Of a stretch of DNA of 47,571 bases, positions 1 through 47,571 are shown one piece after another (within the stretch, counting starts at the first letter, position 1; each line of letters begins with the position of its first letter). The notes beneath the pieces are model-generated. The model saw only the letters and a program-made list of their open reading frames with translations. It was not told where the DNA came from and made no database searches. The DNA comes from a virus: the UHGV virus genome UHGV-2008342; one strand, given 5' to 3'. The translations under genes and the position numbers were made by a program.

Positions 1-1284
1 TTACAGACTTCTGGAAGGTTGCGCAGCTCTTACAACACGCGGTTGATCTTCCGCAGCGTCTTCCAGCGCACTTAAATCACGGTCTTTCACCTCTGGCATT
101 TTCAGCGCAGAGATTAAACCAATTACTGAATATGCCATGATCATAATGGCGATCGGATACCAGGATTCCGTCATGGTGCAGAAAATACCCGCCAGGATAG
201 GACCAAAACCGGAAGCGATAAGACCACCAATTTCTTTAGAAATAGCCATCCGGGTAAAGCGGTTTTTACAGCCGAACATTTCTGCCATGGTAATGTTTTC
301 CAGAGCAAATAATCCCAGCACCGCACAGTTATGAATCACAATCAGTGCAACCATAATGGTGCTCGGGGCATAGCTTTTATCTACAATGATAGAAAGCATT
401 GGCCATGCCAGCACAATCGCGGAGGTATTCATAATAATATACGGGATCCGGCGACCAATTTTATCGGATAACCAACCAAGGAACGGAATGGTCATAAAGC
501 CGAGAATCGAACTGATCATCAATGCATCTGTTGGAATTGCTTTGTTAAACAATAACGTCTGCACTAAATAGCCTGCAAGGAAAGTCTGAATTAACCCGGA
601 GTTACCCGCCTGACCAAAACGCAGCCCTGTTGCCAGCCAGAAGGATTTGCTCTGGAACATGCTACCAGCAGGTGCAGGTTTTGCTGTCGGTTGGTTACTG
701 TCGTTAACCTTCTCAAAGACCGGGCTTTCTTTCAGATTCATACGCAACCAGATAGCAAAGACCATCACGACAACGCTCGCCAGGAACGGTATACGCCATC
801 CCCACGCCAGCAGTTCCTCTTTACTGAGAATGAAGAACATAAAGGCCCAGATTGCCGTTGCGCTCAAGGTTCCGCAGTTAGTTCCCATAGCCACAAATGA
901 GGAGATAATTCCGCGCTTACCTTTTGGCGCATATTCCGCCAGCATCGTACCGGCACCGGAAATTTCCGCACCTGCACCCAACCCCTGAATAATACGCAAC
1001 GTCACCAGCAAGATGGGTGCAAAAACACCAATCTGTGCATAGGTCGGTAACACACCAATTAAGGTGGTACAGATCCCCATCATGGTGATGGTAATAAAGA
1101 GCACTTTTTTACGCCCTATTCTGTCGCCCATTTTGCCGAAAATAAATGCTCCGACAATACGCGCCACATAACCTGCACCGTAGGTTCCCATTGCCAGAAT
1201 TAACGCCATTGCCGTTGATGATTCAGGAAAAAATATTTCATGAAACACTAACGCTGCGCCGAGCGAATATAACTGGAAATCCAT
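1..1284 (-). CDS. ydfJ: MFS-family transporter, 5'-truncated at the prophage junction (12-TM sugar/shikimate-type permease)
   Basis: 427-aa ORF, stop at 1-3. Multiple hydrophobic segments and the GRKK/GDRIGRK MFS loop motif. The protein starts inside the first TM region compared with ShiA-type relatives, and AT-rich phage DNA lies immediately upstream. From memory, Qin-type prophages interrupt ydfJ. Confidence 0.75.
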   Translation of the reverse strand: MDFQLYSLGAALVFHEIFFPESSTAMALILAMGTYGAGYVARIVGAFIFGKMGDRIGRKKVLFITITMMGICTTLIGVLPTYAQIGVFAPILLVTLRIIQGLGAGAEISGAGTMLAEYAPKGKRGIISSFVAMGTNCGTLSATAIWAFMFFILSKEELLAWGWRIPFLASVVVMVFAIWLRMNLKESPVFEKVNDSNQPTAKPAPAGSMFQSKSFWLATGLRFGQAGNSGLIQTFLAGYLVQTLLFNKAIPTDALMISSILGFMTIPFLGWLSDKIGRRIPYIIMNTSAIVLAWPMLSIIVDKSYAPSTIMVALIVIHNCAVLGLFALENITMAEMFGCKNRFTRMAISKEIGGLIASGFGPILAGIFCTMTESWYPIAIMIMAYSVIGLISALKMPEVKDRDLSALEDAAEDQPRVVRAAQPSRSL

Positions 1285-1888
1285 AATTCACAGGTGTTTT
1301 TTCCCATCCTGTGGTTTCCTTGGCGTTTTCTAGGTTTTTTCAGATAGTTGCATTTTTTAAAAAGCATCCTAAGTTCGATCTCAGTGTCTATCTGGGGCCT
1401 ATTTCTGTCCCATATATGCCCCAAAAAAAACTCCCCAACAGATAAGTAGTTTTTTCATGGATTTATGCGTAAAATCAAGAACGGCTGGAAATCATTCAAT
1501 ACTCACACTATCGAAAAATTTACCAGCCAACCGCAGCACGTTCTTGCATAAGGCGTGTCTGCGGTTTTTCAACTATTCAGATACATCACTCCCATCACAT
1601 TCATTCCTCCGCATCAAAGGCATATAGGCTATATCACCTTGATATTTTTCTTTTTCAGATAAAAACTGTTATCTATGTATACTTTTAAACCCAATCCGTG
1701 TAGAGTCTCTGCATAAGATAGTTTACAGTTGCCGCTTCAGCTTGCGCCATAAACCGCCTGATTTTTGCTGCCACCTGTTAGCATTCCTGTATACCTGAAA
1801 CGACAATGTTTATCTACGAACTTTAAGAACACCCAAGATAAAAATTGTCAACTATATCATATATAACACATTACTAATTCGAGGCTAT

Positions 1889-2002
1889 ATGAACAGCATA
1901 CTGATAATCACATCTCTCCTTATCATATTCAGCATTTTTAGTCATGCCCTAATAAAATTAGGGATTGGCATATCCAATAACCCAGACAAAACCGATGTAT
2001 AA
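1889..2002 (+). CDS. candidate 37-aa hydrophobic small protein ([37 protein letters not shown])
   Basis: ATG with a GAGG Shine-Dalgarno 5 nt upstream. Single predicted TM helix. Below the ORF-track length cutoff. No homolog recalled. Confidence 0.25.
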
Positions 2003-2070
2003 GTCAACATATCCTGAATCAGACATACAATATCGCAATGAAAATCAATAATATTTTAAGGAATATCTTC

Positions 2071-2304
2071 ATGAAATCAAAAGACACCCTAAAGTGGTTC
2101 CCTGCGCAGCTTCCTGAAGTAAGAATTATCCTAGGGGATGCTGTAGTGGAAGTAGCAAAACAGGGAAGACCTATCAATACCAGAACATTGCTTGATTACA
2201 TTGAAGGAAACATAAAGAAAAAATCATGGCTGGATAACAAAGAATTATTACAAACAGCGATATCAGTTCTTAAAGACAACCAAAATTTAAATGGTAAAAT
2301 GTAA
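2071..2304 (+). CDS. ydfK: cold-shock-induced prophage protein YdfK/YnaE family
   Basis: 77 aa starting MKSKDTLKWFPAQLPEVRI with AAGGAA 9 nt upstream. Matches my recollection of Qin YdfK / Rac YnaE. Confidence 0.7.
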   Translation: MKSKDTLKWFPAQLPEVRIILGDAVVEVAKQGRPINTRTLLDYIEGNIKKKSWLDNKELLQTAISVLKDNQNLNGKM

Positions 2305-2620
2305 TATAATAAACTTACTTTTTTATCATTTTTCCACTTTAACAACATTTTGCTCCACTTTTCCACGACCAAACAACTTGAAATCTGGTTAAAATAACAC
2401 GCAACACTATTCTTCTTCCTTGAGTCCGCCCGGAACTCGAAAAACAAACCGAGTTAAAGCCATTTTTCACAAAATCGATTTTGGGTCTCACCAAAATTAC
2501 GGGGTTGCATACGCATTCGTTTATTTTCGAACGTGTACATACAAATATGCACAAAAATAATCATAATTATTTTCTGAGATGCATTATGATATGAACACCA
2601 ATTTCGTATAGAGTCTCACT

Positions 2621-3211
2621 ATGTCTCGAATTTTTGCTTACTGTCGGATATCAACGCTGGATCAGACCACCGAAAATCAACGCCGGGAAATCGAAAGTGC
2701 AGGTTTTAAAATCAAACCTCAGCAAATAATCGAAGAACACATTAGCGGCTCAGCAGCAACCAGTGAGCGTCCTGGTTTTAACCGGTTGCTTGCTCGCCTG
2801 AAATGTGGTGATCAATTGATTGTGACAAAACTGGATCGCCTTGGTTGTAATGCAATGGATATCAGGAAAACAGTGGAACAACTGACCGAAACAGGTATCA
2901 GAGTGCATTGCTTAGCATTGGGTGGCATTGACCTGACCAGTCCAACAGGAAAAATGATGATGCAAGTAATTTCAGCAGTCGCTGAATTTGAACGAGACCT
3001 TTTACTTGAACGCACTCATTCCGGGATAGTAAGAGCCCGCGGCGCAGGGAAACGTTTTGGTCGACCACCTGTGTTAAATGAAGAACAGAAACAGGTGGTA
3101 TTCGAACGAATTAAGTCAGGTGTAAGTATAAGTGCCATTGCCCGGGAATTCAAAACCTCGCGGCAAACCATTTTAAGAGCCAAAGCAAAACTTCAGACAC
3201 CTGACATATAA
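2621..3211 (+). CDS. pinQ: Pin/Gin/Cin/Hin-family serine DNA invertase
   Basis: 196 aa, N-terminal [15 protein letters not shown] with catalytic serine context, C-terminal HTH. Adjacent to tail-fibre genes as in e14, Qin, Mu and P1. Confidence 0.9.
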
Positions 3212-3308
3212 AAAATAATCTCGGTGTGAGATGCTTTACGTCTTCCAAGCCCCCTTCCTTGCCGTAAATGGAAAGATACATCTAATTATAGAATTTATAT
3301 GTTTTACC

Positions 3309-3884
3309 CTACGGCAGGGCTGGCCATTCAATATCCTGTGCAGTTGACGTATCAACACGGTTCAGCAATACCCGATACTTTTTCCATGCTTCCAGCAACG
3401 AGATTTCTTCCTCCGTTGCAATTTCCAGATCTGCAGCATCCTGAAGCGGCGCAATATGCTCACTGGCTACCTGCATCAGGTTGTTTTTTGTTTCTTCCGC
3501 CTCCCGGATCCGGAACAGTTTTTCTGCTTCCGTATCCTTCACCCAGGCTGTGCCGTTCCACTTCTGAAACTCCCCTTCCGGCGATAACCAGGTAACATTT
3601 TCCGGTAACGGACCGAGTTCAGAAATAAATAACGCGTCGCCGGAAGCCACGTCATAAACCGTTTTACCCCGATGATCTTCAACGAGATGCCACGATGACT
3701 CATCACTGTTGAAAACAGCCACGAAGCCAGCCGGAATATCTGGCGGTGCAATATCGGTACTGTTTGCTGGCAGACCTGTATGAGGCGGAATATATGCATC
3801 ACCTTCACCAATAAATTCATTAGTTCCGGCCAGCAGATTATAAATTTTTATGGTCCGTGGTTGTTCACTCATTCTGAATGCCAT
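3309..3884 (-). CDS. tfa: tail fibre assembly protein (Tfa)
   Basis: 191 aa, Tfa-family sequence; start overlaps the stf stop at 3884. Confidence 0.85.
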
Positions 3885-6800
3885 TATGCAAGCCTCACAA
3901 TATAGTTAAATGCGATGTTTTTGACGGTGTTTTCCGCGTTACCAGCAGCGTTAACGGTGATGGTGTGTCCATGTGAACCAATCGCAACGGAGTGCGTATG
4001 AGCACCAATACCGACAGTATGCGCGTGTGCACCTGCAGATGCTGCTGTGCCGGACAGTGAGTGGCTATGATTACCATCTGTACTGGTATTAGCTAACCAC
4101 CCCGTAGACATACCTACTGAGCCTTGTACACCCCAGGTATTTTGACCTGAGCTTGTATAACCATATTGATAAGTATCTTTAAAAACACTGGGGTTAAATC
4201 GACGGCCATCTCTATGGCTGTGATTACCAGCTGCATTCGTGCTGCCACTTAAACTATGGGTATGCGCACCAGTGTTATTCGTGGATTTAGTGCCGTAATC
4301 AAACGACGATGTGGTTTTCGTCCCCAAATCCGTACTGGATGCGCTGGCGCTGTGGGTATGCGATTTAATGCCGTCCTGTTCCTGAGACAATACGGCCCGA
4401 CCACTGGCAGGTTTGCCCTTAATCGTCCAGCCACGCATATCAGGGATCACGCCTGACGGATAAGCCGCTGCAAGTTTCGGGTATGCAGATTTGTCAAAAG
4501 TCTGCCCCTGCATCAGGGCATAGCCAGACGGAACGGTATCTGATGGCCACGGGATTGGTGCACCGACTGGATAAAACTCTGCAGGAGGATGAGCCGAGGT
4601 GTAAAGCTGCGCCCACGGCGACCAGTTTGCGTCGGTCGTATCCCGTCGTGAACGAATAAATGCCGGAGCATGAGCACCGCTTGTACCACTCCAGCCGATG
4701 AGTAACTCACCTTCGCCAACGGCTGTCATCCCTTTCAGGTGAATGATATTTCCATACGCTGTTGGATATCCGTTGTTATACACCTCGTATAACTCAAGAC
4801 CTGTTGCCCCCTGCGTATTGTCTGTCAGCGCGGTTACCCGACCTTTTGAAGACAGATTAACTGATGATACTGCTGTTCCACCTGACGGTAACGCCCCGAT
4901 CTCTGATGCCGTTGGCTTATTTCTGGAGTTATAGTCCCTTCGCCAGCCAGGTGAATAATCTGTTCCGTGATTAATATAGGTAAACTGGGCGTTAGTTGTT
5001 CCACCACCAGTGGAGGTGGTCGGTGTGGTAATGCGGATCGTCATCGCTGACTTTATCCCCATTACTTCAATGACAGCTCCGGCGAGATGAATATTACCGC
5101 AGTCAGTATCAGTAATGATTTTATTATTGCCATAAGACCAGGAACCCTTGCACATCCAGTAGGGATGGTTAAATGCTCCCTGAGAATCCAGCCACTCGAT
5201 AAACTGTGCAGTCGTCCAGTTTCCTGTTATTGTGCTTACTGACCCACCAAAGGCACGGCAGGCACCAATATTTTTCGTAAAGGTGTCTTTGCCAGGGATA
5301 TCCGCACCGTTCTGATCTTTCTGCAGACGTTTCTCAGCATTGTCATAGGCTGTTTTTACTGCCTTTGGTGTCGCGGCAAGCGTTTCAGACGTGCTGTTGG
5401 TCGCGCTGCTTAGCTGGATTATCCCTTTCTGTGCTGTCGTTGCATCCTGTGCGGTGTATTTCCCGTTAGCCAGGTCATACGCGGCCTTAACGGCTTTTGG
5501 TGTTGCCGCCAGTGACTCGGAAGTGCTGTTAGTCGCACTACTGAGCTGTACTATCCCCTTTTTCGTCGTGCTCGCATCCTCAAGCGCCACGGCGGATGCA
5601 ATATCCTCTGCCCGTTTTGCCGCTGTCTCAGCGCGCGTTGCTGCAGATTCCGCCGTACTTTTGCTCTGAGCTGCTGCCTTCGCACTACCAGCAGCCTCTG
5701 TCGCCTTCGTGGATGCCGTCGTGGCGCTGCCCTTCGCTGCTGACGCCTGTCTGGTCGCCTCATCTTTTGAAGCAGACGCCGATGATGCCGATGACGCCGC
5801 CGAACTGGCGGACGATGCCGCTGCCGTTTTTGAGGATTCTGCACGGGTTTCCGACGCTTTCGCGTTCGTTTCGGATGTCTTCGCTGCGGAAGCTGACCTC
5901 GCTGCTGCCGTGGCCTGCTCAGTGGCTTCGCCAGCCTTCGTTGTGGCTGTTGAAGCGGATGATGCGGCGCTTTCTGCCGATTTTCCGGCGGCGGTGGCAC
6001 TGGCTGAGGCCTGCCCGGCACTTGTTGACGCGGCACTGGCAGACGACGCAGCCGCTGTTTTTGAGCCTGCCGCAGCTGAGGCGCTCTGTCCCGCTGCCGT
6101 CTCAGAAGACCTGGCGTTCGTCTCGGACGTTTTTGCCGCCTTCGCGGAATTTCCTGCCGCCGTTGCCGAGGAAGCTGCGCTACTGGCGCTCAAGGATGCG
6201 TTCGTTTCTGATGATTTCGCTGCCTCTTTTGAGGCCGCCGCATCCCGGGCTGAGGTGGCAGCTTCTGACGCTTTCGTGGTCGCGGTGGATGCAGAAGTGG
6301 CGGCTGATTGTTCTGACGCTGCGGCATTCGTTTCTGACGTTTTCGCCGCACCGGCACTGGTAGCTGCCACGCTTTTTGAGGACTCTGCAGCGGCAGCACT
6401 TTTTGAGGCTTCAGTGGCCTTTGTTGATGCCGTTCCTGCGCTGGAAGACGCTGACTGAGCCGACGAAGCGGCCTGTCCGGCTGACGTGCTGGCTGCACGT
6501 GCTGAATCTGCAGCATCAGTCGCATGGGTTGCCGCCTCACGGGCAGATGTGCTGGCATCACTGGCTGACTTCTTCGCGGCTGCCGTGTTCTGTGCCACCA
6601 CGGACGCGTTACGCGCCACCTCTTCCACCATCAGTTCAAAACGGCGCAGTGCCTCAGGACGGGCATCATCCTCCGTCATGGCACCGAGAAAATCATTCAG
6701 CGTACCGGGTCGGGAATCTTCATACACGGTGATGGTCCCGGCATGTGACGGCGGGAATCCTTCCACCAACAGAATAACGCTGTACTGACCGTACTCAACG

Positions 6801-6961
6801 TCCATGCTGTAACGCCCGGCTTCATCCGGATTTTCTGAGGCCAGCGTGTTCACCACCACCGTGGTGCTGTTACGTTTTGCTTTCAGCTGGATTGTGCAGT
6901 TCTGTACCGGTTTTCCTGTGCCGTCTTTCAGTACACCTGAAATCTTTACTGCCATATTCAC
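3884..6961 (-). CDS. stf: side tail fibre protein (Stf)
   Basis: 1025 aa. Long Ala/Ser/Thr-rich low-complexity shaft and a C-terminal His-rich segment (HSHS...[23 protein letters not shown]). Position after lom as in lambda. Confidence 0.85.
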
Positions 6962-6964
6962 CCC

Positions 6965-6992
6965 ACAAAAAAGCCCGCCTGAACCGGCGGGC
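6965..6992 (-). terminator. intrinsic terminator downstream of lom
   Basis: Minus-strand hairpin GCCCGCC-GGTTCA-GGCGGGC followed by a T-run. Confidence 0.6.
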
Positions 6993-7019
6993 TGTCATAA
7001 CACTGTGTTACCTGGCTAA

Positions 7020-7619
7020 TCAGAACTTATAACCGACACCCATGATGAAACCGTCAGTGCGCCAGTCGCCACTGCCGGAGCCTTCATAAGCAATATCAAT
7101 GGCCACGGATTCGGTCGGGTTAAACTGCACGCCAGCTCCCCACGCCAGAGACGTGTTGCTGTGGCGACCGTCATCACTTCCGGTCAGCACGTCGTGCGTT
7201 TTCCCCTTGTTGTCAGTTACGCGGAGATAATCCCCGGAGAAAGTCGACACACGGCTGTAAGCCACACCCGCCATCGCATACGCGCTGAACCATTCATTCA
7301 CGCGCACAGACGGCCCCACCATCACGCTGAACCAGCGGTTACGAACGGAATCTTCATGCCAGCGGGTATCGCTGTAATGCGTTTTTTGCTCATCTTCAGC
7401 GTTGGCATAACTGAATGACGTAATCAGCCCCAGCGTGTCCGTAAACTCATAACGGTATTTCACGTTAATCCCGTTCAGATTATCGCTGCCGGGAGCGTTC
7501 GTACGGGCATGAAGATACCCTGCGCTCAGTGTGGCCTGCTGCTCAGACGCCCATGCAGGCGCACCGGATACGGCCAGACAGATGGCTGCGGACAAAATGG
7601 CTGCACAAACTTTACGCAT
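7020..7619 (-). CDS. lom: Lom outer-membrane protein (Ail/OmpX/PagC family)
   Basis: 199 aa, signal peptide ending AWA, C-terminal GYKF beta-barrel terminus. Lambda position between J and stf. Confidence 0.9.
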   Translation of the reverse strand: MRKVCAAILSAAICLAVSGAPAWASEQQATLSAGYLHARTNAPGSDNLNGINVKYRYEFTDTLGLITSFSYANAEDEQKTHYSDTRWHEDSVRNRWFSVMVGPSVRVNEWFSAYAMAGVAYSRVSTFSGDYLRVTDNKGKTHDVLTGSDDGRHSNTSLAWGAGVQFNPTESVAIDIAYEGSGSGDWRTDGFIMGVGYKF

Positions 7620-7643
7620 AATTACCTCTCGCTTTTCTGCAAT

Positions 7644-7667
7644 AAAAAAGGCGCCATTTCTGGCGCC
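7644..7667 (-). terminator. intrinsic terminator downstream of J
   Basis: Minus-strand hairpin GGCGCCA-GAAA-TGGCGCC followed by TTTTTT. Confidence 0.6.
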
Positions 7668-7686
7668 CGTATATGGGTTATAAAAT

Positions 7687-10600
7687 TCAGCTGATACTGA
7701 TGCCTGCGGTGGCTTTCTTCATCACCACAACCAGCAAATCGCTGATACTTGCTGTGGGATACCAGTCATTTACCAGCCATGCTGACACCGAAAACTCCAG
7801 CGTCATGTGGCCGTGACCAGCTGGCATATCAATAACACCACTGTAAATCAGCGTATTATCCAGCGCGGTACGGTTATAAATTTCAGCACCATTTTTCTTC
7901 ACTATCAGGCGGCATGACGAATAAATATCGTTATTCTCCCGCTCATGTTTAGCGCCGCAGAATGCCACCGCCGGAATAACAATTTGCCTGTCAAAAGGCT
8001 GATCGTCATAAATCCTGACGGTAATGGTCCCTGATGGCCACCGCTCCGGTGCCCGGGAGTCCCGCGGGAAAGCCTTACCCACTGTTTTGACAATATCGCC
8101 TTCAATCTGGTTGGCTGACAGTTTCCCTTTAATCTGACAGTTCTCATTTATCGTAACGTTGTTGAGCGTCCCGGAGTTCGCATTCACACTGCCACTGATA
8201 TCTGCATTTTTAGCGGTCAGCTTTCCGTCCGGTGTCAGGGAAAATGCAGGAGGATTACCGCCGCTGGTAATGGTGGGAGCCGTCAGATATTTCAGGAACA
8301 CTTCATTCATGAATATCTGATCACCCTGACCAACAAACATCGGTTTTGTGTTGCCATTTGCAGGATTAATCATCGCAATCCTGTCTGCCGCCAGCAGCAC
8401 CTGACTCTGCATGCCGTCGGGGGTGTTCTCAATACCGGCACCGATACCCGCGATATAAAGGCGTCCGTCCTGCATCTGCTGCAGCTTCACAGCCCACATG
8501 CTGTTCAGATTATTATTTGTATCAACCTGAACCTTCTGTATCTGCTGGATCGCTGCACTCTGGTCTTCCAGTTTCTTATTGACGGTCTGTGTGATTTCAT
8601 TGCTGACATCCGTAATGGATGTCCTGATTTCAGCCAGGTCAGGCGCAAGCTGACCGTTATCAATCTGCGTCCACAGCTCCTGAGCCAGATGGGTTTTCCC
8701 TATCTCGCCTTTGAAAAAATCCAGATAGCCGGATGCGTCATCACTCGGCTGACCAACAGCCTCCACGAATGCCGATTTGCCAACGGTGTTCACACTGCGA
8801 ACGTAAAAATAATAATTATGGCCCGGCCTGATATTGATACTGGCGGCTATCCAGTACAGCGCCGTGCCAAGATAGCGTGCTGTGGTTTCAACCTGCCTGA
8901 TATCCGCAATCCGCTTTTCCGAGAACCAGAACTCAAACTGTACCGTCGGATCATAAACCGCAAGATGCGGCGTGGCGGTTATCTGAAAATAGCCCGGCGT
9001 CAGCTCAATCCGCGACGGCGCTGCCGGTGCGGCAATCCGGAACGATACCGACGCCGGATCGCCCTGCTGCCCCCACGCATTTACTGCCCGGACTGTCAGC
9101 CTGTAGTTCCCCAGAGCCAGTTGTGTGAAGCGGTAAGTGGTTTCCGTCGTCCGGGCCGTGCTGACCAGCCGCTCACTGCCGTCATCCGCTGCCACGGTCA
9201 GGCGAAGCATGAAACTCACGCCCTTCACCACCTTCGGCGTGTCCCAGCGGGCCAGTACCTGATACTCCCCGCTGTCTGCGGTGACTTCGGCAGTCAGGTG
9301 CTGCACTGCTGGCGGCGTGACACCATTCACCGTGCCGCTCTGGTCGCCGTCAAAGTGCGCCCCGTTATCCACGATAGCTTCTTTTTCCGGTACATGCTGC
9401 ACGGCGGTGATGGCATACGTGCCGTCGTCGTTCTCACGGATACTCACGCAGCGGAACAGGCGCTGGCGCAGCGTCGGCAGCTTCAGCCCCCATACGCTGT
9501 ATCCGGCAACGCCGTCAGGAACACGGCTCACTTTTACCTTCACGCCGTCGGTGACGGACTGGACCTCCACGCTGACCGGATTGCCACTTCCGTCAACCAG
9601 GCTTATCAGCGTGGTACCGGAGGATGGCAGCGTGATTTCACGGTCGAGCGTCAGCGTCCGGGTCTGGCTGTTCACCGCCAGCACGCGCCCGCCGGTGCTG
9701 ATCCCCGCATAGTCATCATCGCAGATTTCAATGACATCGCCCGGCACATGGCGAAGCCCTTCCGCACCCACGCTGAAGTCCACGGTCTGCGTTTCCAGTA
9801 GTTCCGTTTTAATCAGCCACAGCCCGGCGCGGTGCGCCTGCCCCCGGCTGGTACAGCCAAAGGCATCCATCTTCGTGACGTTACGACCGTAACGGAGAAT
9901 GGCCTGCGTATCTTCAACAAGCTCTGTCGCCGTCTCCCAGCCGTTATCCGGGTCAATCCAGTTCACCTCAACGGCATTATGACGGTCCTTCAGGGCACTG
10001 AAGCTGTAGCGGAACGGCGCGCCATCATCCGGCATCACCACATTACTGCAGTTATAGGTCCACACCTTATCCGACGGTCGGTCCTGCACGAACGTCAGCG
10101 TCTGCCCGTTCCATACCGGCATACAGCGCATCGCCGAGCAGAAATCACTGAGAACATCCCACGCCTTGCGCTGTGTGGTCAGCCAGGCATTACAGGTGAT
10201 GCGCGGCTCCGTGCCACCAAAGCCATCCGGCACCGACTGGTCGCAATTCTGGCCGATGACATACAGCGCCCATTTGTCCACATCCGCCGCACCGAGACGC
10301 TTCCCCATGCCGTAGCGCGGATGGGTCAGCATATCCCACAGACACCAGGCCATGTTGTTGCTGTATGCTGGCTTAAACGTTCCGTCCCAGATACCGCTGT
10401 ATTGCCGCGTCTGCGGGTTATAGTTCGACGGCACCTGCAGAATGCGCCCGCGAAGATGATAATTACGGCTCACCTGCTGGCTGCCGAACTGTTCCGAGTC
10501 CACCTGCACGCCGACCAGTGCCGTGTTCGGGTAGCACTGTTTCACATCGATGATTTCGGTGTATGACGACCAGAGCGTTTTGTTCTGCAGCTGGTCTGTG

Positions 10601-11166
10601 GTGCTGTCCGGCGTCATTCTGCGCATCCGGATATTAAACGGGCGCGGCGGCAGGTTATCCACCACCACCGAGGCCAGATACTGCGAGGTGGTTTTGCCCT
10701 TAATGGTGATGTCTTTTTCCGTCACCCAGCCACCATTACGCTGTATCTGAACCAGCAGGCGAACTTCCGACGGATTCCGGTCCCCCTTTGAGGTGGTTTC
10801 CACCAGTGCCTGCACACCGAAGGTAAAGCGCAGTCGGTCGATGTTTGCCGACGTGATGGCGCGGGTGATCGGCGTGTCGTATTTCACTTCCGTACCCAAC
10901 ACCGTCTCGGAGCCGGAGGATTCAAATCCCTCCGGCGGTGTCTGCTCCTGCTCACCAGCCCGGAACACCACCGTGACACCGGCGATGTTGGTATTCCCAT
11001 CACTGTCCAGCACCGGCGTACTGTTCAGCAGCACGCTTTTTAATCCATCCACCGGACCTTCAATCGGCCCTTCACTGATGGCATCAATCACACTCAGCAA
11101 CTGCGTGGACTTCAGGTTGTCCTTCGCTTCGCGCGGGGTATGCCCCTTACTGCTTCCTTTACCCAT
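7687..11166 (-). CDS. J: tail tip host-specificity protein J
   Basis: 1159 aa. N-terminus [37 protein letters not shown] matches lambda J as I recall it. Central and C-terminal regions diverge from lambda. Confidence 0.95.
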
Positions 11167-11226
11167 TCCTCACGCTCCATAAACGACAAAACCGCCCGCA
11201 GGCGGTTTCACATAAAACATTTTGCA

Positions 11227-11898
11227 TCAGCGACCAATCACCACAACCTGACCACCGTCCCCTTCGTCTGCCGTGCTGATCTCCTGAGAAACCACGCGTG
11301 ACCCCACGCGCATTTCCCCGTACAGAACAGGCAGAACATTGCCCTGGGCAACCATGTTATCCAGTGAGGAGAAATAGGTGTTCTGCTTACCGTTATCCGT
11401 TGTCTGTGTACGGGGAGTTCTGGCTTTCGGTGCCAGCATCTGCGCCACACCACCGAGCACCATACTGGCACCGAGAGAAAACAGGATGCCGGTCATACCA
11501 CCGGCCCCAATGGCTGCCCCCCATGCTGCAAGGGTGGCTCCGGCGGTAAAGAATGATCCGGCAATGGCGGCAGCCCCCAGGACAATCTGGAATACGCCAC
11601 CTGACTTGGCCCCGGCGACTCTGGGAACAATATGAATCACAGCGCCATCAGGCAGAGTCTCATGTAACTGCGCCGTTAACCCGGACGTGCTGACGTCCCG
11701 CCCGGCAATCCGTACCTGATACCAGCCGTCGCTCAGTTTCTGACGAAACGCCGGGAGCTGTGTGGCCAGTGCCCGGATGGCTTCAGCCCCCGTTTTCACA
11801 CGAAGGTCGATGCGGCGACCAAATCGTTGTAAATCCCCGTAAAGGCAGATGCGCGCCATGCCCGGTGACGCCAGAGGGAGTGTGTGCGTCGCTGCCAT
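11227..11898 (-). CDS. I: tail assembly protein I
   Basis: 223 aa, MAATHTLPLASPGMARICLYGDLQRFGRR; overlaps K as in lambda. Confidence 0.95.
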   Translation of the reverse strand: MAATHTLPLASPGMARICLYGDLQRFGRRIDLRVKTGAEAIRALATQLPAFRQKLSDGWYQVRIAGRDVSTSGLTAQLHETLPDGAVIHIVPRVAGAKSGGVFQIVLGAAAIAGSFFTAGATLAAWGAAIGAGGMTGILFSLGASMVLGGVAQMLAPKARTPRTQTTDNGKQNTYFSSLDNMVAQGNVLPVLYGEMRVGSRVVSQEISTADEGDGGQVVVIGR

Positions 11899-12539
11899 TT
11901 GTCGGTGTACCTCTCTCGTTTGCTCAGTTGTTCAGGAATATGGTGCAGCAGCTCGCCGTCGCCGCAGTAAATTGCGGCGTGATTCGGCACCGATGAACCA
12001 AAACAGCACAGCAGCACATCGCCCGGCTGTGCCGCTGACAACGGCACCTGATACAGCCCCGTCGCCTCCAGATTATCCAGATAGAGATTCTGGCCGTTAC
12101 GCCACCAGTCATCCTCACGATGAAAGTCCGGCATCTCAATCCCCGCCAGATGATAAGCATCCCGGAACAGTGTGTAACAGTCCGTCACACCGTGCTCAAA
12201 GCGCCGCCCGGTGAGATGCGGCACACAGCGGAACTTATGAATCGTCCCCCGGCAGACCAGCCACCACGGCAAATCACTCTGCACCTGCAGCCGCCGGTCG
12301 GCCTCACTCAGCCAGGGCAGACCACCGGGGTGGCTGTGGACCAGCGCCACAATCTCACCCTGCATTTCTGCCTGCAGCCAGTCTTCCGGCGACATACGGA
12401 AATACGCCTCCGGCTCACCGGAGATATTCACGCAGGGGAAATATCTTTCCCCCTCCGGCGTGCTTACCACGAAGCCGCACGACTCCGCTGGCGCACATCG
12501 CCGGGCGTGCGCCAGAATCGCTGATTCTGTCTGTGTCAT
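11796..12539 (-). CDS. K: tail assembly protein K (MPN/JAMM plus NlpC/P60-like)
   Basis: 247-aa ORF containing an HSHPGG motif. Start is 6 bp after the L stop. The classical 199-aa lambda K would begin at the internal MSPEDWLQ (12395). Confidence 0.9.
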   Translation of the reverse strand: MTQTESAILAHARRCAPAESCGFVVSTPEGERYFPCVNISGEPEAYFRMSPEDWLQAEMQGEIVALVHSHPGGLPWLSEADRRLQVQSDLPWWLVCRGTIHKFRCVPHLTGRRFEHGVTDCYTLFRDAYHLAGIEMPDFHREDDWWRNGQNLYLDNLEATGLYQVPLSAAQPGDVLLCCFGSSVPNHAAIYCGDGELLHHIPEQLSKRERYTDKWQRRTHSLWRHRAWRASAFTGIYNDLVAASTFV

Positions 12540-12544
12540 GGGAT

Positions 12545-13243
12545 TTACTGCGAAAGTTTGTTAATGGAAAGGAAGCCGCCAAAGTTGCCGACGTTATTGC
12601 GGAACTTACAACCGCTCAGGCATTTGCTGCATTTATCCTTCGTGATATCGGACGTTGGCTGGTCATATTCATCCGCGACAGCCGGACCGCTATAACCGCA
12701 CTCGTCACCGCGATAGGTCCAGGTGCAGGTGTTGGCCAGCATGATACGTCCCGGAAAAACAGCGCCATCCGTTTCCGTCGGCGTGGACAGTACAAAAGAG
12801 GCACTCACCGCGCTCAGTTCGCTGCACTGCTCAATGCGCCAGCGGCTGATCACCTCCTGCTCCGGATCGGCGCCACTGTTTCCGTTGACGAAGTTCACCG
12901 CATCCAGAAAACGGGCGTAAACCTTACGCCGGACCACCGTTCCACCGACCAGACTCTGCAGATCTTCCGCCATCCCGGTGACCATACCGTACAGGTTAGA
13001 AACCGTCAGTGTGGGGCGCGTACTGGTGCCTTTGCCATTCAGTTCAAAACCACTCCCCTGAATGGGATACGGCTGATACTGTCGCCCCTGCCAGGTGACC
13101 GGCTCACCTTTTTCGTTCTGCTCATTACAGAAAAAATAACGTTCTCCACCGACCTCTGTCAGGTCGATTTCCCAGAGCACCACGCTGGCCGACTGCTCCG
13201 CACGGGTGCATTCATTCAGTGTTTCCTGCCGGATATCCTGCAT
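12545..13243 (-). CDS. L: tail assembly protein L
   Basis: 232 aa, MQDIRQETLNECTRAEQSASVVLWEIDL, with C-terminal Cys cluster. Confidence 0.95.
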   Translation of the reverse strand: MQDIRQETLNECTRAEQSASVVLWEIDLTEVGGERYFFCNEQNEKGEPVTWQGRQYQPYPIQGSGFELNGKGTSTRPTLTVSNLYGMVTGMAEDLQSLVGGTVVRRKVYARFLDAVNFVNGNSGADPEQEVISRWRIEQCSELSAVSASFVLSTPTETDGAVFPGRIMLANTCTWTYRGDECGYSGPAVADEYDQPTSDITKDKCSKCLSGCKFRNNVGNFGGFLSINKLSQ

Positions 13244-13572
13244 CAGTTCACCACCTGTTCAAACTCTGCGCTGAACTCAACACGCAGCATACTGACCCGC
13301 GACGACCATTTTGCGCAGGTCACCTTTATCTGCCGCCACTCATAAGGCGGCGTCCACAGAAAGGCTTTCCAGCCCCCGTGCTCAGCCAGAAACGACTCCA
13401 GCGCCGTGGCCTCCCAACGGGGAACAGAAAGCGTCACGCTGTACGTTTTCAGGTCGGCATTCAGCCCGGCAGGCGCTCGCTGGGAATAGCCATCACCAAA
13501 GCGCACTTTCCTGACGGAAGGGGCCGAAGCCACATCCATACCGGGTTTCACTTTCCAGCGGAAGGTCTTCAT
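13243..13572 (-). CDS. M: tail assembly protein M
   Basis: 109 aa, MKTFRWKVKPGMDVASAPSVRKV. Confidence 0.95.
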   Translation of the reverse strand: MKTFRWKVKPGMDVASAPSVRKVRFGDGYSQRAPAGLNADLKTYSVTLSVPRWEATALESFLAEHGGWKAFLWTPPYEWRQIKVTCAKWSSRVSMLRVEFSAEFEQVVN

Positions 13573-16148
13573 CGTCCACCTCCGGAGAACAGACCACCAT
13601 CGCGCATCTGTGCCTGAATTTCATCACGGGCACCCTTGCGGGCCATGTCATACACTGCCTTCATCATCTGTGGACCTGGCAGACCATTCGTACCGTCGTT
13701 CTGAATCACCACGTGATTGTTCTGATTAAAATTAATGCCTTCAGCCCGCCGCATCTGCGCCGGACTTCCGGCACCGCCCACATAACCACCTTCCGCATAG
13801 CCCCGCATCAGGCGGTACAGGTTGCCGACACCAATTCGGCTGGTTGCCTCCTTCGTGAAGACAAATTCACCACGGTGAACAATCCCCGCTGGCTCATATT
13901 TGCCGCCGGTTCCCGTAAATCCTCCGGTTGCAAAATGGAATTTCGCCGCAGCTGCCTGAATGGCTGTACCGCCTGATGCGGATGCGCCGCCACCAACAGC
14001 CCCGCCAATGGCGCTACCGATACTCCCGACAATCCCCACCATTGCCTGCTTAAGCAGAATTTCTGTCATCATGGACAGCACGGAACGGGTGAAGCTGCGC
14101 CAGTTCTGCTCACTGCCGGTCAGCATCGCCGCCATATTCTGCGCAATACCATCAAAGGTCTGCGTGGCTGCACTTTTAACCTGCGACATACTGTCCGTGG
14201 CGCTCTCTTCCCACTCACTCCAGCCGGACCTGAGGCCTGCCATCCAGCTCCCGCGAAGCTGGTCTTCAGCCGCCCAGGTCTTTTTCTGCTCTGACATGAC
14301 GTTATTCAGCGCCAGCGAATTATCGCCATACTGTTCCTTCAGGCGCTGTTCTGTGGCTTCCCGCGCTGCCTGCCGGTCAGTAAGCCCCCGGTTTTTCGCC
14401 TCAATGGCGGCCCGTTTTGCCCGTTGTTGCTGTGCGAACTTATCCGCCTGCTGCGCCAGCGCGTTCAGGCGCTCCTGATACGTAACCTTGTCGCCAAGTG
14501 CAGCCAGCTGGCGTTTGTACTCCAGCGTCTCATCTTTATGCGCCAGCAGGGATTTCTCCTGTGCGGACAGCTGGCGACGTTGCGCCGCCTCCTCCAGTAC
14601 CGCGAACTGACTCTCCGCCTTCCACAAATCCCGGCGCTGCTGGCTGATTTTCTCATTTGCTCCGGCATGCTTCTCCAGCGTCCGGAGTTCAGCCTGAAGC
14701 GTCAGCAGGGCAGCATGAGCACTGTCTTCCTGACGATCGCCCGCAGACACTTTCACGCCGGACTGTTTCGGCTTTTTCAGCGTCGCTTCATAATCCTTTT
14801 TCGCCGCCGCCATCAGCGTGTTGTAATCTGCCTGCAGGATTTTCCCGTCTTTCAGTGCCTTGTTCAGTTCTTCCTGACGGGCGGTATATTTCTCCAGCGG
14901 CGTCTGCAGGCGTTCGTAAGCCTTCTGCGCCTCTTCGGTATATTTCAGCCGTGATGCCTCAGACTCGGCCCAGTCCTTTGCTGCCATCTCTCTGGCCTTT
15001 TCAAGATCGGCCTGCAACGTGGCGGCTGAAAGCCCAAGTTGCGCATTCGCTCTGTCCTCCCATGCTCCCCGGAGATTGGCAAGAAATGCTGAGGTTTTAC
15101 CGCGCCGGTGGCTTCGGCTCTGATACCACTGCCATTTTTTGTCCGCCTCATCAAAAGCCTTTTCTGCTTTCTCCAGCATTCCCTGGGCAGTGTCCGGGCG
15201 ACCAATATCCAGCACCGAATCCCACATGGATTTGAATGCCCGTGCTGTCCTGTCTGCCCAGGTCTCCAGCGTGCCCATGTTCTCTTTCAGGCGGCGGGTC
15301 TGGTCATCAAACCCTTTCGTTGCGGCCTCGTTCGCCGCCTGCAATGCCCCGGCTTCATCTCCGGAACGCTGCAACTGAGCAACATACGCAATCTGCTCCG
15401 CCGTCACGTTATGGAACTGACGTGCCATCGCTGTCAGTCCCGACGTCGGGTCTGTGGTCAGCTTCCCGAAGGCTTCAGCGACCTTGTCCACCTCCACGCC
15501 GGATGCAGAGGAGAAACGCGCCACACTCTGGCTGATCGCCTCAAACTGCTCACCACCACGCACACCGGCATTCACCAGCGCCGTCAGTGACTCGCTGGTC
15601 TGGTTAAACGTCAGCCCTGCCGCCTGCCCGGCTCTGGACAGGGCCAGAATACGATCTGCCGTCAGTCCCGCCTGATTGCCGGAAAGGACCAGCGTTTTGT
15701 TGAAATCGGACAGGGTTGAGTTGCCCTGATACCAGGCATACGCCAGCGCACCGGTCGCCACCGCCAGCGAGGTGGCCCCCACCATCGGCAGGGTGATCGC
15801 ACCGGCAAGCCCCCTGAACATGGGGATCATCCCGCCGAAGGAGTCCTTAACCTGACCACCCTGTTGCAGCAGGATCAGCCACGGACTTTGCCCGCCTGCA
15901 AGCTGCGTGGCCACGTCGGTGAACTGTGCAGGCAGCATACGCATGGCGGCTTTATACTGCCCGACGGAAATCCCCGCTTTCTGTGCAGCCAGCGCCTGTC
16001 GGCTCAGCGACTGTTCAACGACTGCCGCTGTTTTTTTCGCATCAGTTTCCGTACCGGAAAAATGACGCCTGACTCTGGCCATCTGCTCGTCAAATCTGGC
16101 CGCATCCAGACTTAAATCAACGACCAGATCGCCTACCGGTTCAGCCAT
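13569..16148 (-). CDS. H: tail tape measure protein H
   Basis: 859 aa, MAEPVGDLVVDLSLDAARFDEQMARVRRHF, long coiled-coil and Gly-rich regions. Confidence 0.95.
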   Translation of the reverse strand: MAEPVGDLVVDLSLDAARFDEQMARVRRHFSGTETDAKKTAAVVEQSLSRQALAAQKAGISVGQYKAAMRMLPAQFTDVATQLAGGQSPWLILLQQGGQVKDSFGGMIPMFRGLAGAITLPMVGATSLAVATGALAYAWYQGNSTLSDFNKTLVLSGNQAGLTADRILALSRAGQAAGLTFNQTSESLTALVNAGVRGGEQFEAISQSVARFSSASGVEVDKVAEAFGKLTTDPTSGLTAMARQFHNVTAEQIAYVAQLQRSGDEAGALQAANEAATKGFDDQTRRLKENMGTLETWADRTARAFKSMWDSVLDIGRPDTAQGMLEKAEKAFDEADKKWQWYQSRSHRRGKTSAFLANLRGAWEDRANAQLGLSAATLQADLEKAREMAAKDWAESEASRLKYTEEAQKAYERLQTPLEKYTARQEELNKALKDGKILQADYNTLMAAAKKDYEATLKKPKQSGVKVSAGDRQEDSAHAALLTLQAELRTLEKHAGANEKISQQRRDLWKAESQFAVLEEAAQRRQLSAQEKSLLAHKDETLEYKRQLAALGDKVTYQERLNALAQQADKFAQQQRAKRAAIEAKNRGLTDRQAAREATEQRLKEQYGDNSLALNNVMSEQKKTWAAEDQLRGSWMAGLRSGWSEWEESATDSMSQVKSAATQTFDGIAQNMAAMLTGSEQNWRSFTRSVLSMMTEILLKQAMVGIVGSIGSAIGGAVGGGASASGGTAIQAAAAKFHFATGGFTGTGGKYEPAGIVHRGEFVFTKEATSRIGVGNLYRLMRGYAEGGYVGGAGSPAQMRRAEGINFNQNNHVVIQNDGTNGLPGPQMMKAVYDMARKGARDEIQAQMRDGGLFSGGGR

Positions 16149-16979
16149 ACCGGACTCCTCCTGCGATCCCTTCTGATACTGTCATCAGCATTACGTCATC
16201 CTCCGTCATGTCCGCCACATCCGGGGAAGCGGGGATAACTTCATTCCCGTCCGGGCCAAAACGAACGCCTCCGGCAAGCCCTGCCGCTTTCTGCATCAGC
16301 ACATCATCTTCAGGCTCTTCGTCAGCCTCGCGCCGGTTCAGCAGACTGAAATCCAGCGGATGCATATCCGGATCGCTGAAAAACAGGCTGAGCACGGTGT
16401 ACGTCAGCCCGGAAAAGTGCATATCCAGCAGAACATCATGAAAATAATGGGTACTGTAAAAGCGGTGCCAGTCGGCATACTCCGTGGATGACATCCCGGC
16501 AAGCATGGCACGCCAGTCGGGTCGCCCCATCTCGCGCGCCAGTTTCAGGGCAAAACTCAGCTCACCGTCGAACACTTTCCCGCAGAAACAGGCTCTGCAG
16601 GCCCGGCATCCTCTGCCTGTTCAGGGGCATCATTCACCACAAACTCATACATACCGGACAGCCGGTACACCACGTTTTCAGCATGAGAAATTGCCTCTGT
16701 AGGCCAGGTGGTAAGCACTTCCTGCTCAATCTGTTTAACGGCTTCATTCATGGAAGGCATCTGCGTCTTCTGCGGATGGTTATGCCACAGGGACATCGCT
16801 ACCACACAAGCACCGGTTCTGATGGCGTCTTCCACTGTAAACTTCCGGTTGCTGTCTGACTCCGCCTGTTCTGCCTGCCGTTTCATCAGGGCGAGATGCT
16901 CAATACGCTGCAGGGCTGACAGTTCAGAAAGCGTGACGGTCACACCGTTATGTTCAAATGATTCGGTTTTCAGGAACAT
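16141..16979 (-). CDS. GT: tail assembly chaperone G-T, made by -1 programmed frameshift
   Basis: The T frame (16141-16575) overlaps the 3' end of G. A GGGAAAG slippery heptamer lies in the overlap. Confidence 0.85.
16557..16979 (-). CDS. G: tail assembly chaperone G
   Basis: 140 aa, MFLKTESFEHNGVTVTLSELSALQRIEHL. Confidence 0.9.
   Translation of the reverse strand: MFLKTESFEHNGVTVTLSELSALQRIEHLALMKRQAEQAESDSNRKFTVEDAIRTGACVVAMSLWHNHPQKTQMPSMNEAVKQIEQEVLTTWPTEAISHAENVVYRLSGMYEFVVNDAPEQAEDAGPAEPVSAGKCSTVS
16575..16581 (-). other. G GGA AAG slippery heptamer for the G/GT -1 frameshift
   Basis: Plus strand reads CTTTCCC here, which is GGGAAAG on the coding strand, about 6 codons before the G stop. 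Confidence 0.75.
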
Positions 16980-16994
16980 CGCTGACTCTCCGGA

Positions 16995-17735
16995 TTAACT
17001 GGCGGTGACGTTGATTTCTGCAACCGCAGCAAGTTCACCATTACCGGATACGACCGGAATGTTGACCTTGCCTGCAGCAACACCTTTCACGGTGATGGTC
17101 ATACCACTGACCGACACGGTGGCTTTTGTTTTATCCGCTGACACCGCACGGAAGCTCTTGTCGGTTGCGCCTTCCGGCTGGAATGCCACGGTCAGCGTGG
17201 TGCTCTGCCCTTTCACCACCGAGGTGCTGGCAGGCGTCACGGTCATGCCGGTTGCCGCTGTGACCGTGCTGTGATCTTCTGCCATCGACGGACGGCCCAC
17301 ATTGGTGACCTTCACCGTGCGGGTGATCACTTCCTTCGCCGTCACCGCCTTACCGATACTGCTGACCCAGCCGCGGAACACATCGACCGTGCCATTCGGG
17401 AAGCGGATTTTATAGGCTCGGGTATCCCCTTCATTAAACCACGCCAGCAGCGCCTGCTGCCCCTGCTCTCCGGGCATCCACGCCAGCGTGAAGCTGGTAT
17501 CTCCGGCAGATTTCTGCCCCTGCCCGGTCGCAGTCCAGTCCGCATCTTCATCATCGAGATAGCTGTCGTCATAGGACTCAGCGGTCAGTTCGCCGGGCGT
17601 CAGGTCTTTAACTTTAGCCAGACGCGACCAGTCAACGTCTGAAAGCGGGTTCGCATAAGGGTCACCGTTCCCCTTATAAACCCACAGTGTGGTCCCGGCC
17701 CCTTTCACCGGCATTACTGGATTTGGTACAGGCAT
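16995..17735 (-). CDS. V: major tail tube protein V
   Basis: Start placed at [22 protein letters not shown], where an ATG is verified at 17733-17735. The track ORF extends 10 codons further upstream. Confidence 0.9.
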
Positions 17736-17742
17736 AGCGTCC

Positions 17743-18138
17743 TCACATTTCATAGGTAATGACATAAGTCAGATCGGCTGAACTCCACAGGCCCGCATCA
17801 TCGTCGCGCCGGTAGTCATAGCCGCTGGCCACCATACTGGTGATCAAATCTGACAGTGCCGGGATATCGCTCATCACCGGATAAATCCGGGACTCCATCC
17901 ACGAATCCAGCTCTGAATCCGGCACCTGAGCAGGCAGGAAAACTTCAATATGCAGCTCCGCCTGCCAGGTATCACTGTCCAGCTCTTCGCCCGTGTATTC
18001 AGCGCCGGTGAGATAAACGGCAATTGCCGGAAAATCCGCCTCATCAAAAACAGCGGGGCGACCATCAAAAAGCGTCGCCCCGGTGTCATGCTTCTCCAGT
18101 GCATCCAGTACGGCTGCACGGAGTTCAGTATGTTTCAT
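17743..18138 (-). CDS. U: tail terminator protein U
   Basis: 131 aa, [33 protein letters not shown]. Confidence 0.95.
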
Positions 18139-18713
18139 CGCTTTATTACCATTCTCAGTTGATGCTGCAGCGCATAGCCCAGCTCTTTCGGAAGACGTTC
18201 ACGCCGTATCCGTTCAATATTCTGTTTAAACGCCGTGGTAAGCGGCACCGCCATCGGGATTTTCACCACATCAATGGGGTAACGGTTTTTCCCGGCCACA
18301 CGCTGCATGACATGCCACCGGCCATTTTTCAGTTGCTGAATAAACGCGCCGGGAATACGACGGTTTCCCACCACAAGCACGCTGCCGCCACCTTTCAGGG
18401 ATGAACGCTGCCCCTTTTTACGACGTCTGCGGCGGGAAAGGACAACCCGCGCGTTACCCAGCTTGATTACGGGCAAATCCCCCCGGTTAACCCTGATTCT
18501 GGCCTGCGGATTTTTGACCGTGGCCCTTTTCAGCCTGGCCCTTTCCTTTACCAGTTTCCGGCGTACCTTTGTCTCACGGGCAACCTGTGACGCAGACTGC
18601 GATATCGCGGATGACGCAACGCGGTTAATGGCCATTGCGGCGGCACCAGGCACCGCCGTTTTGCTGATACGGCTGAGGTTTTCAACGGCCTGCTCAAGAC
18701 CTTTTATGGCCAT
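18135..18713 (-). CDS. Z: tail completion protein Z
   Basis: 192 aa, MAIKGLEQAVENLSRISKTAVPGAAAMAINR. Confidence 0.95.
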   Translation of the reverse strand: MAIKGLEQAVENLSRISKTAVPGAAAMAINRVASSAISQSASQVARETKVRRKLVKERARLKRATVKNPQARIRVNRGDLPVIKLGNARVVLSRRRRRKKGQRSSLKGGGSVLVVGNRRIPGAFIQQLKNGRWHVMQRVAGKNRYPIDVVKIPMAVPLTTAFKQNIERIRRERLPKELGYALQHQLRMVIKR

Positions 18714-18724
18714 ACATCCCCCTT

Positions 18725-19078
18725 TCAGCGGCGACGGTTAACGGCAGGCGGCACGCCACGCCCAAGCCAGAGATGACAGCTTCCGCCATCATCCGGCGAA
18801 ATCCGGTCCACCCAGAAGTTTTCCTCGCCGATGGTCAGTGTGTCTCCACGCCGCAGCTGCCGCACATCATCAGTCCGGACAAACAGGGACGGGCTGGAGC
18901 CTTCAACGCGCACCCCCTGTCCGGCATAGCTGATATTTTCAGGGTCATCAAAAACACCACGTATCACAGCACCGGACAGCTCACCGGATGTCATGGTGGC
19001 TGACGTTCCCATGTACCCGCGTATCGTTTCATCGGCGCGGGCAATGGCAGCATCGAACAGGTTATCGGAATCAGCCAC
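18725..19078 (-). CDS. FII: head-tail joining protein FII
   Basis: 117 aa, MADSDNLFDAAIARADETIRGYMGTSATM. Confidence 0.95.
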   Translation of the reverse strand: MADSDNLFDAAIARADETIRGYMGTSATMTSGELSGAVIRGVFDDPENISYAGQGVRVEGSSPSLFVRTDDVRQLRRGDTLTIGEENFWVDRISPDDGGSCHLWLGRGVPPAVNRRR

Positions 19079-19089
19079 AGCGCCTCCCG

Positions 19090-19485
19090 TTATTGCATTC
19101 TGGCCAGGCCATGTTCTGTCATTTCGGCTGCCACACCGGCAGAGACACGAAACGCCGTTCCCGGCAGCACAAATGCCACAGGCTCATCCCGCGTGGCGTG
19201 AAGTGCATCAGTATGCAGCGTCACCAGTGCCACGACCGTGACCAGAGCAGCCGTATCAGTCACGGTATCCGGCTGCGCTGATACCACCTCATTTTCATGT
19301 CCGGTCAGCGCATTTTCCGGGCTGACAGATGTGTCCTGACCGGCAGCGTCATCCGTGTCATCAAGCTCCTCTTCCAGCTCTGCCACACGGAGCACCAGTT
19401 CTTCTTTCGTCCCCGTCAGGCTGACATCACGGTTCAGTTGCTCACCCAGCACCTGAAGACGGGCAATCAGTTCATCTTTCGTCAT
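19090..19485 (-). CDS. FI: DNA packaging protein FI
   Basis: Start at MTKDELIARLQVLGEQLNRDVSLTGTKEEL with ATG verified at 19483-19485; 131 aa. Confidence 0.9.
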   Translation of the reverse strand: MTKDELIARLQVLGEQLNRDVSLTGTKEELVLRVAELEEELDDTDDAAGQDTSVSPENALTGHENEVVSAQPDTVTDTAALVTVVALVTLHTDALHATRDEPVAFVLPGTAFRVSAGVAAEMTEHGLARMQ

Positions 19486-19526
19486 GGACTCCTCCACAGA
19501 GAGAAAATGGCCCCGAAGGGCCATGA

Positions 19527-20552
19527 TTACGCCAGTTGTACGGACACGAACGCATCAGGATCAGCCAGCAGCATCAGCGGTGCTGACTGAATCATGGTGA
19601 ACTCACGCGCCGGATCGCCGGTGGTCACCCAGTTTTTCGGGTAGCGGGCAGAGGCGTTAATACCTTCGCGCTGTGCGTCCGCATCCTGAATGCAGCCATA
19701 GGTGCGCAGACCGCGTGCCTGAGTGTTCCCCAGCACCATCGTGTTGTCCGGCAGGAAGTTCTTTTTGACGTCGTTTTCCACGTACTGTCCGGAATACACG
19801 ACGATCGCCGTATCGCCATACATCCCCTTATAGGACACCGCTTCGCCCAGGTCTTTTACCGCTGTCTCCAGCTCGGAATTAGAGCCGCGACGGGTATCCA
19901 GCTTCTCCCTGACGGCTTTGAAGGAACGGAACAGCGCCCAGCCTTTCGGATCAAACACGATGATATTCACCACGCCGCTGGCGTTCAGCGCATAGGCTTC
20001 GATATCGTCGGTCGGGTCATACGTGGACTTGTCACGCTTGCTCCACTCCGTACCACCGGACTGTGTGATGTTGTTCGCCGCACTGCGGCCCATATCCACC
20101 TCAACCGGATCGAAGGCTTCACCGGTCATGGTGTATTTGCCCTTAAGCACAGCAGAAACTGCCTGCATCTCTTCGACCTGAGCAATGGCCAGCTCTTCGT
20201 CTCGCATGTTCTGCATGATGATGCGACGGCGGCGGTAAGCCGGGTCCGCCAGATTCTGCGGATCTTCATCCGGCAGGCGACGCAGGGTCATCTGCGGATT
20301 CACCTCATGCTTGGGTTTGACATATCCCGGCGTAAATTCAGAGGTGGAGCCGCCACGGGAACGGATAACCTCACCGGAAACAATCGGCGAAACGTACAGC
20401 GCCATGTTTACCAGTCCCGGAATTTGTGAGAGATAGACTTTCTCCGTGGTGAAGGGATAGCTCTCACGGAAAAAGAGACGCAGAAACAGCGGATCAAACT
20501 TAAATTTCTGCTCATTTGCCGCCAGCAGCTGGGCGGTTGTGTACATCGACAT
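19527..20552 (-). CDS. E: major capsid protein E
   Basis: 341 aa from MSMYTTAQLLAANEQKFKFDPLFLRLFF; ATG verified at 20550-20552. Confidence 0.95.
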   Translation of the reverse strand: MSMYTTAQLLAANEQKFKFDPLFLRLFFRESYPFTTEKVYLSQIPGLVNMALYVSPIVSGEVIRSRGGSTSEFTPGYVKPKHEVNPQMTLRRLPDEDPQNLADPAYRRRRIIMQNMRDEELAIAQVEEMQAVSAVLKGKYTMTGEAFDPVEVDMGRSAANNITQSGGTEWSKRDKSTYDPTDDIEAYALNASGVVNIIVFDPKGWALFRSFKAVREKLDTRRGSNSELETAVKDLGEAVSYKGMYGDTAIVVYSGQYVENDVKKNFLPDNTMVLGNTQARGLRTYGCIQDADAQREGINASARYPKNWVTTGDPAREFTMIQSAPLMLLADPDAFVSVQLA

Positions 20553-20607
20553 AAAAAAATCCCGTAAAAAAAGCCGCACAGGCGGCCTTTAGTGATGAAG
20601 GGTAAAG

Positions 20608-20940
20608 TTAAACGATGCTGATTGCCGTTCCGGCAAACGCGGTCCGTTTTTTCGTCTCGTCGCTGGCAGCCTCCGGCCAGAGCACATCCTCATAACGGAA
20701 CGTGCCGGACTTGTAGAACGTCAGCGTGGTGCTGGTCTGGTCAGCATCAACCGCCAGAATGCCAACGGCAGTACCGTCGGTGGTGCCATCCCACGCAACC
20801 AGCTTACGGGTGGAGGTGTCCAGCATCAGCGGGGTCATTGCAGGCGCTTTCGCACTCAATCCGCCGGGCGCGGTTGCGGTATGAGCCGGGTCACTGTTGC
20901 CCAGCGGCTGGTAATGGGTAAAGGTTTCTTTGCTCGTCAT
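20608..20940 (-). CDS. D: capsid decoration protein D
   Basis: 110 aa from [27 protein letters not shown]; ATG verified at 20938-20940. Confidence 0.95.
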
Positions 20941-20949
20941 AAACATCCC

Positions 20950-21345
20950 TTACACTGGTGTGTTCAGCAAATCGTTAACGGCATCAGATGCCGGGTTACC
21001 TGCAGCCAGCGGTGCCGGTGCCCCCTGCATCAGACGATCCAGCGCAGTGTCACTGCGCGCCTGTGCACTCTGTGGTGCAGCTGCCAGAATGCGGCGGGCC
21101 GTTTCCACGGTCATACCGGGGGTTTCTGCCAGCACGCGGGCCTGTTCTTCGCGTCCGTGAGCCTCCTCACAGTTGAGGATCCCCATAATGCGGCTGTTTT
21201 CTGCCGCAACCGCAGCGGTGATCTGCGCGTTCACGTCCGGCTGCGCCGCGCTGGCGTTTTCGCCCTCCGTCGCTGGCACCACGTCAGTAACGTCAGCCTG
21301 CGAAGCAGTGGCTGAAACAGTTGTTGATTGAGTCTCTTTGGTCAT
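20950..21345 (-). CDS. Nu3: scaffolding protein Nu3, in-frame internal start within C
   Basis: Internal ATG (verified at 21343-21345) giving MTKETQSTTVSATASQADVTD..., 131 aa, same frame and stop as C. Confidence 0.7.
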   Translation of the reverse strand: MTKETQSTTVSATASQADVTDVVPATEGENASAAQPDVNAQITAAVAAENSRIMGILNCEEAHGREEQARVLAETPGMTVETARRILAAAPQSAQARSDTALDRLMQGAPAPLAAGNPASDAVNDLLNTPV

Positions 21346-22249
21346 TCGCCCTCCTGAGAGACGGGATTTACGTGCATCCAGTGCATCACGCATAACGGTG
21401 ATCGCATCGGTGCTGTTGACAAGTTCATCAGCCAGTCCGGCATCAATGGCCTCCTGACCGCTGTACACTGCAGCCTCGGTATCCAGCACAGCCTGCACGG
21501 ACAGGCCGGTATATGCCGACACCTTCTGTGCAAACATCCGGCGGGTTGCATCCATCCGGGACTGCAATGTTTCCCGGACATCATCCGGTAGATGGCTGTA
21601 GGGGTTGCCATCCACCTTATGGCTGCCGCTGTAAATCAGCGTGATTTCCACGCCCTGTTTCTCCAGTGCAGCGCCGTAATTACTGTGAGCCATCATGACG
21701 CCGATGGAGCCTGTCCGGGCGGTCTGCGTGACCAGACGCCGGGAGGCGGCACTGGCAAGCAGCTGACCTGCGCTGCAGTTCATGTCATTGGCCAGCGCCC
21801 ATACCGGCTTTATGTCACGCACACGGGCGATGATGTCAGCGCAGTCAAATGCCCCCGCCACCATCCCGCCGGGCGTGTCCATATCGAGCAGAATGCCGTC
21901 CACCATCGGATCGCTGGCAGCCTGTTGCAGACGGGCGATAATGCCGTTGTAACCGGTCATCCCCGAGTACGGCTGCAGCGCCCGCGTCCGGCTGACCAGC
22001 GTGCCGGACACCGGCAGCACGGCGATGCCGTTCATGACCTGATAACTGCGGGCCTGTCGTGGTCCGTCATCATCACCGGATAATGCCAGCGTCGCGAGTG
22101 CCTCCTGGGCAGTCAGGCTGTCGCCGGACACCGCATCCGTCAGGCGGCTGATCCCAAGCTGGCCTGCAAGCGCACAAAAGAAAACCCGCGCATAGGCGGG
22201 TTCAAGCATCAGCGGCTCATTAAAAGCCATGCTGGCAATATGCGGGAGA

Positions 22250-22269
<20 letters not shown>
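20950..22269 (-). CDS. C: capsid assembly protease C
   Basis: Lambda-C-like sequence from VTAELRNLPHIASMAFNEPLMLEPAYARVFF. Start inferred as the GTG at 22269, overlapping the end of B; the track ORF extends further 5'. Confidence 0.85.
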
Positions 22270-25950
<3,681 letters not shown>

Positions 25951-25976
<26 letters not shown>

Positions 25977-26496
25977 TCAGCAACCCCGGTATCAGTTCAT
26001 CCAGCGCGGCTGCTTTGTTCATGGCTTTGATGATATCCCGTTTCAGGAAATCAACATGTCGGTTTTCCAGTTCCGGAAAACGCCGCTGCACCGACAGGGG
26101 GATCCCGTCGAGAATACTGGCAATTTCACCTGCGATCCGCGACAGCACGAAAGTACAGAATGCGGTTTCCACCACTTCAGCGGAGTCTCTGGCATTTTTC
26201 AGCTCCTGTGCGTCGGCCTGCGCACGCGTAAGTCGATGGCGTTCGTACTCAATAGTCCCTGGCTGGAGATCTGTCTCGCTGGCCTGCCGCAGTTCTTCAA
26301 CTTCCCGGCGCAGCTTTTCGTTCTCAATTTCAGCATCCCTTTCGGCATACCATCTTATAACGGCGGCAGAGTCATAAAGCACCTCATTACCCTTGCCACC
26401 GCCTCGCAGAACGGGCATTCCCTGTTCCTGCCAGTTCTGAATGGTACGGATACTCGCACCGAAAATGTCAGCCAGCTGCTTTTTGTTGACTTCCAT
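25951..26496 (-). CDS. Nu1: terminase small subunit Nu1
   Basis: 181 aa, MEVNKKQLADIFGASIRTIQNWQEQGMPVLRGGGKGNEVLYD (winged HTH). Confidence 0.95.
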
Positions 26497-26673
26497 TGTT
26501 CATTCCACGGCCAAAAACAGAGAAAGGAAACGACAGAGGCCCAAAAGCTCGTTTTCAGCACCTGTCGTTTCCTTTCTTTTCAGGGGGTATTTTAAATAAA
26601 AACATTAAGTTACGACGAAGAAGAACGGAAATGCCTTAAACCGGAAAATTTTCATAAATAGCGAAAACCCGCG

Positions 26674-26685
26674 AGGTCGCCGCCC
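26674..26685 (-). other. cos: cosN cohesive-end site; terminase-binding cosB lies between it and Nu1
   Basis: Plus strand AGGTCGCCGCCC is the complement of GGGCGGCGACCT, the lambda 12-nt cohesive end. Flanking sequence resembles the lambda genome ends as I recall them. Confidence 0.85.
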
Positions 26686-26884
26686 CGTAACCTGTCGGAT
26701 CGCCGGAAAGGACCCGCAAAATGATAATAATTATCATCTGCATGTCACAACGTGCATCTACGCAATCAAACCACGTCAAATAATCAATTATGACGCAGAT
26801 ATCGTATTAATTGATCTGCATCAACTTAACGTAAAAACAACTTCAGACAATACAAATCAGCGACACTGAATACGGGACAACCTC

Positions 26885-27118
26885 ATGTCAACGAAGAACA
26901 GAACCCGCAGAACAACAACCCGCAACATCCGCTTTCCTAACCAAATGATTGAACAAATTAACATCGCTCTTGAGCAAAAAGGGTCCGGGAATTTCTCAGC
27001 CTGGGTCATTGAAGCCTGCCGCCGGAGACTGTGCTCAGAAAAAAGAGTTTCTTCTGAAGCAAACAAAGAAAAGAGTGACATTACTGAATTGCTCAGAAAA
27101 CAGGTCAGACCAGATTGA
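26885..27118 (+). CDS. ynfO: small basic, probably DNA-binding prophage protein (YnfO/YlcI-like)
   Basis: 77 aa, Arg/Thr-rich N-terminus, central RFPNQMIEQINIALEQKGSGNFSAWVIEACRRRL. Transcribed opposite to the flanking late genes. Position and length match my recollection of Qin ynfO. Confidence 0.5.
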   Translation: MSTKNRTRRTTTRNIRFPNQMIEQINIALEQKGSGNFSAWVIEACRRRLCSEKRVSSEANKEKSDITELLRKQVRPD

Positions 27119-27175
27119 AGCAATTTAGATAATCGTGCAGACTACGCCCCCTCATATCACATGGAAGGTTTATCT

Positions 27176-27586
27176 ATGGATCAGGTAGTCATTTTTAAAC
27201 AAATATTTGATAAAGTTCGAAACGATTTAAACTATCAATGGTTTTATTCTGAGCTAAAACGTCACAATGTCTCACATTACATTTACTATTTAGCCACAGA
27301 GAATGTTCATATTGTATTAAAAAATGATAATACAGTGTTATTAAAGGGCCTAAAAAACATTGTGTCTGTCAAATTTTCAAAGGATAGGCATCTTATAGAA
27401 ACGACCTCTAATAAGCTGAAATCCAGAGAGATCACATTTCAGGAATACAGAAGAAACCTTGCTAAAGCAGGAGTTTTTCGGTGGGTTACAAATATCCACG
27501 AACAAAAAAGATATTACTATACCTTTGATAATTCATTACTATTTACTGAAAGCATCCAGAAAACTACACAGATCTTACCACGCTAA
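27176..27586 (+). CDS. ydfO: YdfO/YbcV-like protein (DUF1398-type)
   Basis: 136 aa from [27 protein letters not shown]; ATG at 27176 with a GGAAGG SD. Antisense to the late operon. Confidence 0.55.
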
Positions 27587-27737
27587 ACCATAACGTCCGG
27601 CTTCTCTCACTCCTGAGCCGGACTGCATTGGTTTAATAAAAACCATCAACAATTGTGATTTAGATATTCGGAACCATTCAAATATAACAAAACCCCGTAA
27701 AAACGAGGTTTATGGATAAATTTTATTATTGAATACA

Positions 27738-27911
27738 TCAGATTAAATTAATCTTGACATCATAGCTTTCAAGACCCGTCATTTTTTCCCGTGCGGTAAA
27801 CTGAATACTGGTAACTTCTTTCCCGGTCTTTTTCTTAAGTTCAATAATTTTTTTTGTTATATATTCAGAAATATCTGCTTCTGCTTTTGTTTTTAAGTTT
27901 TCAATATTCAT
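27738..27911 (-). CDS. gnsB: GnsA/GnsB-family small protein
   Basis: 57 aa, MNIENLKTKAEADISEYITKKIIELKKKTGKEVTSIQFTAREKMTGLESYDVKINLI, translated by hand. Below the ORF-track cutoff. Confidence 0.75.
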   Translation of the reverse strand: MNIENLKTKAEADISEYITKKIIELKKKTGKEVTSIQFTAREKMTGLESYDVKINLI

Positions 27912-28082
27912 CATTTCCTCTTTTAGTCTGTTATGACTTTCCAGTTACACAGTAAGTCGATTATATGGTGCAAACGTGTAAAAGATAAGATGAAACATCG
28001 CAATAATCAACATACGATAGTCTAAATTTTACACAAACAGACAAAGAAAATTTTCCTGAATTATCAATACAATAGCATCAAA

Positions 28083-28313
28083 TCAACTCAAGAGCCTTAT
28101 TGCTGCTTCCAGAATTTCTTCTGAAGTAACATGTCGATCCGCGGCTACATAAATGACTTTATGATCTCCGGTCAGAGATGGAAACCCTGCGGCCATTACA
28201 GTAAGGTGTGTTTTTTCGCCATTTGGATATTCACGCATGATGGTGTTAACTCCAGTCATCGCTGGCACTACCACTGCAGGTTCAGAGTTAAAAAAAACTA
28301 TGATTTTTTTCAT
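28083..28313 (-). CDS. hypothetical small protein at the ynfN position
   Basis: 76 aa from ATG at 28311-28313 (MKKIIVFFNSEPAVVVPAMTGVNTIMREYPNGEK...). The longer track ORF begins at a TTG. Identity with K-12 ynfN is uncertain. Confidence 0.4.
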   Translation of the reverse strand: MKKIIVFFNSEPAVVVPAMTGVNTIMREYPNGEKTHLTVMAAGFPSLTGDHKVIYVAADRHVTSEEILEAAIRLLS

Positions 28314-28361
28314 GATGTTACCGTAGTATGTGAGTATCCATCGAATAGATACCAAGCAAAA

Positions 28362-28388
28362 AAGCTCCCGAAGGAGCCTTCATTTTCA
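28362..28388 (-). terminator. candidate intrinsic terminator downstream of cspI
   Basis: Minus-strand hairpin GGCTCC-TTCG-GGAGC followed by TTTTTT. Confidence 0.4.
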
Positions 28389-28584
28389 CTTTTTTAAATC
28401 CAACGACAGACGGCTGGCATTTAAGTATTGTGAAATATTATCAAATGTAATCATCATTGATTTACAAAAGATACATTTTGCCCCGAAAGGATTCATGTCA
28501 GAAACATCAAAAGATGATGTTCTATACTGGGAACCATGACAACACGGGCATCTAAAGTGAATATGGTTTGTAATATTGTCTACC

Positions 28585-28797
28585 TCAAAGCGCCACTACA
28601 TGAACAGCGGCAGGACCTTTAGGTCCGTTCTCAATACCAAATTCAACTTCCTGATTCTCAGTTAATGTTTTGAAATCGTTGCTCTGAATTGCTGAGAAAT
28701 GGACAAACACATCTTTGCTGCCATCTTTCGGCGTGATGAAACCAAAACCTTTTTCAGGGTTAAACCATTTCACTAAACCAGTCATTTTGTTAGACAT
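28585..28797 (-). CDS. cspI: CspA-family cold shock protein
   Basis: 70 aa, [37 protein letters not shown] with RNP1/RNP2 motifs. Qin cspI position. Confidence 0.85.
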
Positions 28798-29160
28798 AAT
28801 TATTACCTTTTGAAGAAATTAGCCCTTGGGCAGAATGGTCCGAAAAAAAATATCAGAGAGAAAAACCAACAAGGAAATCTCAAGAGGTACAAATAATAAA
28901 ATTATAACAATGACTGCTTCAGATAAATTTGTAACAAACCAGAACACCATTAACGCATGATTAACCACCCATAGCAAGGATTACTTTTGTAAAGAAAAAC
29001 ACAGCAATGAAAGAATAGCTTTATTTATTAATAATAACGTGTCATTCTGATTAAGACCTTTTATCTTACCCTTAAGATTTCAGGAATTTTGGCTCATGGA
29101 AGAGTCCTTTTTATTTAAATTTTACATTCCGCGATGTAAATGTTCCGATTTAATATTACC

Positions 29161-30184
<1,024 letters not shown>

Positions 30185-30188
<4 letters not shown>

Positions 30189-30496
30189 ATATATTTATGA
30201 TGAGGACGCTCGTGCTTATTGGCAGGATTTTCAATCTTAAAGGAGTACTGATGCTGCAGATAAGACTCAACTTTTTCTGACAATTTTTCTGCTACTTCCA
30301 GGAAGACTTGCCGGACGCTCCTTCTGGCTGCTGCCTCATAAAACTCCAGCGCAGCTCCTTCAACACGGTCCATGGCGACATCCAGGTCAAAAATTTCACC
30401 GTCAAAGCGTTCTTTGTCCTGTAAGGCTACAGTTACCGTAACTTTATTCTCAAAATTACGGACTCCTTTCACAACCAGTTCATAGTCTTGAGTCAT
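30185..30496 (-). CDS. ydfR: YdfR-like protein (DUF1327) between holin and endolysin
   Basis: 103 aa, MTQDYELVVKGVRNFENKVTVTVALQDKERFDGEIFDLDV. Conserved position in lambdoid lysis cassettes. Confidence 0.65.
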
Positions 30497-30500
30497 TGGA

Positions 30501-30716
30501 TTACTCTCCTCTCGCAGCCTTACGCCTGTCTTCTTTAATCTTGAAATAAAGATTTGTCAGATACGTCAGCAGGCCAAAAACCAGGCTACCCAGCACACCG
30601 ATTGCAGCCCACTGTGACGGAGTTACTTTATCGAGTAACTGCAATGCCCAGAAACCAGCATTACCCGCCGATGTGCCATAGGCAACACCTGTTGTTAACT
30701 TATCCATTGATTTCAT
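30501..30716 (-). CDS. essQ: class II holin, phage 21 S-type pinholin
   Basis: 71 aa from [71 protein letters not shown]; ATG verified at 30714-30716. Two TM segments and a basic C-terminus. Confidence 0.85.
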
Positions 30717-30935
30717 ATCCTCACCCCGATGTACACGGATGGTGCAATATGTTTGAAAAGATCGGAGTCTACGGGGTAGTTTTGACAGCACACGTTGTTC
30801 TCAACGGCGCTAAAAAAACATACACATTAAAAATGTGGGTAATTATTTTGAAAGAAAGTCATATATAAAATAATAATACGAGAAATGTTTTCATATTTAG
30901 TGTACTGTATACGGCCATTTATACAGGAAAAGCCT

Positions 30936-31106
30936 ATGTCAGAACGTAAAAACTCAAAATCACGCCGTAATTATCTCGTTAAATGTTCCTGCCCAAACTG
31001 CACCCAAGAGTCAGAACACAGTTTTTCAAGAGTACAAAAAGGTGCCCTTTTGATCTGCCCTCATTGCAACAAAGTATTCCAGACAAATCTTAAAGCTGTA
31101 GCCTGA
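30936..31106 (+). CDS. small putative zinc-ribbon protein (CxxC...CxxC)
   Basis: 56 aa MSERKNSKSRRNYLVKCSCPNCTQESEHSFSRVQKGALLICPHCNKVFQTNLKAVA with AGGA upstream. Antisense to the lysis/late genes. Confidence 0.45.
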   Translation: MSERKNSKSRRNYLVKCSCPNCTQESEHSFSRVQKGALLICPHCNKVFQTNLKAVA

Positions 31107-31165
31107 TTGATTTTATTAGTAACAAGTATTTTTTATATTTTAATAATATATTTAAAGCAGATAAT

Positions 31166-31186
31166 AAAAAACCCGCCTGAGCGGGT
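31166..31186 (-). terminator. intrinsic terminator, strongest on the minus strand, downstream of cspB
   Basis: Hairpin ACCCGC-CTGA-GCGGGT with a run of A on the plus strand, giving a T-run on the minus strand. Confidence 0.55.
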
Positions 31187-31469
31187 TTGAGATTGTGGTG
31201 CTTTTTGTGGGAGTCATCCACTTACGCACTTTGTTTTGCCATGCCAGCAGTTAGCTTCTGCTGTAAAACTATTCATGCAGCAAACCTGCACTTCACCACA
31301 ATGGTTAGCATACTTTTCCTGATTAAGATTTTGCCAAATATGCTAGCCATTGTTTCATGTATTGGACCTCCTTACTTTTTATTAAAGAGATCCAATATTC
31401 ACTACTCTGTCCGTATCTCTACTCAGGCATCAGCCTTCTTCGTTATCGTATACAGACGAGCGATGAATT

Positions 31470-31685
31470 TTAATCAGTAATGATGACATTTGCTGCTGCA
31501 GGACCTTTAGCACCACTCTCTATAGAGAAGGTAACCTTTTGACCTTCAAATAAGGTTCGATAATTATCATTCTGAATCGCAGAAAAATGCACAAACACAT
31601 CTTTACTACCATCAACAGGAGAAATAAAGCCGAAACCTTTATCAGCGTTAAACCATTTTACTAAACCAGTCATTTTATTTGACAT
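31470..31685 (-). CDS. cspB: CspA-family cold shock protein
   Basis: 71 aa, [37 protein letters not shown]. Confidence 0.85.
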
Positions 31686-31985
31686 TCTACATTCCTTAAC
31701 TTGAGCCTTTCGGCATAAATGGTTTGCATAACAGAAACGACTTCGTACTTAATTGGAGAGACTCAAAGAAGGAATAAGTGAATAACACCTGAAATGAGAA
31801 CTGCTTTAGTAAACTACTTCGTATATCGTCTGTTCTTCAAACCGACGCAATCATTAACGCATAGTTGAACATATGAAGCAATGTTTATTTTAGACATCCA
31901 GCCATCTTCAACCCCATCAAAAAACTATAGCTTTCTTCAGGAACGTGTGTATAGTGCGCCAAGTTATCAGTATTAAGGAATTTTT

Positions 31986-32198
31986 TTGTCCCGTAAAATG
32001 ACAGGAATTGTCAAAACCTTTGACGGCAAAAGCGGCAAGGGTCTTATCACCCCATCCGATGGTCGTATCGATGTCCAGCTTCATGTCTCAGCGCTCAATC
32101 TCCGCGATGCAGAAGAAATTACCACCGGATTACGCGTGGAATTTTGCCGGATAAATGGTCTGCGTGGCCCTTCAGCTGCCAATGTTTACCTTTCATGA
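31986..32198 (+). CDS. cspF: CspA-family cold shock protein paralog, divergent from cspB
   Basis: 70 aa [41 protein letters not shown]. The first codon in the sequence is TTG. Confidence 0.75.
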
Positions 32199-32492
32199 GC
32201 TATATTAAAGCTTTAATTTCAGGCCCCATAGGATCACACATGGAGAGTTTTTATGAATAACCCCGTCTGTCTTGATGACTGGTTGATTGGCTTTAAAAGC
32301 TTATGCTGTACTTTGGCCGTAATAGCTCTGCTAATAATATAATAAGCAGACTCATTGTGTTTAGGGACATTGTACTGGAAGAAAACATTTTAAACATCAG
32401 GCAAATAACCAAGTCACCAGCTAAATAATAAGTTAACAGACATGAGTCCCGGGATGAGATTCAACATTACCATTGCCCCATTTAAAGCACAA

Positions 32493-32520
32493 AACCCGCT
32501 CATCAGCGGGTTTTCTACTT
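32493..32520. terminator. bidirectional intrinsic terminator between cspF and Q; candidate tR'-like late terminator
   Basis: Hairpin CCCGCT-CATC-AGCGGG flanked by AAAA on one side and a T-rich tract on the other. Confidence 0.5.
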
Positions 32521-32619
32521 TTTCTTAACGTCGGGTATACAAAGCCCATCGTTGAAAAAATTTTATCCATATTTTTTGAAAAATGCAAACATCATGTCGC
32601 CATCTTCAGCAAAAATCAT

Positions 32620-33372
32620 TTATCTCGTCACCTTCCTCAATTGCGCTTCCGCGTATGCTTCTTCCTGCCAGCACTTTGTTACCAGTTTACCAATGACGTC
32701 CGCATACCCCTTATACCACTGATAATCGGTCAGGTCTGGTACCAGCTTCTGGACATGACGTCGTGCCAGCGTGGTCGGTAAACGACTAAACCGGTTTCCA
32801 TTACAACGCCCACAAATCTTATATACCGGTACGCCATGAAACCGGGTTCTTTTTTCATCCAGAACAATCCCTTTACCCTTACACCCTCTGCACGCTGTGC
32901 TGGTTTCGCCCTTACCATGGCAATGCTGACATAGTTCCTTCACCCATTCTTCCTTGATTACAGATTCCCCGCGTCTGTAGTGTTTCACCACTTCGCGCAA
33001 TACATTATAAAATCCCGTACCTGAACAATGCTCACAGCGAGCCTTACTTGCCGCAGACCTGGAGTAATCAGCAAAGGCAAAACTCACGAGGTAAGGAATA
33101 ATCTGTAACCGGATTTCTTCACTCAATTTGTTCAATGTCGGGTTATCCAGTGCCATCGCGTAATTTAGCAGGCCTTCAATCGCAAACTGAGGGTCCTGAA
33201 CACCAACTTTTGCCAGAAATAAGGCCAACCCAAGTGGTGCTTTCGACTGCACCATCCCCTGCGCTGCCATTACATCCGTAATTGTTAAACAACCGGTGCC
33301 TGTCGCTGGAGCGTCATCGCTCAATTTTGGAGATTTTGGGGAGTAATATTTTGGTAAGGCTTCAAGGTTCAT
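32620..33372 (-). CDS. quuQ: late-gene antiterminator Q
   Basis: 250 aa from MNLEALPKYY (ATG verified at 33370-33372). C-terminal Cys/His clusters CEHCSGTG...CQHCHGKGE...CRGCKGKG...CGRCNG. Position upstream of the lysis genes. Confidence 0.8.
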   Translation of the reverse strand: MNLEALPKYYSPKSPKLSDDAPATGTGCLTITDVMAAQGMVQSKAPLGLALFLAKVGVQDPQFAIEGLLNYAMALDNPTLNKLSEEIRLQIIPYLVSFAFADYSRSAASKARCEHCSGTGFYNVLREVVKHYRRGESVIKEEWVKELCQHCHGKGETSTACRGCKGKGIVLDEKRTRFHGVPVYKICGRCNGNRFSRLPTTLARRHVQKLVPDLTDYQWYKGYADVIGKLVTKCWQEEAYAEAQLRKVTR

Positions 33373-33385
33373 GCTCGTTCTCCAC

Positions 33386-34435
33386 TTACGCCAGTACGCC
33401 AATTGCCAGCGCGCGATCGATAAAACGAAATATCAGCTCCAGTTGGGAGCCATACTTATCTTCAAATGCCACTGTATCCGTATGCAGCTCGTTGTGATGC
33501 TTTCTGCACAAAGGCAACACAAAGAGATCATGTGCTTTTGTTCCCATTCCGCCCTGCCCGTGACCAATCAGATGATGCGGATCGTCGGCTGGCATACCGC
33601 AGCAAGCACACGGCTGTGTCTTAACCCAACGTGTGTATTTCTCCTTAACCCAGCGGCGACGTTTAGGCAGCTTCATGAAAGATTCCGGAGACTCTGGATC
33701 AACGGTGATGCTTACCACCGTCTTTTCCTGTGGTGATTTTTGTTGCTGGTGGGCGTAAGGCAACGGTGCAAGATTTTTTGTGCGTTGTTTCAATATGCTG
33801 GTGGCGGTCTGCTCTCCCGGTACGATGTCGCTTTCGCGGTACACCGAGCAGATTTTTTCCGCTGGTAATCCCAGCGAACGACGCGATACAGCCTCAGGTA
33901 GTGCATCCACCACCTGATTGCAGACCGCCCACCAGGATAATTCAGCCAAAGATAATTCCCGCTCCTGCGTACCGCTTATTGCGTGACGGATGACGTCAAT
34001 CACCCATGCTGTCAGATTTTGTTGAGCAAGCAGCTCCAGTGATTCCGATGTCTGGTCACGCAGTTGGTTGTCGCAGTGCCAGCACAACACCATTGCGCCG
34101 GTACCATAACGGTGAATGACTGTTTCAGTGTGATGGTAATCGCCATTAGGCCACTGGCAGGATGTAACATGACGTAATAGCCAGTCGGACAATGCGCCAA
34201 CGCCGCCAGCAGCACGAATCACCCGTTCGTTACTAAAAAACGGCAGCAATGTTTTGTCTTCCGCCAGCGGCTGGCGAACGGCAGGAACGACTCCGGATGG
34301 CAGATTACGCATGCTTTTTGGTTCCGGTTCCACCAGCACTCGAGGATTATGAAATATCTGTATGGATTCACGGCCCGGCTTAAGGACCACCAGCCCAAGC
34401 TCAGGCACCAGAACAGGTCTAAGTAATACCCGCAC
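33386..34435 (-). CDS. ydfU: YdfU-like protein (DUF968) with C-terminal Cys/His cluster
   Basis: About 349 aa with the GTG start chosen at 34435, directly after the upstream stop. The track ORF starts at another GTG at 34474. C-terminal motif CACCGMPADDPHHLIGHGQGG...CRKHHNELH. Confidence 0.55.
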   Translation of the reverse strand: MRVLLRPVLVPELGLVVLKPGRESIQIFHNPRVLVEPEPKSMRNLPSGVVPAVRQPLAEDKTLLPFFSNERVIRAAGGVGALSDWLLRHVTSCQWPNGDYHHTETVIHRYGTGAMVLCWHCDNQLRDQTSESLELLAQQNLTAWVIDVIRHAISGTQERELSLAELSWWAVCNQVVDALPEAVSRRSLGLPAEKICSVYRESDIVPGEQTATSILKQRTKNLAPLPYAHQQQKSPQEKTVVSITVDPESPESFMKLPKRRRWVKEKYTRWVKTQPCACCGMPADDPHHLIGHGQGGMGTKAHDLFVLPLCRKHHNELHTDTVAFEDKYGSQLELIFRFIDRALAIGVLA

Positions 34436-34436
34436 G

Positions 34437-34715
34437 TTACCTCCAGATCCGTTGCTGGAAAGTGCGGGACGCACGTGGTGGGCGTTCGGAATAAGGCAGC
34501 CTGACAGAGATTATCCAGTGCCGATAGTCGAGACTGAGAGCTTTCTTAACCTCGAACCCGCGCCTGCGGTAAGAATGAATCAGCCATTCGGCCTGTTCTG
34601 CAGTGCATGGAGGGTGCTGGAACCATTCAGACTTGAATGCGTGAGAATACCGCCCGTGCGTGCAGGCAAGAACGGGCGAATTATCAGAATTGTAATATTT
34701 TGCGTTGCGTGCCAT
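34437..34715 (-). CDS. hypothetical protein (92 aa)
   Basis: ORF MARNAKYYNSDNSPVLACTHGRYSHAFKSEWFQHPPCTAEQAEWLIHSYRRRGFEVKK... in operon context. No family recognised. Confidence 0.45.
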   Translation of the reverse strand: MARNAKYYNSDNSPVLACTHGRYSHAFKSEWFQHPPCTAEQAEWLIHSYRRRGFEVKKALSLDYRHWIISVRLPYSERPPRASRTFQQRIWR

Positions 34716-34781
34716 CGGTTTTCTCCGGTGGCACGGTGTTACTCAGCGGGAGTTCAGCCCCGCGCAAGATTGTAGATGAGT

Positions 34782-35033
34782 TTATTCTCCTGAAAAAGCA
34801 GAAAAGCCAGCTTTTATTCCGATCTCTTTCAATGCCTGTAATGAAGTGACAAACTCACCTTCGCGCAAGATAAATCCGTCCGTGACCCGAGCATCCACAA
34901 AATTAATTAACGCAGCCCCATTCTTTCGCAAACACATAATGCGGTAATGACTAACAAGATTTCCATTTTCAACGCACACAGCATAGAGGCCATCTTCACA
35001 AAAAATTTTACGCAGTTCTTCGATGTTCATCAT
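34782..35033 (-). CDS. hypothetical protein (83 aa), possibly the Rem equivalent
   Basis: ORF MMNIEELRKIFCEDGLYAVCVENGNLVSHYRIM... between ydfU and hokD. Length matches my recollection of K-12 Rem, but the sequence is not verified. Confidence 0.4.
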   Translation of the reverse strand: MMNIEELRKIFCEDGLYAVCVENGNLVSHYRIMCLRKNGAALINFVDARVTDGFILREGEFVTSLQALKEIGIKAGFSAFSGE

Positions 35034-35249
35034 CAGAATCCTTCCGGATAATTAGCTCTCCCCTTTAAGGGACCATCCCTCTTATCCCTGCGCGCTACTT
35101 AAGTATTTTTGATTCTATTCCGGCACCGTCCAGAACTTCAAACGCGTTGAAAATAAAAACAAAAACCCGCCGAAGCGGGTTAAGTGCGGGTGCGTTGAGG
35201 ATGCCTGCCACATCAGAGGTGGCGAGGGATTTCTCCCCCGCCGGGTCTC

Positions 35250-35405
35250 TTACTCCTCAGGTTCGTAAGCTGTGAAGACAGCGACCTCCGTCTGGCCGGT
35301 TCGGATTCGTACCTCGCAGAGGTCTTTCCTCGTTACCAGTGCCGTCACTATGACGGTTAAACAGATGACGATCAGGGCGATTAACATCGCCTTTTGCTGC
35401 TTCAT
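35250..35405 (-). CDS. hokD: Hok-family type I toxin
   Basis: Hand translation gives MKQQKAMLIALIVICLTVIVTALVTRKDLCEVRIRTGQTEVAVFTAYEPEE (51 aa). Below the track cutoff. Downstream of relE as in the relBEF operon. Confidence 0.85.
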   Translation of the reverse strand: MKQQKAMLIALIVICLTVIVTALVTRKDLCEVRIRTGQTEVAVFTAYEPEE

Positions 35406-35476
35406 AGCCTGCTTCTCCTGTCAACGCAAAGCAGAAGTGTCACCTTCGGTGCGAAACAGAGATGTCATGCTTTGGT

Positions 35477-35764
35477 TCAGAGAATGCGTTTGACCGCCTC
35501 GCTATATACTTCCGAGCGTTCTCTTTTCCCAACAGAAATCACGAAAACGACAACTTTCTCGTCTATAACCTGGTATACAAGGCGATAGCCTGAAGACCGG
35601 AGCTTAATCTTGTAACAATCAGGCATACCACGGAGCTTGTTTGCTTCAATCCGGGGTGACTCAAGTACTTCAACCAGCTTCTTTTTCAACTGTTCACGTA
35701 CCGTCGAGCCCAGCTTTCGCCATTCCTTTAGTGCCCGCTCGTCAAAATCCAGAAAATACGCCAT
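35477..35764 (-). CDS. relE: RelE mRNA interferase toxin
   Basis: 95 aa, MAYFLDFDERALKEWRKLGSTVREQLKKKLVEVLESPRIEANKLRGMPDCYKIKLRSSGYRLVYQV. Confidence 0.9.
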   Translation of the reverse strand: MAYFLDFDERALKEWRKLGSTVREQLKKKLVEVLESPRIEANKLRGMPDCYKIKLRSSGYRLVYQVIDEKVVVFVISVGKRERSEVYSEAVKRIL

Positions 35765-36003
35765 CAGAGTTCATCCAGCGTCACACGTACTGGCTTAGGA
35801 TTACGAAGCCGTTCTTTCACTATCTCCACAAGTTCAGCATCTTCATCACTCAGGAGTGTCTGTTTGAACGGCAAGCGTTCATTGTCAGCGATATACTCGA
35901 GCATGAGACGAAGCGCTTCAGAAGGAGTTACACCCATTTTTTCAAGCGCGGCGTAAGAACGCGCTTTAAGTTCATCGTCAATACGCAGGTTAATGCTACC
36001 CAT
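35764..36003 (-). CDS. relB: RelB antitoxin
   Basis: 79 aa, MGSINLRIDDELKARSYAALEKMGVTPSEALRLMLEYIADNERLPF. Confidence 0.9.
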   Translation of the reverse strand: MGSINLRIDDELKARSYAALEKMGVTPSEALRLMLEYIADNERLPFKQTLLSDEDAELVEIVKERLRNPKPVRVTLDEL

Positions 36004-36027
36004 GTCTTACACCTCTTGTAATTACAA

Positions 36028-36333
36028 ATGTCATTACAAGTATCGCACTACAACATGCTTAGGGCAAGTCACGAAGGAAGTCAGAAAGTAGTCGTAAGAA
36101 CGGTGATCACTGTCCGCTTTGTGCCAGGAGCAGCCATTGCTAAGTCCATCCTGTATTGTGCAGGTCAGCTCGTTTTTAAAGAGTCCGGCCATCATCTTAC
36201 TGGTACAGACACCATATACTTTGTGACGGTCAGGCTACATATGCACAACTCAACTTATTCATCTATTTTTTGCTTTAGCATGTCAGTGTTGCTTTCTCGT
36301 CGGCGGGTGAGCGGTGACCTGACCTGTCGATAA
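36028..36333 (+). CDS. ydfV: hypothetical protein at the ydfV position
   Basis: 101-aa ORF of weak coding appearance. Position and length match my recollection of K-12 ydfV. Confidence 0.35.
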   Translation: MSLQVSHYNMLRASHEGSQKVVVRTVITVRFVPGAAIAKSILYCAGQLVFKESGHHLTGTDTIYFVTVRLHMHNSTYSSIFCFSMSVLLSRRRVSGDLTCR

Positions 36334-36485
36334 AGGAACGTAGCACGTTTTATGCAACACCCGCATGCGGCAGAAAATTATTGCCGAACGTTTACCCCTG
36401 TCAACAAGCTTTACTTTCTGAGGCGCGCCAGCCCGCGAGGAAAACAATCTGAACATCAAACAATTAATGACACAAGAAATACGAT

Positions 36486-36512
36486 TAAAGATTTTTTTGT
36501 GCATGCCGATAG
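36486..36512 (+). promoter_or_regulatory. sigma-28 (FliA) type promoter upstream of flxA
   Basis: TAAAGATT, 11-nt spacer, GCCGATAG, against the consensus TAAAGTTT-N11-GCCGATAA. About 24 nt upstream of the flxA ATG. Confidence 0.65.
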
Positions 36513-36535
36513 TGCTTTTTTAAAAGGAGAAATCT

Positions 36536-36868
36536 ATGTCTGTCACAATTCAGGGAAATACCTCAACCGTTATTTCAAACAACTCCGCCCCGGAAGGAAC
36601 ATCAGAAATAGCCAAAATCACAAGACAAATTCAGGTGCTGACTGAAAAGCTTGGGAAAATCTCATCGGAAGAGGGGATGACGACACAGCAGAAAAAAGAA
36701 ATGGCTGCATTGGTACAGAAGCAAATTGAAAGCCTCAGGGCTCAACTGGAGCAGTTGTTAAGGCAGCAGGCAGAGAAAAAGAATAAAGACGCGACAGTTC
36801 AGCCTGATAAAAAAGAAGAGAAAAAAGACGATACAAATACCGCTGGCACCATTGATATTTACGTCTAA
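36536..36868 (+). CDS. flxA: FlxA (FliA-regulated prophage protein)
   Basis: 110 aa MSVTIQGNTSTVISNNSAPEGTSEIAKITRQIQVLTEKLGKISSEEG..., coiled-coil and Lys/Glu-rich. Confidence 0.8.
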   Translation: MSVTIQGNTSTVISNNSAPEGTSEIAKITRQIQVLTEKLGKISSEEGMTTQQKKEMAALVQKQIESLRAQLEQLLRQQAEKKNKDATVQPDKKEEKKDDTNTAGTIDIYV

Positions 36869-36882
36869 GTGACAGCCGTATT

Positions 36883-36905
36883 GTGGCCCTCATCGGGCCA
36901 CTTTT
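36883..36905 (+). terminator. intrinsic terminator after flxA
   Basis: Hairpin TGGCCC-TCATC-GGGCCA followed by CTTTT. Confidence 0.6.
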
Positions 36906-37249
36906 CGCCATCAGCCTTTTCTTTAAAGACATATTATCTTTGTATCATTTCTGATAGTTAACATTACAAGATATAAGTAATGGACGCACTCCCAATTAGT
37001 CTATTTAAATCGCCACGAGTTTAACTGACAACCCATGATCAATTATGAATTGCAACTATTTCTGTAGTCACTTTTGTGGGGACAGTCCACAAAACTGCCA
37101 ACTTCCGCTTCTTGCTCTTAGCGGACATTAGCATAGGCTATTTACCATAACGCCTCATTACGCGCACCGCCCAGACTGACTCAGCGCGTTTCTGGCATAT
37201 CCCCGGTAAAACAAGTAACAAACCACCCGAAAATGAACACCAGAAACGC

Positions 37250-38700
37250 GACTTAAGAATCTACCCTATGAATGGATATGCACTCAACCGAATCGATCTT
37301 GGTTTCAATCTTTTTTATCGGGATCAGGCTTCTTTTTAGGTAACTTCGGGGGCTTAACTTGCTGATGACTTTGCGTTCGGCGCGTAAGCCAGGGATGGTC
37401 AGCTTTAGGTTTAACATAGTATTTTGAGCGTAAATCAATACGGGCATTATCCACTCGTTCATGGACACTCTTTTCATCATCCAGTGGTATAGGCTCCGGG
37501 CCATCAACATACTTTTCCCAGCCCAGCGCTTTCCCGTCATACAGAACGTTAATTTCACCGTCAAAGTTCTCGCATACAGTAACAACCGAATGCCTAAGTC
37601 GATATCCCCGGCCCTCACTGCGTACCTGAAACGCACTGCTTTTGTACTGGAAAGTGAGATTTTTAGACAGAACGCGCTTCGCCTGTAGGCTGAAGATATA
37701 ACCCAGTTCCTCTTCAGAATGGTGCACATCAAGATGAGCATTATCAGTAGTACGAGGCGACGTAGCGAACCGGTTGTTATAGGCTTCAATAAAGGTCGGC
37801 AACCATGCATTTGCTGTTTCAATATCACTGATATTCTGAAGCCGCATTTCTTTGACCAGCCTGTCCTGTAGTGTCTGATTGGCGCGCTCTACCCGCCCTT
37901 TTGCCTGCGGGCTGTTGGCATGGATTGGCTCGATGCCCAGTGTCTTTATCGCACGAGTGAACTGGGTCAGCTCACCTTCCCGCTCTGGGTTATTTACCCT
38001 GAATATACTGTGTCTATCAGAGTAGAGAGCGAGCGGTACGCCATGATCATTAAGGTAACCCCGGAGGGTTTCCATGTAAGCCCGGGTTGTTTCAGCAGGC
38101 ACAAAACGCAACGCCATCAACGCACTGGTGGTATCATCAATGAAAACGATCAGTGTACATCTGGGGCCTCGATTTTCAAACCAGTCATGAGGTGAGCCAT
38201 CAATCTGGATCAGTTCACCGTAAGATGGTCGTCGCATGCGGCGTTGATATATACGGGCAATTTTACGACGGCGTTCACGCCATACCCCCCTCTTCTATCA
38301 TCCACTTTCTGAGAGTTTCAACGGATAAAGATAAACCGTGTATCTCGCGCAATTTTTCGCACGCAAACGTAGGTCCAAAATCAGCGTAACGGCCTTTGAG
38401 GAGTGAAATTACTGTTGCTCTGAATTCAGTAGAAAAGGAATTATTAGGACGCTTTCCACGTCGGTGGGAAACCAGACCAGAAGGCCCTTCATTTCTATAC
38501 CGTTGCACCAGACGTTTAACCTGCCGAATAGAAATGCCAATGCGTGCCGCAGCTTGTTCCTGAGTAATATGTCGATTAATTGACTCCTGAATAATCTGAA
38601 GTCGGTGGAGTTCCTTATGACTCATCGTAACAGTTTCTTTGGTCATGAAAAATCCCCCAGAGAATTGTCTGGGGACATTTTAGAATGGTTCAAAGGGGAC
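37250..38700 (-). mobile_element. insertion sequence with HTH plus rve-type DDE transposase; family not determined, ends approximate
   Basis: Transposase-like coding region 37305-38646 in the flxA-to-replication interval, where I recall no IS in K-12 Qin. Terminal inverted repeats not identified by eye. Confidence 0.6.
37305..38646 (-). pseudogene. transposase split into an HTH ORF (38275-38646) and an rve/integrase-core ORF (37305-38237) by a frame change at a G6 run
   Basis: The HTH frame ends ...KWMIEEGGMA-stop. The catalytic frame is open upstream of its ATG (VWRERRRKIARIYQRRMRRPSYGELIQIDGSPHDWFENRG) and carries DDE-type residues and the SPQAKGRVERANQTLQDRL motif. The frames meet at GAGGGGGGT. 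Confidence 0.6.
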
Positions 38701-38980
38701 ATTACAGCTTGGTGTTAACAATAGCCTGCTTCTCCTTGCCTTTCGGCACGTAAGAGGCTAACCTACATGTGTCTGGCATGAAATTGGCCTCAGATTAATG
38801 TTAAGCGTCTTGCAGGACGCGTAATGTTAACTGGGGCTTTTCTCTACCTGCCGTTGGTGTTCGTGCCCGAGGCAGATAGCCTCAAGCACCCGCAGTCATT
38901 CTACTTAACTAAGATTTCCCCGCAAACCGTTTTTGTCCAGCACAGTAAATATCCAACTAAACCAATGGAGTTCGCTGTAT

Positions 38981-39199
38981 TTACCGCCAGTATTCAATGC
39001 ACATGACCGCCATGAACACCCCTAAAAAAAGGGCATTTATATATCCAAATATTAATATCAAAACATCAACTTTTTCCATATACCTTGCTGTGAAGATGAT
39101 GGGCATACATGATGCGAACAACCAGAACGCAACAAACAAAAACTGCAATGCGTTTTTCATTATTCCTCCTACAATCAATGTGCAATTACATTTAAACAC
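38981..39199 (-). CDS. hypothetical small membrane protein
   Basis: 72-aa ORF with two hydrophobic segments. No supporting context. Confidence 0.2.
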   Translation of the reverse strand: MFKCNCTLIVGGIMKNALQFLFVAFWLFASCMPIIFTARYMEKVDVLILIFGYINALFLGVFMAVMCIEYWR

Positions 39200-39414
39200 A
39201 CCTCAATTTGGCCGGACATATAAATAGCTAAACCAGAAAAAATCACTTACATAGCGTTACAAACTCTTTAGTCTAAAGGTTCATCGTAAAACATTCCCCA
39301 TACTTATCAGTCCGTTCCGCGCCAGGTAGCTCATTGCCTTATCTGGCAACCTGTAATCAGGTTTCCGCTTTTTCAGTTGGCTGGTCGTTTAACCGACATA
39401 GTTAACCCATTAAT

Positions 39415-39702
39415 CTAGTTGCCGGATGTTGGTGGATTTTCGCGTTTTAGTTGTTCATAAAAGTGCACAGCTTTAACCAATTCTTCTGATGTAACCGGGA
39501 CTGGTGAGGCAGTGAATAAGGCCTGAATTTGATAGTTCGGCCTGTCGTTACAATCCTCTTTTTTCGGTACATATTTCCAGTCACCAGACCACTACTTCCC
39601 CTGAAAGTCCGTAACGCCTTTTTTCACGTAGCGATATCGCCATGTCACTGGTTTTGCTTGCCCCGCCGTTTCATGCCCTTCCTGATAATTAATCTCGCTC
39701 AT
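39415..39702 (-). pseudogene. small phage gene (about 95 codons) with one in-frame TAG at codon 37
   Basis: Hand translation: MSEINYQEGHETAGQAKPVTWRYRYVKKGVTDFQGK-TAG-WSGDWKYVPKKEDCNDRPNYQIQALFTASPVPVTSEELVKAVHFYEQLKRENPPTSGN. The frame stays open for 57 codons after the TAG. Its ATG overlaps the upstream stop as ATGA. Confidence 0.4.
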
Positions 39703-39890
39703 TCATCGCCCCACTCATCACAATATGCTTCGACCGGAGTTTTTCCCGCTTCATAGTCATCACGCTAGGATTCGACATCAGCAGCACTTCCACCGCGTAA
39801 CTCACCATAGTCCATTAATAGTTCATCCCGCTCTTCAAAACTGATGTTATATTTAGCTGAACAAAAATCAGCCACTTTGTTCTTCCTCAT
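39699..39890 (-). pseudogene. small acidic phage gene (63 codons) with in-frame TAG at codon 42
   Basis: Hand translation: MRKNKVADFCSAKYNISFEERDELLMDYGELRGGSAADVES-TAG-RDDYEAGKTPVEAYCDEWGDE. The stop overlaps the start of the next gene. Confidence 0.35.
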
Positions 39891-39939
39891 CGTCTTTTAT
39901 TTCGTGGTATGAGTAATTGCAGTAGTTAAAGAAAATTTC

Positions 39940-40050
39940 TTATGCTCCGTCATGAATTTCATCAGGTGTTGCGTCATCGTCCACTTCGAATACATCCTCA
40001 AAATCTCCACCAGCTATTCCCGTTTCAATAATAATTTTGAACTTTCGCAT
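39940..40050 (-). CDS. candidate 36-aa acidic small protein
   Basis: MRKFKIIIETGIAGGDFEDVFEVDDDATPDEIHDGA with GGTAGTGAA upstream of the ATG. Same strand as the neighbouring small genes. Confidence 0.2.
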   Translation of the reverse strand: MRKFKIIIETGIAGGDFEDVFEVDDDATPDEIHDGA

Positions 40051-40222
40051 TTCACTACCGCCCTTTCGGGCGGCCTCCTGATGTTCTGAGGGTGCAGAAA
40101 TCCATCCGGTTAAGGATTAAGTTTTATTTACAGAACTGAATTTAATTATTCAGATATACGTATCTGTAACCTTACGAATCTACTCACTGGATGCCTCTTT
40201 CATAAAAATAATCCAGTGGGTT

Positions 40223-40669
40223 TTATCGTTTTTTCCCTGTTCGTTGACAGATAACAGGCTTTCTATCTGTCAGTGCCAGAATCTGGCTTACCGGTATTTG
40301 CGTTTCATTCCATTAAAAAATCAGAACGCCGTGCGGCCTCAACACCCGAAAAGCTTCTTTAAATCTCTGTCGCAAATCATCACGCCAGGCATCTTTATTC
40401 AGCCGTCCATATTTCTTTCCCATCCAGGCGTTATCACCAACACGCTCAAGATGCGGAGGGTCTAATACAACCATCGAAAAAGATGCGTCTGCAAATGATA
40501 ATGCACGAAAATCTGCGATAATGTCAGGGCTGATAATCAAGCGTCTCCCATTGCGTAATGTGTATCCTTCTTTTCTGATATCGCTAAATATCGCCCGTTC
40601 GTCAGACTTATCGAACCAGAACATGCGGCTGCCACAGCACATATCAAGAATGGTTGCCGGTGCACTCAC
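40223..40669 (-). pseudogene. SAM-dependent DNA methyltransferase interrupted by an in-frame TAA
   Basis: 118-aa ORF with a DMCCGS motif-I-like segment and a DPPH motif-IV-like segment, ending ...HGVLIF-TAA. The same frame continues WNETQIPVSQILALTDRKPVICQRTGKKR for 29 codons. Confidence 0.55.
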
Positions 40670-41088
40670 TGCGCCACGTCCTGAAAATTACCCTGATAGA
40701 AAGCCAGTATGCGCTGCATAACTTCGCTCTTCCGGCACTCGCGACAGATTATGTTTAGGCGACTGTCGTAGCGACGTATTTCTCCGTCAGGTGATGACCA
40801 GATAAGGTCCGGATCAACCACAGCAGGTTTCTTCACCTTTGCCCTCGAGAGTTTTTTGCGGGCGTTTTGCCAGTCCTTACGCGCCTGTTCAGAGGGGAAT
40901 AACCCGTAGCCGGAGTTGTATACATCGCCACTGGCTACCAGCTCTCTGGCAAGAACGCTCATCAGATATCTAGTCGCACCTGTTTTAGCTTCCAGTTGCC
41001 GTAACGTCTCACGGCCGCTCTGGCGCACGAGTTCCACCACCTGCCATTTAATTTTTTCCCGCTCTTCTTGTGTAAAAACTTTTGCCAC
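40666..41088 (-). CDS. hypothetical protein (140 aa) immediately downstream of the O-like gene, in the position of a helicase loader
   Basis: MAKVFTQEEREKIKWQVVELVRQSGRETLRQLEAKTGATRYLMSVLARELVASGDVYNSGYG... No Walker motifs, so not P-like or DnaC-like. Confidence 0.5.
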   Translation of the reverse strand: MAKVFTQEEREKIKWQVVELVRQSGRETLRQLEAKTGATRYLMSVLARELVASGDVYNSGYGLFPSEQARKDWQNARKKLSRAKVKKPAVVDPDLIWSSPDGEIRRYDSRLNIICRECRKSEVMQRILAFYQGNFQDVAQ

Positions 41089-41128
41089 AAGTCCCCCTTA
41101 AAATTACCTCATGACCTGAAATCAACAC

Positions 41129-42148
41129 TTATCCTCTGAAACCAGGCGGAATTTCTGTATCCGGTTCAGAAATATGATTAACACAACGCTGCACAGGTGA
41201 ACGTCCCAGGCGGATGACCAGTTCGTCCCATTTTTCGCGGAGCTTTGACGGGCTCATGATGTTTTTTACCCAGAATGGATCTCGCTGAACCCGACCAAAC
41301 ATTTCGCAAATTTGTCTGTGGCTTCTGCCATCCAGCATCCGCATTGTGCGCACGTCATTGGCCCAGGCAGTCCAGTTAGGCTCTTTTGGTCGCATGATCT
41401 CGCCATCATCACTGGCTGCCTGTTCGTAGAGACCCACGATCCGCCCCCAGATCCACTGCGCACACGCCAAATCCTCCCTGCTACCCCACTGGCGTTTTTT
41501 CGCACTAAACACAACCGCGTCGGAGTTCCGGGTTAAAAAATCCTGTTCAGTCGTCTGCGGGTCCGGTTGCGAAGCTTCCGGACGAAAAGTGTTTTTATTC
41601 TCTGTAGTAATCTCTGTTGTATTCTCTGTAAGATCATCAGGCCATTTTGACCCGATGACATTGGGTCGTTTTGAACCAATGGAGCGTTTCATTTTGACCT
41701 CTTCCATCGTGTCATTTTGACCTGATGGAGCGGCGCATTTTGAACCGATGGATTCGCTCAATTTGCCACCATCTAAAAGCTCGCTCCCATAGTTGATCGT
41801 GTAGAAATTGGTCATATCGCGCTTTGATTTATTGAGCTTTTCACAACGCAAAAGCCCCAGCGTTTTCAGACTTGCAAACGCGCGCTTTAACGTTGACTCT
41901 GACCAGAATGGGAACTGTTCCAGCCATTGTTCCGTTGTGTTATAAATCCAGCGAACACCATCACATTCCATGCCGGAGTTGGTATCTCTCAACCAGTAGT
42001 GCAGTTGTTGCAAAACAATGGCTTCGTTTAAGCCAATTTTCATTGCCAGCTGCGTGTTTATAACCAGTGGGCGTTCAGCAAAAAGAAGGCTCATAATTCC
42101 ATCCAGCTTTTTGTTGGTATTGCTGTCGATACGCAAGCTTGAAAGCAA
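41129..42148 (-). CDS. replication initiator, lambda O-like replisome organiser
   Basis: 339-aa ORF in the lambda O position. Iteron-type direct repeats and an AT-rich tract lie inside the coding sequence. Start may be an internal Met (MSLLFAERPLV at 42094). Confidence 0.65.
   Translation of the reverse strand: MLSSLRIDSNTNKKLDGIMSLLFAERPLVINTQLAMKIGLNEAIVLQQLHYWLRDTNSGMECDGVRWIYNTTEQWLEQFPFWSESTLKRAFASLKTLGLLRCEKLNKSKRDMTNFYTINYGSELLDGGKLSESIGSKCAAPSGQNDTMEEVKMKRSIGSKRPNVIGSKWPDDLTENTTEITTENKNTFRPEASQPDPQTTEQDFLTRNSDAVVFSAKKRQWGSREDLACAQWIWGRIVGLYEQAASDDGEIMRPKEPNWTAWANDVRTMRMLDGRSHRQICEMFGRVQRDPFWVKNIMSPSKLREKWDELVIRLGRSPVQRCVNHISEPDTEIPPGFRG
41585..41780. repeat. ori: candidate origin of replication: 5-6 iterons with a roughly 24-bp period plus an adjacent AT-rich tract with short repeats
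   Basis: Repeats CCATTTTGACCCGATG / GTCGTTTTGAACCAATGGAG / TTCATTTTGACCTCTTCCATCG / GTCATTTTGACCTGATGGAG / GCATTTTGAACCGATGGA at 41641-41760. Then TTCTCTGTAGTAATCTCTGTTGTATTCTCTGTAAG at 41585-41640. Confidence 0.65.
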
Positions 42149-42596
42149 TTGCTTTTTCTATAAGTTCGTCAGTTTCACGATCCACTACGGCAGGATCAGC
42201 AAAAAGCAGTCCGGACTCCACCACATCGCCATATTCTTTGTTTAACCCGGCGATCATGCACGTGATGCTTTTTCCGTCAGTAATTTCACGATACAACCTG
42301 AAATCACTAATCCGGATAGCCTCCATAATCGCAGGCACTAGCGCCGTGAACTTTTCACGCTTATCCCTGGTGTCGATAGCCTTCCAGCGTTCGAATATCT
42401 TCACTCGATTAACACCAAGCGCTCGCTGATCAACCGCGCCACCTTCATCTGTGACACGCTGAACATCGATGTTCGGGCGCTCTTTCAAAGCCCAGAATGC
42501 TTCAGTGATTAATATCGTCGCCTGCTCCTGTGTCATTCCTGGTCGACATATCCAGGCATCCAGAGCCTCACGAGCCTGTTCAGGAGTGATTTTCAT
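42075..42596 (-). CDS. early protein in the cII/YdaT position between the cro-like gene and O
   Basis: 173-aa ORF MKITPEQAREALDAWICRPGMTQEQATILITEAFWALKERPNIDVQRV... Its length (96+77) suggests it is the intact form of the K-12 ydfX/ydfW fragments; that is inference. Confidence 0.5.
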   Translation of the reverse strand: MKITPEQAREALDAWICRPGMTQEQATILITEAFWALKERPNIDVQRVTDEGGAVDQRALGVNRVKIFERWKAIDTRDKREKFTALVPAIMEAIRISDFRLYREITDGKSITCMIAGLNKEYGDVVESGLLFADPAVVDRETDELIEKAIAFKLAYRQQYQQKAGWNYEPSFC

Positions 42597-42810
42597 TGTT
42601 CAACCGCCCCGCCCGCTTCGTCTTACGATATTCATCATAAACTTTGGGATCATACTGAAGCTCCCCGCCAGATGCCTCCTGTAGACGCATCGCGCGACCT
42701 TCGGGAACTAAATCCCCTTTCCAGCTATAAAGCGAAGCCAAACGAATACCTGCTGCTTGTGCAAGTTTTGTTTTTGAACCGAAATACAAAAGAGCGTCAG
42801 TTTTAAGCAT
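42580..42810 (-). CDS. dicC: DicC, cro-like regulator
   Basis: 76 aa MLKTDALLYFGSKTKLAQAAGIRLASLYSWKGDLVPEGRAMRLQEASGGELQYDPKVYDEYRK. Divergent from dicA. Confidence 0.85.
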   Translation of the reverse strand: MLKTDALLYFGSKTKLAQAAGIRLASLYSWKGDLVPEGRAMRLQEASGGELQYDPKVYDEYRKTKRAGRLNNENHS

Positions 42811-42893
42811 TTAAAACACCTTTATTGTTAGTCATAACTAACAAGATAGATGTTAACAAAAACATAGTCAATACGATTTAGCATTAGCTAACT
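42811..42893. promoter_or_regulatory. dicA-dicC divergent promoter and operator region
   Basis: Perfect 20-bp palindrome TTGTTAGTCATAACTAACAA at 42825-42844 and palindrome TTAGCATTAGCTAA at 42878-42891. A related half-site TGTTAGTCAT lies downstream of dicA near 43372. Confidence 0.6.
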
Positions 42894-43301
42894 ATGGAAA
42901 CAAAAAATTTAACTATCGGCGAACGCATCAGGTATCGTCGGAAAAACCTCAAACACACCCAAAGGTCTCTTGCTAAAGCCCTGAAAATCTCCCATGTGTC
43001 TGTATCACAATGGGAACGGGGTGATAGTGAACCTACAGGGAAGAACCTTTTTGCCCTCAGCAAAGTATTGCAATGCTCACCAACATGGATTCTATTTGGC
43101 GATGAAGACAAGCAACCAACACCACCTGTTGAGAAGCCAGTTGCCTTATCCCCCAAAGAACTAGAGCTCCTTGAGCTGTTTAATGCACTGCCAGAATCAG
43201 AACAGGATACCCAGCTCGCCGAAATGCGAGCTCGAGTAAGAAACTTCAATAAACTCTTTGAAGAATTACTAAAAGCCCGTCAGCGGACAAATAAAAGATA
43301 A
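42894..43301 (+). CDS. dicA: DicA, HTH-XRE repressor
   Basis: 135 aa METKNLTIGERIRYRRKNLKHTQRSLAKALKISHVSVSQWERGDSEPTGKNLFALSKVLQCSPTWILFG. Confidence 0.9.
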   Translation: METKNLTIGERIRYRRKNLKHTQRSLAKALKISHVSVSQWERGDSEPTGKNLFALSKVLQCSPTWILFGDEDKQPTPPVEKPVALSPKELELLELFNALPESEQDTQLAEMRARVRNFNKLFEELLKARQRTNKR

Positions 43302-43467
43302 CATCATCAATGAGTTATCTTTTACCACATCAATTATGTTAGCTATAGCATACAAAATCACTTGACCGATATGTTAGTCATGGCTAATCTTGTTTGCATC
43401 AACACACCGCACGGTGTTCTCAGCAAACAGTTCCGCTACCCCAGCGTTAAGGGGAAATGAGGTCAGC

Positions 43468-43623
43468 ATGGATACTATCGATCTTGGCAACAACGAATCT
43501 CTGGTGTACGGCGTGTTTCCAAACCAGGACGGTACGTTCACCGCGATGACGTATACCAAAAGCAAAACGTTTAAAACCGAAAATGGTGCCCGTCGCTGGC
43601 TGGAAAGAAACTCAGGTGAGTGA
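43468..43623 (+). CDS. ydfA: YdfA
   Basis: 51 aa MDTIDLGNNESLVYGVFPNQDGTFTAMTYTKSKTFKTENGARRWLERNSGE. ATG at 43468 with a GGGGAAATGAGG SD. Confidence 0.8.
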   Translation: MDTIDLGNNESLVYGVFPNQDGTFTAMTYTKSKTFKTENGARRWLERNSGE

Positions 43624-43624
43624 T

Positions 43625-43753
43625 ATGGATTTCGACACAATCATGGAAAAGGCTTACGAAGAATACTTCGAAGGTCTTGCCGACGGCGAAGAAGCTCTCA
43701 GCTTCAACGAATTTAAACAGGCGCTTTCCAGTTCGGCAAAATCTAACGGCTGA
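43625..43753 (+). CDS. ydfB: YdfB
   Basis: 42 aa MDFDTIMEKAYEEYFEGLADGEEALSFNEFKQALSSSAKSNG. Starts 2 nt after the ydfA stop. Confidence 0.75.
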   Translation: MDFDTIMEKAYEEYFEGLADGEEALSFNEFKQALSSSAKSNG

Positions 43754-43782
43754 TAAGCGAAACAGCACCGCGAGGAATCAGT

Positions 43783-44001
43783 ATGCAGAAACGAGAACCC
43801 GTCATCATCGCGCCAGACTATACCGATGATGAACTTTATGAGTGGATGCGCCAGAAAATTAATGCAGCGCAGGATCTGAAATGGGCCAATGAAGCCAGGG
43901 CTAAGCAGGCTGAAAATCTGTCCGCTCTGGAGCAGGATATCACCAGGCTGGAAAAAGCAGCGGCATTAAGCATTGCAAGAATGATTACATACCCACGTTA
44001 A
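43783..44001 (+). CDS. ydfC: YdfC
   Basis: 72 aa MQKREPVIIAPDYTDDELYEWMRQKINAAQDLKWANEARAKQAENLSALEQDITRLEKAAALSIARMITYPR. Confidence 0.8.
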   Translation: MQKREPVIIAPDYTDDELYEWMRQKINAAQDLKWANEARAKQAENLSALEQDITRLEKAAALSIARMITYPR

Positions 44002-44023
44002 TAGCTAACCAACGAGGCTAATA

Positions 44024-44431
44024 ATGGAATTTAAAGATTTACCAAAAGAAATCCAGACAATTGCTGCAACGACTCTCGGTGATAGTCTGGTGAAAATTGA
44101 CCCGGCATACACCAAAAAAGAAACCATCGATAATATGGTTTGTAATGTGCGCAATGCTTTTTCTGGGCTATATGGTTCTGATAATCAAAAGCAGGAAAGC
44201 GATGTTAATAAACGGGTAATTTCTGTTTGCGTGAATGGCCATGTTCTTTCATCAATCAAAACAGAAACGGCGACAGTCTTCGATTGCCTTTGCATTGTAC
44301 AGAGCCTTGTTGATGCCCTGTTTCGTTCAGTGAATTTAGAAAATGATGCAAATCTGCGAGGGCGCACAATAGCACATCCATATGCACATACTTTAGGCTC
44401 TGTGGATATCAAAGATCCCACAAATCTTTAA
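44024..44431 (+). CDS. hypothetical protein A (135 aa), part of a low-GC insert in the dicB operon
   Basis: ORF MEFKDLPKEIQTIAATTLGDSLVKIDPAYTKKETIDNMVCNVRNAFSGLYGSDNQKQ... No family recognised. From memory, not present between ydfC and dicF in K-12. Confidence 0.5.
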   Translation: MEFKDLPKEIQTIAATTLGDSLVKIDPAYTKKETIDNMVCNVRNAFSGLYGSDNQKQESDVNKRVISVCVNGHVLSSIKTETATVFDCLCIVQSLVDALFRSVNLENDANLRGRTIAHPYAHTLGSVDIKDPTNL

Positions 44432-44642
44432 TGAAATAGTTAACGCGAATTGTACTTGCTCTTTCAGTTGCTTTCAGAATACGCGTTGAAACTGCTGGCG
44501 GTAATTTGGTATTCCATTTATTAAAATCATGCCCGGGAAAGTACTCTTCGAAAATACTTTTAACTGCAGACTCGCCTATTGAAATGCTGCTTACCATGCG
44601 ATTTTGATAAAGGCATTTAGCAATAAGAGTTGATTTTAACAT
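44409..44642 (-). CDS. hypothetical protein B (77 aa), convergent with A and overlapping it by 23 bp
   Basis: ORF MLKSTLIAKCLYQNRMVSSISIGESAVKSIFEEYFPGHDFNKWNTKLPPAVSTRILKATERASTIRVNYFIKDLWDL. Antisense to the surrounding early operon. Confidence 0.45.
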   Translation of the reverse strand: MLKSTLIAKCLYQNRMVSSISIGESAVKSIFEEYFPGHDFNKWNTKLPPAVSTRILKATERASTIRVNYFIKDLWDL

Positions 44643-44974
44643 TCACCCTCCTGAGGGTTGGTAATTAAGGAGTTCTCCACGGGTGAAGTGGAGTGCGTGC
44701 GCCGGACACGGGTGAACATCCGGCACTGACAGTTTACTGAAAGGATATATCCCTGAAAAGTCAGGGCATAACGCGAAAGCGCACGGCGAGGTAGCTGGTT
44801 CATAGATAGCCTGTCGTTAAATTTTCGTCGACCGTGCGCTTCCGGTTGTGGCAATCCGCGAAATGGCGCGGCGGTAAGTATGGCGGGGTTATTCCTTACC
44901 CCCATTGGTGGCACCGGGTTGTCAGGTTGACCATACGCCTGAGTGACAACCCCGCTACAACAACCCATGTTGAT

Positions 44975-45028
44975 TACCTTTTGGCGGGTATCCGTTTTTT
45001 GTTTTCCCTTGTGATACCCGCCCTTTTT
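44975..45028 (+). ncRNA. dicF: DicF-like small RNA (variant sequence); 5' end approximate
   Basis: Lies between ydfC and dicB. Terminator hairpin GGCGGGTATC...GATACCCGCC followed by CTTTTT; the downstream sequence AAAGTGAATTTTGTGATG matches my recollection of the K-12 dicF 3' flank. The body differs from the K-12 DicF sequence as I recall it. Confidence 0.5.
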
Positions 45029-45209
45029 AAAGTGAATTTTGTGATGCGGTGAATGCGGCTCAGCGCACGCGGAACAGTTAAAAAGCGATTAGTTCCCCCG
45101 TATCGGGTGTTTATGGGTTTCCCTGTATCCGGCGTTAATTGTTAACTGGTTAACGTCACCTGGAGGCACCAGGCACCGCATCACAAAATTCATTGTTGAG
45201 GACGCGATA

Positions 45210-45392
45210 ATGGAAACGTTATTACCAAACGTCAATACGTCTGAAGGTTGTTTTGAAATTGGTGTCAGAATCAGTAACCCTGTATTTACTGAAGATGCCA
45301 TTAATAAGAGAAAACACGAACGGGAGCTATTAAATCAAATATGCATTGTTTCAATGCTGGCCCGTTTACGCCTGATGCAAAAAGGACGCTGA
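45210..45392 (+). CDS. dicB: DicB cell-division inhibitor
   Basis: 60 aa METLLPNVNTSEGCFEIGVRISNPVFTEDAINKRKHERELLNQICIVSMLARLRLMQKGR. Confidence 0.85.
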   Translation: METLLPNVNTSEGCFEIGVRISNPVFTEDAINKRKHERELLNQICIVSMLARLRLMQKGR

Positions 45393-45394
45393 CA

Positions 45395-45598
45395 ATGAAT
45401 ACAGCATTTGCACTCGTTCTGACAGTTTTTCTTAATACAGGCGAACCAGTCGATCTTGTTATTGGTATACATGACTCAATGAAAGAATGCATGGCTGCCG
45501 CAGCGGAACAGAAAATTCCCGGCAACTGTTATCCGGTTGATAAAGTTATTCGCATGGACAATAACGAAATCCCGGCAGGACTTAAAACAGCACCGTAA
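45395..45598 (+). CDS. ydfD: YdfD
   Basis: About 67 aa from MNTAFALVLTVFLNTGEPVDLVIGIHDSMKECMAAAAEQKIPGNCYPVDKVIRMDNNEIPAGLKTAP. ATG is 2 nt after the dicB stop. Confidence 0.75.
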   Translation: MNTAFALVLTVFLNTGEPVDLVIGIHDSMKECMAAAAEQKIPGNCYPVDKVIRMDNNEIPAGLKTAP

Positions 45599-45678
45599 TT
45601 AATATCCGGTTTCATTTTTATATGCCAGCAATGGCAGGGATTTGTTCACCCTTAAATCTGTAATGAGGTTAAAACAAA

Positions 45679-47571
45679 ATGAGTAAAGTCTTTATTTGCG
45701 CCGCCATTCCGGACGAACAGGCAATAAAGGAAGAAGGTGCAGTCGCTGTAGCCACTGCCATTGAAGCCGGCGACGAACGCCGCGCCCGTGCCAAATTTAC
45801 CTGGCAATTCCTGGAGCAATATCCGGCTGCTCAGGACTGCGCTTATAAATTTCTTGTCTGCGAGGATAAACCCGGCATGCCCCGCCCTGCCATCGACTCC
45901 TGGGATACCGAATATATGCTGGAAAACCGCTGGGATGAGGAAGGCGCTTCCTTTGTTCCGGTCGAACCAGAATCCGATCCGATGAACGTCAATTTTGACA
46001 AGCTGTCCCTTGAAGTACAGAACGCGGTCCTGGTTAAGTTCGGTACATGTGAAAACATCACCGTTGATATGGTGATTAGTGCACAGGAATTGTTGCAGGA
46101 GGACATGGCAACATTCGACGGGCATATCGTTGAGGCATTGATGAAAATGCCTGAAGTTAACGTCATGTATTCAGAACTAAAACTGCTCGCCATCGGGTGG
46201 GTTAAACATAAATGTAAGCCGGGTGCAAAATGGCCTGAGATCCAGACAGAATTACGCACCTGGAAAAAACGTCGCGAAGCCGAACGCAAAGAAACCGGGA
46301 AATACACGTCTGTTGTTGATCTTGCCCGCGCCAGAGTCAACCGGCAGCACACTGAAAACTCAGCAGGAAAAATCAACCCCGCCACTGCCGCCATTCGTCG
46401 CGAATACAAGCAGACATGGAAAACACTGGATGAAGAACTGGCCTGCGCTCTCTGGCCTGGTGATATTGATGCAGGAAACATTGACGGCAGCATCCATCGC
46501 TGGGCAAAAAATGAAGTTATCGACAAGGATCGCGAAGACTGGAAGCGCATCTCCGCATCAATGCGCAAACAGCCTGATGCGCTTCACTACAGCTGCCAGA
46601 CTATTTTCGGCCTCGTTCGTGAACGTCCGATCGACATTCACAAAGATCCTGTGGCGCTGAACAAATACATCACTGAATACCTGACTACAAAGGGCGTGTT
46701 TGAAGATGAAGGAACAAATCAGAGCGCAACTGATACTCTCCCGTCGCCAGTACCAGAAGCTGATGCAGTGGAAACGGCAATGCCGAACAACGAAAAAACC
46801 GAATGCGAAGTGGAAGCCGAATCATCTGTAGAACGAGAGGGGCCGTTCTATTTCCTTTTCACCGATAAGGACGGCGAAAAATACGGTCGCGCAAACAAAC
46901 TTTCTGGTCTGGAAAAAGCACTGGCCTTGGGAGCTACGGAAATCACAAAAGAGGAATACTTCGCACGTAAAAACGGCACGTACTCAGGTTCACAACAAAA
47001 TACTGGTGCATCTGACACGACCGCACAACCAGAGCCGGTAAAAGTTACCGCTGACGAAGTAAACAAAATTATGCAGGCAGCCAATATCAGCCAGCCTGAC
47101 GCCGATAAGTTGCTTGCGGCCTCTCGCGGTGAATTTGTTGCAGGAATTAGCGACCCGAATGATCCGAAATGGGTGAAGGGGATTGAAATCCGCGATTCAG
47201 TGAACCAGAACCAACAAGAAACGGAAAAAGTCTGCACCGCCTGCGGTCAGAGCGGTGGCGGCAACTGCCCTGATTGTGGCGCGGTGATGGGCGACGCAAC
47301 ATACCAGGAAACATTCAATGAAGAGAATCAGGTTGAAGTTCAGGAAAATGATCCGGAGGAAATGGAAGGCGCTGAACATCCACACAAGGAGAACACTGGC
47401 GGCAATCAGCATCACAATAGCGATAATGAAACTGGCGAGACGGCAGATCCCTTAATTGCGGTGAACGGTCATCACGAAATCACATCCACCAGCAGGACGT
47501 GTGACCATCTAATGATCGACCTTGAAACCATGGGAAAAAATCCTGATGCCCCGATTATCTCAATAGGTGCA
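45679..47571 (+). CDS. large early-operon protein, 3'-partial (at least 631 aa): YdfE-like N-terminus, acidic linker with CxxC...CxxC, then an exonuclease-like motif at the window edge
   Basis: Hand translation from the ATG at 45679 (MSKVFICAAIPDEQAIKEEGAVAVATAIEAGDERRARAKF...) has no stop through 47571. It is absent from the ORF track, probably because no stop lies in the window. The last residues, ...TCDHLMIDLETMGKNPDAPIISIGA, look like a DEDD/DnaQ-type exonuclease motif I. Confidence 0.6.
   Translation, partial: MSKVFICAAIPDEQAIKEEGAVAVATAIEAGDERRARAKFTWQFLEQYPAAQDCAYKFLVCEDKPGMPRPAIDSWDTEYMLENRWDEEGASFVPVEPESDPMNVNFDKLSLEVQNAVLVKFGTCENITVDMVISAQELLQEDMATFDGHIVEALMKMPEVNVMYSELKLLAIGWVKHKCKPGAKWPEIQTELRTWKKRREAERKETGKYTSVVDLARARVNRQHTENSAGKINPATAAIRREYKQTWKTLDEELACALWPGDIDAGNIDGSIHRWAKNEVIDKDREDWKRISASMRKQPDALHYSCQTIFGLVRERPIDIHKDPVALNKYITEYLTTKGVFEDEGTNQSATDTLPSPVPEADAVETAMPNNEKTECEVEAESSVEREGPFYFLFTDKDGEKYGRANKLSGLEKALALGATEITKEEYFARKNGTYSGSQQNTGASDTTAQPEPVKVTADEVNKIMQAANISQPDADKLLAASRGEFVAGISDPNDPKWVKGIEIRDSVNQNQQETEKVCTACGQSGGGNCPDCGAVMGDATYQETFNEENQVEVQENDPEEMEGAEHPHKENTGGNQHHNSDNETGETADPLIAVNGHHEITSTSRTCDHLMIDLETMGKNPDAPIISIGA

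Follow-up and report, generated by a model that had tools for sequence, protein, structure and literature searches.

DicF is among the oldest known bacterial small RNAs, and dicB, which follows dicF in the Qin prophage of Escherichia coli K-12, is a potent division inhibitor. To our knowledge, there is no explanation of how transcription divides between stopping at the DicF terminator and reading through it, and the 300 nt that precede dicF have so far passed for plain spacer. The window analyzed here is the whole 47,571-nucleotide virus genome UHGV-2008342. A sequence-only reading of the window had described the interval behind ydfC as a single low-GC insert in the dicB operon, composed of two convergent overlapping ORFs (A and B) and a hairpin-rich non-coding stretch. 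Our analysis gives a different picture. It is fairly probable that the interval comprises two independent features that are neighbours in this prophage lineage, namely a gene-pair cassette and an RNA in the dicBF leader, with the roles proposed below. The comparisons establish what each feature is, how it is conserved, its strand and the RNA structure; the two mechanisms are inferred.

Layout of the ydfC-dicB interval

From dicA to dicB, the gene order in the window is ydfA, ydfB, ydfC, A and B (Table 1). The coordinates of both ORFs and the 23-bp overlap of their 3' ends were reproduced from the sequence, and all six hairpins named in the sequence-only reading were found at their places. The size of the insert had to be revised. 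In MG1655, 340 bp already separate the end of ydfC (1649041) from the start of dicF (1649382; NC_000913 annotation), and when the window is aligned with both K-12 and phage Evi, the extra DNA amounts to 634 bp (44021-44654) instead of about 950 bp. The hairpin-rich stretch is not part of this insert. Positions 44656-44965 are about 94% identical to the ydfC-dicF untranslated region of K-12 Qin (NC_000913 1649042-1649381), in the same position and orientation; K-12 Qin thus has the same content for the hairpin stretch but not for A and B. Likewise, the description as low-GC applies to A plus B (38.8%) but not to the hairpin stretch (54.7%, compared with 50.2% for the whole window). Of 5426 complete E. 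coli genomes, 652 contain at least 80% of the 1751-bp query 43700-45450, which covers the cassette and its flanks, and so do phages Evi and PPompW. At least 80% of 44640-44990 was carried by 3368 of the same 5426 genomes (~62%).

Table 1. Features in and around the ydfC-dicB interval of the window.
Feature	Position	Strand	Remarks
ydfC	43783-44001	+	RefSeq annotation of homologous locus; phrog_1744 match; directly upstream of ORF A
DNA absent from K-12 Qin	44021-44654		634 bp, 38.8% GC; ORFs A and B are its only content
ORF A	44024-44431	+	135 aa, two modules; phrog_1363, E 7e-46
A/B convergent overlap	44409-44431		23 bp; stop regions of both genes
ORF B	44409-44642	-	77 aa; predicted small five-helix cytoplasmic protein
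5' part of ydfC-dicF untranslated region	44656-44829	+	Also in K-12; hairpin mosaic
Pseudoknotted RNA module	44830-44972	+	Covariance model R1; 143 nt, last part of untranslated region
boxA-like motif GTGCGCTTCCGGTTGTGG	44834-44851	+	Within module
hp0	44857-60/44867-70	+	CCGCG-AAAUGG-CGCGG, 6-nt loop
P1	44872-75/44913-16	+	Helix of module
Pseudoknot	44878-83 (GUAUGG) with 44931-36 (CCAUAC)	+	Covarying helix
hp1	44885-88/44900-03	+	Loop pyrimidine-rich
hp2	44918-24/44944-50	+	Inner stem 44925-27/44937-39
Intrinsic terminator, dicF position	44983-45028	+	Stem 44983-45023, U-tract 45024-45028; from sequence reading and ViennaRNA screen
dicB	45210-45392	+	Pfam DicB, E 1.5e-37; its transcription must cross the upstream terminator

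ORFs A and B form an interlocked gene pair

A and B are real genes. ORF A consists of two modules. Residues 1-55 (MEFKDLP...GLY) form a module common to several PHROG families (N-terminal-only matches to phrog_9419, 2151 and 6937), and residues 55-128 match phrog_23433. Residues ~62-135, which have the pattern VNG..T..A..D..LE..AN..G.T..H, are hereafter designated as the A-C domain. As the sequence-only reading had expected, neither protein belongs to a known family: no match was found for A or B in Pfam, NCBIfam or PADLOC (the latter at E <= 1). Structure prediction was successful for one of the two proteins. The AlphaFold model of ORF A was poor (pLDDT 49.7) and too weak for a structure search, whereas that of ORF B was good (pLDDT 96.7) and all-helical. 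A fold search of the PDB with ORF B returned no match, and profile searches of the A-C domain and of ORF B against PDB sequences, as well as B family members against Pfam, gave noise only. The source label 'dGTP triphosphohydrolase' on the exact B sequence has no supporting similarity and was treated as a mislabel. A literature search by the protein accessions and PHROG identifiers of A and B found no papers.

The B family comprises at least 163 clusters at 50% identity, and its length is constant across genera at identities of 55-72%. Trp43 is invariant and Cys10 is nearly so. The C-termini of the two proteins (..IKDPTNL* and ..IKDLWDL*) are encoded by opposite strands of the same overlap DNA, and this arrangement is widespread. 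Among 81 B loci in IMG/VR, 72 have a convergent partner that overlaps by 23 bp (rarely 26 bp), and the genomes of Dickeya, Serratia, Klebsiella and Yersinia that we inspected show the same 23- or 26-bp convergent overlap. In every genus examined, the convergent partner of B carries the A-C domain, and the overlap is nearly always of these two lengths. When used alone as a homology query, the A C-terminal domain did not reach the distant partners because of the word-index limit of the search; the link to them was drawn from genomic context and alignments instead. On these comparative grounds, the conserved unit is the A C-terminal domain together with B.

The N-terminal part joined to the A-C domain varies. 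In other phages, the domain is fused to a ClpX zinc-finger N-terminus (PF06689, 34.1 bits). The partner proteins of Yersinia-type phages (191-193 aa) terminate in the A C-terminal domain, and their N-terminus is 37% identical to YdfC over 62 aa (E 7e-10). Taken as a guide to function, this gene fusion in other phages indicates that YdfC is functionally linked to ORF A. A and B constitute a widespread, unstudied two-gene module whose genes interlock in an unusual way and which gene fusion ties to the uncharacterised YdfC of K-12.

ORF B is antisense to the early-left operon, in agreement with the sequence-only reading. In the phages of Serratia, Klebsiella, Yersinia and Dickeya, the repressor and the early-left promoter are followed first by the A-C gene. 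A TGGTATCTT extended -10 is conserved ~35 nt upstream of B in four genera and is a putative promoter of B that faces the A-C gene. ORF B in the window lacks this TGGTATCTT promoter, and a sigma-70 scan, which overall found no more sites than in shuffles, detected no promoter-like site on the minus strand of 44643-44970. Therefore, B in this prophage may have low expression or depend on a promoter located farther upstream. A simple terminator scan reported a sole site at 44983 and none between A or B and their neighbours, so that the transcripts likely overlap.

We propose that B would be made while the early operon is silent, i.e., in the lysogen. Upon induction, transcription of the early operon would cross B in antisense and yield the A-C protein, which may act with or on B, and the pair would constitute a lysogeny/induction-coupled protein module. 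The strict gene coupling, the interlocked 3' ends and the opposite transcriptional regimes would also suit a toxin-antitoxin, abortive-infection or superinfection-exclusion pair, in which B is the lysogen-expressed effector and the A-C protein is the antidote supplied by the early operon. The low GC content and patchy distribution, which are typical of accessory 'moron' genes, and the variable N-terminal modules on the A-C domain point in the same direction. However, the searches of PADLOC, Pfam and NCBIfam matched no defence or toxin-antitoxin family, the convergent layout is unusual among protein toxin-antitoxin pairs, and B is not a type I-like hydrophobic peptide and has no known-fold relative. 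A pair of this kind is unlikely.

The 5' part of the untranslated region is a hairpin mosaic

The hairpin richness of 44643-44970 was reproduced: there are 19 inverted repeats (perfect 6-mer, loop of 3-60 nt) compared with 4.6 +/- 2.7 in 500 dinucleotide shuffles, none of which reaches 19. In the 5' part, hairpins are located at 44701-44724 (GCCGGA..TCCGGC) and 44751-44766 (CCCTGA-AAAG-TCAGGG). In the latter, both arms differ in a compensatory manner between the window (CCCTGA/TCAGGG) and phage Evi (CTCTGA/TCAGAG). A long stem of 44779-44786 and 44832-44839 (GCGCACGG/CCGTGCGC) encloses a variable hairpin, and its 3' arm falls just within the module at 44830-44972. Sub-segments of the hairpin region are swapped between prophages, which makes it a mosaic. 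In Serratia and Yersinia phages, the DNA just upstream of B is homologous to the 90 nt nearest B in the window, the 44701-44724 hairpin included.

Two kinds of coding candidates in this region were rejected. The minus-strand 110-codon ORF (44636-44968), whose composition had been judged not protein-like, has no credible family match and is unannotated by RefSeq in homologous loci. Small ORFs, e.g., the one starting at GTG 44682 after AAGGAG, have too long a spacing, and nothing in them is conserved.

The module folds into a pseudoknotted RNA on the plus strand

The last 143 nt of the untranslated region form a module of six helices, one of which is a pseudoknot. With R1, the covariance model of this module, the copy in the window reaches 160 bits and 88 loci give 92-163 bits, and the paired cells in the module alignment amount to 97.7%. 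In the comparison of homologous loci, double changes were observed at 10 pairs, compared with 4.2 +/- 1.0 in shuffles (0/500) and 0-2 in slid controls; these shuffle controls overstate the significance, since the alignments behind the counts had been fitted to the model and contain related sequences. The compensatory changes are located in hp1, hp2, P1 and the pseudoknot. One pair of the pseudoknot is U-A in 42 sequences, C-G in 12 and U-G in 7, and is never unpaired. A second pseudoknot, between the hp1 loop and the linker GAGGA, was considered and rejected. Only K-12-type copies are complementary there, and the pairing is absent from the window and from the L045 and Erwinia variants.

This evidence bears on whether the hairpins have any specific function. 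Hairpins acting as a G-rich Rho shield over the 600-nt untranslated gap, or left behind as mosaic recombination junctions, would be consistent with the G-rich plus strand and with the exchange of sub-segments between prophages. Such an explanation is nevertheless very improbable because the conservation of unpaired nucleotides across genera, the compensatory changes in four helices and the covarying pseudoknot argue for selection on a specific fold.

On the minus strand, the G-U pairs would turn into A-C mismatches; examples are the inner-stem pair, with G-U in 20-58 sequences, and one invariant U-G. Judged from this G-U pattern, from the orientation before terminators and from the genomic contexts, the module is a plus-strand RNA, i.e., it lies on the strand of the dicB operon. 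Of the earlier suggestion that the stretch is a structured RNA or a regulated leader, the structured RNA is confirmed by covariation, but it is on the plus strand and is not a leader of B. The module is found at loci that lack B in K-12, phage cdtI, Citrobacter, Erwinia and phage-plasmids, and it is missing at every B locus outside the E. coli lineage; therefore, it is not the leader of B. Copies beyond E. coli were found in E. albertii and in five other enterobacterial genera, namely in Citrobacter, Serratia symbiotica, Trabulsiella, Erwinia and Izhakiella. The phage-plasmid copy is located between a 1148-aa ORF and a terminator with tRNA genes, all on one strand.

A minus-strand origin of the whole hairpin stretch, as a structured RNA or leader of B that would form one lysogen-expressed defence insert with A and B, has some points in its favor. 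Measured by the z-score of the minimum free energy, folding is stronger for the minus strand (-3.25) than for the plus strand (-1.22), and a promoter-like site at 45235-45207 (minus strand, 9/12 matches) could give a long leader. The homology of the 90 nt nearest B was mentioned above, and a 63-aa alternative antisense gene adjoins the same untranslated segment in other E. coli prophages. We consider this origin quite improbable, however. The stretch is present in K-12 without B, the distribution of the module across B loci is that described above, and only a plus-strand RNA agrees with the G-U pattern and with the terminators downstream. The plus strand has a GC skew of +0.13 to +0.22, i.e., it is G-rich, and an RNA made from the minus strand would be rich in C, as Rho targets are. 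In addition, no PADLOC defence family was matched. What appears to survive of the original idea is the resemblance of the ~90 nt nearest B to the upstream region of B in other genera.

No Rfam 15 family was found for 44640-45060 or for the K-12 copy at E <= 10, apart from chance-level matches (13 bits, E ~8). Over 42500-46500 at E <= 1, the only match was to STnc100, below threshold and downstream of the module. The module would represent an RNA family without a counterpart among the Rfam 15 models. In the searchable literature, we found no structure or role described for the untranslated part of dicBF upstream of DicF. The supposed spacer ahead of dicF is exactly where this conserved pseudoknotted RNA sits, in about 60% of complete E. 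coli genomes.

A terminator at the dicF position and the proposed role of the module

A Rho-independent terminator is present between ydfC and dicB, upstream of dicB at 45210; the simple terminator scan reports only its short inner hairpin (44983-44996). The stem of this terminator agrees with DicF at its base (UUUGGCGG..CCGCCCUUUUU) and differs from it in the upper part. The DicF model RF00039 (gathering score 48 bits) gives 76.7 bits for K-12 dicF and no match at E <= 10 in 44640-45060 of the window. The same non-DicF variant of the terminator occurs in many prophages. In a ViennaRNA screen of the module loci, nearly every module copy is followed by a terminator with the conserved stem base. 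The module lies 40-130 nt ahead of the terminator, and the spacer between them is A/U-rich in most variants. In phage-plasmid copies, the terminator is unrelated and not DicF-like.

This arrangement may be explained in more than one way. The module may not be an element of transcription elongation and may instead form the main part of a longer stable RNA or serve as a processing scaffold. Such a scaffold would steer or limit the RNase E/RNase III cleavage that frees a DicF-type sRNA, or would stabilise the 3' end of the cleaved ydfABC mRNA. According to the accounts of Faubladier 1990 in passages of PMC5069750 and PMC9438474, RNase E generates the 5' end of DicF from a polycistronic transcript. 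The A/U-rich spacer is consistent with this explanation, as is the fact that the module and the terminator travel together beyond the dicB operon. However, a cross-genus six-helix pseudoknot fold with invariant loops, although the invariance of the hp2 loop comes partly from its use as a search pattern, exceeds the need of a 3'-end protector. The phage-plasmid terminator, which is not DicF-like, indicates that the module is not tied to DicF. We regard the scaffold as rather unlikely.

A classical riboswitch or attenuator was also considered and rejected. Comparison by eye of the listed variants showed no covariation of the tail CCGCC/CCACC to the GGCGG arm. The variable spacer length (20-110 nt) and the unrelated phage-plasmid terminator are at variance with riboswitch-type switching, and there is no consistent pairing between module and terminator.

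We tentatively treat the module as a cis-acting element controlling read-through of the downstream terminator, an assignment that is possible rather than probable. The module would act in cis on its own transcript, most likely by modifying the elongating RNA polymerase, or it would otherwise set the balance between stop and read-through at the terminator. A stop would release a DicF-like sRNA, and read-through would give dicB/kil, the exonuclease, xis and int. If this is true, the gated terminators decide between a DicF-like sRNA and the genes for division inhibition, recombination and excision, and the module bears on how N-less lambdoid phages pass early terminators. It is doubtful whether the interval represents, more broadly, a new class of cis-acting transcription-control RNA that gates DicF-type terminators in N-less lambdoid prophages of Enterobacterales and in phage-plasmids, together with a separate, new lysogeny/induction-coupled system of two proteins, [A-C + B], along with YdfC. 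The RNA of such a class could be a factor-independent processive antiterminator unrelated to put; a new riboswitch or ribozyme is less likely.

Comparison with known systems

Lambda oop RNA and cII, as well as mutually exclusive transcription of the 'excludon' type, resemble A and B in having facing units with overlapping 3' ends, one of which is repressed in the lysogen. A and B differ from these in that both encode conserved proteins and the overlap lies inside both coding regions. RNase III or interference effects may occur at this overlap. The low GC content, the patchy distribution and the antisense position in the early operon are shared with prophage morons and exclusion genes such as sieB and rexAB, and B in other genera also has the own promoter of moron-type genes, at least putatively. 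In contrast, B has no sequence or fold relation to sieB or rexAB and is always paired with an early-operon partner gene. Type II toxin-antitoxin systems are co-transcribed neighbours with toxin and antitoxin folds, whereas A and B are convergent and match no toxin-antitoxin family. In type I systems, a short hydrophobic toxin is opposed by a non-coding antisense RNA, whereas B appears soluble and the opposing transcript encodes a conserved protein.

The K-12 Qin dicBF operon (ydfABC-dicF-dicB-ydfD) has the untranslated region of the window in the same place. The window differs from it in that A and B lie between ydfC and this region and in that the hairpin at the dicF position fails the Rfam DicF model.

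In the module, the boxA-like motif is located 8-11 nt before hp0, an order that recalls boxA and boxB of lambda nut and a spacing that would suit them; rrn-type boxA antitermination is a further point of comparison. Compared with nut boxA (CGCUCUUA-like), Trabulsiella and Serratia-type phages have the exact motif UGCUCUUU, whereas it is degenerate here, where GUGCGCUUCC (44834-44843) is off the boxA core. The 6-nt loop of hp0 is unlike boxB, and several module copies (loci L004, L014, L023 and L039) lack the boxA-like motif. Lambda nut has its cognate N gene just downstream, whereas the N gene is absent at module loci: lambda N and 933W-type N gave no tblastn match in 295 module-bearing loci. 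At the sole N-bearing locus, L015, the 5' segment and the terminator are present and the module is absent.

HK022 put (putL/putR) is a factor-independent processive antiterminator of ~70 nt with two stem-loops (PMC9378689), which suppresses downstream terminators in cis and is blocked by mutations in the beta' zinc-binding domain. Like put, the module is a structured RNA in a lambdoid early operon that is located before terminators and would act in cis. A search of HK022 24.5-34 kb by blastn-short and model R1 found no similarity to the module, only chance 12-13-mers. With ~140 nt and a pseudoknot, the module does not have the features of put, and it occurs once per phage with no right-operon copy, whereas put occurs in both operons. 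The putL sequences all contain a -10-like NANNAT (PMC9378689), and the module contains an invariant -10-like AAGTAT.

Organization of the region

The layout is listed in the table below. Both ORF A and ORF B are genuine genes, and their 3′ ends overlap by 23 bp, as the sequence-only reading had described, and the six hairpins that it named are all found at the locus. The hairpin stretch (44643–44970) contains 19 perfect 6-mer inverted repeats, compared with 4.6 ± 2.7 in dinucleotide shuffles (0/500 reach 19). Because the overlap, the hairpins and the excess of inverted repeats are all present, the raw observation stands. The reading as a whole is only partly confirmed, and its picture of a single low-GC insert that includes a minus-strand leader finds little support.

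In a three-way alignment, window 44656–44965 corresponds to the K-12 Qin stretch between ydfC and dicF (MG1655: end of ydfC, 1649041; start of dicF, 1649382) with approximately 94% identity, whereas 44021–44654 has no K-12 counterpart. The DNA beyond K-12 is therefore not the claimed ~950 bp but 634 bp, comprising ORF A and ORF B only. This extra DNA indeed has a low GC content (38.8%), but the hairpin stretch does not (54.7%; whole window, 50.2%). At least 80% of 44640–44990 is present in 3368 of 5426 complete E. coli genomes, and at least 80% of a 1751-bp query covering the A/B cassette and its flanks (43700–45450) in 652 of the same 5426. Phages Evi and PPompW also carry the cassette.

Features of the dicC–dicB region (window coordinates). 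ORF/RefSeq: ORF calls and RefSeq annotation of near-identical loci.
Feature	Coordinates	Strand	Length	Basis
dicC-like	42580-42810	-		ORF/RefSeq
dicA-like	42894-43301	+		ORF/RefSeq
ydfA-like	43469-43623			ORF/RefSeq
ydfB	43625-43753			ORF/RefSeq
ydfC	43783-44001			ORF/RefSeq
ORF A	44024-44431	+	135 aa	
ORF B	44409-44642	-	77 aa	
Non-coding stretch	up to ~45209			
dicB	45210-45392			ORF/RefSeq
DUF1482 (ydfD-like) gene	45395-45598			ORF/RefSeq

The A/B gene pair

ORF A and ORF B match phrog_1363 (E = 7e-46) and phrog_10348 (E = 1e-47), respectively, both labelled 'unknown function', and Pfam, NCBIfam and PADLOC searches gave no match for either, in keeping with the initial statement that neither belongs to a recognized family. 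Homologues of B, nearly constant in length (74–82 aa; 55–72% identity), occur in Klebsiella, Dickeya, Xenorhabdus, Morganella, Yersinia, Serratia and Salmonella. The B family comprises at least 163 clusters (profile search of 1.84 billion representatives), with Trp43 invariant and Cys10 almost invariant. The exact ORF B sequence carries the label 'dGTP triphosphohydrolase' in one public source (cluster look-up); neither sequence nor fold backs this label, which is probably an annotation error. ORF A is modular, with residues 1–55 common to several other PHROG families and residues 55–128 matching phrog_23433. Its AlphaFold model (pLDDT 49.7) was too poor for use.

The conserved unit is the C-terminal domain of A (A-C) together with B. 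In Dickeya, Serratia, Klebsiella and Yersinia prophages, B is convergent, with a 23- or 26-bp overlap, with an ORF of 77–191 aa that is homologous to ORF A residues 62–135. An A-C-type convergent partner is found at 72 of 81 IMG/VR B loci, and in 62 of these 72 it is the 135-aa E. coli form. The A-C partner of other genera is the first gene past a cI-type repressor and thus heads the early-left operon; B faces it, with a conserved extended −10 (TGGTATCTT) ~35 nt upstream of its ATG. No TGGTATCTT promoter precedes B in this window, and a promoter scan of the minus strand upstream of B within the hairpin stretch detected no sigma-70-like site, which is a caveat for the lysogeny/induction-coupled reading given below.

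The N-terminus attached to A-C varies: it may be lacking, the MEFKDLP module as in this window, a ClpX C4 zinc finger (PF06689, 34.1 bits, cut-off 27) or YdfC-like (37% identity to the window YdfC over 62 aa, E = 7e-10). The zinc-finger fusion was seen in one lineage, as the 156-aa partner of B at IMG/VR locus L226, and the YdfC-like fusion in the 191–193-aa partner proteins of Yersinia-type phages (L233 and L154). The latter links ydfC, which lies directly upstream of A here, to the A-C domain, and by the Rosetta-stone principle it hints that YdfC, an uncharacterised K-12 protein, may work with the A/B module.

In comparison loci L010, L011 and L015, the partner of a 201-aa A variant is instead a 63-aa antisense gene unrelated to B (MTQEEKVMF.., phrog_2605). 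The two again overlap by 23 bp and adjoin the same downstream segment; the cassette boundary in this comparison falls within the 3′ end of A. Since the phrog_2605 gene replaces B there, the antisense position behaves like a slot able to hold different genes.

A simple consensus scan found no terminator-like site between ORF A and ORF B, so an early-operon transcript would probably carry the full B antisense, and a B transcript would enter A and ydfC. Judging from this arrangement, A/B may be a lysogeny/induction-coupled pair, a reading to which we give somewhat less than even weight: B would be made while the early operon is repressed and, once the operon fires, would meet opposition both from collision or antisense pairing and from its protein partner. 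A toxin–antidote or exclusion pair is one form of such coupling, and one that we consider unlikely. A/B is a widespread, unstudied interlocked gene pair with a fusion link to YdfC, and is of moderate interest.

A pseudoknotted RNA module on the plus strand

The 3′ part of the hairpin stretch also occurs in E. albertii, Citrobacter, Serratia symbiotica, Trabulsiella, Erwinia and Izhakiella, in phages cdtI and mEp460, in one Actinobacillus phage record and in pacA-bearing phage-plasmids. RNAalifold analysis of 24 diverse copies predicted four of the helices, namely hp0, the closing P1 (CGGU/ACCG), hp1 and a long hp2 with an inner stem, with compensatory changes at 8 pairs. R1, the covariance model of this module, scored 92–163 bits in 88 loci, including window 44830–44972 and K-12. 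In the R1-fitted alignment, 96.8% of the cells are paired and 8 pairs show double changes, compared with 1.9 ± 1.1 after shuffling (0/500) and 0–3 with slid partners; the enlarged alignment has 10 such pairs, compared with 4.2 ± 1.0 (0/500) and 0–2 in slid controls, all counts coming from model-fitted alignments of related, partly pattern-selected sequences.

A candidate pseudoknot joins GUAUGG (44878–83) to CCAUAC in the hp2 loop (44931–36). IMG/VR was scanned for copies with an altered CCAUAC, and three pseudoknot positions were probed. CCAUGC accompanies GCAUGG (U-A to C-G) in two independent cases, one phage-plasmid lineage and the K-12-like prophage copy L392, and it accompanies GUAUGG (U-G wobble) in 7 unique sequences; GCAUGG with CCAUAC was never found among more than 90 unique copies. 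In the enlarged alignment, this pair is U-A in 42, C-G in 12, U-G in 7 and unpaired in 0 sequences.

The proposed structured RNA is thus borne out by a covariation-supported fold, but its assignment to the minus strand is not. The strand-telling pairs, one invariant U-G and one G-C/G-U position with 20–58 G-U sequences, would become A-C mismatches on the minus strand, which places the module RNA on the plus strand. All copies are oriented with the early-left operon, and nearly all have a plus-strand intrinsic terminator 40–130 nt downstream, with a conserved stem base (UUUGGCGG..CCGCCCUUUUU) and a variable top. The thermodynamic z-score is −3.25 for the minus strand versus −1.22 for the plus strand; we take this preference to be a base-composition effect and weight it below covariation and context.

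Nor is the stretch a leader of B, because the module does not depend on B. Every E. coli-type B locus has it, on the strand opposite B; B loci of every other genus have none, even at E ≤ 1; and it is present without B in K-12, cdtI, Citrobacter, Erwinia and phage-plasmids. Only the ~90 nt nearest B are related to B surroundings elsewhere: the GCCGGA..TCCGGC hairpin (44701–44724) aligns with a covarying one (GCCGGG..CCCGGC or GCCUG..CAGGC) shortly upstream of the B promoter in other genera, where the reverse complement of a boxA-like motif is likewise matched just upstream of that promoter.

A sigma-70-like site (TTGACG-17-CATTAT, 9/12 matches) lies on the minus strand at 45235–45207, pointing leftward from inside the dicB start. 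Were this site active, its transcript would be antisense to the module, the dicF-position hairpin and the dicB leader.

The dicF-position hairpin and the dicB leader

The dicF-position hairpin (44975–45030) has no Rfam DicF match at E ≤ 10 (K-12, 76.7 bits) and has only the stem base in common with K-12 DicF. This hairpin or another variant of it is seen in many prophages, so DicF-like terminator sRNAs may form a family with interchangeable upper stems or seeds. In L014 (Actinobacillus phage vB_Apl-pPE4 record), an E. coli-like dicA–module–kil region at 2478–2900 has two DicF-like terminators in tandem behind the module; either the record or its host assignment may be open to doubt.

Between this hairpin and dicB, 45035–45187 matches Rfam STnc100 below threshold (34.3 bits, gathering 47, E = 6e-5), as does the K-12 copy (34.1 bits). 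In K-12-type copies (L003), the post-hp1 linker (GUUGAGGAC) is identical to the dicB ribosome-binding region (window 45192–45203), and the pyrimidine-rich hp1 loop (UCCUU) resembles an anti-Shine-Dalgarno sequence. The linker of this window (44903–44912) has diverged (AUUGGUGGC), but the loop is retained. A role of the loop and linker in dicB translation is possible. On the minus strand of phage cdtI (L012, 40–228), next to the antirepressor gene, C4 antisense RNA (Rfam, 68.4 bits) is adjacent to isrK (60 bits); both are unrelated to A/B and the module.

Possible role of the module

Rfam 15 gave no match at E ≤ 10 to the module, in either the window copy or the K-12 copy. The module has no similarity to the HK022 put region (put features: PMC9378689), and no riboswitch-like alternative pairing with the terminator was found.

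In the early-left operons bearing the module, kil/dicB, exonuclease, xis and int lie past the intrinsic terminator. Two protein queries detected lambda-type or 933W-type N in 0/295 module-bearing loci; L015, the sole N-bearing relative, has kept the 5′ segment and the terminator and is missing the module. In a phage-plasmid, the module likewise lies between an ORF and a terminator that is followed by same-strand tRNA genes. Most lineages have a boxA-like UGCUCUUU motif ahead of the module.

The motif (window 44834–44851; also L007, L028, L154 and others), with the consensus GUGCKCUNNNCGUUGUGG, is a conserved element of early-left transcripts in many of these phages. The exact UGCUCUUU occurs in Trabulsiella and Serratia-type phages, and certain Serratia and Yersinia loci have the motif even though they lack the module.

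PMC5069750 and PMC9438474 describe the DicF 5′ end as cut by RNase E from a polycistronic transcript and the 3′ end as set by Rho-independent termination or RNase III. The module could act as a processing or stability scaffold for a DicF-type sRNA, which we regard as rather improbable. Our own tentative suggestion is that it may be a cis-acting setter of read-through at DicF-type terminators, either put-like or Nus/boxA-assisted. The module is of moderate interest as an undescribed pseudoknotted RNA immediately ahead of a classic sRNA terminator.

Follow-up and report, generated by a model that had tools for sequence, protein, structure and literature searches.

A candidate small RNA with a body diverged from DicF in the dicF slot of a Qin-like prophage

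Introduction

DicF is among the oldest known bacterial small RNAs (sRNAs) and has become a model for prophage RNAs that rewire host cell division, metabolism, and EHEC virulence. Four copies of dicF in EHEC were reportedly described by Melson and Kendall in 2019.

In Escherichia coli K-12, DicF derives from the polycistronic transcript of dicBp, a promoter repressed by DicA, and RNase III sets the 5′ end of a 190-nt species while RNase E sets that of the 53-nt form (PMC10448788). Rho-independent termination yields the 3′ end of the 53-nt form, and RNase III generates that of a 72-nt form (PMC5069750). According to genetic data, the 5′ end of DicF pairs with xylR and the 3′ part with ftsZ and pykA, whereby the 5′ stretch GGUGACGUU is used for xylR and the 3′ stretch UACUCCGUGACUG for pykA and ftsZ (PMC5069750). 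That DicF-like sequences are present in many prophages has been known since the 1990s, as stated in work cited in PMC5069750. Prophage sRNA families that combine a constant part with a variable one have been found in EHEC, where AgvB and AsxR were described as sponges for FnrS and GcvB (PMC4104026).

Here, we analyzed the virus genome UHGV-2008342, a stretch of 47,571 nt that is referred to as the window in the following. A sequence-only reading of this DNA had placed a dicF-like sRNA with a diverged body at positions 44975–45028. The locus was compared with the dicF locus of K-12, with the curated DicF family model, and with further alleles of the same slot in other prophages and in E. coli genomes.

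Materials and methods

As reference, the dicF locus of K-12 MG1655 (NC_000913; stretch L001, in which dicF is annotated at L001 4383–4435) was used, and 530 nt were aligned to the window. Cleavage positions in K-12 were computed by counting back from annotated dicF using the published RNA lengths. Target pairing was evaluated by windowed duplex energies plus opening energies, i.e. corrected for accessibility, which recovers the known sites of K-12 DicF; whole-length RNAduplex energies were uninformative owing to huge interior loops. Alleles of the slot were collected from IMG/VR in two pattern scans, yielding 197 loci with 42 distinct alleles.

Results and discussion

Operon setting of the sRNA slot

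By NCBIfam and Pfam matches (DicC, DicA, YdfA, DicB, and DUF1482/YdfD), the region from 44.7 to 45.4 kb of the window was identified as a dicBF-type operon. In the immunity region, dicC for a Cro-like regulator is located at 42580–42810 on the minus strand (NCBIfam NF007282 DicC, 159.5 bits; Pfam P22_Cro), followed by the gene of the repressor DicA at 42894–43301 on the plus strand (NCBIfam NF007257 DicA, 233.4 bits). By analogy with K-12, this DicA would regulate the operon of the window. The upstream operon ORFs at 43390–44642 comprise a ydfA-like (Pfam DUF1391), a ydfB-like, and a ydfC-like ORF as well as two extra ORFs, and they were assigned to the PHROG families 2061, 1744, 1363, and 10348, all of unknown function. 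The extra ORFs lie in about 640 bp (44024–44642) which are absent from K-12 between the ydfC-like ORF and the leader; one encodes 135 aa on the plus strand (44024–44431; phrog_1363) and the other 77 aa on the minus strand (44409–44642; phrog_10348).

The sRNA slot is preceded by a leader at 44680–44961 on the plus strand with about 95% identity to K-12 in the alignment. Because this alignment contains a 2-nt indel, we regard the leader as non-coding and the 110-aa minus-strand ORF at 44636–44968 not as a gene. The leader of about 280 nt is strongly conserved across prophages and contains many helices (e.g. 44774–44786/44832–44844 and 44905–44924/44944–44963); in a covariation check, the variation upstream of the slot was too sparse to inform on structure. 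Downstream of the slot, dicB for the 60-aa cell-division inhibitor is located at 45210–45392 on the plus strand (NCBIfam NF049927, 126.5 bits; Pfam DicB, 127.5 bits), and the DUF1482/YdfD protein was identified in the same operon. Synteny, the NCBIfam and Pfam matches, and the flank identity described below confirm the assignment made by the sequence-only reading, which had recognized the dicF locus: the element lies in the dicF slot of a dicBF operon.

Elsewhere in the window, four Rfam matches above the gathering score were found on the minus strand (3343–3541, 28558–28943, 31454–31846, and 38720–38891), namely IS009 RNA, two cspA-type thermoregulator leaders, and a sok antitoxin RNA. We take the cspA-type leaders to belong to cold-shock genes like cspB and cspI of Qin, and sok to a hok/sok-type locus as at hokD. 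All of these elements are consistent with a Qin-like prophage.

Divergence from K-12 dicF

In the alignment with K-12, both flanks of dicF were about 90–100% identical, and the segment 44962–45017 was found to be replaced. Upstream, about 260 nt (44700–44961) are nearly identical to K-12, and from CCGCCCTTTTTAAAGTG at 45018 through to the start of dicB the window again resembles K-12, save for a second small divergent patch at about 45085–45115. Within 44962–45017, alignment was possible only over an island at 44980–44992 with the sequence TTTGGCGG(G)TATC. Common to K-12 DicF and the window are therefore only this TTTGGCGG(G)TATC, the CCGCC stem base, and the U-run.

These results refine what had been read from the sequence. 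It had been stated that the upstream 30 nt or so differ from K-12; the body indeed differs, in a block of about 56 nt that starts 13 nt earlier. The terminator had been described as matching, which holds for the five basal pairs GGCGG/CCGCC and the U-run and not for the upper stem and the loop. The downstream flank had been assigned correctly to the dicF locus, being near-identical up to the start of dicB with the exception of the patch at about 45085–45115. Identity to canonical DicF was not found across the body in this alignment.

The Rfam DicF model (RF00039) scored 76.7 bits (E 4e-17) on the K-12 stretch, which served as positive control. It gave no match in 44600–45300 at E ≤ 10, and none at the gathering threshold (48 bits) in the whole window. 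By the curated Rfam model, the RNA of the window is not a member of the DicF family.

Structure and predicted processing of the variant RNA

The sequence of 44975–45028, UACCUUUUGGCGGGUAUCCGUUUUUUGUUUUCCCUUGUGAUACCCGCCCUUUUU, comprises a perfect 10-bp stem, a 20-nt loop, and a C followed by five U. The main hairpin (44983–45022, plus strand) is an inverted repeat with 100% complementarity, formed by the stem arms GGCGGGUAUC (44983–44992) and GAUACCCGCC (45013–45022) and the U/C-rich loop CGUUUUUUGUUUUCCCUUGU of 20 nt (44993–45012). Folding of the RNA gave −18.5 kcal/mol (z −5.4) as compared to −6.9 ± 2.2 kcal/mol for dinucleotide shuffles, and 0 of 200 shuffles were as stable. The pattern of the scaffold occurs once in the window at an expectation of 0.01. 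The observed hairpin and scaffold are not due to chance.

According to the alignment, the C + U5 tract at 45023–45028 (plus strand) is the same as in K-12, where this terminator yields the 3′ end of the 53-nt DicF (PMC5069750); by analogy, the tract is predicted to be an intrinsic-terminator tail as well as a 3′ Hfq-binding tail. With its perfect 10-bp stem followed by CUUUUU, the sequence has the hairpin and U-run of a Rho-independent terminator. It also has the parts of an Hfq-sRNA module (ACCUUUU, hairpin, and CUUUUU), which is invariant in all alleles of the slot, and its U-rich stretch, GC-clamped hairpin, and U tail together resemble a typical Hfq-binding module.

In the fold of 44956–45028, a small 5-bp hairpin, CAACA/UGUUG (44958–44972, plus strand), marks where the divergent block starts on its 5′ side; this hairpin occurs in the alleles termed type B, to which the window belongs, and type C (see below). 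It is followed by the A/U-rich 10-nt linker AUUACCUUUU (44973–44982, plus strand), which is unpaired in the fold and lies at the position where RNase E generates the 5′ end of DicF in K-12. The linker is predicted to contain the RNase E entry site and to provide the short 5′ tail and the U-rich Hfq-module element of the mature RNA.

Helices flank the slot on both sides. Upstream, a 13-bp helix (inverted repeat 44774–44786/44832–44844, plus strand) is the homologue of the K-12 helix L001 4181–4193/4239–4251, in whose 3′ arm the 5′ end of the 190-nt precursor computes to L001 4246. Downstream, the structured leader of dicB (45029–45195, plus strand) is closed by a perfect 19-bp helix (45033–45051/45174–45192) that is 100% complementary, since G-C pairs stand here in place of two G-U pairs of K-12. 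The K-12 homologue of this helix (L001 4445–4463/4574–4592) contains, in its arm 4445–4463, the computed position (L001 4454) at which RNase III forms the 3′ end of the 72-nt DicF. From the conservation of the helices and the linker, we infer that the variant would be processed like DicF.

The dicB leader also gave a sub-threshold match to the Rfam family STnc100 (RF02076; 34.3 bits vs a gathering score of 47), here at 45035–45187 and likewise in K-12 (leader at L001 4433–4642); this match concerns the dicB/kil leader and not the sRNA hairpin. The apical part of the leader (about 45085–45115) is the second patch diverged from K-12. In Rac-like phages, kil is preceded by the same structured leader as dicB.

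Predicted target pairing

The xylR seed GGUGACGUU at the 5′ end of DicF is absent from the variant, and the 3′ region UACUCCGUGACUG is replaced by UUUUCCCUUGUGAU. For xylR, the predicted net energy was −13.1 kcal/mol with DicF (GGUGACGUU with AACGUCACC) and about −0.2 kcal/mol, or positive, with the variant. For pykA, the values were −12.5 kcal/mol with DicF (UACUCCGUGACUG with CAGUCAACGGAGUA) and −2.3 to −3.3 kcal/mol with the variant. In these predictions, the xylR and pykA seeds are clearly lost. The sequence-only reading had suspected that the target-pairing regions may be altered; both of them turned out to be replaced, along with loss of the predicted xylR and pykA pairing.

Pairing with ftsZ, which it had also raised, was predicted at −4.1/−5.2 kcal/mol for DicF and −0.4/−1.5 kcal/mol for the variant, whose loop has discontinuous complementarity to ftsZ (UUUUCC/GGAGAG and UUGUG/CACAA). 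When tails and loops were shuffled with the stems kept, the DicF value of −5.2 was matched by 16 of 40 shuffles and the variant value of −1.5 by 32 of 40, so this test has no power even for the validated DicF duplex.

A modular family of slot alleles

All 42 alleles from IMG/VR are composed of C[CT][AC]TGTT, a variable 5′ segment of 8–18 nt, AC[CG]TTT(T)GGCGG, a variable upper stem and loop, and CCGCC N TTTTT AAAGTG. The invariant scaffold of the RNA is thus AC[CG]UUU(U)-GGCGG...CCGCC-N-UUUUU. At least eight different 5′ segments were found, among them ATCAATTTTCTGGTGACG of DicF, GATTACCT of the window, and six more. The hairpin tops fall into at least four types, A (DicF), A′, B (window), and C, and a fifth is present upstream of kilR in Rac-SA53. 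The 5′ segment of the window was combined with hairpin B in 31 loci and with hairpin C in 13 loci, which points to recombination at the shared TTTGGCGG. The type of the slot sRNA is independent of the downstream gene, as each type is located upstream of several DicB alleles or a KilR-like ORF.

The hairpin variants (22 of 22) fold at −12.6 to −20.2 kcal/mol; their five basal pairs are invariant, and pairs 6–11 change on both sides between types. With the Rfam DicF model, types C and A′ scored 33–45 bits (gathering 48), and nothing was obtained for type B. Column identity between types A and B was 0.41–0.47 at 44965–44979 and 44995–45009 and 0.9–1.0 in the flanks, where the value is partly imposed by the search pattern; in the leader from 44830 onward, it was 0.8–0.95. 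Within type B (27 non-identical loci), the 5′ segment and the stems were 0.97–1.00 identical. The type B loop had a column identity of 0.67, caused mainly by U-run indels with few substitutions, and the constant part CGUU..UUG.UUCCC..GU. This loop variability is looser than a strict seed would show and counts against the explanation favored below.

Distribution of type B

Canonical DicF was found in 3973 of 5426 complete E. coli genomes (73%) at 6697 places. The 73-nt type B cassette was present in 195 of these genomes (~3%), in 157 of them at ≥80% coverage, and 82 records were ≥99% identical. For comparison, one form of type C (from L130) was present in 213 of the 5426 genomes at ≥80% coverage. 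Carriers of type B seen include O121, O139, and O141 strains and porcine ETEC isolates. The cassette resides in Qin-like (window) and Rac-like backbones (O121 RM8352, PP818812), upstream of dicB or kil; that of E. coli O121 RM8352, found at 1076330–1076400 of NZ_CP028110, is identical and lies in a Rac-like backbone with racR, ydaS, ydaT, and an exonuclease.

Among deposited phages, none but PP818812 carried type B, and in the GTDB species-representative genomes the type B hairpin was not found. The generic scaffold was restricted in the GTDB search to Escherichia and Shigella, plus two contigs of metagenome-assembled genomes (MAGs). These MAGs, assigned to Veillonella parvula (JAGZPX010000007.1) and Collinsella sp. 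(JAIIUG010000151.1), have the exact Escherichia slot scaffold and flank, and their contigs are most likely mis-binned E. coli prophage contigs.

In the RefSeq records sampled, no feature was annotated over the slot for any allele, including canonical DicF outside K-12, and the sole overlap was one truncated DicF match on a hypothetical protein. Because no cassette type is annotated in these records, the missing annotation is uninformative about type B. In the searchable literature, the type B sequence strings gave only unrelated 12-mer matches, and no description of type B or of a seed/hairpin-swapping architecture of the dicF slot was found. Type B appears to be a previously unannotated variant of DicF-slot RNA. 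It is missed by the Rfam DicF model and, if functional, would be invisible to current annotation.

Comparison with known systems

The closest described system is DicF itself (Qin, K-12 b1574, RF00039). Like type B, it is encoded in the dicBF operon, in the slot that has the ydfC-side leader on one side and dicB on the other, and it shares with type B the flanking helices with the inferred RNase III positions, the scaffold TTTGGCGG...CCGCC-N-TTTTT, a similar size, and a vestigial similarity of the loop, GUUUU.C...GUGA. Unlike DicF, type B has no 5′ seed UUUCUGGUGACG, its upper stem and loop are replaced with no Rfam match remaining, and its hairpin is perfect and more stable (−18.5 vs −15.9 kcal/mol). 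It also differs by the lost predicted pairing with xylR and pykA and by the weakened one with ftsZ, for which the test is without power. The types A′ and C and the hairpin before kilR in Rac-SA53 have the scaffold, the flanks, and the position upstream of dicB or kil in common with type B, whose 5′ segment GATTACCT also occurs unchanged in some type C alleles; all three differ from type B in the upper stem and loop.

AgvB and AsxR (EcOnc01-03) of EHEC are likewise short (51–60 nt), Hfq-associated prophage RNAs with a constant part and a variable part conferring specificity. In contrast to type B, which belongs to the early (dicB) operon, they are expressed from their own promoters and map to the moron site downstream of PR′. 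Their 5′ end is variable and their 3′ 42 nt are conserved, and there is no sequence similarity to type B. Identity of type B with AgvB or AsxR was rejected in view of their location downstream of PR′ and their different architecture (PMC4104026).

Proposed biogenesis and alternative explanations

The explanation that we favor, and which we consider fairly probable, is that type B is a natural allele of the dicF slot, located in an early operon under DicA repression within a Qin-like lambdoid prophage, and that it has DicF-like biogenesis and altered targets. Judged from the sequence comparisons, it is probably a diverged DicF-slot sRNA that is still expressed, and probably a small RNA with targets other than those of DicF. 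The operon transcript would start downstream of dicA, and RNase III would cut the conserved helix at about 44839 to give a precursor of about 185–190 nt. RNase E would then cut in the A/U-rich linker 44973–44982. The 3′ end would result from intrinsic termination at the hairpin and U5 (45028) or, about 19 nt farther downstream, from an RNase III cut within the 19-bp helix. A mature RNA of about 50–55 nt would be expected. The main hairpin may double as a partial terminator before dicB. Compared to DicF, the 5′ seed has shrunk to some 9 nt (UUACCUUUU), and the 20-nt U/C-rich loop has taken the place of the upper stem and loop. The type B RNA would no longer repress xylR or pykA and would pair with ftsZ weakly at best. 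Any regulation in trans would most likely proceed via the open loop with its conserved core UUCCC..GU, or else via the 5′ tail, which is short and resembles an anti-Shine-Dalgarno sequence. The constant scaffold would serve processing, termination, and Hfq binding, and the parts giving specificity would have been exchanged. In this sense, we infer transcription, processing, Hfq binding, and trans-acting regulation of type B.

Two further points count against this explanation or leave it less distinctive: the 5′ tail after the putative RNase E cut is very short, and the stem base, the U-run, and the flanking helices are equally expected if only termination and operon processing mattered. The main rival, which we regard as rather unlikely, is accordingly a degenerate allele in which DicF function is lost and only cis roles are left, i.e. 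a terminator or attenuator before dicB and a processing landmark, with no function in trans. It would account for the fact that GGCGG/CCGCC, the U-run, and the flanking helices, which are the invariant parts, are precisely what termination and processing require, and it agrees with the varying length of the U-run in the type B loop, with the 5′ segment of type B being the shortest of all (8 nt vs 10–18 nt), and with the minority status of type B at about 3% of the genomes vs 73% for DicF. Decay is at odds with the 97–100% conservation of the perfect stem and the 5′ segment among 27 non-identical loci in different backbones, and with the tandem duplication of the cassette in one phage (PP818812). 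The module typical for Hfq-dependent sRNAs, consisting of a U-rich stretch, a hairpin, and a U-tail, is moreover intact, and an open loop of 20 nt is needless and unusual for a terminator.

An AgvB-like decoy for GcvB, which would act via the C/A-rich UACAACAACCCA (44956–44967; exact CACAACA in some alleles), is very unlikely. ACAACAAC is perfectly complementary to GUUGUUGU in the R1 region of GcvB, CACAACA is the consensus of GcvB targets (PMC4104026), and the motif is present in type B and type C alleles and absent from canonical DicF loci. However, it is locked in the 5-bp hairpin CAACA/UGUUG upstream of the putative RNase E cut, the best local duplex of −16.1 kcal/mol was equalled by 9 of 15 shuffles, and AgvB and AsxR map elsewhere in the prophage, downstream of PR′ (PMC4104026).

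Still less probable is that the block encodes the 15-residue peptide MLITFWRVSVFCFPL (ATG at 44967 to TGA at 45014). The frame is open, and one subvariant shorter by 3 nt ends at the same TGA, yet an upstream Shine-Dalgarno sequence is missing, a variant with a 1-nt indel in the loop shifts the frame, and the type C frames starting from the same ATG end after 5 to >25 codons. The mini-ORF was rejected for its lack of a Shine-Dalgarno sequence and for a frame that is unconserved among alleles. That the RNA is an ordinary DicF, with the K-12 sequence merely misremembered in the sequence-only reading, has practically no probability left and was ruled out, as only the position, the stem base, and the U-run are in common while the body is unalignable to NC_000913 and Rfam gave no match at E ≤ 10.

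Beyond the favored explanation of type B as a dicF-slot allele with altered targets, we tentatively propose a wider view, which is possible though on balance doubtful. The dicF slot might be a recombining cassette, in which a fixed scaffold for processing, Hfq binding, and termination is combined with swappable 5′ segments (at least eight) and hairpin tops (at least four to five). Lambdoid prophages of Escherichia would then possess a polymorphic repertoire of host-directed sRNAs before the gene of a division inhibitor (dicB or kil), with type B as a functional member having its own regulon. The slot would provide a series of natural sRNAs in which the seeds are swapped and the scaffold stays constant, suited to studies on the evolution of target specificity. 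If a few percent of E. coli carry a slot RNA lacking the DicF seeds, the presence of a dicBF operon does not imply DicF-type regulation there.

Further cassettes in other prophages

Some individual loci deserve mention. In PP818812.1, two tandem type B cassettes are located upstream of kil (3916–4075). The early region of this phage is Rac-like and of the E. coli type, with a DicA-like repressor, ydaT, and a RecE-like exonuclease; the record is labelled 'Actinobacillus phage vB_Apl-pPE4', and this host label is doubtful. In Rac-SA53 (KU052037.1), an unannotated slot hairpin composed of GGCGGCATCAG-TTTTTTCTTGAAGTTCGG-CTGATGTCCGCC and a T-run was found at about 1160–1220, with a different 5′ flank and the same leader, followed by kilR.

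Downstream of type C cassettes, genes of isrK and C4 antisense RNA were detected above the Rfam gathering scores in three loci (L139 1123–1725, L143 2874–3062, and L117 4834–5022), corresponding to P1/P7-type immunity and a Gifsy-like IsrK module. The IMG/VR contig L178 contains a canonical DicF cassette with dicB at 7796–7872 and, 1.8 kb downstream, a second leader with a type C cassette at 9591–9657; with an apparent IS element in between, it appears to consist of two joined prophage fragments.

Follow-up and report, generated by a model that had tools for sequence, protein, structure and literature searches.

An open frame at the right edge of the window

Which gene lies at the right end of the viral genome UHGV-2008342, where a long plus-strand frame runs off the sequence and the accompanying list of open reading frames has no counterpart? 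In the 47,571-nucleotide stretch of DNA that was analyzed as a whole (the window), translation bore out an earlier note's claim of a continuous frame of at least 631 codons from position 45679: the segment 45679–47571 (+) contains 631 codons without a stop and is still open at the final base. The product begins with MSKVFICAAIPDE and meets the sequence edge with HLMIDLETMGKNPDAPIISIGA. An in-frame TGA (45664–45666) closes the frame upstream, ATG 45679 is the first start beyond it, and a Shine-Dalgarno-like GAGG (45665–45668, +), read from the sequence, stands 10 nt from this ATG. At a stop frequency of 3/64, the chance of 631 stop-free codons is ~7e-14 per start, indicating that the frame did not arise by chance, and dN/dS values of 0.15–0.20 against three homologues indicate that it is under purifying selection.

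The frame is absent from the ORF list because that list leaves out any ORF that is still open at an end of the source; the absence pointed out in the earlier note is thus genuine but a technical artefact. The same note described only antisense ORFs at this position, which holds for the minus-strand entries (45652–46125, 45843–46568, 46848–47237, and others) but overlooks a few plus-strand ORFs that are out of frame. Judged by the comparisons below, 45679–47571 is the first ~80% of an annotated E. coli prophage gene, an uninterrupted version of K-12 ydfE, with the 5′ 631 codons of a YdfE-family exonuclease gene whose full length would be 791 codons.

The frame is an uninterrupted ydfE

Residues 1–255 of the frame product (the YdfE_N domain, 45679–46443, +) are 87% identical to residues 1–255 of K-12 YdfE and match phrog_5943 over residues 1–257 (1.9e-165). 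Precomputed Pfam annotation places PF27430 (YdfE_N) on proteins identical to the frame product over 631 residues, and PF27432 (YdfE_C) on one 791-residue E. coli protein, P0002. K-12 ydfE also has the corresponding operon position, following dicB and ydfD, and in the family this slot lies before xis and int; the resemblance of the N-terminus to the ydfE position in Qin, proposed from the letters alone, therefore extends to both sequence identity and operon position. K-12 ydfE (b1577, Qin prophage) is annotated as a pseudogene and keeps only its first ~255 codons, with IS2E beginning at the codon where similarity stops, whereas the copy in the window is uninterrupted over 631 codons. The earlier note's statement that an IS2 insertion truncates the K-12 gene was thus correct. 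It is the long multidomain form that is native, and the K-12 pseudogene represents a 5′ fragment of it.

The gene was already known from public annotation. The frame product matches phrog_2082, labeled "exonuclease", with the match spanning model positions 1–517 and beyond, and among the matches listed the gene is annotated as an exonuclease and adjoins dicB and a DUF1482 gene. A search of 5426 complete E. coli genomes recovered homologous DNA in 4794 of them (~88%). The family is common yet has never been studied: our literature search found no functional study of ydfE or of Rv2179c-like phage exonucleases.

Catalytic motifs II and III belong to the ~160 codons past the sequence edge, and for this reason intactness is not demonstrable from the window alone. 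The 791-residue E. coli proteins P0002–P0006 are ~100% identical to the frame product over the visible 631 residues (P0004 differs at one residue), and from this identity we infer that the gene is intact here and 791 codons long. The loci encoding P0002 and P0004 have DNA 99.6–99.7% identical to window positions 43397–47571 and are integrated beside yccA, as compared to the ydfJ/Qin site for the window; among complete E. coli genomes, the best match reaches 95.3% identity over 45300–47571. The earlier suggestion that an intact fusion is preserved therefore stands insofar as the gene is an uninterrupted version of ydfE, with its intactness drawn from the 791-residue proteins, but the word "fusion" is misleading.

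The gene ends a dicBF-type operon

The left flank of the window (ydfJ/ydfK/pinQ) bounds the Qin locus on the left, and a long late-gene region lies on the minus strand. The immunity region contains a gene for a DicA-like HTH repressor (42894–43301, +), which matches PHROG transcriptional repressor families and has an HTH_3 domain in the homologous locus L005. Upstream of the frame lie dicB, encoding a cell-division inhibitor (45210–45392, +; annotation under the match, and PF05358 DicB in its L005 counterpart), and a ydfD-like DUF1482 gene (45395–45598, +; DUF1482 annotation in H1–H15 and L005, phrog_1092). An 80-nt gap separates the DUF1482 gene from the exonuclease gene, which belongs to the same operon as dicB. 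The frame is thus the last gene of a DicA-repressed, PL-like early-left operon of the dicBF type in a Qin-type lambdoid prophage of E. coli. In K-12, the dicB promoter (dicBp) is PL-like and DicA-repressed and its operon includes ydfE, but DicF, DicB, and YdfD are the only members that have been characterized and no transcript reaching ydfE was detected (PMC10448788).

Searches for further elements gave the following results. In the relatives, an excisionase gene and then an integrase gene follow downstream, and no annealase gene was found there, which answers the question of an adjacent annealase or integrase that the earlier note had raised; annealase families were likewise absent from the PHROG matches of the upstream early-left operon ORFs in the window. 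DicF had no Rfam match in the window, and a promoter and terminator scan of 42500–47571 was uninformative, with counts within ~2 SD of those in shuffled sequences.

The visible end of the frame opens a DEDDh exonuclease domain

The last 22 residues of the frame (47506–47571, +) match positions 2–23 of PF16473 (Rv2179c-like) with an E-value of 2.3e-5 and a score of 24.6 bits, short of the 27-bit cut-off for the sole reason that the sequence edge truncates the domain. These residues would be the first 22 of a DEDDh 3′–5′ exonuclease domain of the Rv2179c/DexA type, and they contain motif I (DLET) with D614 (47518–47520) and E616 (47524–47526). The earlier reading of the final residues as a DEDD-type motif I gains further from 823-residue relatives, in which the whole PF16473 domain is found at 1.3e-62 and 6.7e-67, so that the domain search proposed for the full protein, run on full-length relatives, does recover a complete nuclease domain. 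The 791-residue proteins also carry PF16473 in the precomputed Pfam list. Past the window edge, P0002 has D714 in GNGANFD and H764 and D769 in HNALDD; all five catalytic residues (D614, E616, D714, H764, and D769) are therefore present in 791-residue proteins that are identical over the visible part. The three DEDDh motifs are conserved across full-length relatives, in at least 96 of 105.

When a profile of the DEDDh domain was compared with the PDB, only T4 DexA (exonuclease A) was matched (8KEL, E 4.6e-15), and the structure of Rv2179c gave no match at E ≤ 0.01. T4 DexA is a 3′–5′ DNA exonuclease (PMC12153337). DexA (8KEL/8KEN) is homologous to the C-terminal domain and shares its DEDDh catalytic motifs, but identity is ~28% and the match covers only ~70% of the domain; in addition, DexA is a small stand-alone protein, whereas here the DexA-like domain forms the tail of a 791-residue protein. 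Higher identity is seen with stand-alone Rv2179c-like exonucleases from E. coli phages. Gene 31 of Bas106 and the N15-like YDC107_1 are 55–59% identical over the whole DEDDh domain, but they have only 182–199 residues and lack the rest of the YdfE-family protein. The Bas106 homologue (59%) lies in an erf-ssb-endonuclease-exonuclease-abc2 module, with an Erf annealase and SSB alongside.

The remainder of the protein shares its center with RecE

In an AF2 model, YdfE_N consists of an alpha/beta block (residues 1–100) and a helical block (105–206), mostly with pLDDT ~90. The middle region (residues 256–450; 46444–47028, +) is homologous to the non-catalytic center of RecE by NF007259 and BLASTP, and is probably the Pfam YdfE_C region; the AF2 model gives it a helical block (245–340), a disordered acidic stretch (344–384), and a beta-hairpin/helix module (386–432). 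A linker (47029–47505, +) contains a Cys4 zinc-ribbon-like motif (C519, C522, C530, and C533; 47233–47277) followed by an acidic, His-rich tail. The Cys4 stretch gives weak Pfam zinc-ribbon matches, both of which are below their cut-offs. By BLASTP, similarity to RecE is greatest in this linker (RecE ~455–591), and the DNA is 74% identical to recE over nucleotides 1425–1778 of the ORF.

Overall, positions 243–603 of the NCBIfam RecE model NF007259 match residues 219–594 of the frame product (1.3e-70), and BLASTP against K-12 RecE agrees. RecE, which is exonuclease VIII of the Rac prophage, resembles the YdfE-family protein in size and is also a large protein encoded in an early-left operon; its central region, including the Cys4 ribbon and acidic tail (RecE ~294–591), is homologous to that of the frame product, with ~80% identity in the last 130 residues of the common region. 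The two proteins differ at both ends. The N-terminal Exonuc_VIII domain of RecE (PF06630) was matched neither by the window protein nor by full-length relatives, which have YdfE_N instead, and where RecE has a PD-(D/E)XK 5′–3′ nuclease domain (PF12684, residues 615–850), the full-length relatives of the gene have PF16473. RecE also has a recT-type partner gene, but none lies beside the YdfE-family gene, where xis and int follow in the relatives. We therefore rejected an identification as RecE, since the N-terminal and nuclease domains differ and the NF007259 score (238.6 bits; 280.4 bits for an 823-residue relative) is far below the cut-off of 1269.

Among the relatives, either N-terminal domain, YdfE_N or RecE_N, occurs with either head, DEDDh or PD-(D/E)XK. 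A third head has a RAD52 fold: the top eight Foldseek matches are all to human RAD52 (E 8e-7 to 8e-6). By sequence, this alternative C-terminal domain gave nothing in Pfam and nothing in a PDB profile search, and its RAD52-like identity is visible only by structure comparison. The RAD52-fold head occurs in Klebsiella or Enterobacter relatives, with a Gp157-family gene adjacent. The genes for proteins with this scaffold lie after kil and before xis/int, and Gam was present only in two loci (L013 and L014).

A predicted exonuclease for phage DNA ends, and the alternatives

We favor, with a probability of roughly 0.6, the prediction that the gene encodes an early-expressed 3′–5′ DNA exonuclease of a phage DNA-end-processing module. 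When DicA repression is lifted, the gene would be co-transcribed with dicB and the ydfD-like gene; the scaffold formed by the N-terminal and central regions would bring the nuclease domain to a substrate or partner; and the C-terminal domain would remove nucleotides from free DNA 3′ ends by two-metal-ion (Mg2+) catalysis. Such an enzyme may process DNA ends for the recombination and replication program of the phage, in this case without a cognate annealase. The proposed role follows from the fact that the scaffold carries nuclease or annealase heads, all of them in the recombination slot just upstream of xis/int. Annealase-driven recombination does not usually act on 5′ overhangs, and these are what a 3′–5′ exonuclease leaves. 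The expected 5′ overhangs count against the DNA-end-processing role, as do the lack of an annealase in the operon or downstream in relatives, the lack of a detected K-12 transcript reaching ydfE, the naming of the Pfam family after an exoribonuclease, and the position of motifs II and III outside the window. No experiment on a YdfE-family exonuclease protein was found in the literature.

The nuclease could instead serve in anti-phage defense or superinfection exclusion, as an enzyme of the HREX type that degrades modified (e.g., 5hmC-containing) T-even DNA and spares host DNA. Its domain is homologous to DexA, prophages carry the gene and it is widespread in E. coli, and EcD (HREX), a DexA homologue encoded on an E. 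coli plasmid, breaks down T4 DNA and confers protection against T4 (PMC12153337). DicB, whose gene belongs to the same operon, is already protective against some phages (PMC6832061). EcD, however, is a different protein, and the residue numbering in PMC12153337 suggests a small stand-alone enzyme. We considered whether EcD (HAK9828821.1) might be the same protein and rejected this, because its cloning primers encode the termini MIDTET... and ...IPETYD*, as compared to MIDLETMG... and ...IPNPVDF for a YdfE-family protein; the 23-nt segment of the EcD 3′ primer had no match in viral contigs. The residues proposed for 5hmC recognition (a Trp and DexA D169) lie outside the part of the alignment that is reliable. 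With PADLOC, the sole match is a generic DEDDh one (1.5e-5). DicA keeps the operon repressed in the lysogen, the state in which a resident defense would have to be expressed. We consider a defensive role of this kind unlikely.

The substrate could also be RNA, given that PF16473 is named after an exoribonuclease, Rv2179c of M. tuberculosis. A 3′–5′ exoribonuclease might act on the polycistronic RNA of the operon, on a DicF-type sRNA, on host RNAs, on nanoRNAs, or on linear signaling nucleotides. Many family members are named "3′-5′ exoribonuclease" by NCBI, the RNA of the dicBF operon is heavily processed (PMC10448788), and DEDD dinucleases often act without distinguishing RNA from DNA (PMC11706625). 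The only solved relative found by sequence profile, however, is DexA, a DNA exonuclease, with the Rv2179c structure unmatched at the threshold given above; the scaffold is common to DNA recombination proteins (the RecE nuclease and the RAD52-fold annealase); and the stand-alone Bas106 homologue belongs to a DNA recombination module. These comparisons make an RNA-directed activity improbable as the main role.

Least of all do we credit the idea that the gene in this genome is a decaying or truncated remnant without function, as in K-12, that has not yet accumulated stop codons: the unseen last ~160 codons, the IS2E-interrupted K-12 copy, some family members in which the motif I glutamate is gone or internal stretches are duplicated (P0024, P0094, and P0008), and a 32-residue in-frame deletion relative to the common 823-residue form could be cited for it, but they are outweighed by the 631 stop-free codons, the dN/dS of 0.15–0.20, the complete 791-residue variant in several independent assemblies, the location of the deletion in a part of the linker that is outside the AF2 model and under relaxed constraint (dN/dS 0.36), the occurrence of the gene in the phage genomes mEp460, Tritos, and HannyBb, and the long minus-strand late-gene region of the window. 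Full-length family members are 89–100% identical to the frame product.

Implications

The right end of the window thus holds a real 2.4-kb gene that is invisible in the ORF list, crosses the sequence edge, and already has a name in public annotation. Its product, a predicted 3′–5′ DNA exonuclease, is one of the most widespread E. coli prophage proteins, encoded last in the dicBF operon and never studied. The protein combines a RecE-like scaffold with a DexA-like 3′–5′ exonuclease in place of the 5′–3′ nuclease of RecE, which raises the question of what the scaffold does, a question sharpened by the RAD52-fold sister proteins and by the missing partner annealase in a recombination slot. A more speculative proposal, which we regard as doubtful, is that the YdfE_N/YdfE_C-RecE scaffold is a shared delivery platform of lambdoid prophages with interchangeable DNA-processing heads, and that the DEDDh version, which most E. 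coli genomes contain and which has no cognate annealase, has an undescribed function that is not RecE-like. If this proposal were true, the undescribed function could be 3′-end-directed resection that serves recombination with host factors or, alternatively, destruction of DNA, either foreign or from the host, in the manner of DexA/HREX.

A selected open frame runs off the end of the window

Translation of the plus strand from the ATG at 45679 gave 631 sense codons, the last of which ends at the window's final base (45679-47571), for a product that starts MSKVFICAAIPDE and ends HLMIDLETMGKNPDAPIISIGA. An in-frame TGA lies upstream of this ATG (45664-45666), and a GAGG (45665-45668) precedes it with a 10-nt spacer. 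By our own arithmetic, assuming a stop frequency of 3/64, a stop-free run of 631 codons has a probability of ~7e-14. Compared with three homologues, dN/dS was 0.15-0.20 for the frame and 0.36 in the linker, indicating that the frame is selected coding sequence. All ORFs listed for this region are on the minus strand, apart from a few plus-strand ones in other frames; by rule the list leaves out ORFs crossing either end, and thus the absence of the frame is a track artefact. The frame described in the earlier note, and its omission from the track, are therefore confirmed, and the evidence supports the interpretation offered there, apart from minor caveats.

The gene is a ydfE uninterrupted in its visible part

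Residues 1-255 are 87% identical to the K-12 pseudogene ydfE, and the similarity ends exactly at the start of IS2E, as expected from the earlier note's statement that K-12 ydfE is cut by IS2 and from its placement of the N-terminus. Of 5426 complete E. coli genomes, 4794 contain homologous DNA. Listed E. coli records annotate the gene, adjoining dicB and DUF1482, as 'exonuclease' or '3'-5' exonuclease', and it also occurs in phage records (e.g., mEp460, Tritos, HannyBb, and the PPompW prophages). Annotated full-length copies have 823 aa and are followed by excisionase and integrase; one such copy and the window protein share 89% identity, apart from 32 linker residues missing in frame from the latter. 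The absent residues (QNDQKAEQNSQNALQNEPETKQPEPVAQQEPK-like) would fall between codons 515 and 516 (~47223-47226), in a low-complexity linker just ahead of the Cys4 ribbon, and several E. coli assemblies carry the same 791-aa variant.

A protein search found E. coli proteins of 791 aa (P0002-P0006) that match every one of the 631 visible residues, and window 43397-47571 is 99.6-99.7% identical in DNA to their prophage loci (L005-L008), where a DUF4224 excisionase-like gene and then an integrase gene lie downstream. From these matches, we infer that the full gene here probably has 791 codons, 80% of them inside the window; the proposal that an intact gene is preserved agrees with the 791-aa proteins over 631 residues, but the window alone cannot prove it. 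The gene is a member of an already annotated family, the same as public proteins over its visible part, and is not novel.

A RecE-like centre joined to a DEDDh exonuclease domain

The NCBIfam RecE model aligned to residues 219-594 through model positions 243-603 only, with a score of 239 bits where the cut-off is 1269. BLASTP against K-12 RecE aligned RecE 294-591, ending just short of the nuclease domains, with very high likeness over the Cys4 ribbon and the acidic, His-rich tail, where DNA identity to recE is 74%. RecE has a PF06630 N-terminal domain and a PF12684 PD-(D/E)XK nuclease, neither of which is shared; the window protein joins its RecE-like centre to another N-terminus and another nuclease, of opposite polarity to RecE's. 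Because these domains are not shared and the score is far below the cut-off, we rejected identity with RecE; many records label the protein exodeoxyribonuclease VIII.

Precomputed Pfam assignments for P0002-P0006 are YdfE_N (PF27430), YdfE_C (PF27432), and Rv2179c-like (PF16473). The window reaches only positions 2-23 of the PF16473 model (E 2.3e-5), and motif I of P0002 (D614 and E616) lies inside it, bearing out the reading of the terminal peptide as a DEDD-type motif I. The full-protein domain search suggested in the earlier note was done on 823-aa relatives and gave PF16473 at 1.3e-62 and 6.7e-67. The remaining DEDDh residues of P0002 are D714 (GNGANFD) and H764 and D769 (HNALDD), and at least 96 of 105 full-length relatives retain the motifs, most exceptions being conservative. 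Some copies in E. coli genomes appear to be decaying: among a few full-length family members, the motif I glutamate is lost in P0024 (IGLKTMG) and P0094 (DLKTMG), and the stretch of linker and motif I is internally duplicated in P0008.

T4 DexA (8KEL/8KEN) is the sole solved structure that sequence searches linked to the domain (E 1.3e-6 with a single sequence, 4.6e-15 with a small profile). DexA is a 3'-5' exonuclease on DNA, and its E. coli homologue EcD is reported to degrade T4 DNA and protect against T4 (PMC12153337). Identity with EcD was rejected, as the EcD cloning primers encode MIDTET... and ...IPETYD*. The domain is common in phages (1279 matching records); stand-alone copies have 182-199 aa and are 55-59% identical, and one lies in an erf-ssb-endonuclease-exonuclease-abc2 module of phage Bas106.

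The scaffold occurs with different heads

An exhaustive search with residues 1-609, the scaffold of YdfE_N and RecE-like centre, found only 249 clusters among 1.84 billion representatives (E <= 0.001). Local domain mapping of long hits among the relatives P0121-P0270 recovered all four pairings of front (YdfE_N or RecE_N) and back (DEDDh or PD-(D/E)XK), including RecE_N with DEDDh (P0134) and YdfE_N with PD-(D/E)XK (P0130 and P0199). This mapping shows modular head-swapping on a shared centre inside one small family of 249 clusters.

A further scaffold group, from Klebsiella, Enterobacter, Kosakonia, Citrobacter, Pantoea, Salmonella, and E. albertii, includes relatives without a nuclease domain (L012:6001-8412, L013:6001-8337, and L014:6001-8337). 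The C-terminus of this group is a conserved ~270-aa domain (motif KKSLTDAxKKALSxLGFSADV) with no match in Pfam and none by sequence in the PDB. The top eight Foldseek matches of its AlphaFold model (pLDDT 82) were all human RAD52 (E 8e-7 to 8e-6, probability 1.0), and the domain is thus predicted to be an annealase-like head of RAD52 fold. Genes with this head occupy the same slot, after kilR and before xis/int; a Sipho_Gp157-family gene follows in all four loci examined, and L013 and L014 have a weak Gam match 5' of the gene. NCBI names these proteins 'exodeoxyribonuclease VIII' although they lack a nuclease domain, a label that looks like misannotation of a scaffold-annealase fusion. A 710-aa protein of Stenotrophomonas phage BUCT708 (L011:4974-7106) lacks any Pfam domain and shares 28% identity with YdfE_N over ~280 residues; its gene, too, occupies this early-left slot, ahead of a Gp157-family gene and xis/int, and the scaffold thus reaches outside Enterobacteriaceae.

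The gene lies in a dicBF operon

The window's first 3.3 kb match E. coli ydfJ-ydfK-pinQ, which forms the left border of the Qin prophage locus, at 100% identity, and a long late-gene region occupies the minus strand. Rfam matches at gathering level, all on that strand, are two cspA thermoregulator 5' UTRs (28558-28943 and 31454-31846), sok antitoxin RNA (38720-38891), and IS009 (3343-3541). On the plus strand at the right end are a DicA-like repressor gene (42894-43301), small ydfA- and ydfC-like genes, dicB (45210-45392), and a ydfD-like DUF1482 gene (45395-45598), with the open frame 80 nt further on. This gene set is the dicBF operon, for which ydfABC, dicF, dicB, and ydfDE are listed in K-12; there, dicBp is PL-like and under DicA repression, and only DicF, DicB, and YdfD are characterised (PMC10448788).

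The K-12 dicF slot (44962-45030, plus strand) has conserved flanks and a diverged core, and contains a perfect 10-bp hairpin (GGCGGGTATC...GATACCCGCC) with TTTTT after it. DicF had no Rfam match across the whole window, and the hairpin may be a DicF variant with another seed or a terminator only. Just 5' of dicB (45035-45187, plus strand) is a weak match to the sRNA family STnc100 (34.3 bits, E 2e-5), under its gathering score of 47. Two minus-strand ORFs, 44409-44642 (77 aa; matching phrog_10348) and 44636-44968 (110 aa; no PHROG match), lie within the operon, flanked by the ydfC-like gene and the dicF slot, and both are gene calls in L005 and L008.

The L005-L008 prophages sit beside yccA, whereas the window's left flank is ydfJ, at the Qin site, and identity over 45300-47571 is 95.3% at most in complete E. 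coli genomes. The window prophage is therefore either a mosaic or a case of one early module serving prophages at two attachment sites.

Possible roles of the protein

Derepression of the PL-like promoter would produce the protein together with DicB and the ydfD-like protein. The C-terminal domain would strip nucleotides from the 3' ends of what is most probably DNA, given its relationship to DexA and the scaffold's company, and the scaffold would direct it to its target. That nuclease- or annealase-headed versions of the scaffold recur in a recombination slot favours a part in DNA-end processing during lytic development. Against such a role stand several points: 3'-5' polarity is unusual for annealase-driven recombination, our literature search found no experiment on the protein, and no transcript reaching ydfE was detected in K-12 (PMC10448788). 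The earlier note proposed looking for a neighbouring annealase or integrase; excisionase and integrase come next in relatives, but an annealase was found neither downstream there nor in the window's dicBF-type operon, which also weighs against end processing. An HREX-type defence or exclusion nuclease is an unlikely alternative, and an exonuclease acting on RNA is improbable to a like degree, DNA being the likelier substrate. Least probable by some way is a remnant without function, given a frame under selection. What the analysis shows is the gene of a very common prophage protein, its place in the operon, its domain make-up, and its catalytic motifs.
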